From the NCBI RefSeq assembly GCF_902781305.1, contig NZ_CACZIV010000003.1: a DNA stretch of 64,000 nucleotides. One strand, given 5' to 3'. This DNA comes from Selenomonas ruminantium (lineage in GTDB: Bacteria > Bacillota > Negativicutes > Selenomonadales > Selenomonadaceae). Below, one piece after another: positions 1-64,000 of this stretch. A program made the translations under genes and the position numbers. Within the stretch, counting starts at the first letter, position 1, and each line of letters begins with the position of its first letter. The notes under the pieces are model-generated. The model saw only the letters and a program-made list of their open reading frames with translations. It was not told where the DNA came from and ran no database searches.

Positions 1-247
1 ATTTGCCGCCAATAAACCGGGCAGCAAAATAAGCCAGCCCTACTACAAAGACAAAAATAGCAAAGAGGCTGACCAAATAAGCAATTGTTGACCACCAGGA
101 AATCGGCGCAGGCCGTGGGTCAGTATTTTCATAACCGGCCAGATACCCCCCCTTGGCAGCCTCCTCGGCTGCCAGGGCAGGTTCTGTAACCAATAAAAAT
201 ATGAGCATTCCCACAAAGCACGCCAGAAAAATACGTTTTCTTTCCAT
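1..247 (-). CDS. fliO: Flagellar biosynthesis protein FliO/FliZ (N-terminal part; runs off window edge)
   Basis: Manual translation MERKRIFLACFVGMLIFLL...ISWWSTIAYLVSLFAIFVFVVGLAYFAARFIGGK; ATG overlaps the cheY stop; canonical position after cheY. Confidence 0.75.
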   Translation of the reverse strand, partial: MERKRIFLACFVGMLIFLLVTEPALAAEEAAKGGYLAGYENTDPRPAPISWWSTIAYLVSLFAIFVFVVGLAYFAARFIGGK

Positions 248-609
248 CAGCCCACTGCTTTACGGACAGCCTCCAATACACGATCTGCCTGGAAGGGTTT
301 AACGATAAAGTCACGGGCGCCGGCCTGGATAGCTTCGATAACCATTGCCTGCTGACCCATTGCACTGCACATAACAATCTTGGCGTTGGGATCAACCTTT
401 TTGATTTCCTTAACGGCACTGATACCATCCATCTCCGGCATCGTGATATCCATAGTAACGAGATCCGGTTTCAGCTCCTGATATTTCTCCAGAGCCTTCA
501 TCCCATTTTCTGCCTCGCCTACGACTTCATAGCCATTTTTAGACAGGATGTCTTTAACCATCATTCTCATGAATGCCGCATCGTCAACGACCAATACTCT
601 TACTGCCAT
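247..609 (-). CDS. cheY: Chemotaxis response regulator CheY
   Basis: Stand-alone receiver domain (VVDD, TMDITMPEMDG, KPF), Bacillus-type, downstream of fliY. Confidence 0.95.
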   Translation of the reverse strand: MAVRVLVVDDAAFMRMMVKDILSKNGYEVVGEAENGMKALEKYQELKPDLVTMDITMPEMDGISAVKEIKKVDPNAKIVMCSAMGQQAMVIEAIQAGARDFIVKPFQADRVLEAVRKAVG

Positions 610-712
610 GTTCCATCTCTCCTCATCTTAAAAAACATCCGACTTGGTTAGCATCGCTTTTATTATATAGGAAAGTCTTGCTTTAGACAAGAACTTCTCT
701 ACATGCTAAAGG

Positions 713-1963
713 TTATTGCAATTTAGCTGCCCGCTCTGCGGGGCTGGCAATTTCCGTGATACGCACACCGAAATTTTCATCGATAACGACCACTTCGCCT
801 TTGGCCAGGAACTTGCCATTTACATTGATATCTACTGGTTCACCAGCCAGTTTGTCCAATTCTACAATGGAACCATTGGTAAGCTCCAATATTTCCTTGA
901 TGGATTTATTGGTTCGGCCAAGTTCCACAGTCACCGACAGGGGAACATCGAGAATCAGACCAATATTTGCATCATTGACCTGTACCGGCTGCGTATTCAA
1001 GGGGATAAACTGTGCAGGCTGTACCGGCACATTAGCAGCCATCCCCTGCATAGGCGGCATACCATAACCATACCCACCTGCCGCAGGCGGCGGGGCGGCC
1101 ATCACCGGCGGTGCCATCTGCTGTGCAGGCGGCGGTGCGGCAGGAGTTGGTGCCGGCGCAGCTGCCGGTGGTGGCGGTGCTGCTGGTGCTGATGCTGGCG
1201 CAGGCTCCGGCTCTGGCTCCTCAGCAGAACCATTGGTCAGTGCCTCAACCATTTCCTTAGCCACTTCTACAGGCAAAATCTGCATGATTTCGCTATCGAT
1301 CAGACCGTCTACTTCCATACGGAACGATGTACACACAATCGGGTCTGTCTGTCCGAGCACTTCAGAAACTTTATCCTCACTGCCAAAATCAATGAGGTTT
1401 ACCTTGGGCGGCGAAATATCAATCTTCTTGTTGAACATGGTGGACAAAGATGTTGCCACCGTGCCCATCATCTGATTCATCGATTCGCCTACCGCACTCA
1501 TGGCGATTTCATTGATTTCCGTATCCGGATTAGTGCCATCGCCTCCCATCATCAAGTCGGCGATAATGGCCGCATCCTGTGCCTGAATGGCCAGAACATT
1601 ATTGCCATCGATACCAATGGTATACCCTACCTCGACAATCAAATACGGCATGGGGTACTTTTCCTGAATCATGCTCATTGAAGAAACGGAAACCGAAGGC
1701 GTGGTAATGTTCACCTTATGCCCGAGCAGTACCGAAAGGGTTGTCGCTGCACTGCCCATAGAGATATTGCCAATCTCTCCCAGAGCATCCTTTTCCACAT
1801 CCGTGAGTATATCATCAAACTGAGATGAACTACTGTCGGAGCCAGCTGCTTCAGCCGGGGCTTCGGACTCTCCCGCTGGTGCTGGACTGTCGTCTGCCGC
1901 GGGTATCCCTCCGCCATTCAGCAGGGCGTCAATCTCCTCTTGCGAGATCATATCGTCACTCAT
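713..1963 (-). CDS. fliY: Flagellar motor switch phosphatase FliY
   Basis: N-terminal SQEEIDALL peptide, two CheC-like ExxN motifs (EIGN, ESMN), Pro/Ala linker, C-terminal FliN domain; start placed at MSDDMI. Confidence 0.92.
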   Translation of the reverse strand: MSDDMISQEEIDALLNGGGIPAADDSPAPAGESEAPAEAAGSDSSSSQFDDILTDVEKDALGEIGNISMGSAATTLSVLLGHKVNITTPSVSVSSMSMIQEKYPMPYLIVEVGYTIGIDGNNVLAIQAQDAAIIADLMMGGDGTNPDTEINEIAMSAVGESMNQMMGTVATSLSTMFNKKIDISPPKVNLIDFGSEDKVSEVLGQTDPIVCTSFRMEVDGLIDSEIMQILPVEVAKEMVEALTNGSAEEPEPEPAPASAPAAPPPPAAAPAPTPAAPPPAQQMAPPVMAAPPPAAGGYGYGMPPMQGMAANVPVQPAQFIPLNTQPVQVNDANIGLILDVPLSVTVELGRTNKSIKEILELTNGSIVELDKLAGEPVDINVNGKFLAKGEVVVIDENFGVRITEIASPAERAAKLQ

Positions 1964-2960
1964 CAGTATTTTCATCTCCTTCACTTATAATTTTGGTAAT
2001 TTGGACCGCCATTTTCTTGCCCGACTTACCCGGGCGGCTATAAAATTTTGGCCGCTTGCCTACCAGGCATAACAAATTATCATCCACTCGAGTATCCATT
2101 TGCAGGACATCCCCAAATCCCAACGTCAAAAACTCATTGATTGTGAGTTTAAGCTCACCCAATTGCACCACAAAGGGAACCTTGGTTCGCTCAATTTTCT
2201 TTTGCAGGAGTTTGACCTGCTCAGGATTATCATCCCTCGATACGGATGAAGCCACCCAGAAAGTAGTCGTAAGTTTTGACATAACTGGCTCAAGCACCAG
2301 ATAGGGAATACATATATTCATCATTCCCTCAACTTCTCCCACCTTCATTTGAATGGTGACAATGACCACCATATCACTGGGCGGTACGATTTGCGTAAAT
2401 TGAGGGTTTGATTCCGTAGTTTCCAATGCAGGGAAAAATTCCACCACATTCATCCAGGCTTCTTTCAAATGCCCCAAGGCAGTATTGATAAAGCGCTGCA
2501 CAACCACGTCTTCTATTTCCGTGAGCACACGGGGCTTTACCCCTACCCGGCCTTCACCGCCAAATACCCGGTCAATAAACGCGAACGCAATCTCCGTGTT
2601 TATTTCCATGATGATATTGCCCTTAAGCGGTGGTACAGCCACAATACTGATTACTGAAGGATTGGCCAGAGACTGCACAAATTCCTGATAAGTCAGCTGC
2701 TCTACTGAAGCCACCTCAACATTTACCAGTGTACGCAAATGTGTAGACAAATACGTATTCAAAAGTCTGGAAAAACTCTCATGAAGCATGAAGAGCGTTC
2801 GTATCTGGTCCTTAGAAAACTTATCTGGCCGTTTGAAGTCGTATGTCTTAACTTTCTTTTGTTCTTCGTCTGCTTTTACTTCTTCTGCTGATACGGTTCC
2901 ATCTGACAGCGCGGAAAGCAGTTTATCTATCTCAGATTGAGATAGTACTTCATCTGCCAA
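1956..2960 (-). CDS. fliM: Flagellar motor switch protein FliM
   Basis: LSQSEIDKLL CheY-binding peptide, YDFKRPDKFSK, ESNPQFTQIV. Confidence 0.95.
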   Translation of the reverse strand: MADEVLSQSEIDKLLSALSDGTVSAEEVKADEEQKKVKTYDFKRPDKFSKDQIRTLFMLHESFSRLLNTYLSTHLRTLVNVEVASVEQLTYQEFVQSLANPSVISIVAVPPLKGNIIMEINTEIAFAFIDRVFGGEGRVGVKPRVLTEIEDVVVQRFINTALGHLKEAWMNVVEFFPALETTESNPQFTQIVPPSDMVVIVTIQMKVGEVEGMMNICIPYLVLEPVMSKLTTTFWVASSVSRDDNPEQVKLLQKKIERTKVPFVVQLGELKLTINEFLTLGFGDVLQMDTRVDDNLLCLVGKRPKFYSRPGKSGKKMAVQITKIISEGDENTDE

Positions 2961-2996
2961 TCTTACGCCCTCCTTCCTGCTGGAAATTGAACACTT

Positions 2997-3506
2997 TTAC
3001 TGAAGCAGGAAGCTTGTTATATATACATCATACACAGAACCCGGCCCCAGTTTGGTGTTCAATTCATCCTTAATTTTCTTTTTCAAGTCATCCTGACGGG
3101 TTGCATCAAATTCATCCAGTTTGGCACTGCGCAGAATCTGCATTGTAGTATCCAGAATCTTCGTCTCAGCCTCCGGCAGAAGCGCACCTTCCTCCGTCAT
3201 GTTGGCTTTTTTGCCCGGGTTCATCTCCAAAACAATGCCCGCTTTCAGGAATTTGCCTGCCTTCTGCCCACCAACATTTACCATAATACCGTCTTTGGCA
3301 TCACCCAACTTGATAAATTTACCAGGGTCATGATGCTCATTGACCTGTTCAGTAGCGGTATCCGCCATCATCTTGGTCGTAATAAAGAACGAGATGCCGC
3401 CGGCGAGCACCAGACCAATCAGAACTAAGATGACCACCAGAATTATCGGAGATTTCTTCTTCGGTTCTTCGGCCACTTCCTCTGTGTCTTTTTCTTCGTC
3501 AGCCAT
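2997..3506 (-). CDS. fliL: Flagellar basal body protein FliL
   Basis: Single N-terminal TM, C-terminal VYITSFLLQ, directly upstream of fliM. Confidence 0.85.
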   Translation of the reverse strand: MADEEKDTEEVAEEPKKKSPIILVVILVLIGLVLAGGISFFITTKMMADTATEQVNEHHDPGKFIKLGDAKDGIMVNVGGQKAGKFLKAGIVLEMNPGKKANMTEEGALLPEAETKILDTTMQILRSAKLDEFDATRQDDLKKKIKDELNTKLGPGSVYDVYITSFLLQ

Positions 3507-3569
3507 ACGATTATCCCTCCGTAATAGTTTTCTTTAAATATTATACCAATTGATGAGAACTTGTCCACA

Positions 3570-3770
3570 TCAAAATTGATGGAGCGCCCGGCGATATTTC
3601 ATCACACGACGGACAATTTCATCCATTGGTTCTTCTACGATGAACTTTTTGCCGTTTGTCAATGTCACCACCGTGTCCGGCGTTTCCTCTATCGTTTCTA
3701 TTATTTCGGCATTAAGCACGAATTCTCCTTTTTTATTTGTCTGCGAATTAAACTTTGTCAGCTTAATCAT
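3570..3770 (-). CDS. flbD: Flagellar FlbD/SwrD family protein
   Basis: MIKLTK...FVLNAEIIETIEETPDTVVTLTNGKK signature. Confidence 0.9.
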   Translation of the reverse strand: MIKLTKFNSQTNKKGEFVLNAEIIETIEETPDTVVTLTNGKKFIVEEPMDEIVRRVMKYRRALHQF

Positions 3771-3897
3771 TGTTTTTTCCTCCTTACATCTTTAACGTGT
3801 TCCTTATTTTCTTAAATTTCGGCATGAATCAGCCTTTTCCCTTTTTTCATTTGAAAAGTTTCTTGGCTAAATGCAAAAAAAATACTGTTTAACAGTA

Positions 3898-3925
3898 AAG
3901 ACCGGTGCATAGCTGCGCCGGTCTT
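3898..3925 (-). terminator. Putative intrinsic terminator after flgD
   Basis: Hairpin aagaccggtgca-tagc-tgcgccggtctt; only a short T run on the minus strand. Confidence 0.55.
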
Positions 3926-3956
3926 ACAATTGTACCGCCAATATTCGCTTAAAGAA

Positions 3957-4484
3957 TCAGTTTCCTTGCACACCTTCACCAATGCGACTGATATCGCCAA
4001 TCCCCACTTGATAGGTCTTACCGCCGGAGCTGGCAATAATCGTCGGTGAACCATCAGAAATGCTTACACCGGTAACTTTCCCTTCCATCTTCGTTGTGGT
4101 CGTGGTTGACTTACCATCAGCATCTGTGCTGGTACTTTCCACACTCCATTGTACGTCCTTACCAATCATATTGCTGAGCTGCCCCACCAATACAGAAGTA
4201 TCAATATTGCCGACCAACTTCGATACCTCACCCAGTCCATCTGCTACATTGGTCATCTGCTCCAATGCAGAGAACTGTGCCAGCTGTGCAAGATATTCAC
4301 CGTTATCCTGCGGGTCTAATGGATCCTGATATTTCATCTGGGTAACCAAAAGCTGCAAAAAAGCATCCTTGCCCAACGTACTATTGTCCTTATTTGCCTG
4401 CGTCTGGCTTGCTTGATAACTTTCCATTGTCTGGGTTACCCCATCAACGGTAATCGTATTTAATGAATTTGCCACATTATTCAC
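3957..4484 (-). CDS. flgD: Flagellar hook cap protein FlgD
   Basis: LGKDAFLQLLVTQMKYQDPLDP...QLAQFSALEQM. Confidence 0.95.
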   Translation of the reverse strand: MNNVANSLNTITVDGVTQTMESYQASQTQANKDNSTLGKDAFLQLLVTQMKYQDPLDPQDNGEYLAQLAQFSALEQMTNVADGLGEVSKLVGNIDTSVLVGQLSNMIGKDVQWSVESTSTDADGKSTTTTTKMEGKVTGVSISDGSPTIIASSGGKTYQVGIGDISRIGEGVQGN

Positions 4485-4494
4485 CTTCTATACT

Positions 4495-7086
4495 TCAGAC
4501 CCGGTAATCTACGCCATCAACTGCTTCTGCTGATGACTGAACACCAGCAGCTATATTTTCGGTCTCTTCTCCATAATCTTCCACATTCCCTAAATTCCGC
4601 ATACTGCCGTTGCTGCTGTGTCCCTGATTTTGCTGCCATGCCTGCTGTCCTTCTCCCTGAGGCAGCTGACCATCCGTGAACCCGGCATAGACATCAACAT
4701 TATCCACTTTCAGTCCCTGATTATTAAGTTCCTGCTTAAGCTGTACCAACGTGTTTTCAATAATCGCTCTTACCTGAGCGTTGTCGCTATGGAATGAAGC
4801 ATTGACCGCACCATTAGCACTAACCGATACTTTAAGGGTCAACTCGCCCAAATGGTCAGGGTGGAGTTTTATGACCATCTGCGTATCTTCGCCTCTCCTC
4901 AATAATCTTGCCTGTTCCACAATCTGCCGAGGAACATTGAAATCTTCCTGTAAATTCTGCGTTTGATTTGTCTCATTCGTCATTTTAGACCCTGTCAGAC
5001 TGTCATTCAGACTTTGCTGGAACATAGCAGCAGATTCAGGATTGCCAGCCGGAACAGACTTCGACTGGAAAGGACTCTTATCTCCTACAGCTTCTTCAAC
5101 CAGCTGACTGACCATTTCTCCCTCTGCAGTGGTCACCACCTTAGTCTCGGGAAACGCCTGCTGATTTTGTCGGTACAAATTCTGCTGAAGATTATCCTGC
5201 ATCTCCATTGCCGGCTCTGTCATCGGTACAACATCTTCTACCGTTATGCTGACACCTGACAAAGGATTATTCACAGAAACAGTCTCTTTTTTCCCAACAG
5301 GCGATGTTTGCACCATTTCCTCAGGAAGTATCACTTTTCCTGTTTCCTGTATGATTACTGAATCCTTCACGCTTTCAGCAGGCATAGACGGCATAGGTTC
5401 TTCCAGAATCATCTCTTGTACTGGTATTTGCTGTATCGCTGAATCCTTCACCCGGCCAACAGGCATGGACGGCATCGGCTCTTCCGGAATCATCTCTTGT
5501 ACTGGTATTTGCCGTATCGCTGAATCCTTCACCCGGCCAACAAGCATGGACGGCATCGGCTCTTCCGAAATCATCTCTTGTGCTGGTACCTGCTGTATCA
5601 CTGACTCCTTCACCCGGCCAGCAGGCATGGACGGCATCGTTTCCTCGCTCTGCTCAAAAAGTGCCATGCCCTTGACGTCCTGTCTTTCCTTACCATTGTT
5701 CAGGATTGTCCCCTGCAGATTATTAAGATTTTCCTGTGGCCGCTCAACCTCTTCAGACATATTATTTTGCACATCTGTCAAAAAGATGCCTCTTTGCCCT
5801 TGCGAAAAAGCCAATTGTAAATTTTCCTGAACCGTCTGATTCGCTAAAAGAGCCCCTTTGCCCTCTTCATTCTGCAGAGCAGCCTGATTTACTAATGGGA
5901 CATTAGACCAGCCCTCTTTTTGCAAAGGAAATTGCTGACTACTTCCCTGAAGATTTCTTAACGGCAAATCCTGCTGCAACACTACACTGTTTTCCTGAAG
6001 CACTGCTCTATTTGCCAACTGATGATTGTTCAGCTGTATCTCCAGCATCGTTGCCGGTTTTGTCATCCGGCCCATTCCCCAACCTTCTGCCGGTTGAGCT
6101 GCTGATGTCATTTCCTGCCTCTGAATTCCCATCTCAGGCAAGTTTTCTACTGGCTTTCCATCGCTCAGTTTTACCTGCTGTCCTGAAAGCATCGCCAGGA
6201 AATTTTTATTTTTCTGAATCTCAGCTCCTGACTGCGGCAACAAACTTTGCAGATTTACATCAGTAGCGTTTTTTACCTGTGGGTATGATTCATCTGCTGT
6301 CAATGCAACTTCTGCCTGTGGAATCTGCTTATCTGATGACAGTGCCTCTTTGACCTGCGAAATATGTTCATCCGCTGACATTGTTACTTCTACCTGCGGA
6401 ATCTTCTTCTCTACCGTCAGTGCATCTTTCATCTGCAGATTTGGGCCATCCGCTTTTGGTGTAGATTTTGTTTGCAAAATCTGCCCAGCTGTTGTTAGCG
6501 CAACTTTCGCCTGCGGGATTTGTTCATCAGCCTTTAAAGTAGATTGCCTCTGCAAAATTTGGGTATCCTCTACATGCAGACTTCGTTCAACCACTGCAGG
6601 TGCATCTTTTTCCTGTGGAATTTGTTCGTCCACAGTCAATGCAGATGTTTCATCTGCAGTAAAATTCACCACCGCCGCGATAGCTATATCCAACGTTTCT
6701 GTTTCTTGTTTTCCAGCAGTGTCATTTTCACGGTTTTGGCTTTTCGTCCCCTGCGAGTTTTTTTCCCAATCCTTAGCTGTCTTCCCTGACTTCGGTTCCT
6801 TCCCCAGCTTACTATTTAAAGCAGCCTCCGTTCCTTCTGGCATATCGTCTTTTATATAAGCTTCCTTAGCGTCAACATTTCCTTGTATACTTCCCTGTGC
6901 CTCTGTCGGCGATTTTGCCATTTTTCCTGTTACTTCTTCTCCTGCTTTTCCCAAGACCTCATCAAATGAGCCCTGAGACGCACTGGCAGATGCCTTGTCC
7001 ATTTTGCTGACCATCCGTGTATTTTGCACTTTGTTTACAGCACCAGCCTTTGGAGAAATAGCCATTACATTTGCTGCATTCACCAA
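4495..7086 (-). CDS. fliK: Flagellar hook-length control protein FliK (long, repeat-containing)
   Basis: C-terminal LHPDHLGELTLKV domain; long low-complexity N-terminal region; upstream of flgD. Confidence 0.88.
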   Translation of the reverse strand: MVNAANVMAISPKAGAVNKVQNTRMVSKMDKASASASQGSFDEVLGKAGEEVTGKMAKSPTEAQGSIQGNVDAKEAYIKDDMPEGTEAALNSKLGKEPKSGKTAKDWEKNSQGTKSQNRENDTAGKQETETLDIAIAAVVNFTADETSALTVDEQIPQEKDAPAVVERSLHVEDTQILQRQSTLKADEQIPQAKVALTTAGQILQTKSTPKADGPNLQMKDALTVEKKIPQVEVTMSADEHISQVKEALSSDKQIPQAEVALTADESYPQVKNATDVNLQSLLPQSGAEIQKNKNFLAMLSGQQVKLSDGKPVENLPEMGIQRQEMTSAAQPAEGWGMGRMTKPATMLEIQLNNHQLANRAVLQENSVVLQQDLPLRNLQGSSQQFPLQKEGWSNVPLVNQAALQNEEGKGALLANQTVQENLQLAFSQGQRGIFLTDVQNNMSEEVERPQENLNNLQGTILNNGKERQDVKGMALFEQSEETMPSMPAGRVKESVIQQVPAQEMISEEPMPSMLVGRVKDSAIRQIPVQEMIPEEPMPSMPVGRVKDSAIQQIPVQEMILEEPMPSMPAESVKDSVIIQETGKVILPEEMVQTSPVGKKETVSVNNPLSGVSITVEDVVPMTEPAMEMQDNLQQNLYRQNQQAFPETKVVTTAEGEMVSQLVEEAVGDKSPFQSKSVPAGNPESAAMFQQSLNDSLTGSKMTNETNQTQNLQEDFNVPRQIVEQARLLRRGEDTQMVIKLHPDHLGELTLKVSVSANGAVNASFHSDNAQVRAIIENTLVQLKQELNNQGLKVDNVDVYAGFTDGQLPQGEGQQAWQQNQGHSSNGSMRNLGNVEDYGEETENIAAGVQSSAEAVDGVDYRV
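5340..5650. repeat. About 4 tandem in-frame 81-bp (27-aa) repeats in fliK
   Basis: ga(a/c)tccttcac anchor at 5360, 5441, 5522 and 5603; peptide EEPMPSMxVGRVKDSAIxQIPVQEMIx. Confidence 0.92.
6268..6642. repeat. Degenerate 39-bp (13-aa) repeats in fliK
   Basis: ALTVDEQIPQEKD / TLKADEQIPQAKV / ALTVEKKIPQVEV / TMSADEHISQVKE / ALSSDKQIPQAEV / ALTADESYPQVKN. Confidence 0.75.
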
Positions 7087-7107
7087 ATCACCTCCCTTAC
7101 ATGTTAT

Positions 7108-7134
7108 TTATCGTTGAAAAACGCCTTTTACTTA
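7108..7134 (-). promoter_or_regulatory. Putative sigma28/SigD promoter of fliK-flgD
   Basis: TAAG-N15-AACGATAA versus consensus TAAA-N15-GCCGATAA, immediately after the motE terminator. Confidence 0.55.
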
Positions 7135-7168
7135 AATAAAAAATTCCCTACTTTTGCTTGGTAGGGAA
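7135..7168 (-). terminator. Intrinsic terminator after the motE-like gene
   Basis: ttccctac...gtagggaa stem followed by a T-rich run on the minus strand. Confidence 0.7.
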
Positions 7169-7176
7169 CTTATCAT

Positions 7177-7824
7177 TCATTGTGCCTCATTTTCCGGCTG
7201 TTCCTGCCCGTCTTTCTTGGCTTTTTCTTCCAACATGCGGCGAATGTCCTCTTCTGTGTTAACTTCCTTTTTGGTACCCGCATACATTATACGGGTAATT
7301 CTGGCCGTTTTGCCTTCGTCGAATTCTGTCATGATCTTTGCCACCACGGCCTCATCCATGCGCTGTAATATGGCAATGCACATATCATCATCCAGCTCAT
7401 CCATGGCTTTTGCCGCATCCTTCGGCTTCATCTGATTATACAGCCGGGCAAGTTTAGACACTCTTTTCTTTTCCTCAGCTTCCCGCTGCTTCATTTGTTT
7501 TTCAATCTCTTCTTTGGTTATGACGAGCTTCTTGGATTCCTTTTTATCCTTATCGTCTGACTTCAAATCCTTATCCTTGTCCGGTTTGGCATCTTCTACT
7601 GGCATTTTTTCCATATCCGACTCGCTAGGTGCCGGACGCACAAAGTATTCACCAATAACCGGTAAATCGTAAAGTTTTAACTGCTCATTGGCTTCCTGCG
7701 TATCAATCAGCTGCAGGTAAACCCCTAAAGCAAAACCACCCACGATAAGCACAAATAGCAGGAAGAGCATTAATAGCACTTTCACTATCTTACTGCCTTT
7801 TTTCTTTTTCTTCTTCACTGCCAT
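7177..7824 (-). CDS. MotE/YlxF-like flagellar protein (MgtE N-terminal-like domain)
   Basis: N-terminal TM; KLARLYNQMKPKDAAKAM motif; position between fliJ and fliK. Confidence 0.8.
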   Translation of the reverse strand: MAVKKKKKKGSKIVKVLLMLFLLFVLIVGGFALGVYLQLIDTQEANEQLKLYDLPVIGEYFVRPAPSESDMEKMPVEDAKPDKDKDLKSDDKDKKESKKLVITKEEIEKQMKQREAEEKKRVSKLARLYNQMKPKDAAKAMDELDDDMCIAILQRMDEAVVAKIMTEFDEGKTARITRIMYAGTKKEVNTEEDIRRMLEEKAKKDGQEQPENEAQ

Positions 7825-7849
7825 TGTCTAACCCGCCTTCTATCTTACG

Positions 7850-8470
7850 TTATCTGTAAATATCCAATACCTTGTTCACATAATTTTGGGTTTCCTTATA
7901 CGGCGGAACACCACCATAATCCTTCACCGCTCCTGGGCCGGCATTATAAGCCGCCACAGCCTTTTTCGTATCCCCGCCAAAGGTATCAAGCATCTGACGG
8001 AGATATTTTGCACCGCCTTCAATATTCTGCTGTTTATTGTAGGGATCTACACCAAGTGAAGCTGCCGTATCCGGCATCAGCTGCATAACACCAATAGCTC
8101 CCACAGACGAAACGGCATTCTGATTGCCATTGGATTCCACTTCTGCCACAGCAGCCACCAATTTTGGATCCACTTTATACTTTCTGGCCGCCGCCTCTAT
8201 AAGCGTACTGAGATTTTGATCTGCCAGCGGCATATCCGCCAGTACCATTTTCGCATTATCCACCTTCTGTACTGCAGGCAACGGCTGATTGTTTTCCTGA
8301 ACTGCTGGTTCAGAAGTTTTCTGTGCCTCCGTTACCCCCAGTGATTTTTGCATTTCCTTTTCCAGTTTTTGGGAGAAACCTGTACCGGGAAGATTTCCCG
8401 GCATACCAAATTGCTCCTGCAATTGCGCAATTCTCGCCTGTACATGGCGTACACCGGTTAAATCCATCAT
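7850..8470 (-). CDS. Lytic transglycosylase (SLT domain)
   Basis: VESNG, GVMQLMP, AAYNAGPG, ETQNYV motifs. Confidence 0.92.
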   Translation of the reverse strand: MMDLTGVRHVQARIAQLQEQFGMPGNLPGTGFSQKLEKEMQKSLGVTEAQKTSEPAVQENNQPLPAVQKVDNAKMVLADMPLADQNLSTLIEAAARKYKVDPKLVAAVAEVESNGNQNAVSSVGAIGVMQLMPDTAASLGVDPYNKQQNIEGGAKYLRQMLDTFGGDTKKAVAAYNAGPGAVKDYGGVPPYKETQNYVNKVLDIYR

Positions 8471-8934
8471 AAGCTTATCCCTTCCCTTCTGCGCCGCATC
8501 GTAAGCTGCAGGCCGATTTCATCGAGCATTTTCTGTTCTTCCTGCAAAGCCTCCGACAAATATTCCTGATAGCGGCGTTCTTTCAATTGTTCTATACTCT
8601 TGAGATAACTCATAACTTCCATAAGTGCCTTGAGCTTTTTCTGTTTTTCGCCCTTCATCTGCAGGACAATCCCCTGCTGCATTTCAATCTGCTCCCTTTT
8701 CCAGGCAAAAAAACTATTAAATGTCATGAGCCTGCCCACGGTAACCCGCACACCCTCCTGCGAAAGTGCGTCATAATCCCGCTGGCCTCTTTGCATTTCG
8801 TCCAGCAGAGTGCTTAAACCTTCCCGGGCTTCTTCCAATCGGCGGGAAGCTTCGGCAAATTCGCGTTCAGCATCATCTTTTTTGCGCCGTGTAACCCTGA
8901 GCAGGGTTTCCAGCTGAAACTTAAACTTTTTCAT
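8467..8934 (-). CDS. fliJ: Flagellar export protein FliJ
   Basis: MKKFKFQLETLL...EQKMLDE; follows fliI. Confidence 0.9.
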   Translation of the reverse strand: MKKFKFQLETLLRVTRRKKDDAEREFAEASRRLEEAREGLSTLLDEMQRGQRDYDALSQEGVRVTVGRLMTFNSFFAWKREQIEMQQGIVLQMKGEKQKKLKALMEVMSYLKSIEQLKERRYQEYLSEALQEEQKMLDEIGLQLTMRRRREGISL

Positions 8935-8940
8935 GACCTG

Positions 8941-10281
8941 TTACCCGGAAATTCCCATTAATTTTCTTTCAGTTTCTTCATAGGAATCAACTTCAAAAAT
9001 TCCCTGACAGAGAAAATCATTAATGGCATCTATCTTCTGTATCGATTCATCAATCTTAGCGCTGGAGCCCTTTACATACGCCCCAATGTGAATTAAGTCC
9101 TCAGCATCCCGATAGACGGCCATGAGCTGCCGCATTTGCTGTGCCGCCTTTAAATGTTCTGGCGAAACCACTTCATTCATTACACGGCTGACGCTGGGCA
9201 TAATATCAATGGCAGGGAAGTGATTCTGCGCCGCAATCGTACGGGATAATACAATGTGACCATCCAAAATGGAACGCACCGCATCGGCAATGGGTTCATT
9301 CATATCATCGCCATCTACCAGTACCGTGTAAATTCCCGTAATCGAGCCTGTCGCACTGGTACCTGCCCGCTCCAAAAGCCGTGGCAGCATGGCAAATACG
9401 GAAGGCGTGTAGCCACGGGTAGCCGGTGGCTCCCCAATGGTCAGTCCTACTTCACGTTGCGCCATGGCAAAACGGGTAACCGAATCCATCATCAAAATGA
9501 CCTTACGGCCCTGATCACGGAAATACTCGGCAATAGCTGTAGCGGTCATCGCGCCTTTGATACGCACCAAAGCCGGCTGGTCAGAGGTCGCCACTACCAC
9601 CACAGAGCGTTTCATGCCTTCTTCGCCTAAATCGCGCTCGATGAAATCACGCACCTCACGGCCACGTTCTCCCACCAGCGCAATGACACTGATATCGGCC
9701 TCCGTATTGCGGGCAATCATGGAAAGAAGGGTGGATTTCCCCACCCCGGAGCCAGCCATAATGCCTATGCGCTGACCTTCTCCCATGGTGATAAGCCCAT
9801 CAATAGCCCGCACACCGACATAAAGGCTGTCATGGATACGAGGCCGCGATAACGGATGAGGCGGATCAGCCTGCAGCGAATACTCCTTCTTGCAAAGAAT
9901 CGGCCCCTTGCCATCAATAGGATTGCCCAGGCCATCCAGGACACGGCCTAAAAGCTCATCGCCCACTTTAACATTCAGCATCTTCTGCGCTGCTGTCACT
10001 TCACAGCCAGGACCAATCCCCTGCATCTCGCCAACGGGCATCAACATGACATAACCTTCCCGAAAGCCTACCACTTCAGCAGGAATCGGCGGAACATCCG
10101 GATTATGCGAGCTGATGTAACAAAGTTCACCTACACTTACCGTAGGCCCCTGAGACTCAATGACCAAGCCAATAACCTGCGTCACCTTCCCCGTAAGTTT
10201 GACACTGGAGCAATCGTAAATAGCCTCTGTAAACTTATCGATATTCAGTTGAAAGGGCTTATTTACCTGCATATCTTCCAT
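8941..10281 (-). CDS. fliI: Flagellar export ATPase FliI
   Basis: Walker A AGSGVGKS, GERGRE, DSVTRFA, GEPPATRGY; start uncertain (10281 or 10296). Confidence 0.95.
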   Translation of the reverse strand: MEDMQVNKPFQLNIDKFTEAIYDCSSVKLTGKVTQVIGLVIESQGPTVSVGELCYISSHNPDVPPIPAEVVGFREGYVMLMPVGEMQGIGPGCEVTAAQKMLNVKVGDELLGRVLDGLGNPIDGKGPILCKKEYSLQADPPHPLSRPRIHDSLYVGVRAIDGLITMGEGQRIGIMAGSGVGKSTLLSMIARNTEADISVIALVGERGREVRDFIERDLGEEGMKRSVVVVATSDQPALVRIKGAMTATAIAEYFRDQGRKVILMMDSVTRFAMAQREVGLTIGEPPATRGYTPSVFAMLPRLLERAGTSATGSITGIYTVLVDGDDMNEPIADAVRSILDGHIVLSRTIAAQNHFPAIDIMPSVSRVMNEVVSPEHLKAAQQMRQLMAVYRDAEDLIHIGAYVKGSSAKIDESIQKIDAINDFLCQGIFEVDSYEETERKLMGISG

Positions 10282-10305
10282 AGCTCCATACCTCAAAGGA
10301 ACTTC

Positions 10306-11097
10306 TTAAAGCATAACATTTTTCACTGCCTGCCGTACCAGTTCAATCTGGGTGGCAAGCCGTGCATCCACTGTCCCATTTGGCGTTTCAATCAGACAAT
10401 CACCAGGATTCATGCTCTGATCCGAAACCAAATCAATCGTCGCATCACCGTAGGTCAGGAGACCCTGAAATTCATTGCGGGCCAAAAGTACCAAATCGTA
10501 GTCTTGCGGTGCCACATGAATTTTTAATTCTTTTTGGTCTTTTACCTTAACAATAGCCTCTCTCACCAATGGCAATACTACCTGGGGAACATCGATAAAG
10601 TGCTGAGGAAGAATTTTTTCTACAACAGCCATGACCATTTTCACCACATCCTGTTCAGCCTGCTGAACATAGTCACGTGTGGCCTCCTTCGCATCCCGCA
10701 GGGTTTTTTCCGCCTGCGCACTTCCTGCAGCCAGGGTCTCAGCCATCTCCTCCCGAATTTTGGCCTCGCCATCCTTATAGCCGGCCTCATAGCCTTCCTG
10801 ATGGCCTTCTTCGGACGCTTCCTGTTTTGCCTGTTCAATTTCAGCCCGGGCTTCCTCTTTCATACGCTCACATTCAGCTTTAGCCTCCTGCTTGAGTATT
10901 TCCGCATCCACCTTGGCATCTTTTAATAACTGAATAGCACGCTGCTCCTTGGCAGCAATTTCTGCCAGCATACGGGTGCGGGTTTCTTCATCAAAACCAC
11001 TATCCTCGGCTGCAGCCTTTTCCGGCTTAGGCGGCTCGGGGGTATGGATGAGATGAGGATTTTCTTCCCATATCGCGGCTTTGATAACTCTAGACAA
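10306..11097 (-). CDS. fliH: Flagellar assembly protein FliH
   Basis: GxxxG repeats (EGHQEGYEAGYKDG), GDCLIETPNGTVDA. Confidence 0.9.
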   Translation of the reverse strand: MSRVIKAAIWEENPHLIHTPEPPKPEKAAAEDSGFDEETRTRMLAEIAAKEQRAIQLLKDAKVDAEILKQEAKAECERMKEEARAEIEQAKQEASEEGHQEGYEAGYKDGEAKIREEMAETLAAGSAQAEKTLRDAKEATRDYVQQAEQDVVKMVMAVVEKILPQHFIDVPQVVLPLVREAIVKVKDQKELKIHVAPQDYDLVLLARNEFQGLLTYGDATIDLVSDQSMNPGDCLIETPNGTVDARLATQIELVRQAVKNVML

Positions 11098-12121
11098 TCA
11101 TCTCGTCTCCCTGTCCACGCGATATTACGATATCGCCCTTGTCCTCCAATGCGCGGATGACATTGACGACCTTCTGCTGAGCTTCTTCCACGTCGCGAAT
11201 CTTGACGGGGCCCATGAACTCGATTTCTTCCCGAAGCATATCGGCAGCACGTTTCGACATATTCCGGTAAACTTTGTCGGCCACTTCCGCAGGTGTAGCC
11301 TTGAGTGCCAAGGACAAATCCTTGGTATCCACTTCGCGCAAAACCATCTGCAGGGAGCGGTCGTCCAGCTGAACGATATCTTCGAACACGAACATGAGGC
11401 GTTTGATTTCCTCGGCCAGTTCCGGATTGTCCACTTCCAAAGTTTCGATGATCGATTTTTCGGTGGTACGGTCCACACGGTTGAGGACTTCCACGATAGC
11501 CTTGACGCCGCCAGCGGTGGTAAAGTCCTGCGTAACCAGCGAAGACAGCTTGCGCTCCAGCACACGCTCTACCTCGCGGACAATATCTGGCGACGTTCTA
11601 TCCATCTGGGCAATACGTCTGGCTACATCCGCCTGGGCTTCAGGCGGCAACGAACCAAGCAGCGTAGCCGCCTGATCCGGTTCTAAGTAAGCCATAATCA
11701 ATGCAATGATCTGTGGATGCTCGTTGTTGATAAAGTTCATGAGCTGAGAAGGGTCGGTCTTGCGCAGGAAATCGAAAGGTCGAACCTGCAAGCTGGAGGT
11801 AAGGCGATTGAGAATTTCCATCGCCTTTTCCGCTCCCAAGGCCTTCTCCAACACATTCTGCGCATATTCCAGACCACCCGTGGAAATGTAGTCGCTGGCC
11901 ATAGCCATTTGATAAAATTCACTGACTACCTTTGCCTTTACCTCGGAGCTGACCTTTTTCTGGTTCGCAATTTCGAGGGTTATACGCTCAATTTCATCAT
12001 CGTCCAGATGCTGAAAAAGCTTCGCTGAATATTCAGGGCCCAGAGCAATAAACAACACGGCTGCTTTCTCTGTATTAGTGAGTTCTTCATCACCATCGCC
12101 ATACATATCTTCAAGTGCCAT
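11090..12121 (-). CDS. fliG: Flagellar motor switch protein FliG
   Basis: EKAAVL, EHPQ and MFVFED motifs. Confidence 0.96.
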   Translation of the reverse strand: MALEDMYGDGDEELTNTEKAAVLFIALGPEYSAKLFQHLDDDEIERITLEIANQKKVSSEVKAKVVSEFYQMAMASDYISTGGLEYAQNVLEKALGAEKAMEILNRLTSSLQVRPFDFLRKTDPSQLMNFINNEHPQIIALIMAYLEPDQAATLLGSLPPEAQADVARRIAQMDRTSPDIVREVERVLERKLSSLVTQDFTTAGGVKAIVEVLNRVDRTTEKSIIETLEVDNPELAEEIKRLMFVFEDIVQLDDRSLQMVLREVDTKDLSLALKATPAEVADKVYRNMSKRAADMLREEIEFMGPVKIRDVEEAQQKVVNVIRALEDKGDIVISRGQGDEMIV

Positions 12122-12124
12122 AGG

Positions 12125-13714
12125 TCATTCCTCCGCCAGCCAAGTTTTAACAAGCATAGCCACCTCTGCCGGACGCTGGTCAATAAGCTGTTGCAAAGTC
12201 TGCTTTTCGGTAAGGTGCTGCTGTTCTTCTTCCGAAAGTTCCTCAGGTTCCAAAGCACCAGCAGCCAACAGGGCTGCACGCTCTTCTTCTTCCAATTTCT
12301 TTCTTGCTTCCTCCTCCTGACGGATTCTCTCCTGTTCGGCTGCAATAGCTTCCAGCTTTTTCTTGCGGCGATAGTAGAGATAACCGCCAATAGCAGCCAG
12401 TACCAGCAGTATGCCACCGATTGTGCCATAGAGAATCATGTCCTCCCTGTCCTTGGCAGCCTTTTCTTCTGCGGCCCGCCGGTCACGGAGTTCTGTACTG
12501 AAGGGCAGCGGTTCAACGGAAACCGTATCTCCCCGGTTGGTGTTGATGCCTGCTGCACTGCTCACCGTCCGCATAATGCTGTCCTGCTGCTGAGGCGTTA
12601 CGGTATCATCTACCAAAACCGCTACAGTCAGCCGGCGAATGGAGCCGGGAGCTGCTACTGTCTTGGATTTCTCTTCATTTATCTCGTAATTTTTTGTCGA
12701 TTCCTTTTTCTCATAGTCAGCGTTGGCATTGTTGTTCTGGGCAACATACCCCGGCACATTGGACTGGACGCCGGCTGCACCGCCGGGCTGAGTCGAAGTA
12801 CCGCTGTAAGTCTCGCTCAAATCCTGCTGGCTGCGGATAATGCCGGAATCGTCCACCACCGGAGTAAAGGTCTGTTTGTCGGTGGTCCGGTCATCAAAAT
12901 CCAGTTCCACGCTTACCCGGGCAAATGCCTTGCCCTCTCCCATGGAATCATCCAGCATGGACTGAATATTCTTCTGGATATTGTCCTGAACCTTCTTGGT
13001 CATATCCAACTGGGTCATGGTCTTAACGCCGACTGCCTGTTCTTCATTTTCATCGGGGTCATTAAGAATCTTACCGGTATCATTCACAATCGTGATATTT
13101 TCCGGCTTCAGGCCCTGAACACTGTTTGCCGCCAGATTGACAATACCCTTGATTTCCTTCTTGGACAATTCCATATTGGGCCGCAGATGCAGCATAATGG
13201 AAGCCGTAGCCGGCTTCTCATTTTTCTTGTACAAGCTGTCCTCCGGCAGTACGATATGCACTCGCGCCTTTTCTACGGCAGCAATCTGCTCAATGGTACG
13301 AGTCAGCTCTCCCTGCAAAGCCTGTAAATAATTGACTTTGTTCTGGAATTCCGTAACGCCCAGCTTGCTGTCATCAAAGATTTCAAACCCCTTATTACCC
13401 CGGGGAAGTCCCTGCGTTGACAAATCCAGCCGTGCATTGTGTACATCCCGTGACGGAACCATGATGGTAGTGCCTTGCCGCGTTTCCTGCACCTCGTATT
13501 CGATTTTCGCTTCTTTCAGTTTTGCAGCTACTTCACCGGCATCCTTGGTTTCCATATTGGTAAACAAAGGAACCATATCCGGCTTATTGCCATACCATGC
13601 ACTTACACCAATTATGGCAATGAGAATAGCCAAAGCGGAGCCCAGCATAATGTACCGCTGGCGCTTACTGAATCTCTCCAGAAGCTCCTTATACCGCTCT
13701 TTCCAATCTCCCAT
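12125..13714 (-). CDS. fliF: Flagellar M-ring protein FliF
   Basis: Two TMs, ALQGELTRTI, ARVHIVLP, ATASIML. Confidence 0.95.
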   Translation of the reverse strand: MGDWKERYKELLERFSKRQRYIMLGSALAILIAIIGVSAWYGNKPDMVPLFTNMETKDAGEVAAKLKEAKIEYEVQETRQGTTIMVPSRDVHNARLDLSTQGLPRGNKGFEIFDDSKLGVTEFQNKVNYLQALQGELTRTIEQIAAVEKARVHIVLPEDSLYKKNEKPATASIMLHLRPNMELSKKEIKGIVNLAANSVQGLKPENITIVNDTGKILNDPDENEEQAVGVKTMTQLDMTKKVQDNIQKNIQSMLDDSMGEGKAFARVSVELDFDDRTTDKQTFTPVVDDSGIIRSQQDLSETYSGTSTQPGGAAGVQSNVPGYVAQNNNANADYEKKESTKNYEINEEKSKTVAAPGSIRRLTVAVLVDDTVTPQQQDSIMRTVSSAAGINTNRGDTVSVEPLPFSTELRDRRAAEEKAAKDREDMILYGTIGGILLVLAAIGGYLYYRRKKKLEAIAAEQERIRQEEEARKKLEEEERAALLAAGALEPEELSEEEQQHLTEKQTLQQLIDQRPAEVAMLVKTWLAEE

Positions 13715-13754
13715 GATCTCAATCCCTTCACGTAGAATCAGTCTCTATTTGTCA

Positions 13755-14057
13755 CTATACCTGCATACGCATGATTTCCTGATATGCCGACATTGCCCGG
13801 TTTCTCATCTGAAGGGTCAGCTGCAGGGCGATATCCGCTTTTTGAGCGGCAATCACCACTTGAGAAACATCTTCTATGCGTCCGGCAGCCAGAAGGGCAT
13901 TTTCTCTATCCGATTCCAGCTGTAAAGCGTTTGTCTTCTTCAGGGCATCCGTCAGATACTGCCCAAAATTCTTTACTTCCTTTGGTTCCTGTGTCTCTCC
14001 CAAATGGCTGTCCGCATGCATGGACACAGGAGTCATCGCCAATGGTGCAATTTCCAT
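13755..14057 (-). CDS. fliE: Flagellar hook-basal body protein FliE
   Basis: C-terminal RNRAMSAYQEIMRMQV. Confidence 0.95.
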   Translation of the reverse strand: MEIAPLAMTPVSMHADSHLGETQEPKEVKNFGQYLTDALKKTNALQLESDRENALLAAGRIEDVSQVVIAAQKADIALQLTLQMRNRAMSAYQEIMRMQV

Positions 14058-14092
14058 ATCGCTATCCTCTCAAATCATTAAACGCTGTAAAC

Positions 14093-14539
14093 TTATTTCC
14101 CCATATCCAAAGCCTTGGTTACCATGGCTTTGGCAGCATTAATCGTTGTCGTATTGGCTTCATAAGCACGGGACGCCGTAATCATATCCACCATTTCCGC
14201 CACCACATTGACATTGGGGCGTTCTACATAGCCGTCTGCATTGGCGTCCGGATGTCCCGGATCGTATACGAGCGGCCCCTGCATATTATCACTCTCAATG
14301 CGGGTAGCACGTACACCATCTCCAGCCTCCAGTTTATTTGCCGCTTTTTTTAAAAAACTCTGAAATGGTCCATCGTTTTTAACCCTTGGTTCGAAAACAA
14401 CATACCGCCGATGATATGCCCCGCCCTGCTCCGTACGGGTGGTGTTGGCATTGGCAATATTATTGGATATAACATCCATACGCAGCCGCTCCGCCGTAAG
14501 ACCTGACGCTGCTGCATCAATCCCTAAGAACATACTCAT
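14093..14539 (-). CDS. flgC: Flagellar rod protein FlgC
   Basis: SNNIANANTT, YDPGHPDA, RAYEAN. Confidence 0.95.
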   Translation of the reverse strand: MSMFLGIDAAASGLTAERLRMDVISNNIANANTTRTEQGGAYHRRYVVFEPRVKNDGPFQSFLKKAANKLEAGDGVRATRIESDNMQGPLVYDPGHPDANADGYVERPNVNVVAEMVDMITASRAYEANTTTINAAKAMVTKALDMGK

Positions 14540-14575
14540 GGTCATTCCCTTTACACTTTCTATTACCAACCGTCA

Positions 14576-14998
14576 TCAACTCTGACCGCTGGTAATAACA
14601 TTTTTCATTCTGGTCATAAAGCCTCCCAGCTCTGTGGTCATCGCGTTGTAATAGAGCTGATTCTTGGCCAGACCTGCCATTTCAATATCAATATCGACAT
14701 TATTATCATCCACGCGCATAGTAGTGGTATCATCCTCTTCTATGACAGCATGAACCTTGCCATGAATCGGAATAGGCAAATGCCGGTCATGCGTCCGCAC
14801 AACATCCAAACGCTTGCCTTCATCATCCAAATGCAGTTCCTTGGCCAGCAAATCCTCAAAGTTCACCGCGCTGCGCTTAAAATGCGGCGTGTTCACGTTA
14901 GCGATATTATTGCTGATCACTTCATGTCGCAAATTGGCAGCCTCCAACCCCCGGGATAGGTAATCAAAATTAGATGAGTTCATTATCTGTTCCAGCAT
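14576..14998 (-). CDS. flgB: Flagellar rod protein FlgB
   Basis: ISNNIANVNTP, DNNVDIDIEM; first gene of the operon. Confidence 0.95.
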   Translation of the reverse strand: MLEQIMNSSNFDYLSRGLEAANLRHEVISNNIANVNTPHFKRSAVNFEDLLAKELHLDDEGKRLDVVRTHDRHLPIPIHGKVHAVIEEDDTTTMRVDDNNVDIDIEMAGLAKNQLYYNAMTTELGGFMTRMKNVITSGQS

Positions 14999-15078
14999 AC
15001 CTCTAATCACATCCCCTCTGTCTGCCATCGTTCAATCGACCGTTTATTCTCGTATTCATACAGTTACCTTTTATTTAT

Positions 15079-15103
15079 TTTCTACATAAGCCCTCTAACT
15101 CCT
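15079..15103 (-). promoter_or_regulatory. Putative sigmaH-type promoter of the flgB operon
   Basis: AGGA-N17-GAAA versus B. subtilis sigmaH consensus AGGA-N17/18-GAAT. Confidence 0.5.
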
Positions 15104-15154
15104 TCCCACTTTATCATTTTTTTCATTTTAAAACAAGTAGTCAATAGTATTCGC

Positions 15155-15187
15155 TAAAAAAAAGGCCGGCACCCATGTACCGACCTT
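15155..15187 (-). terminator. Intrinsic terminator after codY
   Basis: Imperfect GC stem followed by 8 T on the minus strand. Confidence 0.65.
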
Positions 15188-15195
15188 GAAGCAAA

Positions 15196-15981
15196 TCAAA
15201 TATTCACATCCAGTTTCCGAACTTCTTCCATCAGATGCTCATTGAGAATTTTTATACGCGTGCCCTTCATACCCAATGAAGTCGATTCAATCACACCAGC
15301 AGACTCAAACTTCCGCAAGGCGTTAACGATAACCGAACGCGTAATCTGCACTTTATCCGCAATCTTAGAAGCTACCAGGATACCCTCGGTATCATCCGGC
15401 AAGGCTTCCAGGATAGCTTTTGCAGCTCGTTTTTCCGAAAAAGACAGCGTTTCGATGGCAATCTGCACAGTGGCCTTCTTGCGCGCCTCAATTTCGATTT
15501 TTTCTGCATGGTCGCGAAGCATTTCCATGCCCACTACCGTAGCACCATACTCACAGAGCAGCAAATCATCATCATTAAATTCTTCATCATACTTGGCTAC
15601 GACCAAAGTACCAATACGCTCTCCCACACCATAGATGGGAACGATGGTCGTGTTCTTGCCATTGAAGAGGCACTTCGTATTCTCCTCATATGCGCACATC
15701 CCCGTCTTGGAATGCAGATTCGCATTGGTCTCGTCCATACGCATGAGCCAGTTTACATAAGTCTTGGGGAATTCGCCCTGATTGATTACCTTATCCACCA
15801 TCATGTCGCATTCAAAATCATCCACAAAGGCATAGCCGAAAATTTTGCCTTTCTGGTTGGTGATATAGACATTCGCATTAAGAACGTTGCTAAGCACCCG
15901 GGAAATTCCATCGTATTCCACATTTTCCGAACGCTGCAGGAGGCGGTTGATTTTTCTGGTCTTTTCTAATAATGATGCCAT
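15196..15981 (-). CDS. codY: GTP/BCAA-sensing repressor CodY
   Basis: LLEKTRKIN start; ASKIADKVQITRSVIVNALRKFESAGVIE...SLGMKGT. Confidence 0.96.
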   Translation of the reverse strand: MASLLEKTRKINRLLQRSENVEYDGISRVLSNVLNANVYITNQKGKIFGYAFVDDFECDMMVDKVINQGEFPKTYVNWLMRMDETNANLHSKTGMCAYEENTKCLFNGKNTTIVPIYGVGERIGTLVVAKYDEEFNDDDLLLCEYGATVVGMEMLRDHAEKIEIEARKKATVQIAIETLSFSEKRAAKAILEALPDDTEGILVASKIADKVQITRSVIVNALRKFESAGVIESTSLGMKGTRIKILNEHLMEEVRKLDVNI

Positions 15982-16130
15982 GTAGCTTTCTCCTTTACAA
16001 AATATTTTGACAGTCCTATCCACTCACGAACAGGACTGCTCATACACATCTATGGATATTTTATCATATTTTTCAAAATAATCATAGATGTATAATAATA
16101 TTTTTAATTAAATTTTCATATTATTTTCTC

Positions 16131-17531
16131 TTAGAGAATAAACTGTGACAAATCACGGTTCACTACAATATCCGCTAACTGCTTATCCACATAGTCGGCA
16201 TCAATAACAACCTTTTTCTCCGTGAGTTCCGGTGCCGTAAAGCTCACTTCTTCCAACAGCTTCTCCAAAAGGGTATGCAGACGGCGGGCACCGATATCTT
16301 CGGCCTGCTCATTTACATCACAGGCCAGCTGGGCAAGGCGGGCAATGGCTTCGTCCTTAAATTCCAGTTCTACATCTTCCGTTGCCAGCATAGCCTGATA
16401 CTGCTTAATCAGCGCATTCTGCGGCTCCGTAAGGATTTTCTGGAAATCTTCCTTGCGCAGGGATTTGAGTTCCACACGGATGGGGAAACGTCCCTGCAGT
16501 TCCGGAATCAAATCAGACGGTTTAGCCATATGGAAAGCACCAGCAGCAATAAAGAGCACATGGTCGGTCTTCAAAGGGCCGTACTTCGTCATAACCGTGG
16601 AGCCTTCCACGATGGGCAGGATATCGCGCTGCACGCCTTCGCGGCTCACATCGGCACCAGAGCTGTTGCCCTTGACAGCCACCTTATCAATTTCGTCCAG
16701 GAATACGATGCCGCTGTATTCAGCCACCTTTACGGCTTCATCGGCCACCGCTTCCATATCAATCAGCTTGTCGGCTTCTTCCTGCGTGAAAATCTTGCGG
16801 GCCTGCTCGACTGTAACCTTGCGTTTGCGATGACGCTTGGGCATCAGGTTGCCAATCATGTCCTGAATGTTGTCGCCCATGCTCTCCAGGCTGGAACCAG
16901 CAAACATACCGACCATCGGCTTGCCGGAATCTTCCACATCAATCTCGATGGTTTCCTGTTCGAGTTCGCCCTTCTGCAGACGCTTGCGCACCCATTCACG
17001 GCCAGCCTGATACTTGGGTTCAGCCGGCTGCTCCTGCTGCTCATTATCTTCATCACTACCGCCAAAGAGTCTGCCCAAAGGATTGGTATTCTTCTTCGGT
17101 TCGGGAACAAACACATCTAAGATGCGTTCTTCAGCCATTTCCTTGGCCTTATCCTGTACGGATTCAATGCGCTGCTGACGTACCATGCGTACAGAAGTTT
17201 CCGCCAAATCACGAATGATGGATTCCACATCGCGGCCCACATAGCCGACTTCGGTGAACTTCGTTGCTTCTACCTTAATAAAGGGAGCTTTCACCAGTTT
17301 GGCCAGACGGCGGGCAATTTCGGTCTTGCCGACGCCAGTGGAACCAATCATCAGAATGTTCTTGGGCACCACATCTTCCTGCATTTCCTTGGAAAGCTTA
17401 CGGCTGCGCCAGCGGTTGCGCAGGGCAATGGCCACGGATTTTTTCGCTTCGTCCTGGCCCACGATATATTTATTGAGTTCCTCCACAATCTGGCGTGGAG
17501 TCTGTTCATTTGTGCCAAAAAGTTCTTCCAT
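16131..17531 (-). CDS. hslU: ATP-dependent protease ATPase subunit HslU/ClpY
   Basis: [40 protein letters not shown]. Confidence 0.97.
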
Positions 17532-18074
17532 TTAGTCTAACTCCTCAACCTTGATATTATGATTGGTAAATACGCAGATATCGGCGGCAATCGACAGCGC
17601 TTCTTTGGCAATCTCGCCGGCGCTCATCTCCGTATGCTTGGCCATCGCCCGGCCAGCAGACAGGGCATAAAAGCCACCGGAGCCAATCGCTGCTACATCG
17701 CCGTCCGGTTCAATGACTTCACCGTTACCGGAAAGCATCAGCATGGTGTCCTTATCGGCTACCAAAAGCAGGGCTTCCAGCTTGCGCAGTATCTTGTCCG
17801 TGCGCCATTCCTTAGCCAGCTCCACAGCCGCCCGCTGCAGATTGCCGTTGTAGGTTTCCAGCTTGGCTTCAAACTTTTCAAACAGCGTAAACGCATCGGC
17901 TACCGAACCGGCAAAGCCCGCGAGCACCTGATTGTGATAAAGACGGCGCACCTTGCGGGCATTCGCCTTCATAATCGTATGCTCGCCGAAAGTCACCTGG
18001 CCGTCACCGGCGATAGCGGTTTTGCCATTTTTGCGCACAGCGCAGATTGTTGTTGCATGAAATTGTGTTTCCAT
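17532..18074 (-). CDS. hslV: ATP-dependent protease subunit HslV/ClpQ
   Basis: HATTI, GDGQVT, GFAG, GSGG. Confidence 0.97.
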
Positions 18075-18083
18075 GATATCTAA

Positions 18084-19418
18084 TCAACCTCCAATAGCCG
18101 GCTTAAAGTCCTCAATCGCCTTTAAAGCCCGCTCAGCAAGTTTCATTTTCTTTGCTTTTTTATCCTTGATGATTTTGCCGTTTTCATTGCGCATGACAAT
18201 GGTAGGCAAAATGCCAAAGTTCACATTCATGGGCTGGAAATGCTTGGCTTCACTGGTCGTAATGTAATGAGCCAACGCCCCATGACAGGTTTCCTCCGGG
18301 AAGACCAACGGTTCCTTGCCCATGGCCATGCGCGCGGCATTAACGCCTGCCACCAACCCCGATGCTGCCGATTCCACATAACCTTCCACGCCAGTCATCT
18401 GTCCGGCAAAGAACAAGTTGTCGATGCCCTTGAACTGGAAGGTCGGACGCATATGCGTCGGTGAATTCAGGAACGTATTGCGGTGCATAACCCCATAGCG
18501 CAGGAACTCGGCATGCTCCAGTCCCGGAATCATGCCGAAGACACGGCGCTGTTCCGGCCATTTGAGATGGGTCTGAAAACCGACAATGTTATAAAGGGTT
18601 GCCGAGGCATTATCCTGCCGCAGCTGCACCACCGCATAGGGGCGCACGCCGGTTTCCGGGTGCTCCAGCCCCACCGGCTTTAACGGGCCGAACAGCAGGG
18701 TATCTTCCCCGCGGCTTGCCATTACTTCTACCGGCATACAGCCCTCAAAGAATTTTTCCTTTTCAAAATCCTTGGTCGGTGCTTTCTCAGCATTGACCAG
18801 CTCCGTCCAGAACGCCTGATATTCGTCCTTGGTCATCGGACAGTTGATATACGCCGCTTCGCCCTTGCCATAGCGGGAAGCGCGGTAAGCCTTGGTCATA
18901 TCCACGGATTCGAGACTCACAATGGGTGCTGCTGCATCGTAGAAATAGAGCGAATCGTTACCCGTTAATTTGGCAATTTCCTCGGCCAGTTTCCCTTCCG
19001 TCAGCGGACCGCTGGCCACAATGGTAATCGCATCATCCCGCAAGGGGATGGTTTCGATTTCCTCGTGAATAACGGTGATATTGGGGTGACTGCTCACCTT
19101 GTCGGTAATATACTGGCTGAACCCATGACGGTCAACCGCCAGCGCCCCGCCTGCCGGTACTTGCGTCGCATCGGCAGCTTCCATGATAATGGAACCCAGG
19201 CGGCGCATTTCCTCTTTGAGCACACCCACGGCATTTTCCATGCCAGCGCCCCGCAGGGAGTTGCTGCAGACCAGCTCGGCAAATTCTGCCGTCTTATGGG
19301 CAGGCGTGGACTTAACCGGACGCATTTCGTAAAGGGTTACGTTTGCGCCCATATTGGCGGCCTGCCAGGCAGCTTCTGCGCCCGAAAGGCCCGCTCCAAT
19401 GATGATGATATCTTTCAT
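18084..19418 (-). CDS. trmFO: tRNA (uracil-54) methyltransferase TrmFO
   Basis: [27 protein letters not shown]. Confidence 0.96.
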
Positions 19419-21697
19419 TATTTCTTTTTCCCTTTTTTCGTCTTGCTTTCTTGTTCTGCCGCCTCAGCCTGTGCAGCTGCTTCCGCTTCCTTGGCCTTCT
19501 TGGCTTCCGCCCGCTGACGCATTTTTTCCAGTTCCTTGTTGATGGGATGGTCAATACGCGTCTCACAGGCCTCATTGCTGCAATAGGTCAAGCCGCGGCC
19601 ATTCTTATAGTGATGTTTGAGCATGAACGCACCGCATTTCGGGCATTTTTCCTGCAACGGCTGGTCCCAGGTCGTGTAATCACACTCCGGATAATTCTTG
19701 CAGCCGTAGAACTTTCTGCCTCTATGCGACTTGCGCTCGACAATCGCCCCACCGCATTTGGGGCACTGCACACCGGTATCCACGAGCAATGGCTTGGTAT
19801 TGCGGCAATCCGGGAAGCCTGGGCAGGCCAGGAACTTACCAAAACGCCCTTGTTTTACGACCATCATGCGACCGCATTTATCGCAGGGAATATCGGTTTC
19901 TTCCTCCGGCAGTTCCACATGACCGATGGCTTCATCAGCCTTTTCCAGCGTAACGGCAAAGGGGTCATAAAATTCTTTAAGCAGGTGATTCTTTTCCACC
20001 TTGCCCTCGGCAATTTCATCCAACTCATTTTCGAGGTCTGCCGTAAACTTCACATCGACAATGTCCTTAAAGTATTCTTCCAGCATATCCACTACGACAA
20101 AGCCTAATTCCGTAGGCTGGAAATGCTTGTCGATGCGCTGGACATAGCCGCGGGCCTGAATCGTCTCAATAATCGGCGCATAGGTACTCGGACGACCGAT
20201 TTCCTTTTCCTCCAGCGTCTTAACGAGCGAAGCATCGTTGTAACGTGGAGGCGGTTCCGTGAAGTGCTGCTGCGGCAGCATCTTGGCGATATTCAATTCA
20301 TCACCCTCAGCTAAATCCGGCAGCAGTACATCTTTTTCCTTCTTGCTGCTTTCCGCGCCGGCGTATACGGCCGTAAAACCGGGGAACTTGAGCTTGGAGC
20401 CTGCGGCCTTGGCCGTATAGCGCTCGCCCGCCTTAATCTGAATGCTCAGCGTGTCATAGACAGCCGGTACCATCTGGCTTGCCGTAAAGCGCTGCCAAAT
20501 GAGATTATATAGCTTGAACTGGTCTTTATTTAAGTGCTTCTCGACACTTTCCGGCGTCAGGTTCACATCCGTCGGGCGGATAGCTTCATGGGCATCCTGA
20601 GCCTTTTTCCCCGTCACATAGACATTGGCCTTGGGCGGCAGATAGTCTTCACCGAACTGCTCACCGATAAAGGCACGGGCATCATTGAGGGCCATATCCG
20701 ACAAGCGCGTGGAGTCGGTTCGCATATAGGTAATCAGACCTGTAGCACCATGACGGCCCAATTCGATACCTTCATAGAGCTGCTGTGCGAGCATCATGGT
20801 CTTGCGGGAGGTAAAGCCCAATTTGCGGGCTGCATCCTGCTGCAGGGAACTCGTAGTAAAAGGCGCCGCAGGCTTGCGCTTGCGCTCGCTCTTTTTCACC
20901 TTGTCCACCAAAAGTTTCTGCTGCTGGAAATCAGCCACCAATGCTTCCGTTGCCTTCTCATCGTGCAGGTCAAGTTTTTCCCCATCCACATGGGTAAGCT
21001 CAGCCTCAAACATCGCGGACTTGTCCTTGCGCAGTTTCATGCCCACCGTCCAGTATTCCACGGACTCAAAGGCCTGAATTTCCTTTTCCCTGTCGCAAAT
21101 CAGCTTGACCGTTACGGACTGCACGCGGCCTGCCGAAAGGCCCTTGCGCACCTTGCGCCAGAGCAGAGGCGACAGCTTGTAACCCACAATGCGGTCAAGC
21201 ATACGGCGGGCCTGCTGGGCATCCACCTGGTCAATATTGATGCCACGCGGATGCTTTACCGCCTCCTGAATGGCCGGTTTCGTGATTTCATTGAAGACAA
21301 TGCGGCAGTCCTCCTCCGGATTTAAGCCTAGAATAAAGGACAGATGCCAGGCAATGGCCTCACCTTCGCGGTCAGGGTCACTTGCGAGATAGACTTTATC
21401 TGCATTTTTGGCGTCTTTTTTCAGTGCCTTGATTAAATCCCCTTTTCCCCGAATATTGATATACTTGGGGGCAAAGTCATTTTCCACATCAATGCCGAAC
21501 TGGCTTTTGGGCAAATCACGCAAATGCCCCATCGAGGCCCGCACCATATATTTTTTCCCCAAATATTTTTCAATGGTCTTCGCTTTTGCCGGCGACTCCA
21601 CAATAACCAAGGTCTTTTTTACCTTGCTCGCTTTGGCGCGCGTTTTCGCCTTGGTTTTTGCTTTTTCTGCAGCCAAACTTTCACTCCCTCTCGGCAC
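19418..21697 (-). CDS. topA: DNA topoisomerase I
   Basis: [33 protein letters not shown]-terminal Zn ribbons; start uncertain. Confidence 0.96.
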
Positions 21698-22787
21698 GCC
21701 GGAAAGCGTGCAGCTCGTTTTCTATCACAATTCCCTTTAGCTCCATTTGCAGAAGCAGATAGGATAAATTTGCTATTTCACCATCAGGCAGACTGTTCAT
21801 GATTTCATCCATACTCAAGGCATGGTCAAAGGACAGCACCTGATAAATCTCCTGTTCCTCCGCCGTAAGCTTCATAACGGACTTAGCCGGCATTTTGGGC
21901 AGGGCAATCTGAAATTCCTCCAAAACATCCTCCGGCCTGGTAACCAGTTTTGCCCCCTGCTGAATGAGGTGGTTGCACCCCGCGCATCCCGGTGCATAAA
22001 TACTGCCCGGAACGGCATAGACATCGCGCCCGGCAGACAGCGCCATCTCGGCGGTAATCAGTGACCCGGAGCGGGCTGCAGCCTCCACCACCAGCGTCCC
22101 TTCTGCAAGGCCGCTGATGATGCGGTTGCGAGCCGGAAAATACGCCGGCAATGGCCGTGTTCCCGGTTCGTATTCCGAAACAACTGCTCCGCCGGAATCG
22201 GCAATGTCGTAAAGCAGTTTCCGATTCTCGGACGGATAGGCGATATCTACGCCACAGCCCAAAACCGCAACCGTACGCCCTGTTTTGAGCGCGCCCTGAT
22301 GGGAAAAGGTATCAATGCCCCGTGCGGCACCGCTGACCACCGTCAATCCCGCCGCGGCCAGTTTTTCGCCAAAATCCAAGGCCGTCGCCTGTCCATAGCC
22401 GGAGAACTTCCGCGCCCCCACCATAGCCACCCGCCGAGCATCCGCTTCGAGCGTTCCCGTATAGTAGAGCATCACGGGTGCCGCATAGATTTCCCGCAGC
22501 ACTTCCGGATAGTTTTCTTCCATTATAGATACGGTGGAAATCAACTTCTTGTCACAGACCTTCTTAATCTCCTCCGGCACAGCCTCATGCTGACGGCAAA
22601 AATTTGCCAGCCGCTCGGAAAGTCGCGGCGATAAAATCTTTGTCGCCGTCAAAACATCCCTATCCGCCCGCCAAACAGCCTCAGCACTTCCCAGAACTTC
22701 CAACAACTGCCGCAAATAACGACAACCAATCCCCGGACACCGCAGCATCGCCGCCAGATAAAAATTTTCTTCCCGACTTTCAGCCAT
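21681..22787 (-). CDS. dprA: DNA-protecting protein DprA
   Basis: VSGAARGID, FPARNRIISGL, SGSLITA; upstream of topA. Confidence 0.95.
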   Translation of the reverse strand: MAESREENFYLAAMLRCPGIGCRYLRQLLEVLGSAEAVWRADRDVLTATKILSPRLSERLANFCRQHEAVPEEIKKVCDKKLISTVSIMEENYPEVLREIYAAPVMLYYTGTLEADARRVAMVGARKFSGYGQATALDFGEKLAAAGLTVVSGAARGIDTFSHQGALKTGRTVAVLGCGVDIAYPSENRKLLYDIADSGGAVVSEYEPGTRPLPAYFPARNRIISGLAEGTLVVEAAARSGSLITAEMALSAGRDVYAVPGSIYAPGCAGCNHLIQQGAKLVTRPEDVLEEFQIALPKMPAKSVMKLTAEEQEIYQVLSFDHALSMDEIMNSLPDGEIANLSYLLLQMELKGIVIENELHAFRRAERE

Positions 22788-22928
22788 ATTATCGCCACCT
22801 AGTCTATACGTTATACAACCATAACAAAAATTTAGAAATTATGCAACACTTTACAGCTTTTATTCATAAATATTTTCCACCATTAATTATAATTTCCTTC
22901 TATTTTTAACAGAAAAATTCACACCTAC

Positions 22929-23360
22929 AAGACGGAGTGGAGGGGCGGCAGTAACTTTCGTCCGCTTAGACAAGCTTGCCAAACGCTTCCGAAAGCCACT
23001 GCTGCGCCTCCCCTCCTCACGTTTTATCTAATCCACAATGCAAAGCAGCGCCCCCGACCTCCCCTATCCGCGCGCCTTAGTATATCGATGTAAGCCCCGC
23101 GTAATGTACAACTAAGCCCGATGGGGTTGGTGATGTTTTCCGCAGCTTTTGACAAGCTTGTCTATGGCGAAGGAAAATATTACCAGCCCCACCGGGCGCC
23201 TTAGCACATCAATGTAAGCACCATTGTAATGCACGCAATAAGCCCGGCGGCTGATAATGCCTTTCCGCAGCTTTTGACAAGCCTGTCTATGGCGAAGGAA
23301 AAGTATTATCAGCCGCCGGGCGTCTTAGCACATCGATGTAAACCGAACTCCGAACCCGGA
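22929..23360. repeat. Structured hairpin-repeat array, locus 1 (1 inverted unit, 1 truncated unit, 2 direct units)
   Basis: Direct units 23116-23197 and 23242-23321; inverted unit 22934-23016; same motifs as locus 2. Confidence 0.9.
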
Positions 23361-23361
23361 C

Positions 23362-25623
23362 TTATTTCATTCTCTTAATGGTGAACCGCCCCGTCTCCAC
23401 TTCTTTACGATGGCAATGCGGACACTCATTCTCAATCAGCCCCGTATACCCGCACACCGGATCGCGGTCCACCGGATGGTTGATGGAAAAATACCCCATA
23501 TCCGCATCATGCATAGCCCTAACCAGACGCTCAAACGCCTTCACATTCTTCGTCGGGTCGCCATCCATTTCAATGTAGGCGATATGTCCGGCATTTTCCA
23601 GGGCATGATACGGGGCCTCAATGCGAATCTTGTCGATGGCCTTAATCGGATAGTACACCGGCACATGGGAACTGTTGGTCATGTAATCCCTGTCCGTAAC
23701 GCCCTCAATCACACCGTAAACCTTGCGGTTGGAACGCTGGAACTGACCAGCGGTGGATTCTGCCGGCGTAGCAAAGCAGGACCAGTTCATATGTTCTTCT
23801 TCCGTGTATTTATCCATGCGCTCACGCAGATGGCCGACAATCTTGAGGCCCAATTCCTGCGCCTCAGCACTTTCACCATGGTGCTTGCCGATAAGGGCCT
23901 TAAGGCACTCAGCCAAACCGCAGAAGCCTACCGAGTAGGAAGCATGCTTCAACACGTCCTTGATGCTGTCATCCGGACGCAGCTTTTCGCTGTCCATCCA
24001 AACGCCCTGCCCCATAAGGAACGGATAGTTATAGACATGCTTTTCCGCAATCACCGCCAGGCGGGCCTGGATATAGTCATGGCTGATTTCGATATATTTA
24101 TCGTAAAGCTGCCAGAACTTATCCATATCGCCCTTGGCTTCCAACGCCAGCTTGGGCAGGTTAATGGTCGTAAAGGCAAAGTTGCCGCGGCTGCCGGATT
24201 CTTCCGGGCCATTGATATTGCTCATCACGCGGGTGCGGCAGCCCATCGTGGCTACCGTGGAATTGTAATCCCCCGGCTTATAGTATTGCAGATTGTAAGG
24301 TGCGTCGATGTTCACAAAGTTCGGGAACAGACGCTTGGCGCTGACCTTGCAGGCCTGCTGGAACAAATCGTAATTGGGGTCTTCGGGATTGTAGTTGACC
24401 CCGGCCTTTAACTGGAATACCGAAATCGGGAAAATCGGCGTTTCCCCATTGCCCAACCCCGACCAAATGGCATTTAAGACCTCACGGGTAGCCAAGCGGC
24501 CTTCCGGGCTTACATCCATGCCGTAATTCAAGGAGCTGAACGGCACCTGCGCACCTGCACGGCTGTGCAGCGTATTGAAGTTATGAATCATCGCCTCCAT
24601 GGCCTGATGGGTTTCTTCCACCACATCCGCACAGGCCAGGCGATAAACATTGCGTGCCAAACGGCCTGCTTCATCCACCGGCAGCTGATAAGCGTCAGCC
24701 ATCACGCTTGTCAAAGCCTTTTCAATCGCCTGTACGGACTCTGCCGCCCGCGGGTCTTCCTTCTTTTCGGTATAACTGCAGGCACTAAAATCCATGGCTG
24801 GCTTAAACACAGCCTTAAACTCTTTTTCCGTACCGAAATCGTGGTCGTCAAACTGATACATGAGGGCCTTATGTGCCTCGCTGATAACCGCCTTGCGGAA
24901 GGACTTGCGCACGCCGTCGGCCATGGCATAGTCAAAGGCGTTGATGGCCTGGCCGCCGAACATATCGTTCTGATTGGACTGAATGGCAATTGCGGCCAGC
25001 GACGCATAAGAACGAATGGAATTCGGCTCACGCAGGAAACCATGCCCCGTGGAGAAACCACCTCTAAAGAGCTTCAACAGGTCAATCTGACAGCAATTAA
25101 AGGTAATCAGTGAGAAGTCCTTATCGTGAATATGAATCCAGTTCTCCTTGTCCGCTTCCCGGAATTCGTCCGTGAGCACATAGTTATCCACGAAATGCTT
25201 GGCACCCTCAGCGCCCAGTTTCAGCATAATGCCCATGGAAGCATCCGTATTGATATTGGCATTGTCACGCTTGGAATCCACATCTACAGCATCAGCAAAG
25301 AAAATATCCTTATAAGAGGACATGAGGTGTTTCTGTGCAATACGGCGTTCCGCATGTTTCTGGCGGTAGGTGATATACTTCTTGGCGATATCGTAGAAAT
25401 CATACTTCATGAGTTCCTGTTCTACAATATCCTGAATTTCCTCAACGCTGACGTTTTCCCGGTCCTGAATATCCCATTCAACCTGACTGGTAACTTCGTC
25501 CACATCTTTTTCCGTCATCTTCTTGCCAGCATCTTTATTGGCGCCTAAAATCGCATTGTAGATTTTTTCCCGGTTATAAGGCACCGTGTGCCCAGAACGC
25601 TTCGTAACTGTTTTTAAATTCAT
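23362..25623 (-). CDS. nrdD: Class III ribonucleotide reductase NrdD with ATP-cone; no C-terminal glycyl-radical motif
   Basis: ATP-cone VTKRSG, IHIHD, FNCCQ, finger-loop TMGCRT, ATPAES, HPVDRDPVCG...CPHC; no RxxGY before the stop. Confidence 0.9.
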   Translation of the reverse strand: MNLKTVTKRSGHTVPYNREKIYNAILGANKDAGKKMTEKDVDEVTSQVEWDIQDRENVSVEEIQDIVEQELMKYDFYDIAKKYITYRQKHAERRIAQKHLMSSYKDIFFADAVDVDSKRDNANINTDASMGIMLKLGAEGAKHFVDNYVLTDEFREADKENWIHIHDKDFSLITFNCCQIDLLKLFRGGFSTGHGFLREPNSIRSYASLAAIAIQSNQNDMFGGQAINAFDYAMADGVRKSFRKAVISEAHKALMYQFDDHDFGTEKEFKAVFKPAMDFSACSYTEKKEDPRAAESVQAIEKALTSVMADAYQLPVDEAGRLARNVYRLACADVVEETHQAMEAMIHNFNTLHSRAGAQVPFSSLNYGMDVSPEGRLATREVLNAIWSGLGNGETPIFPISVFQLKAGVNYNPEDPNYDLFQQACKVSAKRLFPNFVNIDAPYNLQYYKPGDYNSTVATMGCRTRVMSNINGPEESGSRGNFAFTTINLPKLALEAKGDMDKFWQLYDKYIEISHDYIQARLAVIAEKHVYNYPFLMGQGVWMDSEKLRPDDSIKDVLKHASYSVGFCGLAECLKALIGKHHGESAEAQELGLKIVGHLRERMDKYTEEEHMNWSCFATPAESTAGQFQRSNRKVYGVIEGVTDRDYMTNSSHVPVYYPIKAIDKIRIEAPYHALENAGHIAYIEMDGDPTKNVKAFERLVRAMHDADMGYFSINHPVDRDPVCGYTGLIENECPHCHRKEVETGRFTIKRMK

Positions 25624-25633
25624 ATTCTATGGA

Positions 25634-25711
25634 TACCGCTATCTTGCGGTAATCCCTCACGCCCCCTCTACATCTTGTGGTTGTTTATTGTCATAACGGT
25701 ATATATTGTAG
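25634..25711. promoter_or_regulatory. NrdR boxes (2 good, 1 weaker) upstream of nrdD
   Basis: 16-mers at 25634 (taccgctatcttgcgg), 25665 (cctctacatcttgtgg) and 25696 (acggtatatattgtag), 31 bp apart; consensus acaCwAtATaTwGtgt. Confidence 0.7.
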
Positions 25712-25775
25712 CAAATAACGAACCTTTACGCAACGACAAAAATCGATGACAAACGATATTCTTGCACAAAAATAC

Positions 25776-25799
25776 GGCAGAATCCAGTGATTCTGCCGC
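25776..25799 (-). terminator. Hairpin/terminator after the ohrR-like gene
   Basis: cggcagaatc-cagt-gattctgccg, followed by T-rich sequence on the minus strand. Confidence 0.65.
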
Positions 25800-25811
25800 T
25801 ATACAGGCATT

Positions 25812-26276
25812 TTAATTTTTTGCATCCTGCTGACTGTTGCAGACTTCCAAAAGCCCAATCAACTTATACAGCAGACGGTAAAGTTCCTGCGCATCTTCCA
25901 TGGGGAAATCCGTGATTTCCTTGGACATGGCCTGTGGAACCTTGGCGGCTGCCCGTTTTAGTTTACGGCCTTCCTCCGTAATGCAGGCAATAACCACGCG
26001 TTCATCCACCGTGGAACGTTCCCGCTTCAAATATCCCTTACTTTCCAGCTTTTTCAGAAGCGGTGTGAGTGTCCCCGAATCCAGATGCAGTTTTCTCCCC
26101 AAATCCCGTACACTGACTTTGCCCTCTTCCCAAAGGACCATCATGGTAATGTACTGGGTGTAGGTAAGACCTAACACATCGAGGTGAGGACGGTATGCCT
26201 TAACGACTTCCCGGGCGCAGGCATACAAGGGGAAACAAAGCTGATTCTCCAAACGCAATGAATCTTTTTTGTCCAT
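25812..26276 (-). CDS. MarR family regulator, OhrR-like
   Basis: QLCFPLY motif with redox Cys, LDSGTLTPLLKKLE, DERVV. Confidence 0.85.
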   Translation of the reverse strand: MDKKDSLRLENQLCFPLYACAREVVKAYRPHLDVLGLTYTQYITMMVLWEEGKVSVRDLGRKLHLDSGTLTPLLKKLESKGYLKRERSTVDERVVIACITEEGRKLKRAAAKVPQAMSKEITDFPMEDAQELYRLLYKLIGLLEVCNSQQDAKN

Positions 26277-26488
26277 AAGAACTCCCTCATTTCTAAATTT
26301 TTACAACTATAATATTAATACACGCCTGTCAAAAAGTCAAGCATAAAACTATTTCATAATACAGAAATTTAATGATTTTTTTCTTAATATCATGTTTTTT
26401 CGGACACATGTCCTTTTTTCTATAAATTGACTATGCCGTTAAATTCGTGTAAAATTGTCGTTGGATTTTCATTACATATAAAGGAAGA

Positions 26489-28342
26489 ATGTTTATGACT
26501 ATAACCAGCAATCAGCAGGATGCCTTTATCCGCCGCCTTGCCGCTGCGGCCAGCTATTTCTGCTGTCTTATCGCCTTTTACATCGATATCGGTCAGGATA
26601 TGGGGGCAAAATACTTTATGCCCATTCTCATACCGGTTATTGCCGCTTTGGTGCTGACACAGTACGCCACGCGAGTATCCATCTTCAGCCGGGCAGCTCT
26701 GCCGAATCTGTTGACAAGTTTGGGGTGGAGCATGACATTCCCACTCCTCTACGCCTGGACCTACAACACAGGCTGGTATCAGTCAAAAATCTGTTTCGAC
26801 TTCGTTGTGGGGACCGCTGCTTTTGTGCTCATGATGAGCATTGAAAGCGTGCTTTCCCGGCTCGGCCATGTAAAGATCAGTTCTTTATTCATGGCGCTTT
26901 TGAACTTTGCCGGCCTTGCGATTCCCTTCATCCAATGGGTCTACTACTGTCTGTTCTGGCACTGTCTGACGCCGGCCTCACTCATGGCCCTGTACCTGAC
27001 CAACTACAATGAAAGCATTGACTTCATCCAGTCCAATCTGGGGCTTTTGCCCACGCTCCTCATCATCGCGGGCTTTTCGCTCTTTATCTATCTGGCCTAT
27101 CGGGCGCATCTGCATTTTGCCCGGCTTACTGAGGACTATGAAGCCAGCGCACTGCGCCTTTCCACGCTGGGTGTGCTGACCTTTCTCTCCCTTTGGGCAC
27201 ACAGCTTCTACCTGCCGCAGACCTCCTTTGCCGAGCTTTGGGAAGATGTAACGACCTACGTCACACAGACGCAGGAGTACAGCACAGGACATGACGAGCG
27301 GTTCAACAGCCTGATTATTGATGCAGAAAACACGCTGGCAGCCAAGGCCCCCGGTACCGTTATCCTCATCATCGGCGAGTCGGCTTCCCGCAACTACATG
27401 AAAGCCTATACGCCGAACTTTCCTTTTGAAAACACCCCTTGGCTCAGCGAAAAGCTGAGCAGCAATGCACCGGGCTTTATCAACTACAACAACGCCTATG
27501 CCTCCTGGTCGCAGACCGTTCCTGTACTGCAGCGTGCCCTCACGGAACAGAGTCAGTACAATGGCAAGGAATTCTTTGAATCGGCCTCCATCCTCGATGT
27601 GGCGAAAAAGGCCGGCTATGAAACCTGGTGGTTCAGCAATCAGGGCCGTTACGGCCAATATGACAGCGCCATCACCTTAGTGGCCAAAACCGCTGACCAT
27701 GCCACTTGGACAGACGATTCCTACACCTTTACCGATAAATACGATGAGTCACTGCTTCCCTATCTCCATCAGCTTGACCCATCCAAAAACAATTTCATCG
27801 TCCTCCATATCATGGGCAGCCATATCTACTACAACAACCGCTACCCGGCTTCCTTTGACAAGTTCCAGACCTTAGAGAAAGATTCGCGGGCTACGTCGAC
27901 ACCATCCTATGCCAACAGCATACTCTACACCGATTATGTGGTGAGCCAGATTTACGACTATGCGCAAAAGCATCTCAATCTGCAGGCTATGGTCTACTTC
28001 TCCGACCACGGCGAAAATTTGGAAATCTCCCATAATCCGGATGTGTTCAGCTTCGACATGGTACGGATTCCCTTCTGGGTCTACATTTCTCCGCAATATC
28101 AGGAGGCCATGCCTCGTCATACCGCGGCACTCTATGAGCATCAGCATCGCTACTTTACCAACGATATGCTCTACGACACCATCTGCGGGCTCTTGAACGC
28201 CCCCTCCAGCCGCTATAATCCGGAACAGGATTTCGCCAGTTTCACCTATAGCTTTAACCGCGAAACCCTGACCACGATGCTTGGGCAGCACAAACTCACC
28301 GAAGATGTCGACGGCGCTCCGGAAGAAAATATACCCGAATAA
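26489..28342 (+). CDS. Phosphoethanolamine transferase (EptA/CptA-like, sulfatase fold)
   Basis: N-terminal TMs; IIGESA, catalytic T in SQTVP, HIMGSH, YFSDHGE. Confidence 0.85.
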   Translation: MFMTITSNQQDAFIRRLAAAASYFCCLIAFYIDIGQDMGAKYFMPILIPVIAALVLTQYATRVSIFSRAALPNLLTSLGWSMTFPLLYAWTYNTGWYQSKICFDFVVGTAAFVLMMSIESVLSRLGHVKISSLFMALLNFAGLAIPFIQWVYYCLFWHCLTPASLMALYLTNYNESIDFIQSNLGLLPTLLIIAGFSLFIYLAYRAHLHFARLTEDYEASALRLSTLGVLTFLSLWAHSFYLPQTSFAELWEDVTTYVTQTQEYSTGHDERFNSLIIDAENTLAAKAPGTVILIIGESASRNYMKAYTPNFPFENTPWLSEKLSSNAPGFINYNNAYASWSQTVPVLQRALTEQSQYNGKEFFESASILDVAKKAGYETWWFSNQGRYGQYDSAITLVAKTADHATWTDDSYTFTDKYDESLLPYLHQLDPSKNNFIVLHIMGSHIYYNNRYPASFDKFQTLEKDSRATSTPSYANSILYTDYVVSQIYDYAQKHLNLQAMVYFSDHGENLEISHNPDVFSFDMVRIPFWVYISPQYQEAMPRHTAALYEHQHRYFTNDMLYDTICGLLNAPSSRYNPEQDFASFTYSFNRETLTTMLGQHKLTEDVDGAPEENIPE

Positions 28343-28343
28343 A

Positions 28344-28382
28344 AATAGAGCATTGCTTCACTCATGAGGCAATGCTCTATTT
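28344..28382. terminator. Bidirectional terminator between convergent genes
   Basis: aaatagagcattgc...gcaatgctctattt inverted repeat. Confidence 0.75.
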
Positions 28383-28727
28383 GCTTTCTGTACGTTTATC
28401 CTTGCCAAACCATAGCCAAAACAAAATGGGAAAAATAACGAACTCCACCACCAGGATAATCGCAAACAGTCCATTGATAAAATCCCAGCTAAGAAAGAAA
28501 GACTCCTGCCTTGGAGGAGGCGGCCCCTGATGACGTTCTGGAATATAACCACCAACAATCTGCGGCTGTTCCTTGACACCTGCTGCCGTAACCATCGATA
28601 CAACCGGATTTTTCTCCCCCGCTGTATCCTCTACAAAAAGACCTGCTAGACAGGTCAGTGTCAATAACAACACCGCCACAATACAAAATGTCACTATCCC
28701 CTTTTCCAGACTCCCCTGCTGACTCAC
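28377..28727 (-). CDS. Hypothetical membrane protein (two TMs)
   Basis: GTG start after GGGAGA RBS; hydrophobic segments near both ends. Confidence 0.6.
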   Translation of the reverse strand: MSQQGSLEKGIVTFCIVAVLLLTLTCLAGLFVEDTAGEKNPVVSMVTAAGVKEQPQIVGGYIPERHQGPPPPRQESFFLSWDFINGLFAIILVVEFVIFPILFWLWFGKDKRTESK

Positions 28728-28833
28728 CGTCCATCTCCCTCTCGCAAAATTTAATCTTTCTCTAAGAATATCTAGACAATACTTTACGCTTTTAACCGAT
28801 TTTTGTCAACTTTTTACCAGCAGTTCTAGCCAC

Positions 28834-29415
28834 AAGGCGGAGGGAAGGGGAGGCAATAACTTTCGTCTGCTTAGACAAGCTTGTCAAACGCTGCCGAAAG
28901 CCATTGCCCCCCCTTCCCTCCTTAGGTTCAGCACCACACGATGTAATGTTCGCAATAAGCCCGAGGTGACTGGTGATGTTTTCCGCAGCTTTTGACAAGC
29001 CTGTCTATGGCTAAGGAAAATATTGCCAGTCACCTCGGGCGCCTTTAACACAACTATGTAATGTACGCAATAAGCCCGGAGGGGCTGGTGATGTTTTCCG
29101 CAGCTTTTGACAAGCCTGTCTATGGCGAAGGAAAATATTACCAGCCCCTCTGGGCGTCTTTAACATCACTATGTAATGTACGCAATAAGCCCGCGTGGCT
29201 GGTGATGTTTTTCCGTAGCTTTTGACAAGCTTGTCTATGACGAAGGAAAAATATTACCAGCCACGCGGGCGTCTTTAACTCTACTATGTAACGTACGAAA
29301 AAAGCCCGGTGGCTGATAATGCTTTCCCGTCGCGTTTGGCAAGCCTGCCTAAGCAAAGGGAAAGTATTGTCAGCCACCGGGCGTCTTATCATATAGATGT
29401 CAACCGAACACGAAC
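28834..29415. repeat. Structured hairpin-repeat array, locus 2 (1 inverted unit and 4 direct units, 115-nt period)
   Basis: Stems start at 28959, 29074, 29189 and 29304; inverted unit 28839-28921. Confidence 0.95.
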
Positions 29416-30333
29416 TTACTTAGCCACAGCCGGACTAGCTGCCGCCTTCTTCTTATCCCCCATCTTACGCAGCACAACCCAGAGCGGGCTGGCAATGAAG
29501 ATGGACGAATAACAGCCGCTGCCGAAACCAATCAGCAGGGCAAACGCAAAGTCTTTCGTCGTTTCGCCGCCGAAGAAGTACAGGGCAAAGGTCGTAAACA
29601 TGACCGTAAACACCGTGTACAGGGAGCGGGTAAGCGTCTGGAACACCGAGGTATTCACTAGATGGTTCACATCGCCGCCGCGGCGGAAATGCAGTTTGAG
29701 GTTCTCGCGGATACGGTCAAAGATAACGATGGTATCGTTGATGGAATAACCGACAATCGTCAAGAGAGCCGCGATAAAGGAAGAATCAATCTGCCGTCCC
29801 GTGAAGGAGAAGACCGCCAACACGATGAGAATATCGTGCACGAGCGCAAGCACTGCCGCCACACCAAAGCGCCATTCAAAGCGATAGGCAACATAGGCGA
29901 TGATGAGTGCCCAGGACACCACAAGCGCCAATACCGCATTGGTAATCAGCTCGCCGCCGATGGTTGCACCGACCTTTTCCTCACGCAGCACATCGTAATT
30001 ACCCACATCGGTCTTAATCGCCGCCATAACGTCTTTGCGCTGTGCTTCTTCCATATCCGTCGTACGAATCATGACGTTTTCGGCTTCCGTCACGCCGGAT
30101 TCTGCACCAGTGAGCTGAATCTGCGAACCTTCCAAGCCGAACTTAGCAAGGCTCGTGCGCACCTCAGCAATCGCCACCGGGCGCTCAAATTTCAAGTCGA
30201 TAATGGTACCGCCAGTGAAGTCGATACCGAAGTTAAAGCCCCGGGTAAACATGCAGATAATCCCGGCCACAATGATGACTGTGGAAATGGCAAACCAAAT
30301 CTTGGAACGTCCAGCAATATCAAGCTTGTTCAT
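29416..30333 (-). CDS. secF: Protein translocase subunit SecF
   Basis: GIDFTGG, HDIL, GYSINDTIVIFDRIRE. Confidence 0.96.
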   Translation of the reverse strand: MNKLDIAGRSKIWFAISTVIIVAGIICMFTRGFNFGIDFTGGTIIDLKFERPVAIAEVRTSLAKFGLEGSQIQLTGAESGVTEAENVMIRTTDMEEAQRKDVMAAIKTDVGNYDVLREEKVGATIGGELITNAVLALVVSWALIIAYVAYRFEWRFGVAAVLALVHDILIVLAVFSFTGRQIDSSFIAALLTIVGYSINDTIVIFDRIRENLKLHFRRGGDVNHLVNTSVFQTLTRSLYTVFTVMFTTFALYFFGGETTKDFAFALLIGFGSGCYSSIFIASPLWVVLRKMGDKKKAAASPAVAK

Positions 30334-31579
30334 GCTTTAAGTCCTCCTTTTTCCACAGCATATAACCGTTGGCACCATAAGCACCGGGATTCTCCGAAAT
30401 CTTGGAGTTAATCATGAGTTTCAGCAGGTACTGCGAAAGCGTGATGGCCGTCAGCATGGAGAGCATCGTGCCCAATCCCAACGTGATGGCAAAACCGCGA
30501 ATCGTACCGGTTCCGAGGAAGAACAAGACACCTGCGGCGATAATCGTCGTGATATTGGAGTCAAAAATCGTCGTAAACGCACGCTTAAAGCCCGCATCCA
30601 TGGACAGACGCAGGGTCTTGCCCTGAATCTGATATTCTTCTTTGAAGTGCTCGAAAATCAGCACGTTAGCATCGACGGCCATACCAATGGACAGGATGAT
30701 ACCCGCTACACCAGGCAGCGTCAGCGTTGCATCCAAGAGATACAGCAGCGCCAGCAGAACTACCGTGTAAGCCATCAAAGCCACGTCAGCGATAAAGCCG
30801 GACAGGCGGTAGAACAGCAGCATGAAGATGAGTACCGCGCCAATACCTACAGCAAAGGCGAAGACGGATTTATCCTTGGAGTCCTGACCAAGCGTCGGGC
30901 CTACCGTACGGGTTTCGATGATGTTAACCTTTACGGGCAGCGCACCACTGCGGAGCACTACGGCAAGGTTCTGCGCTTCTTCGAGCGTCTTCTGGCCCGT
31001 GATTTCAGCACGGCCGCCTAAGATAGGCTCACGCACATTCGGTGCCGTCAGCACTTCACCATCGAGCAGGATGGCAATGGTGCGGCCCACGTTTTTCGTC
31101 GTGAGGTCGGCAAATTTCTGCGCACCTTCATCAGAAAATTCCAGGTTGACGACATTCTGACCATTCTGCTGATTCGTAGCCGCCTGGGCATCCTTCAAAT
31201 CCGTACCAGTAAGCACGGTATTGCCTTCTTCGTCCTTGAATTCCAGCATAGCCGTCTTACCGATGGTCTTAATGGCCGCATCCGGGTCTTTGACGCCCGG
31301 CAGTTCGATGATTACCCGGCGCTCGCCTTCACGCTGAATAATCGGCTCGGTAAGGCCCAGCGAGTTGACGCGCTTTTCCATAATCGTGACCACGCGGTTC
31401 ATCGCGTCATCATTTACCTTAGCAATGTCCGTGTCTTCTGCTTCGAGCACCACATGGGTACCGCCCTGCAGGTCAAGTCCCTGACGAATGGAGAAAGCCA
31501 GCGGCTTTACAAAGGCCAGGAAAATGCCAATAATGGCGACGACACAGACAATCAGTTTCATGAGATTATTCTTTCTCAA
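30320..31579 (-). CDS. secD: Protein translocase subunit SecD
   Basis: GLDLQGG, LRSGALP, GMAVDANVLIFE. Confidence 0.96.
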   Translation of the reverse strand: MRKNNLMKLIVCVVAIIGIFLAFVKPLAFSIRQGLDLQGGTHVVLEAEDTDIAKVNDDAMNRVVTIMEKRVNSLGLTEPIIQREGERRVIIELPGVKDPDAAIKTIGKTAMLEFKDEEGNTVLTGTDLKDAQAATNQQNGQNVVNLEFSDEGAQKFADLTTKNVGRTIAILLDGEVLTAPNVREPILGGRAEITGQKTLEEAQNLAVVLRSGALPVKVNIIETRTVGPTLGQDSKDKSVFAFAVGIGAVLIFMLLFYRLSGFIADVALMAYTVVLLALLYLLDATLTLPGVAGIILSIGMAVDANVLIFEHFKEEYQIQGKTLRLSMDAGFKRAFTTIFDSNITTIIAAGVLFFLGTGTIRGFAITLGLGTMLSMLTAITLSQYLLKLMINSKISENPGAYGANGYMLWKKEDLKHEQA

Positions 31580-31956
31580 GAGATTTCATCCCCTTTTGTC
31601 TTTCGTTTTGCTCTATATTCTTTGACGAAGTCGATGACCTTGTCCCGTACCTCAGCAGCGTTGTATTTATCAGTCTGAATGTAGAGGTCCGCATGGGCTC
31701 TGGCATCCGCCAGCCGCTTATGCTGTACCTCCAATCTGCTTTCATCCCAATATACCACCCGCCGCTTATGGATGGCCGGCATGGTCGCATCAATCATCAC
31801 CAAAATATCTGGATGGCGTTTCGCCCAAAAATCATGAATCCCGGAATGTTCCTGCGCCACATTATAAGCATCAAAGCCAGCCGCCTTCAATCCGGCAACC
31901 AGCGTAGTCTTCCCCGAAGCACAAACTCCTACAACCGCAATCTTCAAGACAATCAC
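31576..31956 (-). CDS. Small P-loop (nucleotide-kinase-like) protein of unknown function
   Basis: N-terminal Walker A GVCASGKTT; stop overlaps the secD start. Confidence 0.7.
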   Translation of the reverse strand: MIVLKIAVVGVCASGKTTLVAGLKAAGFDAYNVAQEHSGIHDFWAKRHPDILVMIDATMPAIHKRRVVYWDESRLEVQHKRLADARAHADLYIQTDKYNAAEVRDKVIDFVKEYRAKRKTKGDEIS

Positions 31957-32002
31957 TCCTATCCAGTTTACATAGATAAAGTAATGGTATATCGTTATTT
32001 AC

Positions 32003-32713
32003 TTAATATGGATAAGTAACTTCCAACTGCTCAATCTTAGGGCTTGATGGCGAACCATCGGTTATCCCCATGACCAGCACCGTCATATCATCCGACGCCT
32101 TTTCCGCATCGAGCTCCAGCGCATAATCCATAATACTCTTGGCGATAAAGGCCACATCCTCTGCCTCATTCTTGCGCACGATTTCCATGATTTTCTCGAA
32201 ATCGGCCGCATGTCCCAGGCGTTTTTTGCCCGCATGCGCAATGCCGTCCGTATAGGACACAATCAGCATGCCCGCCGTCAGCGGCACTTCATACATGAGT
32301 GGCTTCATATGGCGGTTGACGCCGATAGGCTCAACATTTTCATCATACACCGTTTCATACTCCGGCGTTTTGATGATTACCGGGCAGTTGGAATTGCGGC
32401 TGATGACCGCCGTTTCCGTATCGAGGTCGGCACTGACGACCGTCAGCGTGCAGGATACCTTCTTATCCTTCATGGCATAGAGATAATCATGCACCGCCCG
32501 CGCTACGGCCCCATCACGAGCACCATCGGAAATGAGCTGCGTGGCCTTGTTCACCACCCAACTGCTGGTATGGTGAGCGGCCAGCCCATTGCCCTGCCCA
32601 TCGGCAATAATCGCCGAAATGCCGCCATGCGGACGTTCCACAATATCACAGGTATCGCCACAAACTTCCGTCGCATATTTAGAAGTCTTAGCCATGCCAA
32701 TTTTAACTTCCAT
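32003..32713 (-). CDS. Stand-alone SpoIIE/PP2C-family phosphatase
   Basis: CGD, IADGQGNG, YTDGI and SDDMT metal-binding motifs. Confidence 0.85.
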   Translation of the reverse strand: MEVKIGMAKTSKYATEVCGDTCDIVERPHGGISAIIADGQGNGLAAHHTSSWVVNKATQLISDGARDGAVARAVHDYLYAMKDKKVSCTLTVVSADLDTETAVISRNSNCPVIIKTPEYETVYDENVEPIGVNRHMKPLMYEVPLTAGMLIVSYTDGIAHAGKKRLGHAADFEKIMEIVRKNEAEDVAFIAKSIMDYALELDAEKASDDMTVLVMGITDGSPSSPKIEQLEVTYPY

Positions 32714-32753
32714 ATAATACACTCCCCCTCAGCACCCCAAGATGGGCACTCAC

Positions 32754-33347
32754 TTACAGCAGACAGTTATATATCCCCTGCTCCGTAATAATTTTATGAA
32801 CCCGGACATCATGATCTTCCATAGGAATTTTAGCCACCAGCTGGCAGGAAAACGCCAGCGCTATCCGCTTGGCCTTAGTTGCCCGGTCAAGGTAGGCATC
32901 ATAGAAACCGCCCCCCATGCCCAGCCGTTCGCCACGGGTATCGTAAGCTATGCCAGGAACGATGATTAAATCCAGCTCCTCCGGCGGAATCACTTCACCC
33001 TGTTCCAGGTCAGGCGTCAAAATGCCGTATTTCCCCTCCACCAGACTGTCAAAATCGGTAAAGCTCACGGCTTCCATTTGCCCTTTCCCCGTAATCCGCG
33101 GAAGGGCTACGATTACGCCCAGGGAAAGCCATTTTTCCATCAATGGCCTTATCTGCACTTCATCAGCCAGAGAGGCATAGCAAAGAACTTTACGCGGTTC
33201 CTTGAAGTCCGGCAGCGCACAGAACACCGTCATCATGCGGTTGCTGGCCCGCTGGCGGTAATTATCCGTCAACTTGCGCCGGTCGGCGATGATTTTTGAC
33301 CGCAAAGCCTTTTTCTCGGCTCGCAGGTCTTTTACAGCCCCGTCCAT
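32754..33347 (-). CDS. 5-formyltetrahydrofolate cyclo-ligase
   Basis: EKKALR, IIVPGIAYD, RLGMGGGFYD. Confidence 0.92.
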   Translation of the reverse strand: MDGAVKDLRAEKKALRSKIIADRRKLTDNYRQRASNRMMTVFCALPDFKEPRKVLCYASLADEVQIRPLMEKWLSLGVIVALPRITGKGQMEAVSFTDFDSLVEGKYGILTPDLEQGEVIPPEELDLIIVPGIAYDTRGERLGMGGGFYDAYLDRATKAKRIALAFSCQLVAKIPMEDHDVRVHKIITEQGIYNCLL

Positions 33348-33349
33348 GA

Positions 33350-33646
33350 TCAGGCCTGCTTATCTTGCGTGATATTGGCATTGATGGACGCACGGGATAC
33401 TTCAATCACCGTGTTTTCAGCGATTTTCAGCTTAATCACCTTATCGTCAATACCCGCAATTGTGCCGTAGATACCACCGATGGTCATCACCTTGTTGCCT
33501 TTTTCCAAGGTATCGAGCATGCTCATGCGGCGCTTCTGCGCGGCCTTCTGCGGACGATACAAAAGGAAATAGAAAATCGCAATCATCACGAAGATAGGCC
33601 CCCAAGTGCCCAAAGCTGTCATGGTTTCCGGAGTCATAAAAAACAC
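33350..33646 (-). CDS. yajC: Preprotein translocase subunit YajC
   Basis: FYFLLYRPQ, GNKVMTIGGIYG. Confidence 0.93.
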   Translation of the reverse strand: MFFMTPETMTALGTWGPIFVMIAIFYFLLYRPQKAAQKRRMSMLDTLEKGNKVMTIGGIYGTIAGIDDKVIKLKIAENTVIEVSRASINANITQDKQA

Positions 33647-33661
33647 CTCTTCTTTAGTTTA

Positions 33662-34795
<1,134 letters not shown>

Positions 34796-34885
34796 TCAGC
34801 TGTCCATGCGGCCTTATGATAGACCGCTACCAACCATAAATGATACCACAAATCCGGCAGAAACACAAAGCAAGATGAAAAATAA

Positions 34886-34934
34886 CAAAAAAACTGCTGT
34901 ATCCGATTTACATCGCATACAGCAGTTTTCTTTT
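34886..34934 (-). terminator. Terminator after yjfB
   Basis: aaaactgctgtat...atacagcagtttt inverted repeat. Confidence 0.7.
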
Positions 34935-35115
34935 AGGCCTGAATATCCACCATCGTGCCCAGATTCGGGTCAACGGCCAGTTCCTCCAGCATTTCCTCTG
35001 CAGCAACTTCCGTGGTATCCATAGCCATCTTCAGGACCGCCATGCCCATATCCTGCATGGCCTGCCCCTGATGCATGTTCACCGACATCGCGGCAATACT
35101 CATATCCATAGCCAC
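34933..35115 (-). CDS. YjfB-family small putative motility protein
   Basis: MAVLKMAMD...DPNLGTMVDIQA pattern; sigma28 promoter upstream. Confidence 0.8.
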   Translation of the reverse strand: MAMDMSIAAMSVNMHQGQAMQDMGMAVLKMAMDTTEVAAEEMLEELAVDPNLGTMVDIQA

Positions 35116-35158
35116 ACCTCCTCAGTTAACTGAAGCTGCACATCCTTGTGCAATTTAT

Positions 35159-35185
35159 ATATCGGTGAATCCCGACAAAAACTTA
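35159..35185 (-). promoter_or_regulatory. sigma28/SigD promoter of yjfB
   Basis: TAAG-N15-ACCGATAT. Confidence 0.7.
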
Positions 35186-35189
35186 AATT

Positions 35190-36521
35190 TTACGCACGCA
35201 TAAACAGATTAATCATGAAAGCAATGCTCACGAGCCACATGATGGGGCTGACTTCTTTCGGTTTACTGGCCAGGGTCTTCATAAAGGCAAAGCTGATGAA
35301 GCCAAAAGCAAAACCGTTGGCAATCGAAGAGGTCAGCGGCATCATGATGATGGTCAAAAACGCCGGCAGGCCGTCCGTGAAGTCAGCGAAGTTCACCTTA
35401 CCCACTTCACTCATCATCAACGCACCAACTAAAATAAGGGGTGGCGCCGTTGCGTAACCCGGCACAAGGCCAATCAGCGGGGCAAAGAGCAGGGATACGA
35501 GGAACAGTACGGCTACCGTAACGGCAGTCAGGCCCGTCTTGCCGCCCGCGGCGATACCCGCAGCACTTTCAATATAGGAAGTAACCGTGGATGTACCGAA
35601 GATTGCCGAGAAAATCGTCCCCACAGCATCGGTATTGAGGGCCTTGTCGAGATTTTCAATCTCGCCGTCCTTCTTCACCAGCTTGGCTTTCGCCGTAAGA
35701 CCAATGAGGGTCCCCATATTATCGAAAAGTTCCACTACCGTAAAGGTAAAGATAATGGAGAGAATACCATAGTTCCATGCGCCCACGATGTCCAGTTTGC
35801 CAAAGGTTTCGCCCATATGCGGCAGGCTGGTGCTGATAACATCGGAAAAAGCATGCGGCACCGGCGTATACCCCAGTACCATAGACAGGATTGTCGTGGC
35901 AACGATACCGATAAGAATGGCTCCCTGCACCTCACGAGCCATAAGCGCCCCCGTGAGCACCAGTCCAAACAGGGACATGGCTGTTTCCGGCTTGAGCACA
36001 CTGCCCAGCGTAATAAAAGTTGCCGGGTCACTGACGATAAGCCCCGTTCCCTTAAGACCAACAAAGGCGATAAACAGGCCGATACCTACGCCGATAGCCA
36101 CGCGCAGATTCTGCGGAACAGCATTGATGATTGCCTGACGCACATGACTGATGGTCAGTATCAAAAACAGCAAACCAGAAAAAAATACCGCGCCCAGCGC
36201 CACCGTCCAATGCAGCCCCAATACGCCGCAGACATAATAGGCAAAGAATGCATTTAAGCCCATGCCCGGTGCCAAAGCCACAGGATAGTTGGCGAACACG
36301 CCCATCATCAACGTGGACAAAGCCGCAATCCAGATGGTAGAAGCAACGGCTGCTTCCTTAGGTACCCCGGCATCGGCCAGTATATTCGGATTGACGAACA
36401 TAATGTAGGCCAAAGCGATAAAGGTAGTGAACCCGGCGATAACCTCCGTACGTACCGTGGTTCCCTTTTCCGAGAGCTTAAAGAAACGCTCCAGGAAAGA
36501 CTGACTTGCTTGTACTTGCAT
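35190..36521 (-). CDS. NCS2/AzgA-family guanine/hypoxanthine permease
   Basis: APGMGLNAFF, FDNMGTL, YIESAAG, GGKTGLT; purine riboswitch upstream. Confidence 0.92.
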   Translation of the reverse strand: MQVQASQSFLERFFKLSEKGTTVRTEVIAGFTTFIALAYIMFVNPNILADAGVPKEAAVASTIWIAALSTLMMGVFANYPVALAPGMGLNAFFAYYVCGVLGLHWTVALGAVFFSGLLFLILTISHVRQAIINAVPQNLRVAIGVGIGLFIAFVGLKGTGLIVSDPATFITLGSVLKPETAMSLFGLVLTGALMAREVQGAILIGIVATTILSMVLGYTPVPHAFSDVISTSLPHMGETFGKLDIVGAWNYGILSIIFTFTVVELFDNMGTLIGLTAKAKLVKKDGEIENLDKALNTDAVGTIFSAIFGTSTVTSYIESAAGIAAGGKTGLTAVTVAVLFLVSLLFAPLIGLVPGYATAPPLILVGALMMSEVGKVNFADFTDGLPAFLTIIMMPLTSSIANGFAFGFISFAFMKTLASKPKEVSPIMWLVSIAFMINLFMRA

Positions 36522-36620
36522 AAAAAATAATAGCCTCCTCTTTCTTGGCAGGAAATCATCCATCGTCACCAAGAAAAAAGAAGCCATTCACTTATCCAAT
36601 ATGTCGGTCATGCTCCATCT

Positions 36621-36692
36621 TTCTTGTAGACTGTGACAATTTACGGTTGCCTGTAGAAACGCCCGCACCTTATCAGCGGGCTTATACAAGAA
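36621..36692 (-). ncRNA. Purine (guanine-class, C74) riboswitch aptamer
   Basis: P1 UUCUUGUA/UACAAGAA, P2 GCCCGC/GCGGGC with GAUAAGG loop, J2/3 GUUUCUAC, L3 CCGUAAA; a downstream hairpin (about 36533-36593) can sequester the GAGGAGG RBS. Confidence 0.9.
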
Positions 36693-36858
36693 TTGAATAA
36701 CATGAGCATAACAAAGATTAGGACATATGTCAATTTATTAGAAAATTAGCAATCAAATGCCAATGAAAAATTATTCTTCTGCCCATAAGCAGGATTTTGT
36801 GGTACAATGGTATAATAGTATGATTATACATTGCTTGATTGCCGATTTGGAGGAATTT

Positions 36859-37968
36859 ATGCAGGACTTGAGAGTTTTCGTTATCGACAACTCCATAATA
36901 TTCCAGAACTCCCTGGTGCAGGAACTGACCAAAAAGCTCCCCAGCGGCAGTTTGGTGGAGCACGCAGCTCAGCCCGCTGATGCCTTGGATAAGCTGTCTA
37001 TGTTTAATCCCACCACCATCGTACTGAATTTTGCGCTTGGTTCTCTGCTCGTAAAACAGGAGAAGTTTTTGCCGCTATTGGTCAAGACCTTCCCCAAAGT
37101 TCCCATTATCACCTATGGTATATTGGAAAGCGGCGAAAAGGCAGCAAAAATCCTCGGTGCCTCCCATTACTTGAAAAAACCCTCCATTGGCCAGCCCGCC
37201 GATGCGTTTTATGATAACCTGGTCAGCACACTGCTAGCTGCCCAAAGCAAACCATCCCCCACTTTTACGCACAGTACCAGCATTGGCAGCAACGCTGCAG
37301 CCCCCCGCAGTATTTGGCCTGTCTCCAAACCAGTTCAAACACCACTGAAATCAGTTCCATCTCCCAGCGCCCCCATCATTATGCCCTCCGCCAATGCAGG
37401 CCCTATTGACCTCATTGCTATAGGCGCATCTACTGGCGGCACCGAGGCCCTATCGGCCATCATCACCCGTTTAGAGCCGCCCCTGCCGGGAATTGTCATC
37501 GTCCAGCACATCCCGCCCATGTTCTCCCGGCTCTTTTCTGAGCGTCTGAACTCGGAATGCAAGCTGACGGTCAAGGAAGCGGCCAGCGGGGATGTGGTCA
37601 TGCCCAATCATGTCTACATTGCTCCCGGCGCCAAGCACATGACCATTTCCCGCATGGGCAGCCGCTATATACTCGATTGCAAGCCTGGCCCGCCCGTACA
37701 CAGCGTCTGTCCTTCGGTAGACGTGCTCTTTGACACCGTGGCAGATGTGGCCGGCAGCCGTGCCCTCGGCATAATCCTCACCGGCATTGGCCGGGACGGC
37801 GCGGCAGGACTCCTAAAAATGCGCCAGAAGGGTTCGCCCACCATTGGACAGGATGCGGCAACATCCACCGTCTACGGCATGCCGAAATCAGCCTTTGAAA
37901 TCGGTGCCGTACAACAGCAGCTGCCGCTTCTGAGCATCCCCCAGGCCATCTATAAAATCGTACGCTAA
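36859..37968 (+). CDS. cheB: CheB-like methylesterase with a degenerate receiver domain
   Basis: Catalytic GASTGG, VQHIP, GIGRDG; receiver has IDNS and VLNF in place of DD and the phospho-Asp. Confidence 0.85.
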   Translation: MQDLRVFVIDNSIIFQNSLVQELTKKLPSGSLVEHAAQPADALDKLSMFNPTTIVLNFALGSLLVKQEKFLPLLVKTFPKVPIITYGILESGEKAAKILGASHYLKKPSIGQPADAFYDNLVSTLLAAQSKPSPTFTHSTSIGSNAAAPRSIWPVSKPVQTPLKSVPSPSAPIIMPSANAGPIDLIAIGASTGGTEALSAIITRLEPPLPGIVIVQHIPPMFSRLFSERLNSECKLTVKEAASGDVVMPNHVYIAPGAKHMTISRMGSRYILDCKPGPPVHSVCPSVDVLFDTVADVAGSRALGIILTGIGRDGAAGLLKMRQKGSPTIGQDAATSTVYGMPKSAFEIGAVQQQLPLLSIPQAIYKIVR

Positions 37969-37970
37969 CC

Positions 37971-37998
37971 AGCCTTCCTCAAGGGGAAGGCTTTTTTT
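37971..37998 (+). terminator. Intrinsic terminator after cheB
   Basis: agccttcc-tcaagg-ggaaggct followed by a T run. Confidence 0.85.
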
Positions 37999-38007
37999 CG
38001 TTAGAGA

Positions 38008-38033
38008 AGGAATTTTCATCAATAAAGGCGAAA
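38008..38033 (+). promoter_or_regulatory. Putative sigmaH-type promoter
   Basis: AGGA-N18-GAAA upstream of the permease-kinase pair. Confidence 0.45.
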
Positions 38034-38089
38034 TTATCTAAAAATATTATTTTGTCAGCAAGCTCAAAAATTGGAAGGAGCGTTGTTAT

Positions 38090-40519
38090 ATGGATAATCG
38101 CACAAGGAGTAACTTGCTATCCCCCCTGCATGTCTGGGCTTTATCGCTGGGCTGTGCCGTGGGCTGGGGCGCCTTCATGGTGCCGGCTAATCTCTTTATT
38201 CCCACTGCCGGGCCACTGGGCACCACGATTGCCATGGCCATCAGTACCGCACTCCTGTTGGTCATCGCTGCCAATTTCTGTCGGCTGGCAGAAAAATATC
38301 AGGATGACGGCGGCATTGTGGCTTATGTGCGCAATATCATCGGCCATGACCATGCGTTTTTGGCAGCCTGGATTTTGCTCATCGCCTACCTTTCCATTCT
38401 TTGGGCAAACGCTACAGCCAATGTGCTGCTGGCACGATTTTTGCTGGGTGATTTTCTTTCCTGGGGCTATCTCTATACCATTGCCGATTTTGATATTTAC
38501 TTTGGCGAGGTAGCCGCCACCTGGATGTTCATCATCATCTTTGGACTACTGGCGGGCTATGGCGGCAAGCTGCTCAAATACTTCAACACCTTCTGCGCCA
38601 TCGTCTTCTTCCTGTCCGTGGTCGTCCTATACATCGCGCTGGTCAAGGAAACCGGCATGTATACCTACAGCCCGGCATTCCAGTATTACACCAATCCCGC
38701 TATGCAGGTATTCAGCATGGTAATGCTGGCGCCCTGGATGTTCTTCGGTTTTGAAGCCGTCACCCATGCCTGTGATGATTTTAACGTCTCTTACCAAAAG
38801 CTCTTTCCCATCGTAACGGCAGCGGTGCTCGCCGGCGGTCTTATCTATATTCTCCTTGCCGATATGGCGGTTATGGCGATTCCCCCGGAGTTTTCCTCCT
38901 GGACGAGTTATATCGCCCAGCGCCCCAATCTGGAAGGATTAGCCGGACTGCCGGTCTTCCACAGTGTCTATTCAGTCTTTGGCTATAACGGACTGGGACT
39001 GCTCTGCGTATCCATTGCCACCGCCATTATGACCAGCCTGATGGGACTTTACCGCACCTGCGGACGACTCTTGCAGTTTATGGGCCGCAGCGAAGTCCTG
39101 CCTGTCTGGTTCACCCGCAAGACTGCCGACGAAACGCCCCGCAATGCCATTTTATTCCTCATGCTGATTTCCCTGCTGATTCCGCTGCTCGGACGCGTAT
39201 CCATCGTCTGGCTCTGCGATGTCATCACGGTTGTCGGCTCGATTGCCTACGGCTATGCCTCCTACTGCGCCTACCTTTTGGCCAAAAAAGAAGGGCATAA
39301 ACGCGGTCAGGCCTTTGGCCTTGTCGGCATCTTTATCTCCTGCCTGTTCTTCTTCTGCCCCCTGCTTCCCGGACTTTTGCTGGGCGGCTCACTTGACACA
39401 GAATCCTATCTTATGCTGTCTGTATGGAGTCTTATCGGCTTTGCCTATTATTGGTACGTATTCAAGCACGACCCCCATAACCGCTTTGGCCACAGCACCT
39501 CCATGTGCATTATGATTCTGTTCCTGAACTTCTTTTCCAACAGCATCTGGCTGCGTCAGGTTATGGAACAGCGCCTGCAGGAAGCTGCCGCGGGCAATGT
39601 CCAGACGGACTACAGCGAACTTGCCACAGACAGCTTTGTGCAGATGGCCATGATTTTGATTATCCTGCTCCTGATGGCCAATATCTTCATCACGCTGAAG
39701 CGGCGGGAGCGAAGCATGACGGATACGCTGCTGCAGCAGCATGCCGTCAATCATGCGCAAAATACCTATCTGCGCAACTTAGCGCACGATATCCGCATTC
39801 CTATGGAAGCTGCCCAAACCTCCGTCCATCATTCACTGGAAAACTGCACCATCTGTTCCGCCTGCCCGGAGGAAAACTGTCCCCGGCGCATTCCTGACCG
39901 GCTCAGCAATTGCCTCGGCCAGTTAGACAATCATACACAGTATCTCATGCAGCTCATCAACGATATGCTGGCCAAAGGCAGCAAGGATATGGGTGATGCG
40001 GAAGCCGGCACCTTCGAGCTCGATACTGCGCCAATGGACTGGCGGCGCACCTTGCAGCATATCAAGGATATCTTTGCCCTGCAGCTGCAGGATAAAAACA
40101 TCTTCTTTGAAGTCTATCCCATTGAGCTGTCCCATCCCAATGTGCTTTGCGACGAGCAGCGGCTCGAACGCATCCTCATCAATCTCGTGAGCAATGCCTG
40201 TGAATTCACCCCCACAGGCGGCGGCGTGATGGTGACGCTCATGGAAAAAGAGGCCGCCACCATCCTTAACCATCAAGGACAGACCGTACGGGGTGCTGTT
40301 TACGAGATTCATGTCAACGATTCCGGAGCGGCTATCCCCCCGGATGTCGCTGCCCATATAGCCGAACCCTTTGAAGTAGAAGGCACAAACCTTGGCGGAA
40401 TCTGCATTGCCAAAATGCTCGTCTCCCTCTTAGGCGGCACCTTGGCCATCAGCACCGCCCCAGGCCAGAGCATCGGCAAGGATATCGTTGTTACCTTAAA
40501 CCTGCCGCTGGCAGAATGA
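38090..40519 (+). CDS. APC amino-acid permease fused to a HisKA/HATPase-like domain (copy 1)
   Basis: Multi-TM APC region (GCAVGWGAF, FFGFE); AHDIRIPM H-box; NLVSNA N-box; degenerate G boxes. Confidence 0.8.
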   Translation: MDNRTRSNLLSPLHVWALSLGCAVGWGAFMVPANLFIPTAGPLGTTIAMAISTALLLVIAANFCRLAEKYQDDGGIVAYVRNIIGHDHAFLAAWILLIAYLSILWANATANVLLARFLLGDFLSWGYLYTIADFDIYFGEVAATWMFIIIFGLLAGYGGKLLKYFNTFCAIVFFLSVVVLYIALVKETGMYTYSPAFQYYTNPAMQVFSMVMLAPWMFFGFEAVTHACDDFNVSYQKLFPIVTAAVLAGGLIYILLADMAVMAIPPEFSSWTSYIAQRPNLEGLAGLPVFHSVYSVFGYNGLGLLCVSIATAIMTSLMGLYRTCGRLLQFMGRSEVLPVWFTRKTADETPRNAILFLMLISLLIPLLGRVSIVWLCDVITVVGSIAYGYASYCAYLLAKKEGHKRGQAFGLVGIFISCLFFFCPLLPGLLLGGSLDTESYLMLSVWSLIGFAYYWYVFKHDPHNRFGHSTSMCIMILFLNFFSNSIWLRQVMEQRLQEAAAGNVQTDYSELATDSFVQMAMILIILLLMANIFITLKRRERSMTDTLLQQHAVNHAQNTYLRNLAHDIRIPMEAAQTSVHHSLENCTICSACPEENCPRRIPDRLSNCLGQLDNHTQYLMQLINDMLAKGSKDMGDAEAGTFELDTAPMDWRRTLQHIKDIFALQLQDKNIFFEVYPIELSHPNVLCDEQRLERILINLVSNACEFTPTGGGVMVTLMEKEAATILNHQGQTVRGAVYEIHVNDSGAAIPPDVAAHIAEPFEVEGTNLGGICIAKMLVSLLGGTLAISTAPGQSIGKDIVVTLNLPLAE

Positions 40520-40529
40520 TAAAGGAGTC

Positions 40530-43046
40530 ATGCTTATGAACACGCCAAATGATGCAGGAACTTCCCCCAATAACAATGTGCGCCTGCTCTATCCGTTAAA
40601 TGTTTGGGCACTGTCCTTCGGCTGTGCCGTGGGATGGGGTGCCTTTATGATGCCGGGCAATCTCTTTTTGCCCCATGCCGGCCCTGTGGGCAGCATCCTC
40701 GCCATTGCCCTGGGCAGCATAACCATGCTGATTATCGGCGCCAACTTCTGCAAACTGGCACAAAAATACCGCGACAACGGCGGCTTCTATGCCTATGTGC
40801 AGCAGGTAATGGGCCATGACCATGCCTTTCTGGCTGCCTGGGCACTCATTGTCACCTATCTGTCCATTATCTGGGCCAATGCGACCGCTGTAGTTGTCCT
40901 GGTACGCTTCTTTTTTGGTGATATTCTGCAAAGGGGCTTCCACTATCAGGTGGCGGGCTTTGATGTTTATGCGGGTGAAATGATTACGACCTGGGCCGTA
41001 CTTATCGCGTTTGCCTTTTTCTCCGCGTATGGGGGCAAAGCCAAACGCCCCATCCACACCATGATGGCCCTGCTTCTGTTCTTCGGCGTTGTCCTGCTCT
41101 TTTGCGGCGTGCTGGCCATGAGCACCAACCATGCTAGCTTTTATCCCGCTTTTGACCCGGATATCGGCGGCACGCCTACCCTGCAGATTTTCAGCATGCT
41201 GATGGTGACGCCCTGGATGTTTTTTGGCTATGAATCCATCACGCACGGCGGGGAGGAATTCCGCTTTCCCATCCAACGTACCTTCCCCATTATTGTCGGG
41301 GCAGTAATCGCCACTTTCCTTGCCTATAGTCTGCCCATTGCCATTGCCGTTATCGGCAGACCGCCGGAATTTGCCACCTGGCATGATTACCTGCTCGCGC
41401 TCTCCCACCTGCAGGGCTTCGATTCCCTGCCCGTATTCCACGGTGTGGAAAGCCTGCTCGGCCCAGGAGGACTTGCTCTGCTTGCCGCTACCGTGCTGGC
41501 CGGCATCTTTACCGGCGTCAATGGCCTTTATCGCGGCTGCTCTTTCCTGCTGCAATCCATGGCCAAAAACAAACTGCTGCCCGACATTTTTGCCCAGCAG
41601 GCTGCTGATGGTACGCCCCGCAAGGCCGTGTTTCTCATCCTGCTGCTCTCCTTGCCCATCCCCTTCCTGGGACGTACAGCCATTGTCTGGCTGGTCGATG
41701 CCATCACCATCAGCGGCTCGATTGCCTACGCCTATGTATCCCTGTGCCGCTACCGGGAAGCCAAGGCAGAAAACAGTTTATCCGGCAAGGCTTTGGGGAG
41801 AGCAGGTTTCATTATTTCCCTGTTTTTCTTCTTCTGCCCCATCATTCCCGATTTACTCTTGGGCAGCACCTTGGAAACCGAATCCTATCTGCTCTTGGCC
41901 GTATGGAGCATACTGGGGCTTATCTACTACTGGTACATCTTCAAACACGATGAGCAGGAGCGCTTTGGCAAATCCTTCTCGCTCTGTACGGTACTGCTTT
42001 TCCTGAACTTCTTCTCCACGGCCCTCTGGCTGCGGCAGGCAACCATTACCAAAATCCCACTCGCGCAAATGGGCGGCTATGCACCAGTCCATGAGGTACT
42101 GAACCAGAACAGCTCGATACAGCTTGTACTCATCATGCTGATTCTGCTCTTTATGGCTGATATCTTCACGACCATGCGGCGGCGGGAACACGCGATGAGC
42201 AAAATCGTCATTGCCGAACAGCAGGCCAGCCGTACCCGCAGGGCCTACCTATCCAACATGACCCACGATATCGGACTCACCATGAACGCCATCATGAGTT
42301 ATGTGAAGCTTGCCCGGAAAAGCGGTGAAGATTACCAGAATAACACAGCAGACTGTCCACATAATGCTCTGGACGGGCTCCAGCAGGGGCTTATCCATAC
42401 CGACTCCATCAGTCACTACTTCCTGCATCTGGTCAAGGAAATGGAAAAGGTCGACCGCATTCAGAGCAATACCTTGAAGCTGTATCCTGTTCCCACGGAT
42501 ATCCGCTACAATCTGAAACAGGTCAAGGATATCTTCACCACGCAAATGCAGGATAAAAACATCGACTTCATGGTCTATACAGCCCAACTCGAAAATCCCT
42601 ATGTTTACTGCGATAAAGACCGACTTCAGCGCATTTTGCTGAATCTCATCAGCCTGGCCTACGAATTCACCCCCGCAGGCGGCAGTATCGCGGTCACGCT
42701 GGCCCAAAAGGGCTTTGCCTACCATACCGAAAGGGCAGACAGCCAGCGCCATTTCCAGTTATATGCCGACTATGAACTGCGCATCAAGGACTCCGGCAAT
42801 GGGATGCCAACTGAAATGAGCAATGATTTCATCAACAGCTGTGACTGGGAAAAGCTATTCAAAAAGGAAGGGCCGGAACGCTGTCTGGCCATTACCAAGC
42901 ATTTGATTGACCTGTTTAATGGTTCAGTGAACATCCTCACAGGACCGGGACAGGGTACGGAAGTCATCATCCATCTAACCTTACCTTTGGCCAAACAATC
43001 TGCAGTTCCCATTCATTTGGAACAAGAAGCTGCAAATTTAATTTAA
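40530..43046 (+). CDS. APC amino-acid permease fused to a HisKA/HATPase-like domain (copy 2)
   Basis: Paralog of the upstream gene; THDIGLTM, NLISLA, DSGNGM, GQGT. Confidence 0.8.
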   Translation: MLMNTPNDAGTSPNNNVRLLYPLNVWALSFGCAVGWGAFMMPGNLFLPHAGPVGSILAIALGSITMLIIGANFCKLAQKYRDNGGFYAYVQQVMGHDHAFLAAWALIVTYLSIIWANATAVVVLVRFFFGDILQRGFHYQVAGFDVYAGEMITTWAVLIAFAFFSAYGGKAKRPIHTMMALLLFFGVVLLFCGVLAMSTNHASFYPAFDPDIGGTPTLQIFSMLMVTPWMFFGYESITHGGEEFRFPIQRTFPIIVGAVIATFLAYSLPIAIAVIGRPPEFATWHDYLLALSHLQGFDSLPVFHGVESLLGPGGLALLAATVLAGIFTGVNGLYRGCSFLLQSMAKNKLLPDIFAQQAADGTPRKAVFLILLLSLPIPFLGRTAIVWLVDAITISGSIAYAYVSLCRYREAKAENSLSGKALGRAGFIISLFFFFCPIIPDLLLGSTLETESYLLLAVWSILGLIYYWYIFKHDEQERFGKSFSLCTVLLFLNFFSTALWLRQATITKIPLAQMGGYAPVHEVLNQNSSIQLVLIMLILLFMADIFTTMRRREHAMSKIVIAEQQASRTRRAYLSNMTHDIGLTMNAIMSYVKLARKSGEDYQNNTADCPHNALDGLQQGLIHTDSISHYFLHLVKEMEKVDRIQSNTLKLYPVPTDIRYNLKQVKDIFTTQMQDKNIDFMVYTAQLENPYVYCDKDRLQRILLNLISLAYEFTPAGGSIAVTLAQKGFAYHTERADSQRHFQLYADYELRIKDSGNGMPTEMSNDFINSCDWEKLFKKEGPERCLAITKHLIDLFNGSVNILTGPGQGTEVIIHLTLPLAKQSAVPIHLEQEAANLI

Positions 43047-43055
43047 TAAGCGTCG

Positions 43056-43091
43056 AAAAGGCGGCAGCCGCAATCGCGGCCACCGCCTTTT
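43056..43091. terminator. Bidirectional terminator
   Basis: aaaaggcgg...ccgcctttt between convergent genes. Confidence 0.8.
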
Positions 43092-43115
43092 CACTTTGTA
43101 TATTTGGATTGAGGG

Positions 43116-44846
43116 TTAAACCTTGAACTCACCAACAGCAGTCTGCAGACCATGTGCCAGCTGCGCCAGGGCCTCACTTGCCGAAGCGATTTCTTCGGCG
43201 GCAGCGGACTGTTCTTCGGCAGCTGCCGATACGCTTTCCATATCCGCAGCTACCCGGCGGCTGTTATCGGAAATCTTGCTGGAACGGGTACGGACATTTT
43301 CCGTATCGTTGGATACAACCTTGAGGTCACCGCTCATGCCATGCGCTTTTTCAGCCACAGCATCCGAGGCTTCAAGAATCTTGTCGAAGGCTGCCTTGAG
43401 CTGGCTGACGGATTCCGTACCTTCCTTGACGGCGGTATTACCGCGCTGCATACCATTGACTGCCTCCGTCGTCTCATTTTGAATAGCCGCGATAAGCGCG
43501 GTAATGCGCTTGGCGGCATTTTGGGACTCTTCTGCCAGCTTTCTTACTTCATCGGCCACGACCGCAAAGCCACGGCCATGCTCGCCAGCACGGGCCGCTT
43601 CAATAGCAGCGTTGAGCGCCAGCAGATTGGTCTGCTCGGCAATCCCCGAAATCGTCTCGACAATCTGACCAATTTCCTGCGAACGCTGTCCCAATTTGTC
43701 TACCGTCACCGTCGAACCATTGACGATTTCTTCTACGCTGACAATCTTATCGACCGCCTGACCGATAGCGCTGCTGCCATCCTGAGCCTGTTTATGGGAT
43801 TCGGTGACATTGGCCGTAACTTCACCGGCAGTCTGATTGAGGTTCTCGATGGAGCGCATGGTATTGTCAATAGATTCCATGGCCTCCTCAACATCCTTCT
43901 GCTGCTCGATAACCGCGCCGGCAGAACTCGTTACGCGCTGTGCTACCTGCTCAGAAGCCAGTGCCGACTGGTGGGCTGTCGCGGTAAGTTCCTGCGAGGA
44001 AGCCGCCAACTGTTCCGTCGAGGTAATGACCTTCTTAATCAGATTGTTGACCGTGATGCGCATATCGCGAACAGCGGCTTCCATGCGGCCAAACTCGTCG
44101 CTGCGCTCGATGGTGCCAATCTTGCCCCCCGTACGGAAATCACCGCGGGAAAGCTTTTCACAAACCAGGATAACCAGCTTCAAGGGGTCGATAATCTGCT
44201 TGGTCACAAAGGCAATCGCCAATGTGAGCACCACGATAATCACGGCACAAGTGGCAATCATGCGAAAGACCGCATTATTCATATCCTCTTCGCCCTTGTC
44301 CAGGCCCTTTTGGGCATCCTCCAGGCTTCTATTCTGAACGGCTTCCAAATCACCGGACATCGCCACGGCCAGCGGCATAACCTTTTCCTGATAGAAATTC
44401 ATCGGCGCACGCTCATCCTCACCTTCATAGGCATTCATCTGCAAAAGCTGTGCGGCATTGGCCTTATAGGCATCAAAGTCCTTGCGCACCTTGGCCGCCA
44501 TTTCCGCCCGTTTCGGATGCTTGGCATGTAATGCCTCATATTTCTTCATGAAATCTTCTGCTTCACTTATGGCATTGTTGAATTTCGTCATCCTGTCCTT
44601 GCGTTGTTCCGGCTGCACAGTATACGGCTGCAGACTTGCCTGAATCTGCGAGTAGCGGGTGTTATAACGCACCTGCGAGCAATAATAAATGCTCATGGTG
44701 TCCTCATTATAAAGTTCTTCCATATCTGCCCGCGCCGCTTTGATGGAAGTATAACCGACCCAGCCGACCACCACTGTGGCAATAAAGGCCATAACGCCAA
44801 TAATGGCCAGTTTTTGTGCCACCTTTAAATTTCTTATAAAGCCCAT
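43116..44846 (-). CDS. Methyl-accepting chemotaxis protein (helical-bundle sensor, HAMP)
   Basis: Two TMs, [41 protein letters not shown]. Confidence 0.95.
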
Positions 44847-44894
44847 AATCTACTTCTCCTTCCTGCATTATTCCTGCATCCATGCGCACCTTCA

Positions 44895-46754
44895 TCAGAC
44901 ATGGAATTTGCCCACAGCCTCCTGCATCTTTGTCGCGAGCGTTGCCAACGCCTGCGAAGCTGCTGCGATTTCCTCATTGGACGCCGACTGTTCCTCGGTT
45001 GCCGAAGATATGGTCTGCATGCTGTCGGAAGTCTTGTTGCTGATGCTGTCAATGGCATCTACGGCCGTAACAATCTGCTCAGCACCGATGGAAACCTCCG
45101 TAACAGCACCATTTATTTCTTCCATCTGATTGTTGATGGCATCGACCTTGCTCATAATGTCCTCGAACTGTTCGCCAACATCGCGAATCGCCTTGGTCCC
45201 GAGCGTAACTTCCTCCGTGCCGCTCTGCATGGATTCCACTGCTCTGGCCGTCTCGTTCTGAATGGAAGCAATCCGTTCCTTAATCTGTTCTGCCGATTCC
45301 TGCGATTCAGCAGCCAGCTTGCGAACTTCTTCGGCGACAACAGCAAACCCACGCCCCTGCTCCCCGGCGCGGGCAGCTTCAATCGCCGCATTGAGGGACA
45401 GGAGATTCGTCTGCTGGGCAATGGAGGAAATAGCCTCCACAATCTGCCCAATCTGCTGCGAACTTTCGCCCAGAGTCTTGACCACTTCCGAAGACGAAAG
45501 CACGCTCTGCTCGATAGCACCCATCTTCTTGATGGCTTCTTCCATCAAGTCAGCACCTTTCTTGGCTGCTTCCGCCGTCTGATTGGATGCCGTAGTAACC
45601 TGTTTTGCCTTGGCAGACATTTCCGCAATATCATGATAAACGCCATCCACACTGTCCTTGGCGCTGTTGATATCGCTGAGCTGCTGCGCCACATTGCCCA
45701 CTACATCACCGACTGTTTCTGCCACATGCACAGAAGCATCTGCCGACTGCTGAGCATTCGCCGTAAGTTCTTCCGAGGACGCTGCTACCTGCTCCGAAGT
45801 CGTAGCCATCTGACGGATAAGGTCCCGCAGATTTTCACTCATGGTATTAAACGCATTTGTGAGCGAGCCAATTTCATCACTGGAAGTAACCGCCAGCTTT
45901 TGCTGTGAGAGATTTCCCTTTGCCATTTCGCGGGCATGGTGCTCCAAGGCCTCGATGGGATTCGTAATTTTACCGGAAAATTGGAAGCAAACACCTAAAA
46001 CCAAAATTACCCCTACGAGCGTCAGCACACCATAAACCATTTTTAACGTGCTGACCGATGCAAATACATAGTCATAAGGTACGCTCATCGCAAACAGCCA
46101 CCCCGTGCTGGGTACCAGTGCATAACCGCAAATCATCTTGCCATCACGCGGACTATCAAAGACAAAGACACCTGTACCCTTTTTCAGCATTTCATCAAAA
46201 TGACTGCCAATTCCCGGCAAATCCTGAAATTTGGAACCAATCTGCTCGTCTGTGCCAATCCCCAAAATCATACCCGTCTTATCGGCCACAGCTGCCATAC
46301 CGGCTTCCCCGTGGTATTTCAGCTTGTCCACCTGCGCATCCACCACGGCTAGGTCAATATCTGTACAAAGCGTACCATAGAATTGCCCATCCTTTTTGAA
46401 GGGCGCTACAGCAGATACCACCAGTTTATTGGTATTCTTATCGATATAGGGTTCCGTAAAGACCATTTTACCCGCCTTTTTGGCATCGTTATACCAGGGA
46501 CGAGTACGCGGGTCCAAAGAACCTGTACTCTTATTCTGGGTGCGGTAAGAGGCAAAATAGCCATCTTCCATACCAATGTTCAAATCGAGAATCTCCGGGT
46601 CAGAAGCACCGATTGCCAAGGAGGCAATGCTCTTGGTACGCGTTTCATCCCCATTGAATTCCGTCATCAATGTAAAAAAGCCAATAATGGAAATGACCGC
46701 CATTAAGGCGCCTACTATACCGGCTAAAACATAAAATTTTTGCCTGATACCCAT
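44895..46754 (-). CDS. Methyl-accepting chemotaxis protein (dCache sensor, HAMP)
   Basis: [18 protein letters not shown] signalling motif; start placed at MGIRQKF after a GAGAGAGG RBS. Confidence 0.92.
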
Positions 46755-46810
46755 AAATACCACCCTCTCTCCATATCGTACATCCCAATTCAAAGTCATT
46801 TGTTTTTCTA

Positions 46811-46835
46811 TTTCTACACCCAAAGTGGAAATCCT
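46811..46835 (-). promoter_or_regulatory. Putative sigmaH-type promoter of the MCP pair
   Basis: AGGA-N17-GAAA. Confidence 0.5.
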
Positions 46836-46871
46836 TTTGCTTATGGAAATTTTCTTGAAATATGTATGCGC

Positions 46872-46905
46872 AAAAAACCCGCATAGCTTTTGCAAGCTAT
46901 GCGGG
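46872..46905 (-). terminator. Terminator after hpf
   Basis: cccgcatagctt...aagctatgcggg followed by 6 T on the minus strand. Confidence 0.85.
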
Positions 46906-46937
46906 CATTGGGGAAGGGATTAACACCTATCAAACGG

Positions 46938-47480
46938 TTAATTTCCGGATTCAATCAGACCATAGTTACCATCGGTGCGCTTGTAAACGACCTGCACATC
47001 TTCGGTTTCGGAATTGCGGAACACGAAGAAATTGTGATTCAGAAGGTTCATCTGCATGATGGCTTCCTGTACATCCATTGGTTTGACCACGAATTTCTTG
47101 GTCTTTACCACCTGATATTCTTCATCATCAGCTGCTGTTTCAACCGGTGCAGACTTAAGCGCCTCAGCCTTGAAACCACCGCCACGGAAACGGCGCGCAA
47201 GTTTCGTCTTCTGTTTGTGAATCTGGCGTTCGAGTTTTTCCACGACCAGGTCAATCGATGTGTACATATCCATCGTGGCTTCCTCGCCGCGAAGCAGGAT
47301 GCCGCCCTGTACAGGAACCGTCACCTCAACAATGTGCCGCCCCTTCGATACGGTCAGAAGAACCGAAATGTCACCGACATTTTCAAAGTACTTGGTGACT
47401 TTGCCTACGCGTTTTTCCACATACTCGCGCAGGGAAGGAGTAATCTCGATGTTCTTGCCTCTTACAGTGAATGTTGCCAT
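46938..47480 (-). CDS. hpf: Ribosome hibernation promoting factor (long HPF)
   Basis: GKNIEITPSLREYVEKR, DMYTSID, KPMDVQEA, YKRTDGNYGLIE. Confidence 0.95.
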   Translation of the reverse strand: MATFTVRGKNIEITPSLREYVEKRVGKVTKYFENVGDISVLLTVSKGRHIVEVTVPVQGGILLRGEEATMDMYTSIDLVVEKLERQIHKQKTKLARRFRGGGFKAEALKSAPVETAADDEEYQVVKTKKFVVKPMDVQEAIMQMNLLNHNFFVFRNSETEDVQVVYKRTDGNYGLIESGN

Positions 47481-47558
47481 ACGACACATCCCCTTTCTTT
47501 GATGCCGCAGGACTTTGCCTGCAGATAATTAGCAACTTATGAGGTTTATACTGTATAT

Positions 47559-47583
47559 ATTCGCCTAGCCGCGCCAAAACCCT
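47559..47583 (-). promoter_or_regulatory. Putative sigmaH-type promoter of hpf
   Basis: AGGG-N17-GAAT; B. subtilis hpf/yvyD has a sigmaH promoter. Confidence 0.55.
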
Positions 47584-47653
47584 TCTTTTATTTTCAATAA
47601 AAATAAAAAAGCCTTCCTTTTTTTCAGAAGGCTTTCATTAGCGTATAAAAAAA

Positions 47654-47854
47654 TTATGCCGTTTTGCTGACATTGGAAGCCTGCGGACCACGTGCGCCTT
47701 CCACAATGTCAAATTCAACTTCCTGACCCTCGTTCAGAGTCTTGAAGCCTTCATCATTGATAGCGGAAAAATGTACGAATACATCGTCCCCATCCTCGCG
47801 AGCAATGAAGCCGTAACCTTTTTCAGCGCTGAACCATTTCACTTTACCAACCAT
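47654..47854 (-). CDS. cspA: Cold-shock protein
   Basis: [24 protein letters not shown]; terminator at about 47605-47635. Confidence 0.95.
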
Positions 47855-47914
47855 TGAGATTCCTCCTGTTGCTTAAAACCTGCCGTCGGACGCTTCCCCG
47901 ACGACCCAATAATA

Positions 47915-47943
47915 ATTATAATTGTTACTTATTGAATTGTCAA
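47915..47943 (-). promoter_or_regulatory. sigmaA promoter of the csp gene
   Basis: Perfect TTGACA-N17-TATAAT. Confidence 0.8.
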
Positions 47944-47979
47944 TGTTTTCTTATAGATGCAGACAAATGTATACGATTT

Positions 47980-48699
47980 TTACAATACTTTAGAAAGGAA
48001 ACTCTTGGTCCGTTCCTGCTGAGGATGTTCAAAGATTTCCGCCGGCGTCCCCTGCTCTAAGATGCCGCCGCCATCAATAAAGAGCACGCGGTCGGCAACC
48101 TCGCGGGCAAAACCCATTTCATGGGTGACAATAGCCATGGTCATGCCGTCTTTCGCGAGCGAGCGCATAACGTCCAAAACTTCGCCGACCATTTCCGGGT
48201 CAAGGGCTGAGGTCGGCTCATCAAAGAGCATGACCTTCGGTTCCATCGCCAGTGCCCGGGCAATGGCCACACGTTGCTGCTGGCCGCCGGAAAGCTGGCT
48301 GGGGTAATTATCCGCCTTATCCGCCAGACCGACCCGCTCCAAAAGTTCACGGGCTTTTTTCTGTGCTTCTTCCTGGCTAACTTTTTTCACCTTCATGGGG
48401 GCCAGCATGATGTTTTCGAGCGCCGTCATATGCGGGAACAGGTTAAACCGCTGGAACACCATGCCTACTTCTTCACGCACTTTGTTGATATTGGCTTCGC
48501 CATCTAACGGCGTGCCTGCTACCGTGACCTTGCCGCTGGTGGGTTCCTCCAAATAGTTCATGCAGCGCAGAAGCGTACTCTTGCCGGAACCAGACGGGCC
48601 AATCAGTGCGACCACTTCCTGCGGCTTGATATGGAGGTTGACGCCTTTGAGCACTTCAACCTCGCCAAAGGCTTTATGTAAATTTTCAATGACGATCAT
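47980..48699 (-). CDS. Polar amino-acid ABC transporter ATPase (GlnQ/ArtM-like)
   Basis: [27 protein letters not shown]. Confidence 0.95.
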
Positions 48700-49351
48700 C
48701 TTTTGCAAACCTCCACTCCAAGAATGCGACAAAGCGGGAAATAGTCAGCGTCATAATCAGATAGATTATCGCAACGCAGGTCCAGATTTCCACCGATGCA
48801 TAAGTTTTGGCAATAATGAGCTGACCACGGCGGGTGAGTTCCTCAAAGCCGATAACCGATACCAGCGAAGAATCCTTCAAGAGGGCGATAAACTCATTGC
48901 CCAGCTGGGGAATAACCCGCTTAAAAGCCTGCGGTACCACGATATAACGCATGGTCTGCACCCAGGTCATGCCCAGGGAACGTCCAGCCTCCATCTGCCC
49001 CTTGTCGATGGACTGGATCCCCGAGCGGAAGATTTCGGCTACATAGGCACCGGAGTTCAGTCCGCAGGCGCTGATTGCCGCCACATAGGGGTCACTTCTC
49101 TGTCCTGTCATCAATGGCAGTGCAAAGTACACCAAAAAGATTTGAATCAAGAGCGGCGTTCCGCGGAAAAAGTCCACATAAATTGCCGCTATCCAACGGA
49201 AAATCTTTATCCGGCCAATACGGGCAATGCCCATAAAAAGACCGATAACGATACCAACGGCCACCGATAGTGCCGTTATTTTGATTGTAATGCCCGCCCC
49301 CAACAAGAGCAACGGGAAGGATTGTATCACCAAGTCAACATTAAAATCCAT
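48686..49351 (-). CDS. Polar amino-acid ABC transporter permease
   Basis: [31 protein letters not shown]. Confidence 0.95.
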
Positions 49352-49362
49352 TTTCTTCACCT

Positions 49363-49420
49363 TGCTTATAATTATTCATTAATCGTGTATAATTATAGAC
49401 TAAACTTTTAAGAGTGTCAA
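49363..49420 (-). promoter_or_regulatory. sigmaA promoter overlapped by tandem ARG-box-like sites
   Basis: TTGACA-N17-TATAAT (49420-49392); two 18-mers (49363-49380, 49384-49401) 3 bp apart resembling ArgR boxes, suggesting arginine transport. Confidence 0.65.
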
Positions 49421-49463
49421 CCTGTAAAATGGTATCTCAAGGCGGACATTTTGCTAAAAAGTT

Positions 49464-51683
49464 CTACGCATCATCCAGGCTGCCACAAAATTTCAGCCCT
49501 AACATGGTTATATCATCGGATTGCTCCGCACCTCCGGCATAGTTCCTGACGTCCTGACGAACAAACGCCAGTATTTCCCCTACATCTTTTTGCGGCTGCC
49601 TGTTCAATGTTTCTTGCAAACGCTCTTCCGAATAGAGTTCCCCGTCCTCATTCATGGCCTCTGTCACGCCATCTGTATACAGGAAAATCATATCCCCCCG
49701 CAGCATGACCAAACTATGCGCCTCGTACATTTCGTCCTCGTTTATGCCCAGCATCATATGTTTTCTTGCCTGCTGCAAATAACAGAACTTGCCATCAGCC
49801 TGCACCAAAGGTGGATTATGACCGCCATTTACATAAACCAGTTCCCCTGTTGTCAAATCCAACCTGGCCATAAACGCCGTCACAAACATCATTTCGTCAT
49901 TTTCCCGGCAAAGTTCCTGATTCGCCATCTTCATAATGCCGGCAAAATCAGCAGCATTTTTCGCCCTTAAGACCATATTCTTTAACGTGGTTTTCGCACG
50001 CATCATATAAAGCGCTGCCGGAATCCCCTTCCCGGATACGTCAGCAATCGTCATCACCAGATGTTTTTCATCCGTCATATAAAAATCATAAAAGTCACCA
50101 CCTACCCCTTTGGCAGCATCCATGGTCGCATATATTTGAAATTCTCGGTAATCGGTCAAAAAATCCTGCGGTAATGCGCCCAGCTGAATATTACGGGCCA
50201 CCGAAAGCTCAGCTGCCGCCTTTTCCTTCTCAGCTGTTGCCTTAGACAAATTATCAATATAGGCTTTCAGCTCATCCGTCATAGAATTAAAGCAGCTTGC
50301 CAAATGTTCAATTTCATCACCGGTAGTTATATCCAGTTTCTTGTCAAGATTGCCACCGGCAATTTCACGCACACCATCGGCCATCTGCTTTATCGGCTCA
50401 ACAAATCGGTCAGAAAGCTCCTTCGACATAAATATCATAATGACCACCATGATAAAAAATGCCAGCAAAGCCACCTGCAAAAGTAAAAGCGACTCACGCT
50501 GCAAATTGTCACGGAAAGATTTCATCTGCCCCATGAAATAGTTATGGCTTTCCTGCAGCAAAGATGAAAGGTCATCTTGTGACACCAGAATTCCCAGGCT
50601 CCACTTCATCGTAGGGATTGGCGCGAACGCCAGCATGTATTTTTCGCCATCAAGCGCAATCGGCAATACACCACTTTCGCCGTTAGCCATATAATAAGCT
50701 GCCTTAGCCAGTTCCGCTGATTCACATTTCCGTAAATCCTGCCGCTTAACTTTCTCGGCCAGCACGCCCTCGTGCACCGATGAAAAAATCATCTTGCCAT
50801 CATTGTTCAGGATAAAGTTAATGCCCTTATCGCCAATGGCCGTATTCCGAATATATTGACGCAACTCTTTAGTCGCTAAATCAAGACTTGCTACACCGGC
50901 AATTCCTTCCGCATCATAATAGGGCACGGAGCAGCTTATAACCTCAACATCATTGTGTTCCTCCGTCAAAATAGTGAGATACGGCAAAGAAAATACGGCA
51001 CTATTGGCCTTGACCGCATTCAGATACCATGGCCTGATACATGGGTCATAGCTAAAGGCCGGATCATCCGATATCGGACTGTACTTGTCCCCCCGATAGA
51101 CGCTGCTGCAAATTAAAAACCCGGATTTACTGCCAAAATAGGTTGCGGAATAACTAAAATGACCATACTTTTTTTCCATCGGCACCATCGTACTCGTTAC
51201 ATTGGCGACCAGCTCAACTTCTTGCCGTACCGTTTCTATCCCACGTTTTCGCACTTCAGGACTATAGATAATACAGGGCGCAGCCGGCGGAACTTTTCCC
51301 TTATACGGATCAAGGACACTAGCTGGCAGATAATTGGACGGATGCTTCTGAATCCAGGTCAACACCTCTGCTAAAATCGTCACATCATGCTCCATATGTG
51401 CCAACTCATGGTCAATAAAGTTGGCTTTCGACATGGCTAAGTCTGCAATCGTATCCTTACTGGTTTTATTGATATATTTCTGCGTGTATGCAGCTCCCGC
51501 TTGCGAAAGCTGCTCCCCCATCTCGGTTATATCTTTTTGCACGAAGGTAATGCCATAAAATAACAAGCCAGCAAACACCAGTGCCGACAACAGGCTGCTG
51601 ATAAGCAGGAGCAGCAGCAAGCTCTCCCGGATGCTCGACCGTCTGCGCAATATTTTTCGTACAATCCGCCAGTAATCGCCCAT
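49464..51683 (-). CDS. Membrane PP2C (SpoIIE/RsbU-type) phosphatase with Cache and HAMP domains
   Basis: YDPCIRPWY Cache motif, HAMP, GGDFYD, ADVSGKG, YTDGVTE, QSDDIT. Confidence 0.92.
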   Translation of the reverse strand: MGDYWRIVRKILRRRSSIRESLLLLLLISSLLSALVFAGLLFYGITFVQKDITEMGEQLSQAGAAYTQKYINKTSKDTIADLAMSKANFIDHELAHMEHDVTILAEVLTWIQKHPSNYLPASVLDPYKGKVPPAAPCIIYSPEVRKRGIETVRQEVELVANVTSTMVPMEKKYGHFSYSATYFGSKSGFLICSSVYRGDKYSPISDDPAFSYDPCIRPWYLNAVKANSAVFSLPYLTILTEEHNDVEVISCSVPYYDAEGIAGVASLDLATKELRQYIRNTAIGDKGINFILNNDGKMIFSSVHEGVLAEKVKRQDLRKCESAELAKAAYYMANGESGVLPIALDGEKYMLAFAPIPTMKWSLGILVSQDDLSSLLQESHNYFMGQMKSFRDNLQRESLLLLQVALLAFFIMVVIMIFMSKELSDRFVEPIKQMADGVREIAGGNLDKKLDITTGDEIEHLASCFNSMTDELKAYIDNLSKATAEKEKAAAELSVARNIQLGALPQDFLTDYREFQIYATMDAAKGVGGDFYDFYMTDEKHLVMTIADVSGKGIPAALYMMRAKTTLKNMVLRAKNAADFAGIMKMANQELCRENDEMMFVTAFMARLDLTTGELVYVNGGHNPPLVQADGKFCYLQQARKHMMLGINEDEMYEAHSLVMLRGDMIFLYTDGVTEAMNEDGELYSEERLQETLNRQPQKDVGEILAFVRQDVRNYAGGAEQSDDITMLGLKFCGSLDDA

Positions 51684-51691
51684 ACCCTAAA

Positions 51692-53299
51692 CTACTCCTT
51701 TAACGATACCCCTCGTTTCCCTATCTCGCTCGCAATGTCCATGAGTTCACAATCCCTGATCAACATGGACATAACCGAGGATACATTCACCACAAAAACG
51801 GCGGAAACCATCAGCATACCAATAGAATCAAAGGGCAGACCTAGCTGCTTAAAAATAATAGCATAAATAGCCATGATACCGCCTGGAACCGGAGGTGTCG
51901 CAATACTAAGCTGCAAAGCCAAAATAACGGTTATAAACAGCGAAAATAAGGATAAAGGCAGCTGTGCATTATAAGCCGTATAAAAAACACCAGCCACCAG
52001 CGCTGCAGCTGCAGACGGCGAGAACATGGCATGGGATAATGGCAGCCAAAAATCACAGAATTTACCTTCTATTTTCAAACGCTCTTTGGCAAAGGCCATA
52101 TTTATCGACATAGCTGCCGTATTGCTGGCAGTTGAAAAAGATATTAGAAACACCTTCGACCCCTGACGCAGGAAATCCGCCACATTTATCCGGTACTTAT
52201 AAACAATATGCATGAGCATAAGCATCCCAAAACCGATGCAAAATGCATAATTGGAGGCCACAATCCGCCATACAGCAAAAATTGTTTCCATGCTGTTACT
52301 GGCAATCGACTTGAACACATTCAGGAATATAGCCGCATATATAACTTTGGAAACAATGTCCATCATCTTGACAATCAGCTTATTTAACTCACCCACAATG
52401 ACTTTCAAATTAGGAATCACATTCGTCAAGGTTAAAATACTGATACCGGTCAGTATCGCAATGAAGACTATCTGCAGTATATTTCCCTCGACAAAGGGAG
52501 CGACAAAATTACGAGGAAAAATGCCTAGAAATAATTGGAACAATTCAGACAGTGCCAGGTTGCTTTCCCCATTTATAACAACCACAGGAAAAAAGAACTG
52601 ACATACGCCCGCCGCAAACAGTGACATGCACAGCATAACAATAAAAAAGCGGCGTATAACTCTAAGTCCCACATTACTAAAAGTGGCGACATCCTCCATA
52701 AGACAAATCCCATTAACGATGGAGATAAAGACAAACGGCCCGGTAACTGCAACAATCAGTCCCATCAACGTCTTTAAAAGCGGCTCTGCGACATTGTGTA
52801 TGACCGCCTCCTGTAATTCCGTGGGCAGCAAATCAGCGGCACCGGCACACACTACCGCCAGCAGCGCCGATATGGTAATCGACCCCCCCGGTATTTTTAT
52901 CGGCTTCCACGCTTTTCCGGCATAGGTACTGATCTCATTGTAGCCATTCCTATAAGTATAAATGGTCTCGGCTTGCTCGTAATTCATGAGTCCTTTTAAG
53001 ACTTGTGCCGGCAATATATCATCATCATCGTCAATATCACCATCACTAAGCGGGTTATAGGCCTCACCTTTGATGCGAATGATGACTTTTGGTACCCCAA
53101 ACCACTTTTGAATCTGGAGGGTATAATGATAATTCTGACCAAAATGCTGCTGGCAACGAAGTAAGGCCTCTTCCAGCAGAAGACATATCTTTATACAGTC
53201 ATCCTCCGAAACCGGGGATTTTTCAAAAACCTCGCGAACATCCTCAATTGTTTTTTCCAAATCATCATTGCTGAAACTCAGACGTTTGCTGACTGACAT
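51692..53299 (-). CDS. Dicarboxylate/amino-acid:cation symporter (DAACS) with an N-terminal RsbW-like domain
   Basis: FPRNFVAPFVEGNILQIVF, FSTASN, ATPPVPGG; the first ~130 aa resemble an anti-sigma HATPase (LLEEAL, GEAYNPL, YRNGYNEI). Confidence 0.75.
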   Translation of the reverse strand: MSVSKRLSFSNDDLEKTIEDVREVFEKSPVSEDDCIKICLLLEEALLRCQQHFGQNYHYTLQIQKWFGVPKVIIRIKGEAYNPLSDGDIDDDDDILPAQVLKGLMNYEQAETIYTYRNGYNEISTYAGKAWKPIKIPGGSITISALLAVVCAGAADLLPTELQEAVIHNVAEPLLKTLMGLIVAVTGPFVFISIVNGICLMEDVATFSNVGLRVIRRFFIVMLCMSLFAAGVCQFFFPVVVINGESNLALSELFQLFLGIFPRNFVAPFVEGNILQIVFIAILTGISILTLTNVIPNLKVIVGELNKLIVKMMDIVSKVIYAAIFLNVFKSIASNSMETIFAVWRIVASNYAFCIGFGMLMLMHIVYKYRINVADFLRQGSKVFLISFSTASNTAAMSINMAFAKERLKIEGKFCDFWLPLSHAMFSPSAAAALVAGVFYTAYNAQLPLSLFSLFITVILALQLSIATPPVPGGIMAIYAIIFKQLGLPFDSIGMLMVSAVFVVNVSSVMSMLIRDCELMDIASEIGKRGVSLKE

Positions 53300-53340
53300 C
53301 CTTCCACCTCCTTTCTCCCCTCACTCCCAGTCTGCTGAAC

Positions 53341-53673
53341 TCACAGTTCATCGAGTGATTGGCACATGTTTAAATACGAGTTCATATTGCTATCGAGCAG
53401 AATCTTCTTCACCATGCCAACAGCCCCTGCTACCGAAAATTCCTTACCTTCCCTGTTGGCTTTCTTATACAGTCGCAAAAGTACACGGAGTCCCGCGCTG
53501 GAAATATACGACACAGCCTCCATATCCAGAACAGTCTTATCCTCACGCTCAACGATTTTTTCTCCACTCAAATAAACAGACTCGGCGTTAGAAATATCTA
53601 TCCGCCCCTCGACACGCCAAGCCAACCAGCCATTAGCCAACTTCGTTTCTTTCTGCATAACCTCACTTGCCAT
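53341..53673 (-). CDS. STAS-domain anti-sigma factor antagonist
   Basis: EGRID, LDMEAVSYISSAGLRVLL. Confidence 0.92.
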   Translation of the reverse strand: MASEVMQKETKLANGWLAWRVEGRIDISNAESVYLSGEKIVEREDKTVLDMEAVSYISSAGLRVLLRLYKKANREGKEFSVAGAVGMVKKILLDSNMNSYLNMCQSLDEL

Positions 53674-53762
53674 ATTCTCGGCCTCCTCTATAACGAAATC
53701 ATACGCCTTGACTGTCCCTTAAGGACATAAGGCATATGCTATATGTATCCATTTTTTTACAA

Positions 53763-53787
53763 ATTCGACAAACACCATGAACCTCCT
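53763..53787 (-). promoter_or_regulatory. Putative sigmaH-type promoter of the STAS operon
   Basis: gcAGGA-N17-GAAT, matching the consensus. Confidence 0.55.
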
Positions 53788-53902
53788 GCCTGTTACGCCC
53801 GCTTAAGGCCACAAAATAGCATGCCCCATGCTGTAAAATGGAAAAAGGCGCTATGGATAAAATACTTTCGCATTTCATCACAGCGCCTCGAAAATTTCAC
53901 TC

Positions 53903-54691
53903 TTATTTCTTTTCGCCGAACCATTTAGCGAAAATCTTGTCGTATTCGCCGTTTTCTTTCAGCTTCTTGAGGGCAGCGTTAATTTCCTTCTGCAGTTCCT
54001 CATTGTCCTTGTTGATGGCAATGCCGTAATCTTCAGCCGTGAGCTTTTCTTCGAGCGTCTTTACGCCCTGAGCAGCATTCTTCGTGATGAAGTAGTCATT
54101 AACCGGGCGGTCATTGACCACAGCATCTACGCCCTTTGCCTTGAGTTCCATGAAGCAGTCAGCCGGCGTATTGAGTTCCTTGATTTCCACGCCTTCGATT
54201 TTCTTCACTTCCGCAGCGCTCGTCGTACCAATCTGTACGGCTACCTTCTTGCCCTTGAGGTCAGCGAACTTCTTGATGGCTTCTTCGTCCTGACGGACAA
54301 CCATCGTCAGACCGGACTGGTAATACGGTTCAGAGAAGCGTACATTAGCCTTGCGCTCGTCATTGATGGTCATGCCGGAAATAGCCACATCAATGCTCTT
54401 GCCCTGCAATGCCGGAATCAGGCCGTCAAAGCCCAGATTCTGAATTTCCACTTCACGGCCCATTTCCTTGCCGATGGCGCGGATAAGGTCCATATCAAAG
54501 CCCTGATATTCTTTCTGTCCTTCGTCCTGGAATTCAAACGGCGGGAAGTCAATGGAAGAACCAACCTTCAAGACCTTCGCCTGTTTGTCCCCGCCTGCCG
54601 GTGCTGCTGCCTGATCGCTGCCACAGCCAGCGAAGGCAAACATGGCAAAGGCGCCAGCTGCCAAAAGCGACAAAACTTTTTTCATGTTCAT
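53903..54691 (-). CDS. Amino-acid ABC transporter substrate-binding lipoprotein
   Basis: Lipobox FAGC; FPPFEF, GFDMDL, SGMTIN, EDYGIA. Confidence 0.93.
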   Translation of the reverse strand: MNMKKVLSLLAAGAFAMFAFAGCGSDQAAAPAGGDKQAKVLKVGSSIDFPPFEFQDEGQKEYQGFDMDLIRAIGKEMGREVEIQNLGFDGLIPALQGKSIDVAISGMTINDERKANVRFSEPYYQSGLTMVVRQDEEAIKKFADLKGKKVAVQIGTTSAAEVKKIEGVEIKELNTPADCFMELKAKGVDAVVNDRPVNDYFITKNAAQGVKTLEEKLTAEDYGIAINKDNEELQKEINAALKKLKENGEYDKIFAKWFGEKK

Positions 54692-54729
54692 AGATAATCC
54701 CCACTCTCAAATAAAATTTACAGTGATAC

Positions 54730-54763
54730 AAAAATGGAGTTTGAGCGTTTCGCTCAAACTCCA
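54730..54763 (-). terminator. Terminator after the zinc-ribbon gene
   Basis: tggagtttgagcg-ttt-cgctcaaactcca followed by a T run on the minus strand. Confidence 0.8.
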
Positions 54764-54819
54764 CTCGTCACGCACAATGTAAGTATATCACACTACAGAA
54801 AATCTGCAAGTGTTAATCA

Positions 54820-55110
54820 TTACATTGCTTCGCCTCTTTTTTTGTTGAAGCAGTCACGGCAGTATACCGGACGATCGTTCTTCGGTTCAAACGGAACTTC
54901 CGTTTCTTTGCCGCATTCTGCGCAAACTACCTTGAACATCGGACGGGCTTCACCGCCATCACGGCTGCGGCGGCGCTTGTCGCGGCAATCGCGGCAACGA
55001 GCCGGCTCGTTTTCAAATCCCTTCTCAGCGTAGAATTCCTGTTCGCCAGCGGTGAACGTAAATTCCTTCCCACATTCTTTGCATACGAGTGTTTTGTCTT
55101 CAAAAGCCAT
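54820..55110 (-). CDS. Zinc-ribbon protein (zf-trcl plus CxxC-x17-CxxC domain)
   Basis: DKTLVCKECG...EQEFY...CRDCR and CAECG...VPFEP...RPVYCRDCF. Confidence 0.88.
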   Translation of the reverse strand: MAFEDKTLVCKECGKEFTFTAGEQEFYAEKGFENEPARCRDCRDKRRRSRDGGEARPMFKVVCAECGKETEVPFEPKNDRPVYCRDCFNKKRGEAM

Positions 55111-55258
55111 ACGATAATCCCCTTACCTAAAAAGAAAATAATATTTAGATGTTCCCTGTATCCCTGAGTCCCCTATAGTGTTTCCGTAGATTACGCCGAG
55201 AAAAAGAACGTCCATGCGTATTATTATATATTGATTTAATCAAAAATGCAAGTGTTTT

Positions 55259-56977
55259 TTATATTGTGCAAAAATTTCGCCATATTGCACAATATCCGCT
55301 TTCCAATTCCTGCATATAATTTTTCACATCCATCAACGGTGATTTTAGAAGATTTGCCCGCAAGCCAGAATGGTAGGCACCGATAAGTTCCGGCGAATTG
55401 CCCAACTGTACAGCACGCCGCACATAGTTGATGTCGTTTTCCACCACCAGCTCCTTTACGCCAGCATTGACCAAAATCGACGCCCCAAAGCGCGAACCGT
55501 GGCGGCGGCCACGCAGGCTCACGACCGGCACTCCCATAAAGAGCGCTTCACAGGTAGTAAGGCCGCCATTATACGGCATGGTATCCAGCGCAATATCAAT
55601 GTCCCGGTATTGCTCCATATAATCGGGGCTGTACGGACGCATCTCCACCCGCGCCAGGTCAAAACTAAGACGCTTGAGCCGGTCGCGCAAAATGGCCCGG
55701 CCGGAATCAATGCTGCAGATTTTTCCCTTGAGCACCAGCTTGGAACTATGCACCTGCTCCAAAATCCCCCGCCAAAGAAGCAGGGTTTCATCCGTCACCT
55801 TGGCCAGATTGTTGAACGAGCCAAAGGTGATAAAGCCATTTTTAAGACACGGTGCCTCTGTCCCCGCTGGTGGGATTTCCCGCACGGCCCCCGGCACATA
55901 GCAAAGATGGGAATGGGGCAGGCGCAGGATTTTCTCCGTAAATCCCTGTTCCGCCATATCCCCGCTCGGCAGGCAGACCTCATCGGACAGGAAGTAATCC
56001 ACGGTAGAAAGTCCCGTGGTATTCATATAGCCAATACCTGCCACCTGCACAGGTGCCGGACGCAGAGCCATAATCGGCATGCAGTTGTCATTGCTGTGTC
56101 CGGAAAGGTCCACCAGAATATCAATGTGGTCTTCGGCAATCAGGCGGGCCGCCGTCCGGGGACTGCGCCCACGCAAATCGCGCCAGGTAACGGGCGAAGC
56201 CATCAGCCTTTTGGTCACATCATCGCGCTTGCCTGTGGAATAGGCATATACACTAAAGCGGCGGCTATCGAAATTCTTGAACAGCGGTGCCACAAAATTA
56301 GCCACCGCATGCTGCCGGAAATCCGGCGAAATATAACCGATACGCAGCTTTTTATCGGGAAGTTTCTTCACTTCATCATGGCGATAAGGCGTGACATTCA
56401 GCAGCGGCTCATATTTTTCTGCCAGCTGCTTGCCCTCCAAAGCGCCCTGTTCCCGATAATTGCGCATAAAAAGATACTTACTGTAAGCGGCGGCTTTTTC
56501 CTCGTCATCAGCTGCTTTTTTGCTGTATGCCAGCATAAGCGCTGCCGCTTTATCCGGCTGTGCCGCCAGATAATAGCCGTCCGCCAGCCAAGCCTGTGCC
56601 TTTTGCAGCAGATAGAGCACGATTTTATAATACGGTTCATCGGGAGTCAAGGCCCAGAGCTTGCGCTCCAACTCATTAACCAGCTTCGCCAGTTCAGGGA
56701 TTTCCGTATCGAGACGAAATTCCACAGCGGCGAGTCCTGCAGCCACAAGTCTTCCCCGCAGATGCTGGGGCTTCTTGAGCAGGATTTCATCCAGCAGGGC
56801 ATGGGCTTCCTCATAATCCCCTGTGTAAAGGGCCGCTTCCGCCATAACCGCTGCCCCATCCATGCTTTCCGCATCCAGCTGCCAAAGTTCCCGCGCACAG
56901 GCCCGCATCCCCTTTGGGTCCCCTTCACTGGCAAATTTATCCGCCAGATTAAGCCAATTTAACGTATCATGATCCAT
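55259..56977 (-). CDS. GT41 / SPINDLY-like O-linked glycosyltransferase with TPR-like N-terminus
   Basis: LRIGYISPDFRQHAV, DLSGH, RPAPVQ, FGSFNN, DIALDTMPYNG, EALFMGVPV. Confidence 0.9.
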   Translation of the reverse strand: MDHDTLNWLNLADKFASEGDPKGMRACARELWQLDAESMDGAAVMAEAALYTGDYEEAHALLDEILLKKPQHLRGRLVAAGLAAVEFRLDTEIPELAKLVNELERKLWALTPDEPYYKIVLYLLQKAQAWLADGYYLAAQPDKAAALMLAYSKKAADDEEKAAAYSKYLFMRNYREQGALEGKQLAEKYEPLLNVTPYRHDEVKKLPDKKLRIGYISPDFRQHAVANFVAPLFKNFDSRRFSVYAYSTGKRDDVTKRLMASPVTWRDLRGRSPRTAARLIAEDHIDILVDLSGHSNDNCMPIMALRPAPVQVAGIGYMNTTGLSTVDYFLSDEVCLPSGDMAEQGFTEKILRLPHSHLCYVPGAVREIPPAGTEAPCLKNGFITFGSFNNLAKVTDETLLLWRGILEQVHSSKLVLKGKICSIDSGRAILRDRLKRLSFDLARVEMRPYSPDYMEQYRDIDIALDTMPYNGGLTTCEALFMGVPVVSLRGRRHGSRFGASILVNAGVKELVVENDINYVRRAVQLGNSPELIGAYHSGLRANLLKSPLMDVKNYMQELESGYCAIWRNFCTI

Positions 56978-57028
56978 AAACAGACTAACTCCCAAGATTT
57001 ATCTAAATGCTTATGCATTGCTTTATTA

Positions 57029-57054
57029 ATTCTACGCTTCCGCCCGCTTATCCT
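57029..57054 (-). promoter_or_regulatory. Putative sigmaH-type promoter of the GT41 gene
   Basis: AGGA-N18-GAAT. Confidence 0.5.
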
Positions 57055-58143
57055 TTATTTATCCCGCAAAAGCTCCATGAGCACATTTTGCGCGGTGGTG
57101 TAGTGATTCAGGCGGGATGCCAGCCAGCCGGCGGTTTCCCGGATAAGGCAGGGCACATCTCCCTCTTTCTCTGCCGCCGTTAATTCCAGCAGCAGCAAAA
57201 ATTGCCATATCTCCCATTGTACCACAAAATACAGCCCATTATAAGCATATGTCCCCAAAACTGCACAGGGATAAAGCTCCTTGAACCACTCATTAACCAG
57301 ATAATTTTCCAGCATCAGGCCATAGGGTCCCTCGCATTTTTCCCACAGCAAATTCTGTGCCGCTGCCTGCTCCATGAAGCCCTGTACCTTAACCTTTTCT
57401 ACCAGCTCTAGATACGCGGCTGTCTTTGCCGTATCATCCTCAATGCCCCGCACAAAACGGCAGAAAAAAATGGCCTGTTTCGCTACGGGCCACGGCTCCC
57501 AAACCACTTCTGCCGCATCTCTGCCCCAGGGCAGGTGTTCATCCGCTTTTGCCAATTCCTGCAAAAGCATGGTCAGCCGCTGATTAAGCGTCAATTCCCG
57601 ATTCTGCAGGATTTCCATTCCTCGTGCCTGCCAATCAAAAAAGTTCAGTTCGGCCAAGGCTTCTGCGTCGCCAGACGGCAGGAAATACTTGCTGCGGGTC
57701 GATTGAATCTGCCGCTCGACCAGCTGCATGGGCTCGTCATTTTGCAGAATCAGTTCTGCCGCCACAGGACAGGTCACGCATAAGGCACGCTCCACTATAT
57801 TATGCGGAAAAAGCCTGGTCTTGCGGGGATATTCGGCACATACATCCGTAAGCATCTGCGCCCCGTATTTTTTTTGCAGGCCGCATAAGCCGTCCGCCCG
57901 CAAAAATACACAGTGGTCATCCTTATGCAGAAACCCAAAGTTCTCCGCTTCAGGCAAATACACCAGTCCCCTGCGCAGCTTTTCCCCGTCTTCCCCTTCC
58001 AGGGCGCGATAACGCGCCAGCGCAGCATCGTCTAAAATCTGCTGCCAGCCATAACAGCAGATTGAGCCACCGCATTTACTGCCATCGCAAAAGAAATGTT
58101 CGAGGTAAGCCGGTTCAATACATAAAAATTCATGCTGTTCCAT
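57055..58143 (-). CDS. fliB: FliB-like flagellin lysine-N-methylase
   Basis: FFCDGSKCGGSICCYGW, CVFL...GLCGLQ, VCAEYPR, CPVAAEL, ENYLV. Confidence 0.8.
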   Translation of the reverse strand: MEQHEFLCIEPAYLEHFFCDGSKCGGSICCYGWQQILDDAALARYRALEGEDGEKLRRGLVYLPEAENFGFLHKDDHCVFLRADGLCGLQKKYGAQMLTDVCAEYPRKTRLFPHNIVERALCVTCPVAAELILQNDEPMQLVERQIQSTRSKYFLPSGDAEALAELNFFDWQARGMEILQNRELTLNQRLTMLLQELAKADEHLPWGRDAAEVVWEPWPVAKQAIFFCRFVRGIEDDTAKTAAYLELVEKVKVQGFMEQAAAQNLLWEKCEGPYGLMLENYLVNEWFKELYPCAVLGTYAYNGLYFVVQWEIWQFLLLLELTAAEKEGDVPCLIRETAGWLASRLNHYTTAQNVLMELLRDK

Positions 58144-58148
58144 CGTCC

Positions 58149-58844
58149 TCACACCTCAGGATTGAGTTCTCTGCCATATTCCCGGATAAAGGCCTTTTGA
58201 TACCCCTTGTACTCATAGGCGAGCGGCTTTTCTTTGGGACAGTGAATACACCAAAAATCCTGCTCCTGATTGGGCACAACCACCTTATACCCCGCCCGCT
58301 GCATTTCCTTACACATGGATGTATCGTAAAGATGCCAACCCGTGAAGATATCCTCGCGCCAGCGAATATCATGCTGCGTGGCAATAAACAGGCCATCCAC
58401 AGCCTCTACTTCCTGATAGGCTCCTTCCGGTTCCCGGCAATGCGAATCCACTACGCTCTCCGGCTCGCAGGCATGCAATACCCGGCCATAAGTCCGCAAA
58501 CCATCCCACCAGACGCCGCTGCGTGGCAGGCTGCGGCAGCCAATCACGCCTACAGCACCAATCGTATCCTCTGCAAAGATATTCCGTAAATCCTGCACCA
58601 GATTTTTATTGACCACCAGGGTATCCTGATGGAGATAGACCTTATAGCGTGCGTTGCTTTTTTCCTGCCCCAGATTATAACCAGCACACATGGATGCCGC
58701 GCCTCTTACGGGGATAAATTCGGCCGTCATGCCCTCAGGTATAAGCAAACTTTCCAGATACAGACGGCATTCGCTGTACCAGTCATCGCTATTCACACAG
58801 GTGATAAAGGCAATCTTCGTTTCGTCCAACAACTCATCACGCAT
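58149..58844 (-). CDS. Glycosyltransferase-like protein (GT2-related)
   Basis: KIAFITCVN, YKVYLHQD, AVDGLF, WHLYD. Confidence 0.8.
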   Translation of the reverse strand: MRDELLDETKIAFITCVNSDDWYSECRLYLESLLIPEGMTAEFIPVRGAASMCAGYNLGQEKSNARYKVYLHQDTLVVNKNLVQDLRNIFAEDTIGAVGVIGCRSLPRSGVWWDGLRTYGRVLHACEPESVVDSHCREPEGAYQEVEAVDGLFIATQHDIRWREDIFTGWHLYDTSMCKEMQRAGYKVVVPNQEQDFWCIHCPKEKPLAYEYKGYQKAFIREYGRELNPEV

Positions 58845-59781
58845 TCTGCATCCCCTGCCATTCCTGCAAAAGTTCCTGCAAATATTGTACTTCTTCCTCT
58901 GTCGTCGCGTTTTGCATAGCGCCCTGTAACAACAGGCCAATCTCTGCCTGTTCTGCCACCGTTTCCGCCATCAACTGGCGATAAAAACGCACCGAATGGA
59001 ATACGGCCTGCTTAATAAAGGCCGCTGTATAATCAGCAAAAAGCCCTGTATCCCGATAAAAAGCCCAAAATTCCCGACAGTTTTTCTCAGGCTCCACACC
59101 ATACTCAAGCCGGTGCAGGTAAGTCGAAAGCTGCCGCCGCTGCTCCTTGGTGTACATGGATTTTAACAGAGCCATCTCCGGCATGGAACGGTCCGCCCGC
59201 ACGAGGTAAAACTCCGTGTTCAAATCGTCCCCTTCATTGTCAAAACCTGCCGCCAACAGCTTTTGCAGGGTCTGTTCATCAGCGGGACGCTTCTGCGGCT
59301 CCATAAAGACCATCTTATAATAGGAAGCATAGAGCAGGCGTTCAAACTCCTGCCGGGCAAAGAGCCGCGCCACCACATTGTAATAATGGCCATCCAGCAA
59401 ATCCAGGAGCTGTGACCAATGACGGATATTGCGAAAACTGGTAAGAAAACTTCCTGTTTCTTTCAAAAATCGGGAAAAACCTGCCGCAATATCCTGCGGA
59501 TGCCCAGCCTGCTCCAAGGTTAAATCCGAGATGATGTAATCAAAAAATTCCCTGGGGTAAGGCAGCGGTGCATCCAGATAATTCAGTTCCGTAAACGCTA
59601 CACCTAAATCCGGATAATCCAGCATAGCATCGGCGTCCGCCGTCACGGCATAGAGTTTAGCGCAGGGAAACATCTGCCGCAGCTTGGGCAGATAGACCAG
59701 ACTTTCCACCACCAAAATGTTCAGCGGCAACTCCCCTGGCTGCAAAAACTGCAATAATTCGGGCTTGATTTTTTCTGCCAC
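58837..59781 (-). CDS. Class I SAM-methyltransferase-fold protein (degenerate motif I)
   Basis: PLPYPREFFDYII, LEQ, FLKETG, SFRNIRHW; motif I reads ILVVES with no glycine-rich loop. Confidence 0.6.
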   Translation of the reverse strand: MAEKIKPELLQFLQPGELPLNILVVESLVYLPKLRQMFPCAKLYAVTADADAMLDYPDLGVAFTELNYLDAPLPYPREFFDYIISDLTLEQAGHPQDIAAGFSRFLKETGSFLTSFRNIRHWSQLLDLLDGHYYNVVARLFARQEFERLLYASYYKMVFMEPQKRPADEQTLQKLLAAGFDNEGDDLNTEFYLVRADRSMPEMALLKSMYTKEQRRQLSTYLHRLEYGVEPEKNCREFWAFYRDTGLFADYTAAFIKQAVFHSVRFYRQLMAETVAEQAEIGLLLQGAMQNATTEEEVQYLQELLQEWQGMQNA

Positions 59782-59920
59782 ACACTCCACCTCCCCTGTT
59801 TACATTCTCCCATTATACCATATTTTCCTGCCCCCCTGCCATTTACAGCCCGTACAAAAGGTGATAGGATAATCCTATCATTTAACTTTGACAGGAGTGG
59901 ATTTTTTGGACGGTACAGCG

Positions 59921-60859
59921 ATGCGGATTCTCTATGTGGCAACAGATTTAATCATGCCTTTGGTGGTGGGCTATTTTATGCACCATCGGCACTGGGTGTC
60001 AGATAATATCATCAACAAGGTGATTCGCTTTAATGTCATCTGCGTATATACCAGCTTGTCTCTGTTGAGTTTCTGGGTACTGCCCTTGTCGTGGAACCTG
60101 CTGCTCGTGCCCGTATTCGGCATGATGCTGGTATTACTCCCCGGCGCCATCGGCTACCTTCTCTTTGCCCGCCATATTGAAAATCTGTTGGACAGAGGTG
60201 CCTTCATCGCCAGTGCCATGCTCGCCAACCTGGGCACATTAGGCGGCGTCTGCGCTTTCATTCTCTACAACGAACAAGGCTACGCCTATTCCCAGCTTAT
60301 CGGCACGACACAAAATGTACTGCTCTGTATCGTCGTGTTCCCCATGGCGCAATACTACTACCTCAAACACACCGCCTCCGTCCGCAAATCCAGCCGCAGC
60401 CACACCTTCCGCGAAATGTTCTTTTCCATCAACCAGCTGAGCCTTCTGGGCATGGCAACGGGACTGCTGCTCAACGCCAACGGTATCGAGCGCCCGGCAG
60501 AACTGGGCACCATCTTCCAAAGCCTCGTGCACATCGGCGCCTGGATTGCCATGCTCCCCGTAGGCTTCCTTATCGACTTCGGCAAGGTGCGCCAATACGC
60601 CAAAGCCGTACGCACGCTTACCCTCCTGCGCTTCGTCATCACCCCGGCCCTTTTCATCGCCCTGACCTGGCTAATCGTCAACGATCCCATCCTGCGCGGA
60701 ACCCTGACCATCCTGACCTTCTGCCCCACCGCCATCAACGCGGTACTCGCCGCCAAAATCTACAAGCTCAACGTCGATATCACCGTATCCTCCTTTGTCA
60801 TCACCACAGCCGCCTACCTCCTGCTAATCTTCCCCCTGCTGTTCCTCTGTTTACACTAA
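59921..60859 (+). CDS. AEC-family membrane transporter
   Basis: About 10 TMs, ANLGTLG, LRFVITP, PTAINA. Confidence 0.8.
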   Translation: MRILYVATDLIMPLVVGYFMHHRHWVSDNIINKVIRFNVICVYTSLSLLSFWVLPLSWNLLLVPVFGMMLVLLPGAIGYLLFARHIENLLDRGAFIASAMLANLGTLGGVCAFILYNEQGYAYSQLIGTTQNVLLCIVVFPMAQYYYLKHTASVRKSSRSHTFREMFFSINQLSLLGMATGLLLNANGIERPAELGTIFQSLVHIGAWIAMLPVGFLIDFGKVRQYAKAVRTLTLLRFVITPALFIALTWLIVNDPILRGTLTILTFCPTAINAVLAAKIYKLNVDITVSSFVITTAAYLLLIFPLLFLCLH

Positions 60860-60882
60860 GAAGCCCCCAAAATTAACACATA

Positions 60883-61353
60883 TAAATTGCAGTTTATCGG
60901 TTAGTTCGTGTTGAAGGTATCCCGTTCATACGTTGTCAGGGGCGAACGGGGAGTAATTTTTCTGTTTTCCGCTAAACGCCCCCCTCGTAAAGGCGAACTG
61001 TCCAGTTACCTGCGCCGGGCAGGCCAACGGCGCTCCTTTCAGCATGTTTTCTTAGCATTTTCTTATCGGGGCCGGCCTTCACTTCGTTCAGGCAGTCGCT
61101 CCCTACAGAAAAATCACTCCCCGTTCGCCCCAAGCTGCGGATTATGCAATCGGCGAGAACTCGTTGCTCTCGTTACAAGAACATCGATGTACTTGCCGCT
61201 TGTCACTGCGAAAATGCCGTCTTATACGGACATCGCTTAAGGCGGAGGTGGTGATGCTTTTCGCCGTGGAACGACTGTCCTTACCACCTCCGCCCCAACT
61301 GAGCTGTGACAATCATAATAAAGCTCGCAATAACATCGATAAACCGCAATTTA
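60883..61353. mobile_element. Putative non-autonomous TIR element (MITE-like) with nested hairpins
   Basis: 17-bp terminal inverted repeats taaattgcagtttatcg / cgataaaccgcaattta (1 mismatch); internal 27-bp IR 60939-60965/61105-61131; no transposase. Confidence 0.6.
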
Positions 61354-61357
61354 CACC

Positions 61358-61387
61358 AAAAAGGAGCTATGAACATTCATAGCTCCT
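61358..61387 (-). terminator. Terminator after the tRNA pair
   Basis: aggagctatgaa...ttcatagctcct followed by a T run on the minus strand. Confidence 0.8.
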
Positions 61388-61398
61388 GTATATTCCTA

Positions 61399-61473
61399 TG
61401 GTGACACCTACGGGATTCGAACCCGTGAACCCGGCGTGAGAGGCCGGTGTCTTAACCGCTTGACGAAGGTGCC
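61399..61473 (-). tRNA. tRNA-Glu (CTC)
   Basis: Cloverleaf; anticodon stem ccggc-ctCTCac-gccgg; GGTTCGAATCC; encoded CCA. Confidence 0.96.
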
Positions 61474-61475
61474 GA

Positions 61476-61550
61476 TGGTGACGCCTACGGGATTCGAACC
61501 CGTGAACCCGGCGTGAGAGGCCGGTGTCTTAACCGCTTGACGAAGGCGCC
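61476..61550 (-). tRNA. tRNA-Glu (CTC), second copy
   Basis: Identical to the first copy except one compensated acceptor-stem pair. Confidence 0.96.
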
Positions 61551-61590
61551 AAAAGCAACTCTACTGTTGCTGACTCAAATTATTATAGCA

Positions 61591-63045
61591 CTACGCCGTA
61601 AGGTTGGCAAGGCTTTTTTGCAGACGGGCCAAAGAATTTTCCTTGCCCAAAATGGACAGGATTTCCGTAGCACCGCCCGGCGTAACGGACTTGCCTGCCA
61701 CGCCAATGCGCAGCACCCACATCACAAGGCCCTTCTTGAGTTCCTGGGCTGCAATGTATTCTTCAAGTTTAGCGTAAAGGCTGTCGTTGTGCCAATCGTC
61801 TTCGCTGACACCTTCCAAGAGTTCCACCAGTTTCGGCATGAGTTCAGCTGCCTTTTCCGGATTGACCTTGTTGCGCTTGTTGTTATAGAGGTCAGCGTCA
61901 AATTCCGGCAGCGTAATCAAGAAGTCGATTTCCTCTTTCACATCGCTGAAACGCTGTACGCGGGTCTTCAGGAGTGCAGCCACCATCTGCCAGTTCTTTT
62001 CGAGATAATCCGGCAAATCGCCGACAAATTCACGGGCACGCTTAGCAAATTCTTCATCGCTCATGGCCTTGAAGTATTCGCCATTAATCCAGCCCAGCTT
62101 GTCATAGTCAAACACAGCCGGGGACTTGGACAGACCATCCAGCTCGAAATGCGCAATCAGTTCTTCCATGGAGAAGATTTCCTGATTGGTGGTCTTGGGG
62201 TTCCAGCCTAAGAGTGCCACATAGTTCGTGATGGCTTCCGGCAGATAGCCCAACTTAACCAAATCGTCAAAGCTCGTTGCCCCATGACGCTTGGACAGCT
62301 TGGAAACCGAGCCATCCTCATTCTTGCCCATTACCGGAGCCAGGTGAATGAACGTCGGTACTTCCCAACCATAAGCTTCATAGAGCAGGATGTACTTCGG
62401 CGTGGACGTGATGAACTCTGCGCCGCGCATGATATGACTGATGCCCATGAGATGGTCGTCAATTACATTGGCGAAGTTATAAGTCGGCATCCCGTCGCGC
62501 TTTAAGAGCACCTGGTCTTCCAATTCGGAATTCGGAATGGTGATGTTGCCATGCAGCACATCAAAGAACGTGGTCGAACCATCGAGCGGCATTTTCTGGC
62601 GGATAACGTACGCATCACCATTTTTCAGATGTTCTTCAATTACTGCGGCATCCAAATCACGGCAGGTACGGTCATAACCGCCGAACTCACCGGCAGAATG
62701 GTCTTCATCCGGGTCGCAGAAGCAGTAATAAGCATGACCGGTCTTCACCAGTTCCTCTGCGTATTTCTTATAAATGTCCATACGCTCACTCTGCACATAG
62801 GGGCCGCAATCACCGCCAATATCGGGGCCTTCATCCGGCACGATATGCGCCATTTCGAGGGTGCGGTTGATAAAATCTACCGCATCGGCCACATACCGGG
62901 TACGGTCGGTATCTTCAATACGCAGGATAAAATCGCCCTTCTGCGCCTTGGCATAGAGATAACCATAGAGCGCCGTACGCAGATTGCCAATATGCATATA
63001 ACCCGTGGGGCTTGGTGCGAAACGGGTACGAACCTTCTGACTCAA
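61591..63045 (-). CDS. gltX: Glutamyl-tRNA synthetase
   Basis: RFAPSPTG, HIGN, RIEDTD, KLSKR. Confidence 0.96.
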   Translation of the reverse strand: MSQKVRTRFAPSPTGYMHIGNLRTALYGYLYAKAQKGDFILRIEDTDRTRYVADAVDFINRTLEMAHIVPDEGPDIGGDCGPYVQSERMDIYKKYAEELVKTGHAYYCFCDPDEDHSAGEFGGYDRTCRDLDAAVIEEHLKNGDAYVIRQKMPLDGSTTFFDVLHGNITIPNSELEDQVLLKRDGMPTYNFANVIDDHLMGISHIMRGAEFITSTPKYILLYEAYGWEVPTFIHLAPVMGKNEDGSVSKLSKRHGATSFDDLVKLGYLPEAITNYVALLGWNPKTTNQEIFSMEELIAHFELDGLSKSPAVFDYDKLGWINGEYFKAMSDEEFAKRAREFVGDLPDYLEKNWQMVAALLKTRVQRFSDVKEEIDFLITLPEFDADLYNNKRNKVNPEKAAELMPKLVELLEGVSEDDWHNDSLYAKLEEYIAAQELKKGLVMWVLRIGVAGKSVTPGGATEILSILGKENSLARLQKSLANLTA

Positions 63046-63079
63046 TGAAACTTCCTCCTAAAAACTAACTATCTAAAGC

Positions 63080-63703
63080 TTAGCGCTTTAAGAACTGATA
63101 CAGGGCGCGGTACATCAGCATCGTGCTGACAGCACCGGGGTCTTCCACACCGATGCTGCGTTCGCCCACTAGACTGGAACGGCCTTTTTTCGCCGGGATT
63201 TCCTTGGTGTAGTTCACACCATCACCAGCTGCTTTGGATGCTTCCTGCAATACATCATAGAGATTCTTGCCTTCCACATTCTCCGGCAGGAAACATTCGT
63301 AAATGGGAATCAGCGCATCCAAAATGGTCTTATCGCCCCGCTCTGCGCGGCCTCTGGTCTGAATCGCTTCAACAGCAGCCCCCAAAAGCTTTTCAAAGCT
63401 CTTGATATTCATGCGGGTTTCTTCATCACAGGCTTCACCGGCTTTGACAAAAGCTGCACCATAGAGCGGACCGGCAGCGCCGCCCACATTCTGAATCAGG
63501 GCCTTGCCGATTTTCTTAAGCACCGGGCCCGGCTGGCTCGTGTCTTCCATTTCATCGACGATTTCCTGCGCGGCCCTAAACCCGCGGGCCATATTAAAAC
63601 CATGATCGCCGTCACCGGCTTTAGCATCAATATTCGACAAATAATCCTTCTGAGCGATGATGGCCGCAGCTACGGCATCAAAAGCGTCTTTAATTCTCGA
63701 CAT
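63080..63703 (-). CDS. dhaL: Dihydroxyacetone kinase subunit DhaL
   Basis: GDGDHG, GGAAGPLYG, GDKTILDAL, DPGA. Confidence 0.9.
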   Translation of the reverse strand: MSRIKDAFDAVAAAIIAQKDYLSNIDAKAGDGDHGFNMARGFRAAQEIVDEMEDTSQPGPVLKKIGKALIQNVGGAAGPLYGAAFVKAGEACDEETRMNIKSFEKLLGAAVEAIQTRGRAERGDKTILDALIPIYECFLPENVEGKNLYDVLQEASKAAGDGVNYTKEIPAKKGRSSLVGERSIGVEDPGAVSTMLMYRALYQFLKR

Positions 63704-63832
63704 TTCAAAACTCCTTGCTTTGCAGTAAAGTAAAAAACGAAAAAACTCATTGATGGGGATATCCATTATAACACGCCTATTTCAAAGCGCAAGTGTGAAT
63801 TGACAGAAATATAGGAATGAAGGTAAAACACC

Positions 63833-64000
63833 TTATAAATCGCAGCTGCCCATATTGTAGCGCAATTCTTGATTCTTCACACTGACACGGGTTTCCGGTG
63901 GCACCGAATGCGTCAAAAATACATTGCCGCCAATCAGTGAGCCCTTGCCAATCACCGTGTCACCGCCTAAGATAGACGCCCCGGAATAAATGGTCACATT
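63833..64000 (-). CDS. cysE: Serine O-acetyltransferase, C-terminal fragment
   Basis: Manual translation NVTIYSGASILGGDTVIGKGSLIGGNVFLTHSVPP (hexapeptide repeats). Confidence 0.75.
   Translation of the reverse strand, partial: NVTIYSGASILGGDTVIGKGSLIGGNVFLTHSVPPETRVSVKNQELRYNMGSCDL

Follow-up and report, generated by a model that had tools for sequence, protein, structure and literature searches.

Most of what is known of interspersed hairpin repeats comes from Proteobacteria and a small number of Gram-positive pathogens. The ERIC, Correia (NEMIS), RUP, BOX and bcr1-type repeats are genus-specific imperfect palindromes of 100–150 bp. Transcribed together with the genes upstream, they are reported to affect termination and the stability of the mRNA; their terminal inverted repeats retain their sequence, and target duplication is frequent (TA for Correia). 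The REP class is smaller, being defined as a unit of 20–40 bp with a 5–13 bp stem and a 2–20 nt loop, tagged at one end by an unpaired GTAG or CGTC tetranucleotide, and REP dimers are mostly head-to-head or tail-to-tail (PMC3733652). In REPINs, two conserved REP cores lie in inverted orientation and the variable spacer between them forms the hairpin; a RAYT gene flanked by the same repeats is found once per repeat population (PMC3116915). Insertion sequences of the IS200/IS605 family use the lagging-strand template, and a replication-linked orientation is the signature of their single-strand DNA transposition (PMC6006769). In the REP survey drawn on here, none are reported from Negativicutes.

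The locus described here lies behind secF in a 64-kb stretch of Selenomonas ruminantium DNA, the whole of which is referred to as the window. Tandem Repeats Finder gave a period of 115 with 3.9 copies and 85% matches at 28941–29387. Reading of the sequence showed that the array, at 28834–29406, is made up of four head-to-tail units of one kind, type A, and one inverted variant unit, type B (Table 1). An earlier note on this DNA had proposed four direct units, each a long hairpin, and Tandem Repeats Finder, the sequence and folding all confirmed this; in each of the five array units folding gave a hairpin of 25–30 bp. Each direct unit begins with a lead ending in TAAG, followed by a stem of 25–26 bp. 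The roughly 30-nt apex, built around GACAAGCYTGTC, comes next, and after it the stem complement, a bulge of three bases, CTT, and finally a tail with ATGTAA at its end. The sequence and the alignment also bore out that the outer stems differ from unit to unit yet pair, that the apex change from GACA/TGTC to GGCA/TGCC is real, and that unit 3 trades length between its outer and inner stem. The type B cap is a 27-bp hairpin with its best fold on the - strand. Folding of a 601-nt region containing the array gave -313 kcal/mol for the + strand, as compared with -179 for shuffles (z = -23.7), and -296 kcal/mol for the - strand. On the strand of the secF mRNA, six T follow the hairpin of unit 4, a terminator-like arrangement that is also present in the complete genome G012, in which the secF array is conserved with one B and three A units, versus one B and four A units here. 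From its sequence, the linker between the cap and the first A unit is probably the remnant of a lost unit. The sigma-70-like promoter of the next gene is native sequence, outside the repeat. A second cluster, at 22929–23345, has the layout of the secF array, with one inverted variant and two direct units, so that the window holds eight units, five in the secF array and three in the second cluster, which is the number that the earlier note had given.

Table 1. Positions of the repeat units and adjoining features in the window
Feature	Position	Strand	Remarks
Type B unit, second cluster, downstream of nrdD	22929..23019	-	
Type A unit, second cluster	23104..23218	+	
Type A unit, second cluster	23230..23345	+	16 nt from nrdD stop (23362)
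Sigma-70-like promoter of next gene	28781..28809	-	TTGACA, 17 nt, TAAAGT; just past B cap
Type B unit, inverted array cap	28834..28926	-	From sequence; aligns with other B units
Type B cap foot TAAGGAGGG...CCCTCCGYCTTG	within 28834..28926	-	Apex homologous to type A apex
Short linker, B cap to first A unit	28927..28948	+	GATGTAA motif, tail-like
Type A unit 1	28949..29061	+	Lead, 26-bp stem, apex, stem complement, tail
Type A unit 2	29062..29176	+	
Type A unit 3	29177..29291	+	Outer stem 1 pair shorter, inner T-run 1 pair longer
Type A unit 4	29292..29406	+	Adjoins secF stop codon
secF, gene upstream of array	29416..30333	-	Pfam SecD_SecF_C, E = 6.7e-62

The array had been taken for a single intergenic one. 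A profile built from the window's eight units instead found 145 non-overlapping units, in 80 clusters, in the 2.79-Mb S. ruminantium draft genome. In a BLAST search with a unit as query, 12 of 23 congeneric genomes matched, as against 0 of 17 genomes from other genera, and a covariance model of 76 units, run on 121 genomes representing 40 genera of the family, found matches in that one genus alone. Scanning 185,579 species genomes for the apex motif yielded at least 95 stretches, and among the matches listed all were from S. ruminantium. At the gathering threshold Rfam had no match to the hairpin units, the matches in the window being two tRNAs and a purine riboswitch; at a permissive threshold there were just sub-threshold matches to generic microRNA-precursor hairpins. 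No unit match was present in the plasmid or the phage collection, and a plasmid or phage carrier was rejected on this ground. The literature searched contained no description of a comparable repeat in Selenomonas. The earlier note was right in treating the family as an unrecognised one. The array is one cluster of an interspersed hairpin repeat that is limited to the genus-level clade of S. ruminantium, and we hold with very high confidence that this is a dispersed repeat family of the REP/BIME/REPIN-like kind and not a dedicated RNA gene.

Units are about 105–120 bp long, with the lead TACGCAMTAAG, a stem of 26–30 bp whose sequence drifts via compensatory changes, the conserved apex, and the tail CTTAGCATATCGATGTAA, which is often followed by ACC. 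In the draft genome, type A comprises 117 near-full copies with the foot TAAGCCCG...CGGGCGYCTT, and type B comprises 17 copies with the foot TAAGGAGGG...CCCTCCGYCTTG. The feet are conserved on both arms, the arms drift between foot and apex, and the apex, which is nearly a 16-bp palindrome, is the best-conserved part of the unit. All 19 clusters of mixed orientation have one head-to-head junction and never a tail-to-tail one. In most of the 19, the lone inverted unit is of type B, placed head-to-head at one end of an A array. A six-codon mini-ORF that follows the SD-like TAAGGAGGG of type B was considered and dropped, because its frame is not conserved in type A.

Pairing was examined in an alignment of 76 units. 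Of all cells, 96.5% pair, as compared with 82.2% in shuffled and 41–50% in slid controls; cells with double changes numbered 245 versus 51.5 expected, and changes on both sides were found in 18 of 25 predicted consensus pairs. In the own-genome set, at least two Watson-Crick types were found at 20 of 33 stem pairs. This covariation is strong, and it supports the proposal of the earlier note that structure, rather than sequence, is under selection. The note had also proposed that one specific strand folds. The model strand, + in the array, does fold better, with a margin of about 9 kcal/mol, in 130 of 134 copies, but nearly all of the bias comes from two inner-stem G.T pairs that are conserved, one in 67 and the other in 93 of 117 copies (GTGATG in the 5' arm opposite TATTAC in the 3' arm), together with one T.G pair in the apex. 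All other pairs are balanced and strand-symmetric, with 58 G.U pairs, 50 A.C mismatches and 54 other mismatches. The strand that serves as lagging-strand template carries A.C mismatches in type A and G.T pairs in type B, so that no one rule of strand-specific recognition suggests itself. We read these data to say that selection acts on the hairpin in propagating lineages, and that resident copies then decay without strand preference, which is unlike what a locus-by-locus RNA function would give.

Other sources of the pairing and of its asymmetry were considered. Homogenisation by arm-copying or template switching is unlikely as the sole cause of pairing, because most copies retain the two G.T wobbles and the asymmetric apex. 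An origin of the G.T asymmetry in replication mutation bias was rejected by reasoning, since C-to-T change on the G-rich strand would place G.T on the strand opposite to the one observed. Better survival of the orientation that puts the weaker hairpin on the lagging-strand template would fit type A, but not type B.

Conservation does not extend beyond the lead and the tail, and units in arrays have no extra spacer between them, the tail of one running into the lead of the next. In other arrays the start-to-start spacing is 102–134. Because full units abut, the 115-nt period is the length of a unit and not a conserved spacing. The exact 115-nt period claimed earlier thus holds for this array but is not a conserved feature of the family, and the associated claim of selection on spacing is not supported. 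Adjacent type A units are 72% identical, versus 71% for type A units across clusters, and the closest relative of an array unit lies in the same array in just 5 of 77 cases. Pairs that are up to 96% identical are found on separate contigs, and blocks of two units reappear at loci far apart. Local tandem duplication was rejected as the origin of the arrays. Neighbouring units are not sisters, so arrays grow by the flush arrival of unrelated units, or by block transfer.

The comparison of unit number among strains, suggested earlier, was carried out, and the counts differ between S. ruminantium genomes at orthologous loci. Differences at such loci include a half-unit footprint, an additional unit in the middle, and an indel of 113 bp, in register with the units, by which a chimeric unit is left. 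A 12-bp mini-hairpin with the same feet as the units was found in G008, and one collapsed unit in G012. Comparisons of filled with empty sites produced just remnants or diverged sequence, and no clean empty site. In a crude test of 13 units with approximate ends, the longest word common to both flanks was 3.5 nt, versus 3.9 nt when shuffled.

The leading strand was called from GC skew, the sign of which changes at dnaA in the complete genome G012; 78% of ORFs are on the G-rich strand. In the S. ruminantium draft genome, 49 of 52 clusters have the type A model strand opposite to the G-rich leading strand; the figure is 14 of 16 in G012, 19 of 20 in G022 and 27 of 27 in G002, or 109 of 115 when the four genomes are pooled. 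In G012, moreover, type A changes orientation at dnaA. Among units for which a leading strand could be assigned, type B was on the other strand than type A in 13 of 13 cases in the draft genome and in 4 of 4 in G012. Expressed in terms of a fork-coupled process, the better-folding strand would lie on the leading-strand template for type A, and on the lagging-strand template for type B. Most genes run with the fork, so the polarity is largely confounded with being antisense to the upstream gene. Where co-directional genes run against the fork, the orientation is that expected from the fork in 7 clusters and that expected from the gene in 1; these conflict cases are few, 2 of the 7 fork-following ones being the same orthologous locus, and related genomes share loci. 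The orientation of clusters between divergent gene starts likewise agrees with the fork. The observations are suggestive, but not conclusive, of a polarity set by replication.

The earlier note had pointed to a co-occurring RAYT or IS200 Y1 gene as a possible partner, and the search for one went against it. In the draft genome, the matches to PF01797 (Y1 transposase) are fragments with no units beside them. PF01797 had no match in the complete genome G012, which has about 30 units, or in the unit-rich genome G007, and it was present in G003 and G009, both of which are without units. The full-length Y1 genes of relatives encode 158–161 aa and are followed by a 373-aa ORF, the ordinary tnpA-tnpB layout of IS200/IS605 elements. 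When the surroundings of 14 Y1 loci were searched with the unit profile (nhmmer), there was no match even at E = 1. The RAYT model fails its defining test, because no Y1 locus is flanked by units and unit-rich genomes are without PF01797, and a RAYT/Y1 partner was rejected. CGTC-type REPs have likewise been reported without a dedicated transposase (PMC3733652).

Our reading is that a mobile hairpin element has spread, in a structure-dependent manner, into terminator slots, and we assign this a probability of about 0.6. The units are non-autonomous copies that have spread to about 80 sites, 0–20 nt past stop codons, and new units land flush on resident ones, giving head-to-tail arrays of unrelated units. 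Spread would take place via a single-stranded DNA hairpin at the replication fork, which would explain both why well-paired copies alone propagate and why the orientation is fixed with respect to the fork. After insertion, copies would decay neutrally. On the mRNA, units may act as a 3' hairpin, a terminator or stabiliser that replaces the lost canonical terminator. The family is probably selfish. For the replication-coupled single-strand step in the spread, we would give odds close to, but a little short of, even. It is doubtful that every part of a stronger statement holds, namely that this is a Negativicutes hairpin element that moves without Y1 or RAYT, is coupled to the fork, has two strand-specific forms, and fills the terminator slot at about one-tenth of transcription-unit ends. 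The earlier note had offered three readings of the array: a processed multi-unit ncRNA, a single-stranded DNA substrate for an HUH/Y1 enzyme, and a protein-binding lattice. The single-stranded hairpin substrate fits best of the three because the orientation is polar with replication, but the RAYT/Y1 partner that it was to have is absent.

The alternative that survives best is that the units are RNA elements kept by the host for their benefit as mRNA terminators or 3'-end stabilisers, and not by selfish mobility. Some REP and ERIC copies have been reported to be terminators or 3'-end stabilisers. The position of the units is in keeping with such a role, and it counts for the mobile-element reading as well. 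The gene context is convergent for 35 of the 80 clusters, versus 13% of all neighbouring gene pairs, co-directional for 33 and divergent for 6. The gap from a cluster to the nearest stop codon is usually 0–20 nt. The flanking genes are ordinary ones, including those for SecF, NrdD, a sulfatase and a polysaccharide deacetylase. When a canonical terminator was taken to be a stem of at least 6 bp followed by at least 5 T in 8, one was found past the cluster at 2 of 66 unit-bearing ends, as compared with 266 of 1041 unit-free gene ends. In congeners that are free of the element, a textbook terminator directly follows the secF stop in four, and the nrdD stop in three of four; this comparison of orthologous ends covers secF and nrdD, as the C4 locus did not align. 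These results show that units occupy the usual place of an intrinsic terminator. In the mRNA sense, the tail after a type A hairpin (UUAKUGCG, for example) is moderately U-rich, with a mean of 4.2 U in 8; about one-third of the units have at least 5 U in the 8-nt tail, and the secF-proximal unit has six. Judged by their position and these tails, units plausibly serve as terminators on the mRNA.

Several observations are at odds with the units being kept for that purpose. In 7 of 8 conflict cases the orientation follows replication and not the gene. Arrays of up to six units would be redundant as terminators, and the U content of the gene-proximal unit is not above that of the other units. In type A, the strand that folds better runs antisense to the upstream gene, single mismatches have no G.U preference on either strand, and some clusters lie between divergent gene starts. 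In sum, we consider it unlikely that selection by the host for an RNA function accounts for the family. A role of this kind is compatible with the mobile-element reading, in which it may be secondary and exapted.

The units might also be sites in double-stranded or cruciform DNA for a host protein, in the way that gyrase and IHF bind at E. coli BIMEs, with the apex bound and the arrays organising the chromosome or absorbing supercoiling. The strong conservation of the nearly palindromic apex would be accounted for, as would the polar, chromosome-wide orientation, and the strand-symmetric decay of mismatches is what is expected if the duplex, or both strands, matter. But a binding site in duplex DNA has no need of a covarying 26-bp stem, no candidate protein was identified, and a family that is missing from half the congeners cannot have a core chromosome function. 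The spacing, which varies from 102 to 134, is also unfavourable, and with a variable period the earlier suggestion of a protein-binding lattice at 11 helical turns loses its basis. We regard an explanation by protein binding as improbable.

A dedicated multi-unit ncRNA precursor, its + strand transcript processed to hairpin RNAs of about 80–115 nt, is a very improbable account, although the + strand does fold better through G.U pairs and a simple scan found a weak promoter-like TTGACA-18-GAAAAT inside some A units. The unit recurs at 80 unrelated gene ends, after stop codons, in an orientation that follows replication; the second A subtype lacks the promoter-like spacing; Rfam yields just the sub-threshold generic microRNA-precursor hairpins; the strand bias rests on two inherited wobble pairs; and the type B caps fold on the other strand. 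The processed ncRNA of the earlier note is accordingly disfavoured. In chromosomal integrons, the folding strand of attC is described as the bottom strand, on the leading-strand template. There is a comparably slight chance that the units are attC-like single-strand sites for an integron-type tyrosine recombinase, left as cassette-less clusters, for the structure is conserved above the sequence, units follow gene stop codons and the better-folding strand has that same placement relative to the upstream gene, but the unit feet have no RYYYAAC / GTTRRRY core sites, the clusters are flanked by housekeeping genes and not by cassettes, the units abut with no ORF between them, and no integrase is adjacent.

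The family is abundant and diverse, and it is confined to one rumen clade. It combines three properties that have seldom been documented in one family: near-complete replication polarity, direct arrays of unrelated units with a variant cap, and apparent terminator replacement. If the mobile-element reading is true in its fork-coupled form, with movement free of Y1 and RAYT, the clade is a tractable system for studying how REP-like repeats spread without a transposase. There are practical consequences as well. The repeats explain much of the fragmentation of S. ruminantium assemblies, unit number could serve as a strain-typing marker because it varies at orthologous loci, and annotators are warned that the unit hairpins are not to be called ncRNA genes.

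How the units compare with described systems can now be set out. Like REP, BIME and REPIN sequences, they are high-copy and extragenic, and lie mostly behind genes, in convergent or co-directional contexts (PMC3116915, PMC3733652). They occur, as those do, as singles, as head-to-head pairs of two subtypes and as clusters; they form long hairpins with frequent compensatory changes; and their distribution among close species is patchy. The differences are in size, tag, arrangement and partner. The unit hairpin is about 90 nt with a stem of 25–30 bp, as against 20–40 bp with a stem of 5–13 bp for a REP. The GTAG tag is absent from the units, and CGTC is found in about 55%; the 3' bulge is GTC in 50 units and GCC in 36, so that CGTC is not conserved. 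Type A units form head-to-tail arrays, whereas in REP families this arrangement is of negligible frequency (PMC3733652). The feet of a unit are conserved on both arms, but its apex is conserved best, whereas in REPINs it is the two terminal REP cores that are conserved, and the units, unlike REPINs, flank no RAYT gene. By their size, the GTAG/CGTC tag, the predominance of head-to-tail arrangement and the lack of a flanking RAYT, the units are not members of the REP/REPIN class.

With the IS200/IS605 elements (IS608, ISDra2) and their miniature derivatives, the units share a dependence on hairpins and an orientation tied to replication; they need no terminal inverted repeats of fixed sequence, and in the crude test of 13 units target duplication was not evident. 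IS200/IS605 elements have two different short subterminal hairpins and tnpA, whereas the unit family has one long hairpin, and the units have no similarity to the tnpA-tnpB elements of the relatives, even at E = 1. A classical MITE of a DDE transposon was rejected, because the arms covary and are not conserved terminal inverted repeats. From ERIC and Correia-type repeats, as these are generally described, the units are set apart by arms that drift and covary, by abutted direct arrays, by the variant cap and by replication polarity. In common with intrinsic terminators, units sit right after a stop codon and have a G+C-rich foot and a U-containing tail on the mRNA strand, but the stem is 2–3 times longer, the U-tract is weak in most, the units are tandemly repeated, and one sequence family is common to 80 loci. 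The unit family is an interspersed structured hairpin repeat, and its marks are its replication polarity, its A/B cap architecture and its place in the terminator slot.

The NrdD ORF of the window (23362-25623, minus strand) matched the Pfam NRDD profile only up to position 534 of 562, and an A unit, the common type of the ~110-bp hairpin repeat, lies 16 nt beyond the end of the ORF. The repeat insertion at the nrdD end could be relevant to a possible absence of the glycyl-radical C-terminus of NrdD. Within the adjoining cluster of units, the linker (23040-23100) that joins the B unit (inverted cap, different foot) to the first A unit carries a stray unit tail (CGCGCCTTAGTATATCGATGTAAG), which is the leftover of a deleted unit.

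Miniature forms of the unit were seen in congeners at two loci, one in G008 (contig C15; L141, 2760-2860) and the other downstream of nrdD in the complete genome G012 (L171). In both, the lead, foot and tail are as in the full unit and the inner stem and apex are missing; one is a 12-bp stem with a 14-nt loop, and the other is nearly wholly collapsed. Either the palindrome has suffered internal deletions to give these miniature forms, or they represent the ancestral short form.

Near 61 kb of the window lies a short hairpin (61238-61297, within 60883-61353) whose foot (GGCGGAGG...) is B-like and whose inner arm (GGTGATGCTTTTCG) is A-like, but whose apex differs from that of the family units. 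This hairpin appears to be related to the family, in a degenerate or recombined form, and it was missed by the profile built from the window's eight units. Tail-like CATCGATGTA motifs stand on either side of it (61182-61195 and 61333-61345), and it is enclosed by a larger folded element in which 60939-60965 and 61105-61131 form an inverted repeat of 27 nt. Other features of the window are listed in the table; the tandem repeats there probably belong to a surface protein gene, as its repeat domains.

Other features of the window
Feature	Position	Strand	Remarks
Tandem repeats, periods 81 and 39/78	5358-5639 and 6284-6454		Periods of in-frame size; period 81 in 3.5 copies, 90% identity
Purine riboswitch	36607-36709	-	61.6 bits
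Two tandem tRNA genes	61402-61550	-	97% mutual identity

The source genome's array at C36:9251 has an ortholog in G017 (L140, 2734-4249; L144, 1-760, on G017:C72), where ~1.6 kb of additional DNA, holding a WCX-domain ORF of 186 aa, separates the gene end from the remaining unit. Several contig ends in G007 match, at 94-95%, the final 100 nt of contig C36 (L121, 11615-11715), which represent another repeated element that breaks assemblies, probably an insertion sequence. Of IS200/IS605-type elements the source genome holds only fragments, at C42:5-295 and C8:89306-89603, the latter frameshifted; intact elements are found in congeners G004, G008 and G013 (L016-L018), with a tnpA of 158-161 aa followed by a 373-aa ORF.
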